IMG/VR virus record: IMGVR_UViG_3300042297_000397
Coordinates: 1 to 29,556 of that record
Strand: one strand, 5' to 3'
DNA from: a virus
Taxonomy: Duplodnaviria; Caudoviricetes
Length of the DNA: 29,556 nucleotides
Both the position numbers and the translations under genes were made by a program. Below the pieces are notes generated by a model that saw nothing but the letters and a program-made list of their open reading frames with translations, searched no databases and was not told the origin of the DNA. This document shows, piece by piece, positions 1 through 29,556 of this stretch (positions are counted from its first letter, which is position 1; each line of letters opens with the position of its first letter).

Positions 1-1
1 A

Positions 2-694
2 AGCACGTACTCAATTGACTACCGTGTCTTGCAAGGCGATACTTCCGAGCGTGCTGTTTGGGATAGTTTAGCAGAAGTGGTTAATGAGAAATGGATAAGA
101 CCTGATGGTATAGAATTACCTTTAATGATGCTGGCGGTAGATAGTGGTTACAACACGCAATTTGTTTATGACTTTTGTAGGCGTTTTGATGTTACTCGTG
201 TTATTCCAGTAAAGGGTCAAGACAGTCAAAGGACTATTGTATCTACTCCAAGAAGTATTGACGTATCGGCTGCTGGCAAAGCAATAGGTAAAATGAAGGT
301 TTGGAACGTAGGGGTTAGCGTGGTAAAATCTGAAATCTACTCTAATTTACGTTTGAATAAAAATGAGGACGGAACATACCCACCCAACTATTGCCACTTT
401 CCTGAATACGGAGTTGAATACTTCAAAGGAATAACATCGGAGCAACTTGTTTTTAGAATGAGCAAAGGTTTCCGAAAGTATGAATGGGAAAAAGTTTATA
501 CGCGAAATGAGCCGCTAGATTGTAGAGTTTACGCTCGTGCCGCTGCTACCGTAGTAGGCATAGACCGATTCAATGAGAATCATTGGGACGTGCTAATAGG
601 AAGGTACAATAAACGAAAGGAAGGTCACGCAAAACCAATATCGCAAAAAGTAAATAAACCAAAACAAAAATCCTCATTTTGGGGTGATAGATAA
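2..694 (+). CDS. terL: Terminase large subunit, lambda GpA family, C-terminal nuclease part (5' end outside window)
   Basis: Frame is open from base 2. Motifs AVDSGY, PVKG, YCHFP and RNEPLDCRVYA are typical of GpA C-termini. Followed by gpW and portal. Confidence 0.93.
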   Translation, partial: STYSIDYRVLQGDTSERAVWDSLAEVVNEKWIRPDGIELPLMMLAVDSGYNTQFVYDFCRRFDVTRVIPVKGQDSQRTIVSTPRSIDVSAAGKAIGKMKVWNVGVSVVKSEIYSNLRLNKNEDGTYPPNYCHFPEYGVEYFKGITSEQLVFRMSKGFRKYEWEKVYTRNEPLDCRVYARAAATVVGIDRFNENHWDVLIGRYNKRKEGHAKPISQKVNKPKQKSSFWGDR

Positions 695-696
695 CC

Positions 697-1011
697 ATGA
701 CACTACTATATTATTCAGAAGTTGGCGAAGATAGCGAGGAGTTTGACTTGCACCCACAATGTGTTGACCACCTAAAGGCATTTATGGACGCTTCCTTTAA
801 TGGCGTTTATTTAGCGGAGGTTTGCTTAGATATTGAAAGCCCAGCATACATTGTTTGTAGGGGCAAAGATTTACTGATTGACCTAATTGAAAGGTTCGGG
901 GCTTGGGATGATTTAGCTATCTATGAATGCACGTCATACCAAGATGCAACCCAACTAATGCAAGACCTTTCGGAGAACTCTAGTGTAGGTTGCGAATATG
1001 AGGGTGAATAA
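697..1011 (+). CDS. Hypothetical acidic protein
   Basis: 104-aa ORF, ATG 2 nt after the terL stop; no recognisable motif. Confidence 0.65.
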   Translation: MTLLYYSEVGEDSEEFDLHPQCVDHLKAFMDASFNGVYLAEVCLDIESPAYIVCRGKDLLIDLIERFGAWDDLAIYECTSYQDATQLMQDLSENSSVGCEYEGE

Positions 1012-1014
1012 TGT

Positions 1015-1022
1015 TAACTTTG
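1015..1022 (+). promoter_or_regulatory. Bacteroidota-type -7 promoter box (TAACTTTG)
   Basis: Matches TAnnTTTG; 4 nt upstream of the ATG at 1027. Confidence 0.7.
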
Positions 1023-1026
1023 CACA

Positions 1027-1230
1027 ATGGCATGGACATTAGAAGATTTAGCTACATTAGAAGCGGCCATCGCTTCGGGCGCACGTATCGTTAGATATGG
1101 TGATAAAGAAATCACGTATCAGACCTTAGACCAAATGCGAGCGTTAAGGCGTGAAATGCAAGCCGAACTAGGGGTATCAACTGGTTTTGGCAAAAAATAC
1201 TATTCCAATCACTCAAAGGGGCTAACATGA
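1027..1230 (+). CDS. gpW-like head-tail joining protein
   Basis: LEAAIASGARIVRYGDKEITYQTLDQM pattern, 67 aa, directly upstream of portal. Confidence 0.9.
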   Translation: MAWTLEDLATLEAAIASGARIVRYGDKEITYQTLDQMRALRREMQAELGVSTGFGKKYYSNHSKGLT

Positions 1231-2714
1231 ATCGGTTAGAACAACTTATTGCTTTTGTTTCGCCTACTATGGCTTTGGAGCGAGAAAGAGCGCGTCAAAT
1301 AACTAGCCACATTAGAAGTTTTGACGCTGCTAAAAAAGGAAGAAGAACGGCTAGTTGGCTTGCAAGTGGGACAAGCGCAAATGCCGAGATATATGCGGCA
1401 TCTTCTATATTGCGAAATAGGTCGCGTGAACTTACCCGTAACAATCCATTTGTAAAAAGAGCGGTTCAATCAATTTCAAATAACACTATTGGCGTTGGCA
1501 TTCGTGTTAAGGTGATTTCAAAGAACAAGCGCGAAAGAGAACGTCTGCAAAAAACTTGGACTGATTGGAGCGACAAGACTGAATGCGACTTTGAGGATAG
1601 ACTAAACTTTGGAGGTATTCAAAAGTTGGTGTTTAGGGCTGTAATTGAAAGTGGTGATTGCTTAATCCTAAAGCGCAGGAATAGGGACAAGAAAGTTCCA
1701 CTTGAACTGCAAGTCTTAGAGATTGATTACCTAGACATTTCCAAAAATAGCCTAACCGCAAATAGCGGAGGGGATTACAGTTTTATGGGAATTGAGTTTA
1801 ACGGAAAAGGTAAACGAATCGGGTATTGGCTATTTGATAGACACCCTAATGATGTTAATACAATTGGCAATACTATTAGCCGTTTAGTTCCTGCTAGTGA
1901 TGTTATCCATGTTTACGAGTTACTACGTGCTGGTCAACAATTAGGAGTTCCATTTGGGGTGTCCGCATTCCTTAGAGTGCGCGATATGGACGAGTATAAT
2001 GATGCGCAAGTTGTCCGTCAAAAAATAGCCGCTTGTTACACCGTAAACATAACAAGAGAAGGGGCTGGAACTGTTTTAGACGCAAGTTCAACTAGCGAAT
2101 TAGAGCGTGTAGAGCCAGGAATGATAAACGTGCTAAATCCTGGCGAAACTATCGCTTTTGGAACTCCTCCAAGTGTTGAAGGTTTCGGGGAATTTAGCAG
2201 AGCAATTATGCAAGGTGTAGCGGCTGGGTTCGGATTAACTTATGAAACGTTGACTGGAGATTTGTCCAATGTCAATTTCAGTTCGGGTCGCATGGGTTGG
2301 ATTGAGATGCACCGAAATATAGAGGATTGGCAATGGAATGTTATTATTCCTCAATTGTGCGACCCAGTATGGAAATGGTTTGTTGAAGCCGCTGAATTAG
2401 TTGGAGTAACTTCCGTTAGTGCGACCGCTGAATGGACGCCACCACGCAGACAAATGATTGACCCAGCTAAAGAGATTAAGGGTATAAACGCTCAAATACG
2501 CAACGGGTTAATCTCTTGGAATGACGCGGTTAGAGAACAAGGTTACGACCCCGAAGAAGTGCTTTTGGAAATAGCCGCAACTAACAAAGCGTTAGACGAA
2601 GCTAAGATTATACTTGATTGCGACCCAAGAAAGGGAAAGGGTGAAGCCCCTGATGGACGAGGAAGACCAGCTACCGATGCTGAAAATCTAAATGACAACG
2701 TAGACAAAAAATAA
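1227..2714 (+). CDS. Portal protein, lambda family
   Basis: LRNRSRELTRNN, GIEF, LTGDLSNVNFSSGRMG and MIDPAKE motifs; 495 aa. Confidence 0.95.
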   Translation: MNRLEQLIAFVSPTMALERERARQITSHIRSFDAAKKGRRTASWLASGTSANAEIYAASSILRNRSRELTRNNPFVKRAVQSISNNTIGVGIRVKVISKNKRERERLQKTWTDWSDKTECDFEDRLNFGGIQKLVFRAVIESGDCLILKRRNRDKKVPLELQVLEIDYLDISKNSLTANSGGDYSFMGIEFNGKGKRIGYWLFDRHPNDVNTIGNTISRLVPASDVIHVYELLRAGQQLGVPFGVSAFLRVRDMDEYNDAQVVRQKIAACYTVNITREGAGTVLDASSTSELERVEPGMINVLNPGETIAFGTPPSVEGFGEFSRAIMQGVAAGFGLTYETLTGDLSNVNFSSGRMGWIEMHRNIEDWQWNVIIPQLCDPVWKWFVEAAELVGVTSVSATAEWTPPRRQMIDPAKEIKGINAQIRNGLISWNDAVREQGYDPEEVLLEIAATNKALDEAKIILDCDPRKGKGEAPDGRGRPATDAENLNDNVDKK

Positions 2715-2718
2715 TTCA

Positions 2719-2726
2719 TAACTTTA
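2719..2726 (+). promoter_or_regulatory. -7 promoter box variant (TAACTTTA)
   Basis: 4 nt upstream of the ATG at 2731, same geometry as the box at 1015. Confidence 0.6.
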
Positions 2727-2730
2727 CGGC

Positions 2731-4617
2731 ATGAAACCTAACAAAATACAATCAATGAAAACGAGGGCGGCTTTTGCCCCTTCAACTCTCGTTGAGGAAG
2801 ATAGGACGGTAGAGGTTATTTTCGGAACTGACGCGGAGGTTCGTATGTCTGATTGGGAAATCGGGCAGTACATGGAATCAATGTCTTTTGAGGAAGGTCA
2901 TGTTAGATGGGAACGGCTTAATAGCGGTGCGCCATTACTTGACAACCATAATGGCTATAAAGGAACACGCGGAGTTTTGGGTGTTATCGAAAGAGCATGG
3001 GGTGAAGGCGGTGTTGGTAAAGCAATCATTCGCTTTTCAAAACAAGAAGATGGAGAGCGAGCATTCCAAGAGGTTAAAGACGGCATTTTAACTGGCGTTT
3101 CTTTCGGGTATCGCGTTTACAAATATGAGCGCATTTCATCTTTAGAAGGTGAGTTACCTAAGCTACGCGCTATTGACTGGGAAGGTTTTGAGATTAGTCT
3201 TGCACCTATTCAAGCCGATATAAACGCAACTGTAAGAAATTTAGACAACGATAGTAACAATGTAGAGATAATTGATTTATCTTTGCAACCTGAACAAGAA
3301 CCAATAACAACAATAAGAACAATGGAAACTCCAATAATTGAGCCGATTGTTGCCCCTGCGGTTGACACGGTGGCTATTGCAACGGCTGAAAGGTCGAGAA
3401 TCAAAGAGATAACAGACCTATGCCGCAAGTTTAAGGCGGACGATTCTGTTGTATCTGATTTGATTGACAACGGTAAAACAGTAGAACAAGCCCGTAAGGT
3501 GATTATGGACGCTTGGACTGCAAAAGATGCCAACGAAGGACAACGGTCTACTCCTGTTGTTACCGCTGATGAAACTGATAAGTTTCGTGCAGCCGTTACA
3601 GAGGGTATTCAAATGCGTTCAAATCCAAACATCGAAGCTAAACAAGGCGGTGATTCATTCCGTGGAATGAGTTTGCTACGTCTTTCGGAAGAAGTTTTGC
3701 AACGCAATGGTGTAGCTACTAAAGGTCTATATGGCCGCGAACTAGCTTCACGCGCACTTGCTACTTCTGACTTTCCAATCATTCTTGGAGCAACAGTTAA
3801 CAAATCGTTGCAAGCGGAGTATCAAGGAGTTGAAAGAACTTTCCAACCTTTTTGCCGCAAGACCAGCATTAGCGACTTGAAAACCAAAACAGTTGGTAAA
3901 CTTTCAGGATTGCTTGGCAACCTAGAGGTTATCCCCGAAGGTGGTGAGTACACAGCAGATGCAATGTCGGAAGACAAAGAAGCATACGGACTTACTAAAT
4001 ACGGTAAGAAAATCGCTATCACATTGGAAACTATTATCAATGATGATATGGATGCGTTTAGCCGTATTCCACGTGCAATTGCTTACGAAGTTGGGTATAA
4101 GCAATCGGATATTATCTATAATATCCTTACTAGCAACCCGAACATGAATGATGCAGTTGCTTTGTTCCATTCTACTCACGGAAACTTGGGTACTGCTGGA
4201 GCAATCAGTTCAACTACTTTGGCAGAAGCTAAAAAGAAGATGCGTCAGCAAACTGGTCTTAACGGTAAGTTTATCAATGTTATGCCATCCTTCCTTGTTG
4301 TAGGCCCTGATAACGAGCAAGAAGCACTACAATGGATGAATGCTTCATTTAGCCCTTCTACTGTTGGAAACACCAACATCTATCAAGGTTCTATGAGTGT
4401 TATCGTTGACCCACGCATCACTACTAAGAACTGGTTTATGGTTGCCGCTCCTAATAGTATTGATACTATCGAGTATGCCTTCCTAGACGGTCAAGGTGAT
4501 TTCTACACAGAAACTAAACAAGGATTTGATGTAGATGGACTAGAAGTTAAAGTTCGTATGTTCTTTGCTGCAAAAGCAATTGACCATCGCGGAATGTACA
4601 AAAACCCTTACGTTTAA
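2731..4617 (+). CDS. Prohead protease / scaffold / major capsid protein fusion
   Basis: N-terminal HK97-like protease motifs (PLLDNH, GVSFGY, EISLAPIQAD), scaffold-like AERSRIKEI segment, capsid motifs TSDFPIIL, IINDD, ALFHSTHGNL and AIDHRG. Confidence 0.92.
   Translation: MKPNKIQSMKTRAAFAPSTLVEEDRTVEVIFGTDAEVRMSDWEIGQYMESMSFEEGHVRWERLNSGAPLLDNHNGYKGTRGVLGVIERAWGEGGVGKAIIRFSKQEDGERAFQEVKDGILTGVSFGYRVYKYERISSLEGELPKLRAIDWEGFEISLAPIQADINATVRNLDNDSNNVEIIDLSLQPEQEPITTIRTMETPIIEPIVAPAVDTVAIATAERSRIKEITDLCRKFKADDSVVSDLIDNGKTVEQARKVIMDAWTAKDANEGQRSTPVVTADETDKFRAAVTEGIQMRSNPNIEAKQGGDSFRGMSLLRLSEEVLQRNGVATKGLYGRELASRALATSDFPIILGATVNKSLQAEYQGVERTFQPFCRKTSISDLKTKTVGKLSGLLGNLEVIPEGGEYTADAMSEDKEAYGLTKYGKKIAITLETIINDDMDAFSRIPRAIAYEVGYKQSDIIYNILTSNPNMNDAVALFHSTHGNLGTAGAISSTTLAEAKKKMRQQTGLNGKFINVMPSFLVVGPDNEQEALQWMNASFSPSTVGNTNIYQGSMSVIVDPRITTKNWFMVAAPNSIDTIEYAFLDGQGDFYTETKQGFDVDGLEVKVRMFFAAKAIDHRGMYKNPYV
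3278..3285 (+). promoter_or_regulatory. Internal -7 promoter box (TATCTTTG) upstream of in-frame ATG 3322
   Basis: Perfect TAnnTTTG in the protease-scaffold linker, followed by an A-rich leader and Met198. Confidence 0.6.
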
Positions 4618-4635
4618 TCTGTAACAACTAAGAAA

Positions 4636-4977
4636 ATGACTAATTACGTAGCAGAAGGAGAAGTATTCAACTACACCGTTCCAAGTGGCGGTGTTACATC
4701 GGGCGACCTAGTTTTACTAGGTGCGCTTGTAGGTGTAGCCGTTAACACGGGTGTTGAGGATGATTTAATTGCCGTTAACGTTTGCGGAGTGTATGAAGTA
4801 GCTAAGGCTGCTGGTGCAATTTCGCAAGGTGCAGCAGTTTACTTTGACGAGGACAACGCGGAAGTGACAACTGCAACATCAGGTGGCTCACCTTGGGGTT
4901 CACTTGTGTTAGCTGGACACGCTTACGAAGCTGCCTTGTCGGGTGACGCAACAGTTAAGGTTAAGTTGGTAGGTTAA
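4636..4977 (+). CDS. DUF2190-family capsid cement/decoration protein
   Basis: NYVAEG..VTSGDLV..LVGVA..GVYEVAK..VYFD..VKVKL pattern; directly after capsid. Confidence 0.88.
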   Translation: MTNYVAEGEVFNYTVPSGGVTSGDLVLLGALVGVAVNTGVEDDLIAVNVCGVYEVAKAAGAISQGAAVYFDEDNAEVTTATSGGSPWGSLVLAGHAYEAALSGDATVKVKLVG

Positions 4978-4981
4978 TTCC

Positions 4982-5332
4982 ATGCCTAATCCGTTCGACA
5001 CTTTATCGGACAGGGTTTTTGCAGCCTGTGAAAAGGCAATGGGTTACGATGCTACATGGACGCCTGATGACGACATAGTAGAACAAACTGCAAGGGTATT
5101 ATTTGGGCAACCAACTAAACCCGAAACTTTAGGAGAGTATGGGGATGAATATCATCCTCATACTTTTTTTATGGAGTATTGGGACGGAAAGTTTGACGGT
5201 TTATTTGAATCTGTGCGCGATGGTGGAGTGGAACACGTGTCTGTTAATGGCACATCTTACTTTGTCCGCGATGTTGTAAGAAAATACGATGGAAGGAATT
5301 TTAAGGCTCGATTAGAAGCCGTAACTTCGTGA
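4982..5332 (+). CDS. Head-tail joining protein (lambda FII-like)
   Basis: Size, position and the VSVNGTSYFVRDVVRKYDG motif. Confidence 0.7.
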   Translation: MPNPFDTLSDRVFAACEKAMGYDATWTPDDDIVEQTARVLFGQPTKPETLGEYGDEYHPHTFFMEYWDGKFDGLFESVRDGGVEHVSVNGTSYFVRDVVRKYDGRNFKARLEAVTS

Positions 5333-5333
5333 C

Positions 5334-7943
5334 ATGAATTACACGTCAATTGAGAATGATATAGTAGCAAGGCTTGCTCCGTTGGTATCGGCTGGGTATG
5401 AGGTTGAAGCTATGCCCGATAATGACGGTTCAAATATCCCTGCCGCAAGAAAGGGTAGAATAACGGTACAAGTTGGAATGGTTAAATTTCTTGAACACAA
5501 AAGCATTAGTAGTGCTGTTGTTCAAGACGAAGAAATATATGTTGAAATCATTGTGCGTTCTCGAAAACTTCGGGCAACTGGCGGAGTTTATGATTTAACG
5601 GAATTATGTAGGGCGTTGTTAATAGGGTACACGCCAACAAACTGCAAGGTAATGCTTCGCGGTGTTGATTGGGGTGGTATCACGCCTTCTGAACGTTTTG
5701 ATGGCATTTGGACTTACTCATTAAGGTTAGCTACTCAAAGTGTTTCGGTTGGGTCTGCTGATGAGGACATTAGTGTTCTTATTAGTCAAATTACGCTATT
5801 AGATGGGTTTTCTATTGATGCTCCAACCCCAACTATCGAGATATACGCTTCTGCTTATAATGTCGAAAATTCAGGCGACCAAGTAATTATAGCGTGGGTA
5901 TCTACTAACGCAGACGAGGTAACTATATCGGGTCTAGGCGTAGTAGCTGCAAATGGAACGGCTACTATAACAATGTCCGTTAATACCACCTTTACGGCAA
6001 CCGCAAGTAACGCATACGGAGATGATTCAGCTTTAATAAACGTTACTGTTGGAGCAACTTGTGAAGATGCTATCATCGAACTAAACGGTGTTCAAGTTGC
6101 AACCGTAGCAAGCGGAGCAACAGAGGACTTTACCATCTTAAACGGTGGAGGAAATGCTATTGGAACATGGGATGGTACATCTTTGGTTGTTGCAAATAAC
6201 TACACAGAGATTAACGGGGTTCAAGTAACCGACCAAGAAGCGGAGGTAAATGCAAGTATCGCGGTTGAATTAGACGGTAGCCCATCGGGAACGTGGAACG
6301 CTGGCACTCAAACATGGGAAGTTACAAGCGAACCTTGTTTAGATGCGACCGTTGAAAATTCAGACGCTACATTTACCCAAGATATTATTTCGGGTGATAC
6401 ATACGTATTAGATAATTACGAGTTTGAGTTTCAAGACCCTGATGGCGTTGTTATTTCTACTGAAATAGTCCCAGCTATGTCTGCATCAACATTTAATTTT
6501 CCAACAGGATTTGGTGCTGATGCTATTTTACAACGCAATGCTATTCAAATAAAATCAATACCATCTGCCGCAACATTTAACCTAAAGACAAAACTAGATG
6601 GAGTTGCGAATAACGGTACTTGGGACGGAGTAGACACTTTAGACTTTACAAGTTCCTGTTCACCCGTAGCCCTACAAATTAACGGAACACCACAGGAATC
6701 AATCGCAGCTGGCGCAACCTTCAATCTTATCGCCACATTGGATGGCGTGGCTGGAGGTACATACACGCCAGCAACCGACACGCTTGCGTTCACCTCAAAT
6801 AGTGGATGGATTAGACCCTTTTTTTGGCCAGCATTGCCAACTTTGACGGCTGCGAGTGAAGCGGGGTATATTCTTTTGCCCGTTTATGAGAATCGTTTAA
6901 ATAGGTTTTCGCTTCAAATCAATAACAGCACAGTAGACTGGGGCGATGGCACTACAAGCGCACCAAGTGGCTCGGTTAGGACAAAGACATACGACTACGC
7001 AACTATTTCGGCTACTGTTTATGTGGATGCTTTGACAGGCGAAAATTACAAATTCGTAATTATTGGGATTACCCGAACAGGCTCACCAATAACATTTGTT
7101 TATTTAGCCATAGCAGCGGCTACAAGCCCGACAAGAAACTACAACTATGGTGTAGATTGGAATTTTAGTTTTCCAAATTGTACGGATTTCTTTCTAAGTT
7201 CATCGCCTAACAATGGAAGCATGGTGTCGGTTAAGCAATTCAAGCTATGGTCAAGTGGAGCGGCTATAATGGTTGCGCAATACATGAGGGGAATTGAATC
7301 ATTACAACTGCCATCATTTCCTTCAATGTCTTTAGCCTTCGCATTTAGGTTTCTTGGTGGTGTTCGCATTGGAAATGTGAACTTTGGATTGGCTACAAGT
7401 TTACAACAATCATTTGTTCAATCTAACATAATTTCATTCGGAAATATTACAGCTAATTCGGTTTCATCTGCAAGTGAAATGCTTTCGGACAATTACCAAC
7501 TTGAAAGCATTGGAACGATTACCATGACATCGGTAACAAATTTGTCATACTTTTTTAGTGGTTGTGTTATTATCAAATCAATAGGTTTAATTACTGCTAA
7601 TTCTTGCACTAATTTAGAAGCTTTTGCAATTAACTGTAACGCTTTAATTGCAATAAGATTTGCAAACTGCGCAAATGTGACCAATACATCGCAGATGATT
7701 CAAAGCTGCTTTTCTCTGCAAGTATTAGATATGCCAAACCTTACAAGGGGCGTTAACTTTACTAATAGTTCAATGGGTAATTATGGAATGAACATATTCG
7801 CTAACGGCATAGGCACAGCAAGCGGTGCGCAAACTATTACCATAACAGGCACACCATTTGGGGCATTAGTTACCGCATTAGACCCAACTGCCTTAGCGAT
7901 TAGATTGGTAATGACAACCAAAGGTTACACAATAGCAAACTAA
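5334..7943 (+). CDS. Gp37-like tail terminator/neck domain fused to beta-rich repeats and a C-terminal LRR/beta-helix-like adhesin domain
   Basis: First ~140 aa resemble Mu Gp37 (IENDIVARL, LCRALLIGYTP, GIWTY). Then an Ig-like segment, ~45-aa repeats ending GTW/GTY, VDWGDG, and ~22-23-aa repeats such as SVTNLSYFFSGC. Confidence 0.7.
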   Translation: MNYTSIENDIVARLAPLVSAGYEVEAMPDNDGSNIPAARKGRITVQVGMVKFLEHKSISSAVVQDEEIYVEIIVRSRKLRATGGVYDLTELCRALLIGYTPTNCKVMLRGVDWGGITPSERFDGIWTYSLRLATQSVSVGSADEDISVLISQITLLDGFSIDAPTPTIEIYASAYNVENSGDQVIIAWVSTNADEVTISGLGVVAANGTATITMSVNTTFTATASNAYGDDSALINVTVGATCEDAIIELNGVQVATVASGATEDFTILNGGGNAIGTWDGTSLVVANNYTEINGVQVTDQEAEVNASIAVELDGSPSGTWNAGTQTWEVTSEPCLDATVENSDATFTQDIISGDTYVLDNYEFEFQDPDGVVISTEIVPAMSASTFNFPTGFGADAILQRNAIQIKSIPSAATFNLKTKLDGVANNGTWDGVDTLDFTSSCSPVALQINGTPQESIAAGATFNLIATLDGVAGGTYTPATDTLAFTSNSGWIRPFFWPALPTLTAASEAGYILLPVYENRLNRFSLQINNSTVDWGDGTTSAPSGSVRTKTYDYATISATVYVDALTGENYKFVIIGITRTGSPITFVYLAIAAATSPTRNYNYGVDWNFSFPNCTDFFLSSSPNNGSMVSVKQFKLWSSGAAIMVAQYMRGIESLQLPSFPSMSLAFAFRFLGGVRIGNVNFGLATSLQQSFVQSNIISFGNITANSVSSASEMLSDNYQLESIGTITMTSVTNLSYFFSGCVIIKSIGLITANSCTNLEAFAINCNALIAIRFANCANVTNTSQMIQSCFSLQVLDMPNLTRGVNFTNSSMGNYGMNIFANGIGTASGAQTITITGTPFGALVTALDPTALAIRLVMTTKGYTIAN

Positions 7944-7944
7944 G

Positions 7945-8109
7945 ATGTGGTATAACGAAGAACAACAGGCGAGGGGTTACACGATTACGTTTCCTGACGG
8001 CACAGAAATAACAGCAGCAGATGCTGGGCAGTCACCTATTAACGGGTGGGAATTTAACAGCGACCCTCCAGCTTGGTGGGATGCCTTATATCCTATTGAA
8101 AATAAATAA
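7945..8109 (+). CDS. Small acidic protein, possible fibre chaperone (54 aa, not in ORF track)
   Basis: ATG 1 nt after the upstream stop and stop 2 nt before the next ATG; MWYNEEQQARGYTITFPDG...PINGWEF. Confidence 0.75.
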   Translation: MWYNEEQQARGYTITFPDGTEITAADAGQSPINGWEFNSDPPAWWDALYPIENK

Positions 8110-8111
8110 AA

Positions 8112-9395
8112 ATGGCGAATGTTAAAGTAATAGTAAAAGCGAATGGTTGTTTGGATTCTGTGCTTCAACGTAATGGAACACAGATTAAAACTATACCATC
8201 TGCCGCCACGTTCGATTTAATAACTAAACTAGATGGTGTTGTTGAAGATGGCACATGGGATGGGGTCGACACTTTAGACTTCACCTCCGCAGCCTGTTCA
8301 CCAGTTACCTTCCAAATAAACGCAGTTAACAAGGAATCCTTGTCAAGTGGCACGACTTTTAACCTTATCACTAAGTTAGACGGGGCGGTTAATTCGGGTA
8401 GTTACGATGCGCCTACGGACACGCTTAGTTTCACAAGTGCACCTTGCCCATCGGTATCGCTTGCAGTAAGCGATGCCACGCCTGACTTTGGGGAAACGAT
8501 TACGCTTACGGCAACGCCTATAGGGTTTGTTCCCGTAAGGTATTTCTGCGAAATCAGGAACGGCACAACCTTGATTTATGTAGGTGACAATGCAACAGGG
8601 ATATTCAACTACACGGTGGACACTGTTGGAAGTTTGCAGGTGTACGTATATGCGGATGACGGGTCAACGGTGAGCGCATTCAACATAGGCGGAACGGCTA
8701 CGGTCGTGGCATTTTCCCCGCTATCATTGGCATCACCCGTAGCGGGTTATGACGCTTCTGACGCATCTTCGGTAACAGTAGCCACGGGGGTTTCGGCTAT
8801 TACAAATCAGGTAGGCGGAGGACTTCCTTTAGTTCAGTTAAGCGGAACATTTCAACCTGCCTATCTTATCGCTTACAAAAATGGGTTGAACGCTATAAAG
8901 TTTGATGGCACAAATGATTTCCTTGCCAGTTCTGCCGCATTGTTAAGCGGTAATGACTGGTACATATCCATAGCGTGCAGACCTGAATCAACAGCTACTG
9001 TTCAGTCCATATTCAGTCAATTCACATCAGGACAGGATGGCAGAACAACCATGAACGCTAATCAAAACGCGGGAGGTGGTGCATCGGCTGGGAGGATGCT
9101 TCCATTTACTTCACCATCAACTGGACTGCTTGATTTCGCATTTACCACGGCAAGCCATGTAATCGAATTTGAATCAGCTCTTGGAGTGCTTCAGGTGAGG
9201 TTTAACGGAACGGTGGTGGCAACAGGTACAACAGCGGTGGTAATTCGCAACGAGGTTTTTAGATTGGGGTCACTTGACGGATCACAAGCATTCTTCAGCG
9301 GCCACTTCTATGAAATATGGCTATTCAATGCGTCACAGACAACGGCCAACAAGAATGCACTATTACTTTACTACCAGAACAAATGGAATATCTGA
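8112..9395 (+). CDS. Second fibre/adhesin with C-terminal LamG/ConA-like domain
   Basis: N-terminal repeats shared with the 869-aa protein; YDASD, NGLNAIKFDGTNDFL, G..YEIWLFN and YYQNKWNI are typical of phage lectin-like domains. Confidence 0.75.
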   Translation: MANVKVIVKANGCLDSVLQRNGTQIKTIPSAATFDLITKLDGVVEDGTWDGVDTLDFTSAACSPVTFQINAVNKESLSSGTTFNLITKLDGAVNSGSYDAPTDTLSFTSAPCPSVSLAVSDATPDFGETITLTATPIGFVPVRYFCEIRNGTTLIYVGDNATGIFNYTVDTVGSLQVYVYADDGSTVSAFNIGGTATVVAFSPLSLASPVAGYDASDASSVTVATGVSAITNQVGGGLPLVQLSGTFQPAYLIAYKNGLNAIKFDGTNDFLASSAALLSGNDWYISIACRPESTATVQSIFSQFTSGQDGRTTMNANQNAGGGASAGRMLPFTSPSTGLLDFAFTTASHVIEFESALGVLQVRFNGTVVATGTTAVVIRNEVFRLGSLDGSQAFFSGHFYEIWLFNASQTTANKNALLLYYQNKWNI

Positions 9396-9667
9396 GGTTT
9401 GAAAGTGAAAGCGAGGCACTGACTTACGACCATATCCTATTGATGGAAATGGCCGAGGGAAAAGGGTTGCCCGTGAATGACGGCAATGTGTTGGGCATTA
9501 AAGATGGCGTAGTAACAGAGGAATATCCTACCACATCTTGGAGCAATGTCCGAGAAGTTGTCGGCATCGGTTGGATTATCAGCCCGCCTGATTGGAGGGA
9601 TTTGAGCGATTACGAAAAAGGCATTATGGTGGAGTGGACGCATGACATAATAAACGTTTTTAGTTAG
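9383..9667 (+). CDS. Hypothetical protein, possible chaperone of second adhesin
   Basis: More plausible start is ATG 9383 (MEYLRFESE), overlapping the upstream gene end. Confidence 0.65.
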   Translation: MEYLRFESESEALTYDHILLMEMAEGKGLPVNDGNVLGIKDGVVTEEYPTTSWSNVREVVGIGWIISPPDWRDLSDYEKGIMVEWTHDIINVFS

Positions 9668-9702
9668 TAATTAGAACGCCTAAACCTTTCAGCAATAAAA
9701 TC

Positions 9703-9933
9703 ATGAAATTTAGCAGCCACTACATTCGATTAATACTTGCATTCGTGGTGTACATTAGCGCGATGGGTTACGTGTTCGCAGCATCATTTCTAACCATACC
9801 AACGGAGAACCAGCGGACAATCGACACGGCTATTGGCTTTGCCTTTGGTATCGTGACATCCGTAGCATCATATTATTTCGGCAGCTCACAGGGTTCAGCC
9901 GACAAAGACAAACGAAACAATGGCACACTTTAA
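9703..9933 (+). CDS. Putative holin
   Basis: Two hydrophobic segments, YYFGSSQGS motif and charged C-terminus. Confidence 0.75.
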   Translation: MKFSSHYIRLILAFVVYISAMGYVFAASFLTIPTENQRTIDTAIGFAFGIVTSVASYYFGSSQGSADKDKRNNGTL

Positions 9934-10231
9934 GGCAATGGAAGCAGAGGGGATAGCGGCAATAGTTTCAGCGGTTGTAGGGCTTGCTGGTGGTAAATTT
10001 TGGGGCAAAAGTCAACAACTTGACGAGGTTAAGCTATTGATTAGTGAATACCAAGAAGCACATAAGCTAACAAAGGAAGATTTGTCCGATATTCGCGCAG
10101 AATTAGAGAGGTCTAAAAGAGCCGAAGAAATTTGTTTCCAACAGCATAGAGAAGCAATGCACAGAATAGACGAATTAGACCGTGGCATTCGCTCATTTAC
10201 AGGAATACCAACTAACCCGAATAAGGAATAA
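9920..10231 (+). CDS. Membrane-anchored coiled-coil protein (lysis-associated?)
   Basis: N-terminal hydrophobic helix then heptad-like charged region; overlaps the holin end. Confidence 0.6.
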   Translation: MAHFKAMEAEGIAAIVSAVVGLAGGKFWGKSQQLDEVKLLISEYQEAHKLTKEDLSDIRAELERSKRAEEICFQQHREAMHRIDELDRGIRSFTGIPTNPNKE

Positions 10232-10344
10232 TGGCAAAGATAACCGTAGGGGGTCAATTTAAGCCCCGTAGCAGACGCAAATTGAGAAGACATAGTAAGA
10301 GTAGGGCGAAGGGGTTTAAAGCGTACAGGGGGCAAGGGCGTTAA
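10231..10344 (+). CDS. Small basic protein ending in YRGQGR (37 aa, not in ORF track)
   Basis: TAATG coupling to upstream gene; MAKITVGGQFKPRSRRKLRRHSKSRAKGFKAYRGQGR. Confidence 0.8.
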   Translation: MAKITVGGQFKPRSRRKLRRHSKSRAKGFKAYRGQGR

Positions 10345-10359
10345 CATTACAACATACAA

Positions 10360-11169
10360 ATGTTCAATATCCAATTTGCGTTACCACCTGAAGGATTTAA
10401 GCGACTTTTTTACGATATTGAAACAAGCCCAAACATCGGTTTCTTTTGGCAAGCTGGCTACAAGCTAAACATACCGCCCGAGAACATAATAAAAGAACGT
10501 GCAATAATATGCATTTGTTGGAAGTGGGAAGGGCAAAAAGTAGTACATAGCGTGGAATGGCAAGATGGTTGCGACATTGCAGCCCTTTCGGCATTTATGG
10601 CTGTGGCATTAGAAGCAGACGAAATAGTAGGGCATAACGGGGATAACTTTGACGAGAAATGGATTCGCACCCGTTGCCTTATTCACGGGATAATGTGCCC
10701 ACCAAAGTTTACCAGTTTGGACACGCTAAAGAAAGCACGTACGCATTTCCGATTCAACTCTAATAAGTTGGACTACTTAGGGCAGCTACTTTTGGGCAAG
10801 GGAAAAGAAAGTGTTTCGTGGGGCGATTGGGTAGCCATCGTGCTGCATAATGACCGTGATGCGTTGGATAGAATGGTTGCATATTGTAAAGTAGATGTGG
10901 AGGTTTTGGAGGGCGTATTTCACAAATTGCAGCCATACGTTACAAGCAACTCACACGCTGGGGCGGCTACGGGGCATGGTCGATATAGTTGTCCAGCTTG
11001 CGGATGTGAAGAAACTATAAATAGGGGCACACGTTACACGGCTGCTGGATTACCACGCCATCGGATTACTTGCACAAATAAACTTTGCGGTAAGCATTTC
11101 ACCGTAAGCACTAAAGTGTTGCAAGACAAGATTGCAGACGACTACATTAAAGCTAAACGAGCCGAATGA
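10360..11169 (+). CDS. RNase H-like DEDD exonuclease (YprB-like) with C-terminal zinc ribbon
   Basis: FYDIET, GHNGDNFD, SNKLDYL and YCKVDV motifs; CPAC...CTNKLC. Confidence 0.88.
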   Translation: MFNIQFALPPEGFKRLFYDIETSPNIGFFWQAGYKLNIPPENIIKERAIICICWKWEGQKVVHSVEWQDGCDIAALSAFMAVALEADEIVGHNGDNFDEKWIRTRCLIHGIMCPPKFTSLDTLKKARTHFRFNSNKLDYLGQLLLGKGKESVSWGDWVAIVLHNDRDALDRMVAYCKVDVEVLEGVFHKLQPYVTSNSHAGAATGHGRYSCPACGCEETINRGTRYTAAGLPRHRITCTNKLCGKHFTVSTKVLQDKIADDYIKAKRAE

Positions 11170-11345
11170 CAAAACAAAAAGCCACACTTTTTGCGAAGGA
11201 TATGTATCAGGCATTCAATACTATGGACAGAAATTCTTGGCGTTCACACGTACGGAATGAAGCCCAAAAGAAAGGTGAAGATGAAGGATGGGTATTGACG
11301 GCAACTATGTGGCTGGAGCAAATGTTTAGTATGTACAGAAAATGA
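11166..11345 (+). CDS. Hypothetical protein (59 aa, not in ORF track)
   Basis: ATGA overlaps at both ends; MTKQKATLFAKDMYQAF... Confidence 0.7.
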   Translation: MTKQKATLFAKDMYQAFNTMDRNSWRSHVRNEAQKKGEDEGWVLTATMWLEQMFSMYRK

Positions 11346-11560
11346 GCCTACGCTTTGAACAGGAAGCATCTTTGTTAATGACCCGTGAGTTTTTGCTCGA
11401 CCTACTGAATACCAGCACACGACCAAAGACCGTTAAGGACTTAAAGGAAAGGGCACGAAGGTGTCTAAGGCATTACCCACCGCTAACCCAAGATGGTGAA
11501 CCCATGTTTTCAAATGACGGCTTTAGCTTGGACAATAAGTTGGACACTATGTCCAAGTAA
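11342..11560 (+). CDS. Hypothetical protein resembling BPSL0761 family
   Basis: TREFLLDL...ARRCLRHYP pattern. Confidence 0.6.
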   Translation: MSLRFEQEASLLMTREFLLDLLNTSTRPKTVKDLKERARRCLRHYPPLTQDGEPMFSNDGFSLDNKLDTMSK

Positions 11561-11805
11561 GCGCGATGCGAAATAAATAGGCGCAAAGTCAGGGTATAGG
11601 CTTACTTTTTAGCGGTAAAAGTCAACTTATAGGCTTACTTTTGAGGTTGCAAATTGAAACCCTTTCAAATGTCCGCTAATTTCGGACGGTTAATCATACC
11701 TTAACGGGTATACAAACAAACAATGTAGCGTATTTCATGCGGTTTATGACGTTATCGGGTATAAAATAGGCGTTCATTATTTCTCAATGTTCATATTTTG
11801 TGAAC
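11528..11805. repeat. Cluster of distinct imperfect palindromes, two of them duplicated
   Basis: For example TTGGACA-CTA-TGTCCAA, and AAAGTCAnnnTATAGGCTTACTTTT twice; details in findings. Confidence 0.75.
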
Positions 11806-11811
11806 GTTTAC

Positions 11812-11819
11812 TATCTTTG
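11812..11819 (+). promoter_or_regulatory. -7 promoter box (TATCTTTG) for putative sRNA
   Basis: Perfect TAnnTTTG with no downstream ATG ORF before a strong terminator. Confidence 0.6.
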
Positions 11820-11823
11820 TGCC

Positions 11824-11922
11824 AACAGTACCCGAACGCTTACCATTCAGAACAGCGTACCAGTTAGGGTCTTTTACTTAGCCCGTCAAGGTTTGTGGTT
11901 ATCCTTGACGGGTTTCTTTTTA
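11824..11922 (+). ncRNA. Putative ~100-nt small RNA
   Basis: Bounded by a promoter box and a 12-bp terminator stem (11880-11891/11903-11914) with U tract; weaker 5' stem at 11830-11870. Confidence 0.55.
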
Positions 11923-11925
11923 TTT
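11880..11925 (+). terminator. Intrinsic terminator, loop TTTGTGGTTAT
   Basis: AGCCCGTCAAGG / CCTTGACGGGTT followed by TCTTTTTATTT. Confidence 0.88.
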
Positions 11926-11982
11926 TTGTATCAATCAAACTTGACACGCCTCTGATTCAAGCGCACTTTGCCGAGTCTTTTC

Positions 11983-12038
11983 GACCCGTTGCTTTAGGTT
12001 CGTGATTCACACGGACGGCAACGGGTTTCTTTTTATTT
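11983..12038 (+). terminator. Second intrinsic terminator with structured loop
   Basis: GACCCGTTGC / GCAACGGGTT followed by TCTTTTT. Confidence 0.82.
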
Positions 12039-12045
12039 ATTTTCA

Positions 12046-12093
12046 CTTTTGTAAGTTTTATGCTATTTAGATAGAAAACGCTTTGTACTTTTG
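12046..12093 (+). promoter_or_regulatory. Putative early promoter 1
   Basis: CTTTTGTAAGTTTTA starting 40 nt upstream of TACTTTTG; same layout as at 19382 and 25434. Confidence 0.65.
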
Positions 12094-12123
12094 TCCTATC
12101 AAATAACCACAAAAACAAACCAC

Positions 12124-12360
12124 ATGGAAACAATACACAAATTAGTAAAGTATTACGAAACAGGCAAGAGAGAATACCTTGCGAAAGGAAGTCTACAACA
12201 TTGCATGAACGAACTTAACATTTGGAAGTTTCTTGCAAAAAAAAATGGAGCTGACATATCAAGTGAAGGAGATTACCATATGCATTGCGATGATTACGCT
12301 GGAAACGGCATAGTTGTATTGTTCCAAATTTATGACACTCAAGAACAACTGTTTGATTAA
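12124..12360 (+). CDS. Hypothetical early protein
   Basis: ATG 12124 after an AC-rich leader, preferred over the TTG at 12091. Confidence 0.7.
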   Translation: METIHKLVKYYETGKREYLAKGSLQHCMNELNIWKFLAKKNGADISSEGDYHMHCDDYAGNGIVVLFQIYDTQEQLFD

Positions 12361-12384
12361 TTAACCACTAAAAACCACAACACA

Positions 12385-12714
12385 ATGGAAACCAAAATGA
12401 AAGATTGCCCTGATTGCGAAGAAGGAAAGTATTATGTTGATACAAGCAGACAATGCACAAAGACCCCTTGGCAAGAATGCTGCGGAGGTTGCGGCTACGA
12501 GGTAACGTGCGAAACTTGCAACGGTTCGGGAGAAATTGAAGATGAAGATGAAAGATTTAGTGTTGGTGACAAGTTCAAGTATTTAGGACTGGATGCAATA
12601 GTGACCAATGTAGAAGTAAGCATTTACAGCGGCATTACCTACACTATTTTCATTGAATGTAGCGGTGTTACGCTTTCGGTTAATTCACTTTCAGAAACTC
12701 TTAAAAACATCTAA
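12385..12714 (+). CDS. DnaJ-like zinc-finger protein
   Basis: CPDCEEG, CCGGCG and CETCNGSG motifs. Confidence 0.7.
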   Translation: METKMKDCPDCEEGKYYVDTSRQCTKTPWQECCGGCGYEVTCETCNGSGEIEDEDERFSVGDKFKYLGLDAIVTNVEVSIYSGITYTIFIECSGVTLSVNSLSETLKNI

Positions 12715-12716
12715 TC

Positions 12717-12980
12717 ATGACCACGCTAAAACAACTTGAATCTGCGCTAAAAGACACGCCAAACCTAAGCGCATTGGCATATTTAAAAGGAGCGATTGCG
12801 GCTACTCGGTTAAACTCCGAAACCTCCGCTCACATCGAATGCGATAAAGTAACGCTGGGCGAACTTGCACGCGCTTTACAAGTGGAAACGCATTGGAATG
12901 GGCGCACTTATAGTCTGACCATTGAAAACGGGGCGCACTTTGTAATACTTCAAACACCTGTAATTGTAACCGCCAAATGA
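12717..12980 (+). CDS. Hypothetical protein
   Basis: Tightly packed ORF in operon. Confidence 0.65.
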   Translation: MTTLKQLESALKDTPNLSALAYLKGAIAATRLNSETSAHIECDKVTLGELARALQVETHWNGRTYSLTIENGAHFVILQTPVIVTAK

Positions 12981-13348
12981 AAATGACAGCAGAACAACTG
13001 GCCGCCATAAAGCAACGGCTATCGCAGCGCAAATTCCTACCCGATGTAAGTGTGGAAGGGCTATGTATTGCGGCCATGCAAGTCCACCAAATTGAGTGGG
13101 AGCAGATAACAAGAAAGTCGAACCTTCCGCACGTTGTGAAATGTCGGGAGCAAATAGCTTACGTTATCTACACCTACATCAACCAGTCTACGTACTTGGA
13201 AATGGGTAGGCTACTGAATAGAACCCATGCTACAATAATCCACAACGTACGACAAGCGAGGGCGTATTTATCAATTGAGCCGAAATACAAGCATCAAATT
13301 GAAACAATAGTAAAACTGGCAAAGGAATGGGAACAAGAGCAGAAATAA
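12977..13348 (+). CDS. DnaA C-terminal-like HTH DNA-binding protein
   Basis: VVKCREQIAY...YLEMGRLLNRTHATIIH matches the DnaA domain IV pattern. Confidence 0.8.
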   Translation: MKMTAEQLAAIKQRLSQRKFLPDVSVEGLCIAAMQVHQIEWEQITRKSNLPHVVKCREQIAYVIYTYINQSTYLEMGRLLNRTHATIIHNVRQARAYLSIEPKYKHQIETIVKLAKEWEQEQK

Positions 13349-13509
13349 TCCGCGCCCTACTACTTCAAGGCAGCTACTCCGTGGCGATGCTGCAAGAACA
13401 CGTAAGCCGAATCCAAAAGCGCAAGAAGTGGAGTGATAGCGTGATTGAAATGGAGTTGAATAAATTGCCAGTTACTAAGGATGGGAATTTATATACGATT
13501 GTAAGATGA
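13327..13509 (+). CDS. Hypothetical protein (small winged-helix-like)
   Basis: Overlaps upstream gene and ends just before a terminator. Confidence 0.55.
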   Translation: MGTRAEIIRALLLQGSYSVAMLQEHVSRIQKRKKWSDSVIEMELNKLPVTKDGNLYTIVR

Positions 13510-13530
13510 CACAGCCTGAACGATTGAAAG

Positions 13531-13562
13531 AAGCCCTTGCATTTAGTTGTGAGGGCTTTTTT
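13531..13562 (+). terminator. Intrinsic terminator
   Basis: AAGCCCTTGCA / TGTGAGGGCTT followed by T tract. Confidence 0.82.
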
Positions 13563-13563
13563 A

Positions 13564-13836
13564 TGTACAAAGTGTACACACGTTTGTACACTCTGTGTAC
13601 ACGTCAAACCCTTATAAACATTGGAAAAACGTAGTGTGTAGTGTACAAACACACTTAAAACAGTTTTAGAAAATTATTATTAAACTACTGGTTAAATTCA
13701 GTTTTGAGTGTACAAAAGTGTGTATTTTAACGTAAAACCGCGCTACCATTGGGTTTGACGTGTGTTTGAAGTGTACAAAAAGTGTACAAAAGTGTGTATT
13801 TTCTTTTTTCGTGTACAATTAAAAAAAAGTTGTACA
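13564..13836. repeat. Putative replication origin with TGTACA iterons
   Basis: About 10 TGTACA copies, a 13-bp inverted repeat (13599-13611/13751-13763), a 22-bp direct repeat (13707, 13781) and an AT-rich centre; upstream of the replication operon. Confidence 0.7.
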
Positions 13837-13937
13837 TTTGCCATCGTTCAATCGGGTAGCCGTCCGATAAACAGAAAAGAACTTATTAACCCATTCGAGG
13901 GAGGAGCGGCTACTCCAAACTCGTATGGGTTTTTTTA
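13833..13937 (+). promoter_or_regulatory. Promoter (TACATTTG) plus structured leader/attenuator
   Basis: Two hairpins with complementary loops; the second is a terminator ending just before ATG 13948. Confidence 0.65.
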
Positions 13938-13947
13938 TTGCAAAAAA

Positions 13948-14241
13948 ATGGAAGAATTAAACGAAAATTTGTCATCATTATTTAATGAAAGCATTTGGTT
14001 AAATGATGTATTGCAAGCGGAAAAGTCCTTTGACGAACTAATGGATTTAGTTGAACAGCAAAAAGAAAAACCACAAGAATATGATTACTATGATGATTTT
14101 GGTAAGAATGCCGAAATAGAAATCAAAGAGGTCAAAGAATTTGCCGATGCTATTTGGGTTAATTTGATTAGCGGAGAATGGAAGTGGAGCAAGACCCCTA
14201 AGGCCATTTGGATTGAAGCATATAACTCTACAAGCAATTAG
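13948..14241 (+). CDS. Hypothetical acidic protein
   Basis: ATG 13948 after an A-tract; the upstream part of the tracked ORF is origin/leader DNA. Confidence 0.7.
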   Translation: MEELNENLSSLFNESIWLNDVLQAEKSFDELMDLVEQQKEKPQEYDYYDDFGKNAEIEIKEVKEFADAIWVNLISGEWKWSKTPKAIWIEAYNSTSN

Positions 14242-14244
14242 GTT

Positions 14245-14739
14245 ATGGAAAAAGAATTGGTTGAGTTCTACAAAGAATTACTTTTGCCCGAATGGGATGT
14301 TTGGCAAGAAGTAAAAGGGGTTAATCCTAGAACGGGTGAACGCAGACGAATTGATTTAATCATAAGGCATAAGGAACGCCACAATTTTACCTTTGGCGTA
14401 GAGTGCAAGCGTTTGGACTTAAACGGATATAATCAATACTCTGACTGGTTAAAGCAAATGATAGTATACACCCAAGTTGAATGGGGAGCAAGAAAGCAAC
14501 GTATACCGATTTTGTCTTGCCCATCTTTAGCTGGTGCTAATGATTCTTGCGCTTATTACGCATTAAAACGCATTGCTGGTAAGTTTGGGTTGGGTGAACT
14601 ATGCAGCGAGAAAAGGTATAACAGCGATGAGCATTTATTGAAGGTTATGATGTCGGACACTATTCTTTGGAGGACTGACAACGGATTTAATGAGGGGCAA
14701 AAAAACAGAGATTTCACAAAACTAATAACATCACTATGA
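14245..14739 (+). CDS. Putative PD-(D/E)XK nuclease
   Basis: QEV...RIDLII...GVECKR...LKQMIVY. Confidence 0.6.
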   Translation: MEKELVEFYKELLLPEWDVWQEVKGVNPRTGERRRIDLIIRHKERHNFTFGVECKRLDLNGYNQYSDWLKQMIVYTQVEWGARKQRIPILSCPSLAGANDSCAYYALKRIAGKFGLGELCSEKRYNSDEHLLKVMMSDTILWRTDNGFNEGQKNRDFTKLITSL

Positions 14740-17006
14740 GCAAGCACATCAAATTAGAACGAGGAAAACAATTATTATCTGCTGGATATTCTTTAATAGT
14801 AGCTGGCGAGGATAAGTTACCATGTCACGCATGGAAGCCTTTAATGACAAAGGCATGGACTGTTGAAGAACTTGAACAAAATATAGATAACCCTAAAGCC
14901 TTTAGGTACGGCTATCCAACTGGATATAACGACATCCTAGTTATTGACATTGATTTGAAGGTGTTGCCAATGGAGTTACGCGCTCCGTTTTTTGATGAGT
15001 TTATAGCTTTTGTAAGGGATAATGTAGATGGATTTGATAAGAAAGTTGCCCTACATAAGACTATGAATTACGGCTACCACTTGACTTTTCGTACACGGTT
15101 AATGATGGGTAATGAAAAAATTGCAGTACCAGTTTTAAGTGGGATAAAAACAAACGGTAAAACGCAAGCCTTAATTGAGAGCCGAGGAACTGGTGGTTAT
15201 GCCATGCTTTACGATGAGTGTGCAAATGCTTTAGATTATATTGCAATACAATATCTAAGCGATGAAGAACATAATACTATCCTTGCAATTTGTAGGATGT
15301 ACGATGAACGGGTTGAAGAACAGGAAGTAGAACAACCAAAGCAAGATAAAGCAAAAACCAACGGAGTAAGTCCGTGGCAAGATTACAACCAACGTCACAC
15401 GGTTTTTGATGTAGTTGGTGATGAGTTCAAAGTAATACGCCATCTATCAAATAAGACCGTTATTAAGCGACATGGTGCAACATCAGCACATTCGGGCTAC
15501 GTGTTTAAGGATAGTGGTTGTATGTACTTATTCAGCACAGGAACGTCATATCCAAACGAAAAGCTACTAAGTCCGTTTGCATTATTTGCTCACAAATATC
15601 ACAGAGGGGATATGAGTGGTGCTGCTAAAGAGTTGTATGCAAGTGGTTACGGTGATAGGGTTAAAATTGAGCCGCCTACTATTTTAACAAATGAGCCAAA
15701 AGCAATAGTAGAACGTAGTGAGTTTCCTTTAGACGTTTACCCATTGTCAATACGTAATTACATAACGGAGTGTAATCGCACATTAGGACATAGTGTAGAT
15801 TACATGGGTAGTGGTTTACTTTGGATGCTTTCGGTTATTGTTGGAAACAGCCAAAAGGTAAAAGTTAAAAACGGATGGACTGAATGCGTGGTAATTTGGT
15901 TAGCCGTAGTTGGTAGGGCTGGAGTTGGGAAAACACCAGCATTAAACAGCATTATTAGCCCTTTAGTTGATGTTAATAGTAGAGAAATACGTGAGTATAG
16001 GAAGTTAAAAGAGAAATACGAAGCGTATGAAAAACTAAATAAAGACGAGAAAGCAAACGCTGTTGAGGTTAGAAAACCTAATCGTGGTCAATTTATAGTT
16101 AACGATGTGACTATTGAAGCACTTGTGGAATTGCATGAAGAAAATCCAAACGCGGTAGGTGTATTTAAGGACGAACTTGCTGGCTGGATTAAGGACATGA
16201 ACAAATATCGGGCTGGTGGTGATTTGGAGTTTTGGCTTTCATCATTTAGCAATAGCCCAGCTTATACTACTCGTAAAACGGTAAAGGATAATTATATCCA
16301 TAGTCCTATCATTCCTGTACTTGGTGGCATTCAACCAGCGGTATTGAACCAAGTGTTTACGGATGAATACCGAGATAACGGATTTAGCGATAGGTTGCTA
16401 TTGTGCTATCCCGACACGCAAGTAGAACAATGGAACGAAAACGAATTGAACGATGAATTGCTGCAATGGTACAGCGATTACATACTAAGTCTTTACGGTC
16501 ACATTCGCAACGAAATACGAATGAATGAGGACGGTGACATAATTAGCAATTTCGTTCGTTTTAGCAAAGAAGCAAAGGTTGAGTTAGCCCGAATAATGAA
16601 TAAGATTACAGACCGACAAAACAGCGAAGATGAAACCGAAGCAACTAAAACTATACTTCCAAAGCAAAAGACATATTTGCCGCGTTTTGCAATCCTATTG
16701 CACATTTTAGATTGCTATGATAATGGTGTAGATTTTAACAGCGAAATTGAGCAACAAACCATTTTGAATGCCGAAAGATTAGTAGACTACTTTATTTGTA
16801 TGGCAGAAAAAATAATGCAAGACGGCCAAGATTATAGCAATCTAAAAGCAAGCGCAAACGATAAGGTAGTTAAAACAAGTGCTGATAAGTTTGCCATGAT
16901 GTACGCGGCAAATCCAAAGCTAAACCGAGTTGAAGCGGCTGGATTATTAAAAGTAAGCCGTTCACAGATTTACAACTGGATTAAGCAAATAGACAATGAA
17001 TCTTAG
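14736..17006 (+). CDS. Prim-Pol primase fused to DUF3987-like P-loop domain and C-terminal HTH
   Basis: VIDID, GYHL, IESRGTGGY; Walker A GRAGVGKT, DVTIEAL, DELAGW, GGIQP; terminal AAGLLKVSRSQIYNW. Confidence 0.88.
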   Translation: MSKHIKLERGKQLLSAGYSLIVAGEDKLPCHAWKPLMTKAWTVEELEQNIDNPKAFRYGYPTGYNDILVIDIDLKVLPMELRAPFFDEFIAFVRDNVDGFDKKVALHKTMNYGYHLTFRTRLMMGNEKIAVPVLSGIKTNGKTQALIESRGTGGYAMLYDECANALDYIAIQYLSDEEHNTILAICRMYDERVEEQEVEQPKQDKAKTNGVSPWQDYNQRHTVFDVVGDEFKVIRHLSNKTVIKRHGATSAHSGYVFKDSGCMYLFSTGTSYPNEKLLSPFALFAHKYHRGDMSGAAKELYASGYGDRVKIEPPTILTNEPKAIVERSEFPLDVYPLSIRNYITECNRTLGHSVDYMGSGLLWMLSVIVGNSQKVKVKNGWTECVVIWLAVVGRAGVGKTPALNSIISPLVDVNSREIREYRKLKEKYEAYEKLNKDEKANAVEVRKPNRGQFIVNDVTIEALVELHEENPNAVGVFKDELAGWIKDMNKYRAGGDLEFWLSSFSNSPAYTTRKTVKDNYIHSPIIPVLGGIQPAVLNQVFTDEYRDNGFSDRLLLCYPDTQVEQWNENELNDELLQWYSDYILSLYGHIRNEIRMNEDGDIISNFVRFSKEAKVELARIMNKITDRQNSEDETEATKTILPKQKTYLPRFAILLHILDCYDNGVDFNSEIEQQTILNAERLVDYFICMAEKIMQDGQDYSNLKASANDKVVKTSADKFAMMYAANPKLNRVEAAGLLKVSRSQIYNWIKQIDNES

Positions 17007-18228
17007 ACCATACCAAACCGAAATAAGTAACCAAGCTGCTGAAATACTATCTAAACGCAAGATAGTCTACTTAGCGATGGAGGTAAGGACAGGAAAGACT
17101 TTGACCGCATTTGCAACGCTGCAAAATGTAGGCGCGAATAGATGCTTATTTGTAACCAAGAAGAAAGCAATACCCAGCATTCAAAAAGATGCGGAGTTAA
17201 TCGGGTTCGATGCTGAATGTGTGAATTATGAAAGTTTGTATAAGGTAAAAGAACGGTTTAAGTACATCGTAATAGATGAAGCGCATTGTATTGGAGCGTT
17301 TCCAAAGCCATCGCTAAGGGCAAAGCAACTTCGTGCGATTATAGACCAAAATACCTATGTGATTCTGCTTAGTGGAACGGCAAGTCCTGAATCATTTTCA
17401 CAGTTGTATCATCAATTTTGGGTGCATCCATTAAGCCCGTTTGCGCAGTACGGAAACTTTTACAAGTGGGCTAAAGTATTTGTGAATGTCGGAGTTAAAT
17501 ACATAGGGACGGGGCAAACTACAAACGACTATTCCAATGCCAAGTATAAAGACATTGCAATGTTCACCAAGCCGCTAATGCTAACCTACACGCAAGCAGA
17601 AGCTGGTTTTACTCAACAAATTATAGAGGACATTCTTGTCGTTCCTTTGCAAAACTCAACCTATAAGTTGATTAAAGCGGTCAAAGAACATGGGATTTAT
17701 GAAGGTAAAACCGATGTTATACTTGCCGACACGGGCGTTAAGCAACAAAGCAAAGTTCACCAGCTATGCAGCGGAACGGTGATTACCGAGAACGGGGTTC
17801 ACATTGTAGATAATACTAAGGTTAGGGCTATAATTCGCAAATTCACAGGGCGCAAAATTGCCATATTTACAGTTTACCAAGCCGAGATGGACATGGTGAA
17901 AGAGTTAATACCTAATTGCGTAAGTACACCCGAAGCGTTCAATGCCGACCCAACGGCTACTTTTGTTGGGCAAATTCGCAGCAGCCGCGAAGGGGTTAAC
18001 TTATCGAGCGCGGACTGCTTAGTTTACCTAAATATCGAGTTCAGCAGTTTGTCGTATATCCAAGGGCGAGATAGGGCAACTACTAAAGACCGCACAACAC
18101 CGCCCGAAGTTTGGTTTATAATGTCGGAGGGTGGAATTGAATCGGATATTTACAACACCGTAATGAAGAAACAGGATTTCACGCTAAAACATTTCCGAAA
18201 ATGGAAAGCACCTACCAGCGAAAACTAA
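16996..18228 (+). CDS. Superfamily 2 (SNF2/DEAH-like) helicase
   Basis: LRPYQ, RTGKT, IDEAH, LSGT, EGVNL and QGRDR. Confidence 0.9.
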   Translation: MNLRPYQTEISNQAAEILSKRKIVYLAMEVRTGKTLTAFATLQNVGANRCLFVTKKKAIPSIQKDAELIGFDAECVNYESLYKVKERFKYIVIDEAHCIGAFPKPSLRAKQLRAIIDQNTYVILLSGTASPESFSQLYHQFWVHPLSPFAQYGNFYKWAKVFVNVGVKYIGTGQTTNDYSNAKYKDIAMFTKPLMLTYTQAEAGFTQQIIEDILVVPLQNSTYKLIKAVKEHGIYEGKTDVILADTGVKQQSKVHQLCSGTVITENGVHIVDNTKVRAIIRKFTGRKIAIFTVYQAEMDMVKELIPNCVSTPEAFNADPTATFVGQIRSSREGVNLSSADCLVYLNIEFSSLSYIQGRDRATTKDRTTPPEVWFIMSEGGIESDIYNTVMKKQDFTLKHFRKWKAPTSEN

Positions 18229-18479
18229 AGAAACACTTTGAGGGTAATGGCTGGCTGGTGATTAAGATAATACGGGCAACGGTTAACGGCTATCCCGATT
18301 TGATGCTATTGCACCCACTTAGACCAATTATCTTCATAGAGGTAAAAGATGAAAAGGGTATATTGAGCAAGGTGCAAGAGTATCGCATAAAGGAACTGCA
18401 ATCAAAAGGATTTATAGCAATGGTAACTAAGCCCAGCAACTACGATGAAACCATCCAACAAGTCAAGCAAACTTATTGA
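18201..18479 (+). CDS. VRR-NUC domain nuclease
   Basis: GYPDL..FIEVK..GILSKVQ. Confidence 0.88.
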   Translation: MESTYQRKLKKHFEGNGWLVIKIIRATVNGYPDLMLLHPLRPIIFIEVKDEKGILSKVQEYRIKELQSKGFIAMVTKPSNYDETIQQVKQTY

Positions 18480-18630
18480 CACCCAACCAACCCACGTACG
18501 CGCATTCCAACGCCACGGTAAGACGTATTGGGTGGATGGTATTGAGCGAAGGGGCGAAGATTGGTATTGCAGTATAAGAGAGGAAAACGGGCAAAAGTGG
18601 TGGTGGATTGAGGAATATAAATGCAGATAG
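18445..18630 (+). CDS. Hypothetical protein
   Basis: Overlapping small Trp-rich ORF. Confidence 0.5.
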   Translation: MKPSNKSSKLIDTQPTHVRAFQRHGKTYWVDGIERRGEDWYCSIREENGQKWWWIEEYKCR

Positions 18631-18685
18631 CAAGTATTTATGTATGTTTGGGGTCAATGGCGGTTTTACTTAACTTAAAAACACT

Positions 18686-19366
18686 ATGAATCTATTTACT
18701 CAAAATAAAGACTTAAAAAAAACAGGAATTTACGGATGGACACTCCCAGCACATTGGGTTAAATTAAGTGACGGTTCTAAATTTAATACGTGTCCTAACG
18801 CTGGAATTTGCGCTGCATTTTGCTATGCTAAAAACGGCACATTCATGTTTAGTAATGTAAGAAAGGCTCACATTGAAAAACTTGAATTTGTCATAAATAA
18901 CAGGGAAGAATGGATTGAATCAATAAATACTGAATTGAAACTCAAAAAGTACATTGGCAAATATATTCGCATACATGATGCTGGTGATTTTTTTAGTTTG
19001 CAATACGCAATGGATTGGATAAACATTGCCAAAGAAAACCCACAATGTATATTTTACGCATACACTAAAGAGGTTTCAATGTTCAAAAGAATTGGAACGC
19101 TGCCCGATAATTTTATTACAATTTTTTCATTTGGAGGTAGAGAAGACCACCTTATAGATAAAGAGAAGGATAGGCATAGCGATGTTTTTCACGACTACAA
19201 TCAAATGATAGAAGCTGGGTATAACGACATAAGTGATGATGATAGCCAAGCGGCAATAAATGAGAATCACAAAGTAGGGTTATACAGAAACAACATAAAG
19301 CATTTTATTAAAAAAATGGGCAATAAGAAGTTTAGCGAATGGCAAAACGGAGATAAACCCGATTGA
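18686..19366 (+). CDS. GP88-family (radical-SAM-like) protein
   Basis: TCPNAGICAAFCYA, RIHDAGDFF and FYAYTK. Confidence 0.82.
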   Translation: MNLFTQNKDLKKTGIYGWTLPAHWVKLSDGSKFNTCPNAGICAAFCYAKNGTFMFSNVRKAHIEKLEFVINNREEWIESINTELKLKKYIGKYIRIHDAGDFFSLQYAMDWINIAKENPQCIFYAYTKEVSMFKRIGTLPDNFITIFSFGGREDHLIDKEKDRHSDVFHDYNQMIEAGYNDISDDDSQAAINENHKVGLYRNNIKHFIKKMGNKKFSEWQNGDKPD

Positions 19367-19381
19367 ATAACTTTATTTTAG

Positions 19382-19430
19382 CTTTTGTGTTTTTTGTGTC
19401 ATTTATTTAGAAACAGTACCCCGATATTTG
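19382..19430 (+). promoter_or_regulatory. Putative early promoter 2
   Basis: CTTTTGTGTTTTTTG starting 41 nt upstream of GATATTTG. Confidence 0.55.
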
Positions 19431-19453
19431 ACCCAACTTAAAACCACAAAGAA

Positions 19454-19657
19454 ATGCCAAGCTATTATTTTACATGGGAAGGTGTAGACCTTCGCGCAGA
19501 TTACGATGAACTTGTAAGTTCGTCAGGTGAACACGGAAACCCAACAGCACACGTGTACTCCGTTAATTGGAACGGGATGGATGTGGAGTTTTTAGCAACC
19601 GAATGGGGAGGTTTGAACATTGAACAATTAAACGAAGAAATAACAGAAACGCTATGA
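19454..19657 (+). CDS. Hypothetical acidic protein
   Basis: ATG after an AACCACAAA leader. Confidence 0.7.
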   Translation: MPSYYFTWEGVDLRADYDELVSSSGEHGNPTAHVYSVNWNGMDVEFLATEWGGLNIEQLNEEITETL

Positions 19658-20163
19658 GCAATTACAGAAACGTGTACAAGTCAGACCATCTAGGCGTAGT
19701 AGACTTGGAGGAATTGGTAGAATTAGGCAAGCCCCTAATCTTTACCATCAAAGAGGTTAAACAAGAAATAGGCGCAACCGTTGCTGGCAATAAAGGCAAT
19801 TTTAACGTTGCCTACTTTAATGAGCCAATTAAGCCGTGGGTACTTAATTCCACAAATGCTACTACCATTAGACGGTTGGGTAACTTTGGTACAAATGTAG
19901 AAACGTGGAAAAACTTGCCCGTTGAACTTTACATTGATGCTAACGTGAAGATGAAAGGGTTAATAGTGGGCGGTATTCGTATCAAACCGTATCTTCCTAA
20001 GTCAGCTACTCCGCAAGTAAATGACGCTGCTGCAATAGCTAAAATTAACGGAGCAGCCACTTTAAGCGAATTACAAACAGCGTGGCAATCACTTACAACA
20101 GCAGAACAAAAACTGCCAACCGTAATTGCCGCAAAAGACAACCGTAAAATCAATCTAAAATGA
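19654..20163 (+). CDS. Hypothetical protein, possible ssDNA annealing/recombination partner
   Basis: KPWVLNSTN...GGIRI pattern; coupled to exonuclease and SSB. Confidence 0.6.
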   Translation: MSNYRNVYKSDHLGVVDLEELVELGKPLIFTIKEVKQEIGATVAGNKGNFNVAYFNEPIKPWVLNSTNATTIRRLGNFGTNVETWKNLPVELYIDANVKMKGLIVGGIRIKPYLPKSATPQVNDAAAIAKINGAATLSELQTAWQSLTTAEQKLPTVIAAKDNRKINLK

Positions 20164-20804
20164 TAAACTACGAAACAAAACAGAAATCAGAAGAATGGCA
20201 CTCTTTAAGGGTCGGAAAGGTTGGCGGCTCAACTTCGCATCAACTACACGTTAAGTCAGACACTCTTTTGGAGCAATTGCTTGGAGAGATATGCGAGCCT
20301 TTTTTTCACGAGGAAACATTTGTAAGCGATGCAATGCAACGAGGTAACGACCTTGAACCTTTGGCAATTGAAGCGGTAGGTGAATACGTTGGAAAAGAGT
20401 TTAAGTCTTGCGGTTGGATTCAATCTGACGAATGCGGTATAATCGGGGCAAGTCCTGATGGCATTACGGAAGATGAAACAACAATTGTGGAGGTAAAATG
20501 TCCAAGCGCAAAGGCTCACATTGGCTACATTAGAAATGGCGTTATTCCAACTGATTATATTGACCAAGTGTGCCATTATTTCGCTGTATTGCCTACCTTG
20601 CAACAGGTTCACTTCGCAAGTTACCGACCCGAATGTATCAAGCCGCTATTTGTCGTAACGGTAACTCCCGACACAGAAGTAAACGTAGGCACTAAAGCCC
20701 GACCAGTTATCACTACGGTTCGCGAATATGCGGCAACCAAAGTAACCCTTGCAATTGAACTCGAAAAACAAATCAATAACGAATACCTAAAACTAACATT
20801 CTAA
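20160..20804 (+). CDS. YqaJ/lambda-exonuclease family protein
   Basis: QKSEEWHSLR, MQRGNDLEP, GASPDG, EVKCP and YIDQV. Confidence 0.92.
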   Translation: MINYETKQKSEEWHSLRVGKVGGSTSHQLHVKSDTLLEQLLGEICEPFFHEETFVSDAMQRGNDLEPLAIEAVGEYVGKEFKSCGWIQSDECGIIGASPDGITEDETTIVEVKCPSAKAHIGYIRNGVIPTDYIDQVCHYFAVLPTLQQVHFASYRPECIKPLFVVTVTPDTEVNVGTKARPVITTVREYAATKVTLAIELEKQINNEYLKLTF

Positions 20805-21148
20805 TGACAATCACAGGCACAGTTCACCACGTTGGACAAACAGAAGTAATTAGTGACAAATTCAGCAAGCGATTGCTGGTAGTTAAAACCGAGCAAGAGT
20901 ATAATAACCTTTGCCCCGTAGAATTTACAAAGGACAAAGCCGCGCTACTTGACGGGCTGCAAATCGGTCAATCGGTTAGCATCGAGGTAAATTTAGGCGG
21001 CAGAGAATGGAATGGTAAATACTTTGCAAGCATTACTGGGTGGAAGCTAAATACAAGTGCAAAATTGGAAACTCGTGACACCACTTTGAAACCGCAACAA
21101 GTAGCTTCATTAGTTGAAGATATTGACGAAGATATGCTTCCTTTCTGA
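20804..21148 (+). CDS. DUF3127-family OB-fold ssDNA-binding protein
   Basis: NLGGREWNGKYFASITGWK and acidic DEDMLPF tail. Confidence 0.88.
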   Translation: MTITGTVHHVGQTEVISDKFSKRLLVVKTEQEYNNLCPVEFTKDKAALLDGLQIGQSVSIEVNLGGREWNGKYFASITGWKLNTSAKLETRDTTLKPQQVASLVEDIDEDMLPF

Positions 21149-21309
21149 TGCGCACATTAGCAATCACATATTACATCTCATGCCTACTTTGCCCACTTGT
21201 AGCTTTCGAGCCGCACGTGTGCAAGGAGGTGATTAAGCCGACACCAATACACGTTATGCTATTCAGCGTGCAGCAGCAAAGACTATTCTATAAAGATTTG
21301 AACGAATGA
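21148..21309 (+). CDS. Small hypothetical protein with hydrophobic N-terminus (53 aa, not in ORF track)
   Basis: TGATG and ATGA coupling at the two ends. Confidence 0.6.
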   Translation: MRTLAITYYISCLLCPLVAFEPHVCKEVIKPTPIHVMLFSVQQQRLFYKDLNE

Positions 21310-21599
21310 TAAAAGCAACCTTAACCCGAAAGTATACAGCTACCCAAACGCTTGGCGAGTTGGTGATTGGCAATTTCAAATGCAAGACTTTGGAGCTTGC
21401 TTGGAGGGATAACGCTTCAAAGATTAGCTGCATACCCGAAGGCGTTTACCAAGTAGTTCCAAGACACTCGGCAAAGTATGGCAGACACCTACACATTACC
21501 AACGTGCCAAACCGTTCATTTGTGTTAATCCATTGGGGCAACTACGCTGGTTCAATCAATCCAAAAAGCTTATCTTTGGTAGGTAAAGTAAAAAAATAA
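21306..21599 (+). CDS. DUF5675 L,D-peptidase-like protein, N-terminal fragment
   Basis: TLGEL, TLELAW, SCIPEGVY, VPNRSFVLIHWGN; lacks the GC motif. Confidence 0.85.
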   Translation: MIKATLTRKYTATQTLGELVIGNFKCKTLELAWRDNASKISCIPEGVYQVVPRHSAKYGRHLHITNVPNRSFVLIHWGNYAGSINPKSLSLVGKVKK

Positions 21600-22481
21600 T
21601 GACTAAAAAAAGAGATATTACTCTTACCAAAAGTGAAGCGTTAAAAGAATCTTGGAGGAATAGAAAGGACTTTTTGAACGAAGAAGTAGGTCGTGGCACA
21701 TTGCACAACGTATGGAGAAGTAAGGTCTTTACTAAAAAAGGCAAGAAAATAGGTTTTCCAAACGAGTGGAGTACTTTTAAGGGATTCAAAGAAATGGTAG
21801 GGGTCGGGCATGAAAAAGGAAAGATTTTAATAAGGTTAGACCAGTCAAAGCCTTACGGATTGAATAACTTTTTTTGGTGCGACAAAGGGCAAGAATCCTA
21901 TTTGAGTTGCCGCCAATTAGAATATAATGGGCAAGTAAAGTATCTTTTTGAGTGGAGCAAGGAATTTGACTTAAACTATCAAGGGGTAAGGATTAGGTAT
22001 TACAGATACAATAGCCCCGAAGAAATTTTATTTGGAAAAAGAGCAGGCGCAAAAAAGGTGGTTAGAAGTATAAAGGATTTAGAGGACAGAAAATTTGAAC
22101 ACGCTATAACCGCTAAACTTAAGGCGTATAGGAATAGAGATTACAAAAGGAGGTTAGAATTTAATATATCAAGGGATTTTTTGATAGACGCAATAAGGAA
22201 TAAAACTTGTTACTACTGCGATACTCCAGAAAAATTAGGGTTAGATAGAATTGATAACAATAAAGGACATACGGAGGATAATGTAGTGCCATGCTGCCAT
22301 AGGTGCAATATAACACGGGGCAATAATTTTAGCGTTGAGGAATTTTTAGAAATTGGAAAAACCATTAAAAAAATAGATAATGACAGAGCAAGAGAGAGTA
22401 TCGGTACTAAATAAGTTGGGCATATTTGGCAACTATCAAAACTATACGATAGTAGATAAGGGCGATGAATACGAGGTTTTC
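21567..22481 (+). mobile_element. 915-bp HNH endonuclease cassette inserted in the DUF5675 gene
   Basis: Removing it joins ..SINPK to TGQSDIKGC.. in frame; it carries its own TATCTTTG box at 21571-21578. Confidence 0.75.
21599..22414 (+). CDS. HNH homing endonuclease
   Basis: CYYC...GLDRIDNNKGHTEDNVVPCCHRCN; an upstream degenerate copy of the fold (LIRLDQSKPYGLNNFFW); very basic. Confidence 0.88.
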   Translation: MTKKRDITLTKSEALKESWRNRKDFLNEEVGRGTLHNVWRSKVFTKKGKKIGFPNEWSTFKGFKEMVGVGHEKGKILIRLDQSKPYGLNNFFWCDKGQESYLSCRQLEYNGQVKYLFEWSKEFDLNYQGVRIRYYRYNSPEEILFGKRAGAKKVVRSIKDLEDRKFEHAITAKLKAYRNRDYKRRLEFNISRDFLIDAIRNKTCYYCDTPEKLGLDRIDNNKGHTEDNVVPCCHRCNITRGNNFSVEEFLEIGKTIKKIDNDRARESIGTK

Positions 22482-22637
22482 ACTGGCCAAAGTGACATCA
22501 AAGGCTGCGTGTTGGTAGGGTCTGCAATGGCCGACATCAACAAGGATGGGATACTGGACATTGTGAACTCTAAGCCTACCTTTGCTGGCTTGATGCTTAT
22601 GTTTCCTGACGGGTTTGAGTTGACCATTAAGAGTTAA
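22380..22637 (+). CDS. DUF5675 C-terminal fragment with 34-aa foreign N-terminus
   Basis: SDIKGCVLVG...NSKPTF..LM..F.LTI matches the DUF5675 C-terminus. Confidence 0.82.
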   Translation: MTEQERVSVLNKLGIFGNYQNYTIVDKGDEYEVFTGQSDIKGCVLVGSAMADINKDGILDIVNSKPTFAGLMLMFPDGFELTIKS

Positions 22638-22766
22638 CGACGCATTAGAATATGAGAATTGGCGGGAAAAAAGGTTTGTAGTACCGAGTGGAAATCTGAA
22701 ACCTTGAAATACCCATTAAGCTCGACAGTAGCCACTCTTAGCCATTTCTTATATTCTTTGTTGTAA
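22632..22766. other. attC-like inverted-repeat element
   Basis: AAC (22636) and GTT (22760) ends with 16-nt arms at 22648-22663 and 22741-22756 (14/16 complementary). Confidence 0.55.
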
Positions 22767-22819
22767 AACTTTATTTCCACAACGTCCATCTAATTACAAA
22801 ACTAAAGAAAAACACGTAA

Positions 22820-22827
22820 TACATTTG
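22820..22827 (+). promoter_or_regulatory. -7 promoter box (TACATTTG)
   Basis: 4 nt upstream of ATG 22832. Confidence 0.65.
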
Positions 22828-22831
22828 AGCC

Positions 22832-23032
22832 ATGAGCAACCAAACAAAAAAAGACATACCGATTGAAGGCATATTCACATTAGCTAGCCAGCTAATTGAG
22901 TTAATCAAAACAGCTATTGAAAAGCGCGGCTTACTTCGCGAACGGGTTAACCGTTTGGAGCAAGCGTTATTGAAAGTTGCGGAGTATAACCTAATCCAAG
23001 ATGAACGCATTAAAGCACTTGAAGAAAAATGA
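22832..23032 (+). CDS. Hypothetical coiled-coil protein
   Basis: Promoter-proximal ORF with heptad pattern. Confidence 0.65.
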   Translation: MSNQTKKDIPIEGIFTLASQLIELIKTAIEKRGLLRERVNRLEQALLKVAEYNLIQDERIKALEEK

Positions 23033-23214
23033 AAACCTACGCAATAGTATTGACCGATTCGCATCCGTTAATCCCAAAGAACACCAAGCTATTGATGTTT
23101 GATACTCGTGGATTTGGGCGGCAGTTTGGAACTAAAAAAAATGGGGACTACTGGAGTGAAGCATTCATTCTAAGCAAACCAAGCCTGTTCAAAATAGTAG
23201 AAGAAAATGAGTAA
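23029..23214 (+). CDS. Hypothetical protein
   Basis: ATGA overlap. Confidence 0.6.
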   Translation: MKTYAIVLTDSHPLIPKNTKLLMFDTRGFGRQFGTKKNGDYWSEAFILSKPSLFKIVEENE

Positions 23215-23443
23215 CTATTCGCACATCACAGACGTTTTAAATGGCGTGGAGGTGGTTGGACGTGCCAAGCCAACACGTTACACGGCTATTCACTTTGACG
23301 GGCGCACAGTTAAGCATTCGGGTACTTTTAGGGATTTCTGCACGTTGCACAGATTTCCGTATCACACTTTGAAAACACAAGGCAGCACCGCTTTTACGGT
23401 TGGTTATAACTGGGAGGGCTGGCAATTCACAAAAGAAAACTAA
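23207..23443 (+). CDS. Small putative DNA-binding protein, paralog of 24520-24708
   Basis: Shared TAIH...H.GTF..FC..H.FPY..L...NW..W.FTK. Confidence 0.7.
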   Translation: MSNYSHITDVLNGVEVVGRAKPTRYTAIHFDGRTVKHSGTFRDFCTLHRFPYHTLKTQGSTAFTVGYNWEGWQFTKEN

Positions 23444-23449
23444 ACAAAA

Positions 23450-23818
23450 ATGAACCCAATACTTTTAACCATCCCAGTATTTATCGCAGCAGTATTAACC
23501 ATTGCGTGTGGCGTATTGTTCTCAATTATCCATCGTAAGGATGAGGAAATTGATAACCTAATAAAAAACTTGCTGACCTTAAACGAAAGGCACGAAGAAA
23601 TAGTAGATAAGTTGGAATATGACTTAAAGCAATCGGACGAAGCCTACGATTTACTTGTTAAGGATAATGCAAATCATACTATTGAAATTGCATATCTAAA
23701 AGGAGTTATTGCTTCGCTAAAAATCCAACTAAACCAAGCCAACGCTCGCACGTTCACAGGACGCAAGCGGAATAATAAAGGGCAGTTCGTTACCGTTGCT
23801 AAGGACGTTGAGCCTTAA
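23450..23818 (+). CDS. Membrane-anchored coiled-coil protein
   Basis: N-terminal TM helix, coiled coil, C-terminal RNNKGQF. Confidence 0.7.
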   Translation: MNPILLTIPVFIAAVLTIACGVLFSIIHRKDEEIDNLIKNLLTLNERHEEIVDKLEYDLKQSDEAYDLLVKDNANHTIEIAYLKGVIASLKIQLNQANARTFTGRKRNNKGQFVTVAKDVEP

Positions 23819-23823
23819 CTTTA
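23816..23823 (+). promoter_or_regulatory. -7 promoter box variant (TAACTTTA)
   Basis: 4 nt upstream of ATG 23828. Confidence 0.6.
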
Positions 23824-23827
23824 CGTC

Positions 23828-24523
23828 ATGGCAAACGTAACCGTTAGATTAGACACTTCCGACATTCAAAGGATGGCATCCGAAATGTCTAGGACAAAAT
23901 TCCTTATAGCCGTATCTCGCGGCATAAACGATTCCATAAAGTTTGGAAGAACTTATGCGAAAAAGGAAGTTAAAAGACGGTACAACATTGCCCCTATTGA
24001 ATTAAGTAGGGGTGGTCGTAATGATTTGATTCCAATACGACTTGCAAAGCGTAGTGACCTTTCCGCAACCGTGTCTGCAAGCGTTAAGCAGAACATCAAA
24101 TTAAGCGCGTTTAAGGGTGTTAGCGGTGCTGGAGTTAAATTGGTTAGGAGTAAAGACGGAATGTCCATGAGAAAAGGAAGAAAGTCCGTTTCGTCATGGC
24201 AAACTGGTAAAGGCAGAGATAAAGTCCAAATTGAAATAGTGAAAGGCAATAAGGTTACAATGGATAAAGCCTTTATAGCTAGGATGAAGAACGGTCACAT
24301 CGGTGTATTCGGTAGGGCTGGTAGTTATTCGGGAGGTAAGTTTACATTTAGAAATAAAAGAGAAAGTTCAAAATCAGATACTCCAATAGCTGAATTAGGC
24401 TCAATGTCTATGAATAAAGCAATTGACAATGGCAACATTACCAATAACCTTAACCAAGCGGTTAGCACGAATGTTGAGAGCAGAGTAAGGTATTGGCTAG
24501 ATAGATATTCAAGAACGATATGA
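23828..24523 (+). CDS. Lambda gpZ-like tail completion protein
   Basis: AVSRGIN...EVKRRYNI, IKLSAF, AFIARMKNGHIGVFGR and PIAEL motifs; basic. Confidence 0.78.
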   Translation: MANVTVRLDTSDIQRMASEMSRTKFLIAVSRGINDSIKFGRTYAKKEVKRRYNIAPIELSRGGRNDLIPIRLAKRSDLSATVSASVKQNIKLSAFKGVSGAGVKLVRSKDGMSMRKGRKSVSSWQTGKGRDKVQIEIVKGNKVTMDKAFIARMKNGHIGVFGRAGSYSGGKFTFRNKRESSKSDTPIAELGSMSMNKAIDNGNITNNLNQAVSTNVESRVRYWLDRYSRTI

Positions 24524-24708
24524 GAACAGACCCAAGACCAAAGAAATTTACAGCCATCCACGTTAATGACGAGGTAAGAGAACACGTGGGTACATTCAAG
24601 GAGTTTTGCGAAATTCACAACTTTCCTTATGCCGTTTTAAGCAAAGTTGCTGGCAAATGTTTTTCTCCTGATTTTAATTGGAATAGCTGGAAATTTACTA
24701 AGCAATAG
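24520..24708 (+). CDS. Small protein, paralog of 23207-23443
   Basis: Same shared motif; ATGA overlap. Confidence 0.7.
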   Translation: MRTDPRPKKFTAIHVNDEVREHVGTFKEFCEIHNFPYAVLSKVAGKCFSPDFNWNSWKFTKQ

Positions 24709-24718
24709 TGCTTATTTT

Positions 24719-24763
24719 CTCCCCGTAGGCTACATAGAAAAAGGGTCGGGGGGTCTTTTTTTT
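24719..24763 (+). terminator. Possible intrinsic terminator
   Basis: CTCCCCG / CGGGGGG stem with long loop, then T tract. Confidence 0.5.
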
Positions 24764-24796
24764 ACAGAATAATTGCTGTGATTTGCTTTCACGATT

Positions 24797-24832
24797 GCCC
24801 TATCAATCTTAACTGATTGGTGGGGCTTTTTT
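24797..24832 (+). terminator. Intrinsic terminator
   Basis: GCCCTATCAATC / GATTGGTGGGGC imperfect stem followed by T6. Confidence 0.75.
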
Positions 24833-25433
24833 GTCGGTGGAGTTGAACGGAATTACCAACAGAATTACCGACTGATTTTTTTGGTTTTTTAGTCAAGTTC
24901 TAGCGGTTTTACGGGAACTTTTCAAATTGGAAAATAAACGGAATTTCCAACAGAAACCGCAACAAAATAGTTGAGAGAAAGTAGATGGGCTTTGACTAAA
25001 GTTTTCTCAAAAAACCAATCGGACAGAAGTCAAAAATTTTTGGCCGCGTACACAAAAAATAACCGTGGGCGTGATGGGCGGTTTCTTACTAAATGTTGTT
25101 GCTTGTTATAACTTCCGTTTGCACTTTGTTGAGGGGGTGGGTGTTGGCTTCCGTTTGCACCTTGTTGAGCAATTTGTCGTAAAAAAACCACTTCATAACA
25201 AGGCGCAAAATTTTATTGCGCACGATGTTACGCGTCCCTATTTGGGGCGGTTGTGGTATTGCAAACCAAAGCAAAAAAACCGAACGAAAAACATAGAAAC
25301 AAAAATAAACATAGCAACGTGCCCACTACATACGCGCGCGCGTTTCTTATATATAGCAAAAAGTGCTAAAATTTAACGCATTGAAAACCAACACTTTAGC
25401 ACATAATAAAGTGAACACTTAAAAAAAAGTGCG

Positions 25434-25482
25434 CTTTTGTATGTTTTGCAACACTTTTATCCAAATTAGTTGACGAACATTG
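25434..25482 (+). promoter_or_regulatory. Putative early promoter 3
   Basis: CTTTTGTATGTTTTG starting 41 nt upstream of GAACATTG. Confidence 0.5.
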
Positions 25483-25527
25483 TCGGGTCGAAAGCAACGG
25501 AGCATAGACATAACCACCACAAACCAA

Positions 25528-25653
25528 ATGAAAACACAACCAAACAAAGCGCAAAGGGCAGAAGCGTACCAAAATGCTGCCATTTTTATATTGATGGCGT
25601 TGATGCCATTGGTAATTGTAGGACTTAATAAACTAGGCGTTTCACTTTATTAA
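25528..25653 (+). CDS. Small membrane protein (41 aa, not in ORF track)
   Basis: MKTQPNKAQRAEAYQNAAIFILMALMPLVIVGLNKLGVSLY after an AACCAC leader. Confidence 0.7.
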   Translation: MKTQPNKAQRAEAYQNAAIFILMALMPLVIVGLNKLGVSLY

Positions 25654-25664
25654 AAACTAAAACT

Positions 25665-26879
25665 ATGAAACTTTCACTTTTGAGAATGTCAGTCCAATTA
25701 GGATATTTAGACCTTGAAAATAGGAATGGCGAATTGACAGAAACCGTAAGCGGTTACGCTGCCTTTAGTGGTGACTGTCAAGAAATAGACGGTAATTACT
25801 ACCATGCCGAAAAGGACGAGGATGAGTATTGTTTTGATGAATTAAACGATGAATATATACTTTGCTGCGATGCGGTCGAAGTAATAACAGGACGAAGAGG
25901 AAATACAGAAATAACGCATTGCGATAATCGCGATATATTCGAAATTGATGGCAACTATTACACCAGTGACGGGGCACGCGAAAACGGTTTTATTCAGTTG
26001 CATGATGGTGACTGGATTGACGAGGATAACGCCTGCTACGTTGAAAGCGAAGGGGATTACTATCATCAAGATGATTGTTACTATAACGACCGCACGAATG
26101 AGTACCAACTAGAAAGGCCGTCCGAAGGTGAACTTTTCGAATGTAGTTTCTCGGATTATGTCGATAAGTCAACAACGGAAACGAAAATAGGTTTTGAAGT
26201 TGAAAAGGAAGATGCGTCTATACTTGAAAACCTGCATGCGCCCGACTTATTAGATGCAACCGATTGGGCAGCCGTAAGCGATGGCAGTCTAGGTAGTGGC
26301 GGTTTTGAGCTTGTTTCGCCTATTTTCGACCTGCATGATACTAACTTTTTCGCTGAATTTAGCGAAGTAAAAAAGTACTTGAATGCCGATTATTCTGACA
26401 ATTGTGGCGGGCATATAAATTATTCAAACGAATTGGAAACGCCCCGAGAAATGGCTGAGTCAATTTCGGGATACTTACCACTACTTTATGCAATGTATCC
26501 GAAGCGCATTCAGCAAAGATGGTGCATGATGAAACCGAAAAACGAACTTTTAGAAAGTTCAGACAAGTATCAAGCGGTTTGCATGAAACGAAATAGAATA
26601 GAATTTCGGATATTCCCAGCAATAAAGAATTTAGAGCAATTGGTTTGGAGGGCTGAACTAATTAAGATTTTCGACCTTAACAGATGCGAAAGTGAAAGCG
26701 AAGTTCTTTCAGAAATATGCAACCCAACAAGCGAACTGAACAAACATCTTCGCAAAGTTTATGCCGACCTTGAAAAGTTTACTGCAATGGTGCAAAGAGT
26801 AGTCTTTCACATTGTGAACGTGGAAAAAATAGAAGTAAACGAATTAGAAACCATCAAAAAACTAGAGCAATGTGTATAG
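25665..26879 (+). CDS. Putative amidoligase (COOH-NH2 ligase fold) with acidic Cys/His-rich N-terminal repeats
   Basis: IGFEVE, SDGSL, GFELVSP, CGGHINYS, KYQAV and IEFRIF motifs. Confidence 0.82.
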   Translation: MKLSLLRMSVQLGYLDLENRNGELTETVSGYAAFSGDCQEIDGNYYHAEKDEDEYCFDELNDEYILCCDAVEVITGRRGNTEITHCDNRDIFEIDGNYYTSDGARENGFIQLHDGDWIDEDNACYVESEGDYYHQDDCYYNDRTNEYQLERPSEGELFECSFSDYVDKSTTETKIGFEVEKEDASILENLHAPDLLDATDWAAVSDGSLGSGGFELVSPIFDLHDTNFFAEFSEVKKYLNADYSDNCGGHINYSNELETPREMAESISGYLPLLYAMYPKRIQQRWCMMKPKNELLESSDKYQAVCMKRNRIEFRIFPAIKNLEQLVWRAELIKIFDLNRCESESEVLSEICNPTSELNKHLRKVYADLEKFTAMVQRVVFHIVNVEKIEVNELETIKKLEQCV

Positions 26880-27514
26880 CAATCTTAAATTCCAAAAATG
26901 CGCCAATTTTACCTTTTGAAAACTTTGAGGAGTCCTTTTTGAATAATCCTGACGGTTTTGGGATGATATACGTTAAAAAGGGAACGTTGCAAACTTTTAA
27001 GGACATGAGCGAAGATGTAGAACGTTTATATTCTATTTATGCCGATGCAAAGGAAAAGAATGAAGGCAGCAACTTTGCGCTCCATTTTAGAATCGCCACC
27101 AGCGGAAAGGTGAACGCTACCAATTGTCACCCGTTCAACGTAAGCGATAAACTTGCGTTCATACATAACGGAGTAATTGGTAACGGATGTAAGCGATATT
27201 CAGACACCTACCATTTTAATAAAAACGTGCTACAAAAGTTGCCGCAAAATTTCCTTTCAAACAATGGAATTTTAACGCTCGTCGATAGCGCAATCGGACA
27301 TTCAAAACTTATCTTTTTGAATAACGAAAACCGTTTTCACATATCGAACGAGCGTTTAGGACATTGGGACAATGTAGGCAACTGGTTTTCAAATTACTCA
27401 TATTTGCCCTATGTGCCAACACCTAACTATTGGAAGCAAAGGAAAACGAAAATTGACGCAATACAGGACGAAATTTTTGGATACGGCCACGAAGTTGAGC
27501 AATGGAATTTCTAG
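26870..27514 (+). CDS. Class II (Ntn) glutamine amidotransferase
   Basis: N-terminal MC, NPDGFG, HFRIATSG, NCHPF, HNG and SDT. Confidence 0.9.
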   Translation: MCIAILNSKNAPILPFENFEESFLNNPDGFGMIYVKKGTLQTFKDMSEDVERLYSIYADAKEKNEGSNFALHFRIATSGKVNATNCHPFNVSDKLAFIHNGVIGNGCKRYSDTYHFNKNVLQKLPQNFLSNNGILTLVDSAIGHSKLIFLNNENRFHISNERLGHWDNVGNWFSNYSYLPYVPTPNYWKQRKTKIDAIQDEIFGYGHEVEQWNF

Positions 27515-27575
27515 TACGGTTGTGGTGACCAAAGGGGCGCGATAATATCAACCCCCGACCACAATACAAATAAAG

Positions 27576-27598
27576 AAGGGCAGCGATGCCCTTTTTTT
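27576..27598 (+). terminator. Intrinsic terminator with GCGA tetraloop
   Basis: AAGGGCA-GCGA-TGCCCTT followed by T tract. Confidence 0.85.
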
Positions 27599-27956
27599 GT
27601 GCCTTTTTGTAGCGTGCACCTTATTATATATGTAACTATGCGCGACCTGCTCCAGCTTCGTTTGGGCTTCTTTTGCGCTTTGTTAAGACGTTCAAACCGT
27701 TTTCTAGTATAGATGCACCCCAATGCAATTTGAGTAGCTTAGCAACGTGCAAATGTACATTTGCGCCTATTGCCTACCTATTGCGCCCCTAAATTACGCC
27801 CCTACTTAATTTGCACCTTGTTAACGTATCTTCGCGCCTTGTTGGTACTCAACTACATTGCAACGTAGAAAGTCGCTTAGTAACGTGCAAACGTGGCGAA
27901 TATGCCCATGTGAAGTATTTATATTGTTATGAGTTTATAACAACGTGCAAAAAAGT

Positions 27957-28000
27957 AGGTTCTCCCCCCCTCCAAAGGGGGTGCGGGGAAGGCAACCGCA
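27957..28000 (+). other. Putative lambda-like cos site (cosQ plus cosN)
   Basis: AGGTTCT (compare lambda cosQ GGGTCCT), then TGCG-GGGAAGGCAAC-CGCA, about 100 nt upstream of terS. Confidence 0.65.
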
Positions 28001-28100
28001 TCTTGATGTAACTGACCGTTTTCGTCATACTACGCACAAATAAACTTAGATTGACCTATGTTTTCCAAAGTGGTATTTAGTGCGTAATTTCGCCCCTATA

Positions 28101-28652
28101 ATGGCTAGGGCAAGAGTAAACCCATTAAGTGAGGTTATTAGTATAAGAAAGTTTGCAGCCCATATAGGGTGTGTAGAAGGAACTGTGCGCGGTGCTATCC
28201 GAGAAGGGCGTTTAAGCAAGTCCGTAATTAGGGATGAAACTGGCAAGGTTAGCGGTGTGATATGGGCTGATGCGGAAGCGGAGTGGGCAAGGAACTACTC
28301 GCATGGCAAGCATTTGTTATCTAGTGTAGCTGAATCATTAGCCGAGAAACCAACTGGCGAAGCTATAAGGGACATTAACGAAAGTCGTGCTATTAGTGAG
28401 CATTACAAAGCGGAGTTAGCTAGGATTGAGTTAGAGGAAAAGGAAAAGACGGTTGTTAGTGTAGACATGGTCAGGTCGCAACTATTCAACTTCGCCAATG
28501 AGGTTAAGGTGGTATTGCAAGGTATTCCTGACGTTTGCGTAGATGACATTTTGAGTGCGGAGGACAGAGCGGAAGCACATAACATTATGAAATTGGCAAT
28601 TAACAAAGCACTATTAAAACTTACGGAGGTTGTTGAGAGAGATTTTTCATAA
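28101..28652 (+). CDS. terS: Terminase small subunit (Nu1-like)
   Basis: N-terminal HTH (SIRKFAAHIGCVEGTVRGAIREGRL), E.YKAELARIELEEKE..VV.V coiled coil, LQGIPD; TAATTTCG box at 28085 favours ATG 28101. Confidence 0.85.
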   Translation: MARARVNPLSEVISIRKFAAHIGCVEGTVRGAIREGRLSKSVIRDETGKVSGVIWADAEAEWARNYSHGKHLLSSVAESLAEKPTGEAIRDINESRAISEHYKAELARIELEEKEKTVVSVDMVRSQLFNFANEVKVVLQGIPDVCVDDILSAEDRAEAHNIMKLAINKALLKLTEVVERDFS

Positions 28653-28668
28653 CAACAAATAGTTTTTA

Positions 28669-28676
28669 TATCTTTG
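28669..28676 (+). promoter_or_regulatory. -7 promoter box (TATCTTTG)
   Basis: Intergenic, upstream of the sheath ATG. Confidence 0.65.
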
Positions 28677-28695
28677 CGGTCTAACATAGACCAAC

Positions 28696-29556
28696 ATGCC
28701 ACAATTCTTCCACGGTGTTGAAACCATATTAGTGCCAACATCAAGTGCGCCAATCACAACCGTAGCAACTTCGGTAATTGGATTGGTAGGAACTGCCCCA
28801 ATAGGAGCGGTTAACACAATGACGCTAGTAAGTAGCCTACAAGACTGTGAGCAGTTTGGTGGTGACTTATATCCAATGACTATCAATAGGTCGTTGAAGG
28901 CTATCTTTGAACAAGGTGGTGCGCCAGTAATAGTAATTAACGTATTCGACCCTGAAACAATGGCGGACTTAATTACTGCCGAAGCTATCACAATAGCTAA
29001 TGGTCGTGCGCAATTAGACAATGTTGTTTTATTTGATACTGGTGGAGCAACCGTAAATGACCCTGTTGTAAGTGGCGGTTCTCCTTGGGCTACATTTGAT
29101 GAAGGTGATGACTACACGATAGACCAATATGGCGCATTTAGCATTGTTGCTGGTGGAGCGATAGTAGAGGGCGACACGGTGTACGTTACTTACTACACTC
29201 CTGACCCTACTGGGTTGGTATCTTCTGACTTTGTCGGTTCTTCATCTTCTCCGCGAACTGGTTTCAAATTGTTTGTTGAAGCATTGGACACTTTCGGGTT
29301 TAATCCTAAGATTTTGATTTGCCCTGAATATAGCGCAATCCCTGCGGTTGCCGCTGAAATGTCATCAAAAGCAAGCTATTTTAGAGCGGTGTGTTTGGTT
29401 GACGATGAGCAAGGTACAGACCGCGCAGATTTGGTGTCACATAGAACAGCCGCAGGAAACAGTTTTGCAAGCACGTCAAGACGTTTAGTTCCATGCGCTC
29501 CTTGGGTTAAAGCATACGATTATTTAGGTGCAATTGAAATATACCCACTAAGTCCT
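28696..29556 (+). CDS. Contractile tail sheath protein (runs off window; not in ORF track)
   Basis: MPQFFHGVETI...ITTVATSVIGLVGTAP N-terminus, V.VINVFDP, RTG and FGFNPKILICP, as in P2 FI-type sheaths. Confidence 0.92.
   Translation, partial: MPQFFHGVETILVPTSSAPITTVATSVIGLVGTAPIGAVNTMTLVSSLQDCEQFGGDLYPMTINRSLKAIFEQGGAPVIVINVFDPETMADLITAEAITIANGRAQLDNVVLFDTGGATVNDPVVSGGSPWATFDEGDDYTIDQYGAFSIVAGGAIVEGDTVYVTYYTPDPTGLVSSDFVGSSSSPRTGFKLFVEALDTFGFNPKILICPEYSAIPAVAAEMSSKASYFRAVCLVDDEQGTDRADLVSHRTAAGNSFASTSRRLVPCAPWVKAYDYLGAIEIYPLSP

Follow-up and report, generated by a model that had tools for sequence, protein, structure and literature searches.

Two predicted small RNAs with abiF-type antitoxin motifs in a phage, likely decoys for host AbiF

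We analyzed a virus record of 29,556 nt, rated 43% complete and referred to in its whole length as the window, and identified in it a cassette of two predicted small RNA genes, RNA-A and RNA-B, each bounded by a promoter box on one side and a terminator hairpin on the other and each predicted to yield an RNA of ~100 nt. The definition of RNA-A as a bounded small RNA is well supported. By homology in sequence and fold, the ~50 nt between its promoter and its terminator are an abiF-type antitoxin RNA, and the two RNAs are likely decoys that would bind the AbiF RNase of the host (Abi_2, HEPN) and hold it inactive in infection. An earlier note on this DNA had read the terminator loop of RNA-A as an antisense switch of early genes, and had passed over both RNA-B and the resemblance of the 5′ module to abiF RNA.

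Layout of the cassette and its occurrence in phages

Head and packaging genes occupy the window up to ~9.4 kb and are followed by holin-like and exonuclease genes, and a noncoding gap (11560-12124) then precedes small early genes and the primase, helicase, and recombination genes. The TAnnTTTG boxes, which we take to be the Bacteroidota-type promoter motif, together with leaders lacking a Shine-Dalgarno sequence (PMC6847099), indicate a Bacteroidota host. The features of the gap are as follows (all on the + strand).

11342..11560, +, 72-aa open reading frame of unassigned function, upstream of the cassette
11585..11645, +, two 28-nt direct repeats with 33-nt spacing, upstream of the cassette and retained in many relatives
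11812..11819, +, promoter box of RNA-A, TATCTTTG, of the TAnnTTTG type, 10 nt ahead of the first stem
11826..11875, +, 5′ module of RNA-A, abiF-type antitoxin motif in the long-loop Bacteroidota form (by the host-only model R1)
11880..11921, +, intrinsic terminator of RNA-A, 12-bp stem and U tail (by folding)
11892..11902, +, 11-nt terminator loop of RNA-A, exact complement of 12103-12113
11921..11928, +, promoter box of RNA-B, TAnnTTTG, overlapping the U tail of RNA-A
11921-12034, +, second unit, RNA-B, with its own promoter and terminator (by sequence comparison)
11935..11981, +, 5′ module of RNA-B, abiF-type motif in the short-loop (Rfam-like) form (by Rfam and R1)
11983..12034, +, intrinsic terminator of RNA-B, bulged hairpin and U tail (z = -6.1)
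12086..12126, +, box of an early promoter at 12086-12093 with its A/C-rich leader, which carries ATAACCACAAA at 12103-12113 upstream of ATG 12124, candidate loop target

The box at 11812 and the coordinates of the hairpin and its 11-nt loop, all described in the earlier note, hold. The RNA-A terminator, with its 12-bp stem and 11-nt open loop, scored z = -5.6 with 0/200 shuffles as good, and its loop bases are predicted to be unpaired with probabilities of 0.6-1.0. Our promoter and terminator scanner, which uses a sigma-70 model and loops of 3-8 nt, missed the 11812 box and both cassette terminators. In the 5′ module of RNA-A, stem P1 pairs 11830-11835 with 11864-11870 around a 1-nt bulge and stem P2 pairs 11837-11840 with 11854-11857; a 6-nt 3′ bulge and a U tail complete the unit. 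Both window copies are imperfect. In RNA-A, the C-G pair closing P1, invariant among the 23 host RNAs described below, is missing, the P1 bulge is present, and the two uppermost pairs of P1 have predicted probabilities of <0.1; P1 of RNA-B contains one A-C mismatch, and the probability of RNA-B folding into the motif is only 0.1-0.15. The L331 copy of RNA-B is fully paired.

A pattern built on the RNA-A terminator identified 7 viral loci, 6 of them real; the seventh (L085) was rejected as a chance match in a coding region. The 60 nt upstream of the terminator are as conserved among relatives as the hairpin itself, and patterns that do not depend on the loop retrieved RNA-A at 19 viral and 8 metagenome loci and revealed RNA-B. 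RNA-A was found in 30/30 records examined, some of which are near-identical strains, with a TAnnTTTG box in 29 (the 30th starts at the contig end). RNA-B was detected in 21 of the 30, always with a promoter box, and one record (G010) has an additional RNA-B across its contig ends. Terminators are interchangeable among relatives: the RNA-B terminator is replaced by a UUUGUGG-loop type in many of them, and some cassette RNAs carry other terminator types. We also observed three different extra hairpins inserted between the RNA-A motif and its terminator (L088, L090, L093, L099, L102, and L104), which gives the RNA the form of a modular array.

A second group of phages, unrelated to the first (G006, G008, G009, L358, and probably L356), also carries the cassette. 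It has <700 nt in common with the window, and its portal, terminase, and capsid proteins belong to other families; from gene sizes only, we presume this group to be crAss-like. When complete genomes of the group were sought, nothing turned up beyond the three fragments already known. Primase relatives G020-G022 and G024, a contrast provided by a single clade, had no R1 match and no AACCAC leaders. Searches of GenBank phages by blastn with window 11500-14300 and 11805-12040 gave nothing, or short weak matches only. The 72-aa open reading frame accompanies the cassette into the unrelated phage G006 and is missing upstream of it in G008; its 29 homologues include none with an assigned family, and it had no Pfam, PHROG, or PADLOC match.

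Several other elements were noted around the cassette. Sites of the GGGTA/TACCC type cluster upstream of it (window 11590-11835), and AACAGTACCC is found again in the promoter region of gene 19454 (window 19412-19425). A conserved intergenic element of ~60 nt around GGGGGCGAG, with variable flanks, lies between the first and second early genes of G001, G004, G005, G011, G014, G016-G018, L359, and L360 and is missing from the window. Direct and inverted repeats of the GTGTACA type (35-nt arms, 89% complementary) cluster at 13560-13800, just upstream of the replication genes, and are a candidate replication origin. The gene order of the window is unusual: a tail-completion gene lies amid early genes (23828-24523), a tail-sheath gene immediately follows the small terminase gene (28080-29556), and the large terminase gene is truncated at the contig start. 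The record may be misjoined or represent only a fragment. In contigs of two small-share sequencing runs, the coding and noncoding parts were covered alike; such contigs cannot reveal an RNA.

The 5′ modules as abiF-type antitoxin RNAs

We compared both units with the Rfam abiF family (RF03085; gathering cutoff, 37 bits). A scan of the whole window gave 0 matches. When a 271-nt stretch was scanned instead, RNA-B aligned full-length to abiF at 17.8 bits, below the cutoff, and RNA-A was not listed; copies of RNA-B in relatives reached 23.8-32.7 bits, also below the cutoff. Earlier candidate identities for the cassette RNAs, namely pairing with tRNA ends, mimicry of CRISPR repeats, and a Y RNA, were dropped on the abiF homology, and none had an Rfam match in the window. 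A loop-independent pattern for the core common to RNA-A and RNA-B matched 107 viral loci on many unrelated contigs, many of them chance matches and many others with a covarying outer stem. Of 20 of these loci compared with Rfam, 11 matched abiF at 45-51 bits, and 10 of a second set of 20 (two repeats) were above the cutoff. Because a filter requiring six P1 pairs mislabels RNA-A-type and some true matches, we took counts from Rfam or R1 scores.

The long-loop pattern of RNA-A matched 39 loci in GTDB bacterial genomes, mostly of Bacteroidota. A TAnnTTTG box lies 9-11 nt ahead of the motif at 29/39 of these loci, the spacing in the phage being 10 and 10, and the motif is followed by a gene for a protein of ~300 aa. 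Pfam Abi_2 was detected in 21 of the 26 downstream open reading frames scanned, and an Abi_2-like frame was detected at 27/39 loci with a local profile that 18 of the 27 had served to build; for the other 12, the fetched DNA contained no Abi frame. One host-locus protein matched PbAbiF (PDB 8VZ6) at 1e-58 and also had a PADLOC AbiD match, and 53 of 64 bases of window 11812-11875 are identical to the RNA that precedes the Abi_2 gene of L362. In five host loci (L411-L413, L415, and L424) the order is motif, terminator hairpin, and abiF; the terminator therefore belongs to a native layout. The RNA-A terminator occupies the position that the abiF gene or its attenuator takes in host loci. A sample of 151 genomes of the phylum, searched with strict filters, had matches in only 14; an Abi frame was nearby for 8 of the 15 matches outside the center genome and for none of the other 7. 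We also noted chromosomal abiF-type RNAs with no nearby Abi frame (L408, L410, L414, L416-L418, L421, and L423), two of which (L408 and L410; G064:C4:16657-16706 and 17471-17520) are 0.8 kb apart, and 12 Microbacterium phage matches for one host RNA.

The host-only model R1 was built from 23 host RNAs located with the RNA-A-derived pattern. On the window, it scored RNA-A at 45.1 bits (E = 3.5e-11), a value biased upward because the host RNAs came from that pattern, and RNA-B at 22.1 bits (E = 2e-4). These were the sole matches below E = 0.5, the next-best window match scoring 10.3 bits, and among 48 relative loci R1 gave 38 matches. The link of the motif to Abi_2 genes is independent of the bias in the score. 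In the alignment of host RNAs, 251/251 cells were paired (100%), 16 of them changed on both sides, with 0/500 shuffles as high. In phage copies, for which the alignment was fitted to the model, 93.2% were paired and 22 cells were changed on both sides (0/500 shuffles); on the same fitted alignment, the two-stem hairpin with a single 5′ bulge and a 6-nt 3′ bulge is backed by covariation across the phage copies. A swap of U-A to A-U in P2 was seen in both hosts and phages.

The cassette lacks a toxin gene in all data searched. Abi_2 was absent from 14/14 cassette records tested (of the 30 known), 8 of which are at least 90% complete, and HEPN PF05168 was found in 0/5; no Abi_2 or HEPN toxin gene lay directly downstream of the RNA in the cassette records searched. 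With the local Abi profile, we found none in the window, in L207-L246, or in L354-L361 (whole-record and metagenome loci). PADLOC identified no Abi model among 30 window proteins or among 87 open reading frames of two complete relatives, and its positive control matched.

Toxinless abiF RNAs were also found in other phages. Abi_2 was present in 4 of 34 other motif-bearing viral records, and 14 of the 18 with an above-cutoff abiF RNA, most of them fragments, were without it. In the complete cultured T7-like phages (Autographiviridae) PT2, PZL-Ah8, and Pasto, an abiF motif absent from the annotation is flanked by structural or lysis genes (L426:2501-2544, L428:2001-2044, and L427:2501-2532, respectively), and no Abi_2 was found in their genomes; PZL-Ah8 scored 50.1 bits, PT2 44.4 bits, and the third of these phages 30.3 bits, below the cutoff of 37. 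In unrelated phages, such motifs adjoin tRNA genes, precede a late gene of ~490 aa, or follow a capsid-like gene (L258, L270, L277, L290, L297, and L267; L287, L320, and L333; L312). We note that in a 142-kb phage two sub-cutoff drum RNA matches (L253:844-937 and 1292-1400) lie just upstream of a toxinless abiF motif.

Taken together, these data suggest that RNA-A and RNA-B probably act as decoys. Host RNA polymerase would transcribe both from their host-type promoters once phage DNA enters, and the phage RNAs would substitute for host antitoxin that is otherwise lost or displaced. By making the antitoxin RNA and no toxin, a phage would hold the AbiF of its host in check, much as pseudo-ToxI silences ToxN. 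The two forms of the motif, long-loop and short-loop, may cover two AbiF subtypes, and the terminator would take the place of read-through into a toxin gene and shield the 3′ end, with its loop possibly having a separate second role. In the accessible text of bioRxiv 10.1101/2025.04.15.648962, RCd22 of Clostridioides difficile, an RNA in which a terminator accompanies two abiF motifs, binds AbiF and neutralizes it in trans, also acts in cis, and loses its antitoxin activity when one stem pair is removed. Bulge nucleotides of the RNA are described as blocking the HEPN site of AbiF (accessible parts of PMC12737573 and PMC13064643). The decoy reading is supported by the presence of the cassette in two unrelated phage groups with the toxin absent, and by the toxinless abiF RNAs of unrelated phages, including the complete T7-like PT2 and PZL-Ah8; it is weakened because neither window copy reaches the Rfam cutoff and both deviate in the outer stem.

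Other readings of the cassette

The earlier note proposed a switch in which the terminator loop base-pairs with leaders of early genes (AACCAC-type) and stops their translation; the genes affected could belong to the phage itself or to superinfecting relatives. The sequence matches behind it exist: ATAACCACAAA occurs once on the + strand (12103) and once on the - strand (as the loop, 11892-11902), and the partial targets lie where they had been placed, with TAACCAC at 12362 and 25511, AACCACAA at 12373 and 19442, and ACCACAA at 25516.

12362..12380, +, segment partly complementary to the loop, leader of ATG 12385 (sequence match)
19442..19450, +, segment partly complementary to the loop, leader of ATG 19454 (sequence match)
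25510..25523, +, segment partly complementary to the loop, leader of ATG 25528 (sequence match)

Duplex prediction placed the strongest pairing partner of the loop anywhere on the + strand at 12103 (-13.0 kcal/mol), and the top four of 45 leaders were those of 12124, 19454, 12385, and 25528, exactly the genes that had been named. A run of at least 7 pairs occurred in 4/45 leaders (shuffle mean, 1.15; P = 0.025), leaders that are of one homologous promoter-leader type and so are not independent, and an 11-nt run occurred in 0.8% of shuffles (P = 0.008 for any 11-mer). The loop/leader match is thus real and above simple chance. In addition, the loop is accessible and its core, UUUGUGG, is kept across five stem variants; because the canonical loop sits on all five, its sequence seems constrained. 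A leader match of at least 8 nt was present in every siphovirus-like record that has the canonical loop and the early region.

Other claims about the targets fared less well. Three similar promoters had been proposed, each with a target gene first behind it; a consensus TAnnTTTG box (12086) lies just upstream of gene 12124 only, and none was listed before 19454 or 25528. Structural genes had been said to lack the motif, and a gene of the packaging region at 697 has a 7-nt run across its start codon; AACCACAA also occurs within a coding region (14069). The loop of the 13531 terminator does match ACTAAA, as suggested, but the match is unremarkable because ACTAAA occurs 25 times on the + strand; we dropped this idea, the 6-mer being common and three relatives being identical at the site. 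Since these leaders are A/C-rich (48% A, 24% C, and 5% G) and initiation in Bacteroidota depends on upstream adenines and low structure (accessible text of PMC6847099), matches to a loop rich in U and G arise readily. For 17 11-mers of the + strand, the exact reverse complement is present in at least one leader.

The earlier note had treated covariation of loop and leader across relatives as decisive, and we found changes on one side only, in both directions, and none compensatory. In G017, G004, and L147, the loop is altered to end in TAAT and the leader still reads ATAACCACAAA; in G001, G007, G010, G013, and G016, the canonical loop is kept and the best leader match is 8 nt, these and others having no 11-nt site. 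The second phage group has four loop variants and no matching leader, its early region lying outside the sequence examined, and this drift could reflect target loss or relaxed selection, a weak point in favor of the switch. By contrast, a control element at window 13833-13935 showed compensatory change in both partners in four relatives, so such a signal is detectable in these phages. In this element, a promoter box is followed by 13848-13856, which can pair with the inner loop of a hairpin resembling a terminator (13888-13931), and ATG 13949 comes next; the element probably serves the replication genes as a pseudoknot or attenuator leader, and the whole-window Rfam scan had no match there.

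Other observations also bear on the loop. Among 66 loci with the loop pattern, only the cassette copies and L143 fold strongly, and in L143, an unrelated phage, nearly the same loop closes a terminator that has no 5′ module and no matching leader in the 5 kb examined. Upstream of that terminator (L143:2480-2530, - strand) lies a small hairpin whose loop is similar. A 10-nt leader match in the cassette-free G022 lay inside a coding frame and was dropped. The pairing idea is further at odds with the other terminator types on some cassette RNAs, leaves the abiF module unexplained, and would require late shutoff from a host-type promoter that would be expected to fire early. In Escherichia coli, moreover, terminator loops are described as regulating, likely without base pairing (accessible text of PMC11979758). 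What stands of the proposed switch is therefore the small RNA bounded by promoter and terminator, present in every record examined, and not the antisense mechanism, for which no compensatory loop/leader change was seen; we consider it unlikely, and at most a second role. A broader proposal appears quite improbable to us as a whole, its decoy part alone being probable, namely that free-standing AbiF antitoxin RNAs are a widespread anti-defense class in phages of many hosts and are in this Bacteroidota phage family two-function molecules whose 5′ handle traps AbiF and whose exchangeable 3′ loop pairs with early leaders. If both functions were true, defense suppression would be tied to early-gene shutoff in a handle-plus-guide layout like a primitive crRNA, AbiF being the ancestor of Cas13.

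Alternatively, the cassette could be the leftover antitoxin of an abiF module from a temperate ancestor, serving now only as the terminator of a late transcript. According to the accessible text of bioRxiv 10.1101/2025.04.15.648962, prophage abiF is often beside the lysis module, which is about the position of the cassette. In our own searches, toxinless copies occurred in bacterial genomes too, so orphan RNAs can be leftovers; for these two reasons, the chromosomal orphans and the lysis-gene neighborhood, the decoy reading is weakened. The stem defects in both window copies and the host loci that already combine motif and terminator point the same way. A relic would not be expected, however, to maintain two forms of the motif with intact promoter boxes in 29/30 and 21/21 copies, to show compensatory changes among phage copies, or to be transferred between unrelated phage groups. 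Together with the lack of a tyrosine integrase in 5/5 near-complete relatives and the orphans in T7-like phages, this makes a relic a rather doubtful explanation.

Still less probable is another use of the motif, as a site at which AbiF cuts and processes phage RNA, as an AbiF-sensing attenuator, or as a ligand of another HEPN-type protein: AbiF does process its own RNA (accessible text of PMC12737573), RCd22 acts in cis as well, and many orphans lie between tRNAs or within late operons, but in the cassette a strong terminator ends each motif separately, a promoter box of its own serves the gene that follows, and the downstream genes vary between carriers.

Relation to known systems

As probable decoys, RNA-A and RNA-B would bear on a question that is largely open, namely how phages get past AbiD/F (Abi_2) systems, which are widespread and ancestral to Cas13 according to the accessible text of PMC13064643 and PMC12737573. 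The one well-studied precedent for RNA antitoxin mimicry, pseudo-ToxI, comes from laboratory escape mutants. If the reading is true, a standing, mobile two-RNA cassette and the toxinless copies in unrelated phages, cultured T7-like ones among them, would mean that phages in nature commonly counter AbiF with RNA decoys, a strategy overlooked by protein-based anti-defense screens, and would supply a role for abiF matches in phage genomes that have been reported without function. We note that the Rfam abiF model misses the long-loop Bacteroidota form.

The cassette shares with the abiF RNA of AbiF type III systems (RF03085; RCd22; PbAbiF RNA, PDB 8VZ6) the two-stem hairpin with a 1-nt 5′ bulge and a 6-nt 3′ bulge, and with Bacteroidota abiF loci the spacing of the promoter. 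RCd22 and the five host loci have, like the cassette, a motif followed by a terminator, and RCd22, as far as its accessible description goes, also has two tandem motifs. In contrast to these systems, in which the toxin gene is present, the cassette has no toxin downstream or elsewhere in the records searched; its motifs also differ from the family in being separate transcription units of different forms that score below the Rfam cutoff, with P1 altered in RNA-A. The loop-initiated antisense plasmid RNA ctRNA_pT181 (RF00242) has a large open-loop terminator hairpin, as the cassette does, and matches to its model scored 22.7 bits (E = 0.75) and 18.0 bits against a cutoff of 56. It is fully complementary to a plasmid rep leader, whereas the longest leader complement of the cassette is 11 nt.

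Among phage-borne elements, the cyanophage S-CREM1 has an abiF-motif RNA in a lytic phage genome (51.6 bits), present as a single canonical copy, and the accessible text of PMC9964418 and PMC12197685 reports no function for this small RNA and no link to AbiF inhibition. A hairpin in the cos region of phage sk1 inhibits AbiF (PMC13064643) and is thus, like the cassette in its predicted role, a phage element that counters AbiF; in the accessible text that hairpin is described as unlike AbiF RNA, whereas the cassette is a sequence homologue of AbiF RNA. RNA anti-CRISPRs (Racr) are RNA mimics of defense RNA that copy CRISPR repeats. They have RNA mimicry in common with the decoy reading of the cassette, which would copy AbiF RNA instead.

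The closest parallel is the pseudo-ToxI of phage ΦTE, which in the accessible text of PMC3594212 is a phage-borne type III antitoxin RNA that lacks a toxin and acts as a decoy against abortive infection. Pseudo-ToxI consists of ToxIN pseudoknot repeats and needs repeat expansion in escape mutants, whereas the cassette is an AbiF/HEPN hairpin and a standing element with its own promoters and terminators; the activity of pseudo-ToxI is demonstrated in that report, and that of the cassette is predicted from its sequence. In the literature searched, which included the main text of PMC5737381, we found no report of toxinless abiF RNAs as phage decoys, a claim limited to that literature. RNA antitoxin mimicry by phages is thus already known, and a toxinless abiF RNA cassette, if a decoy as we think probable, would be a new form of it.
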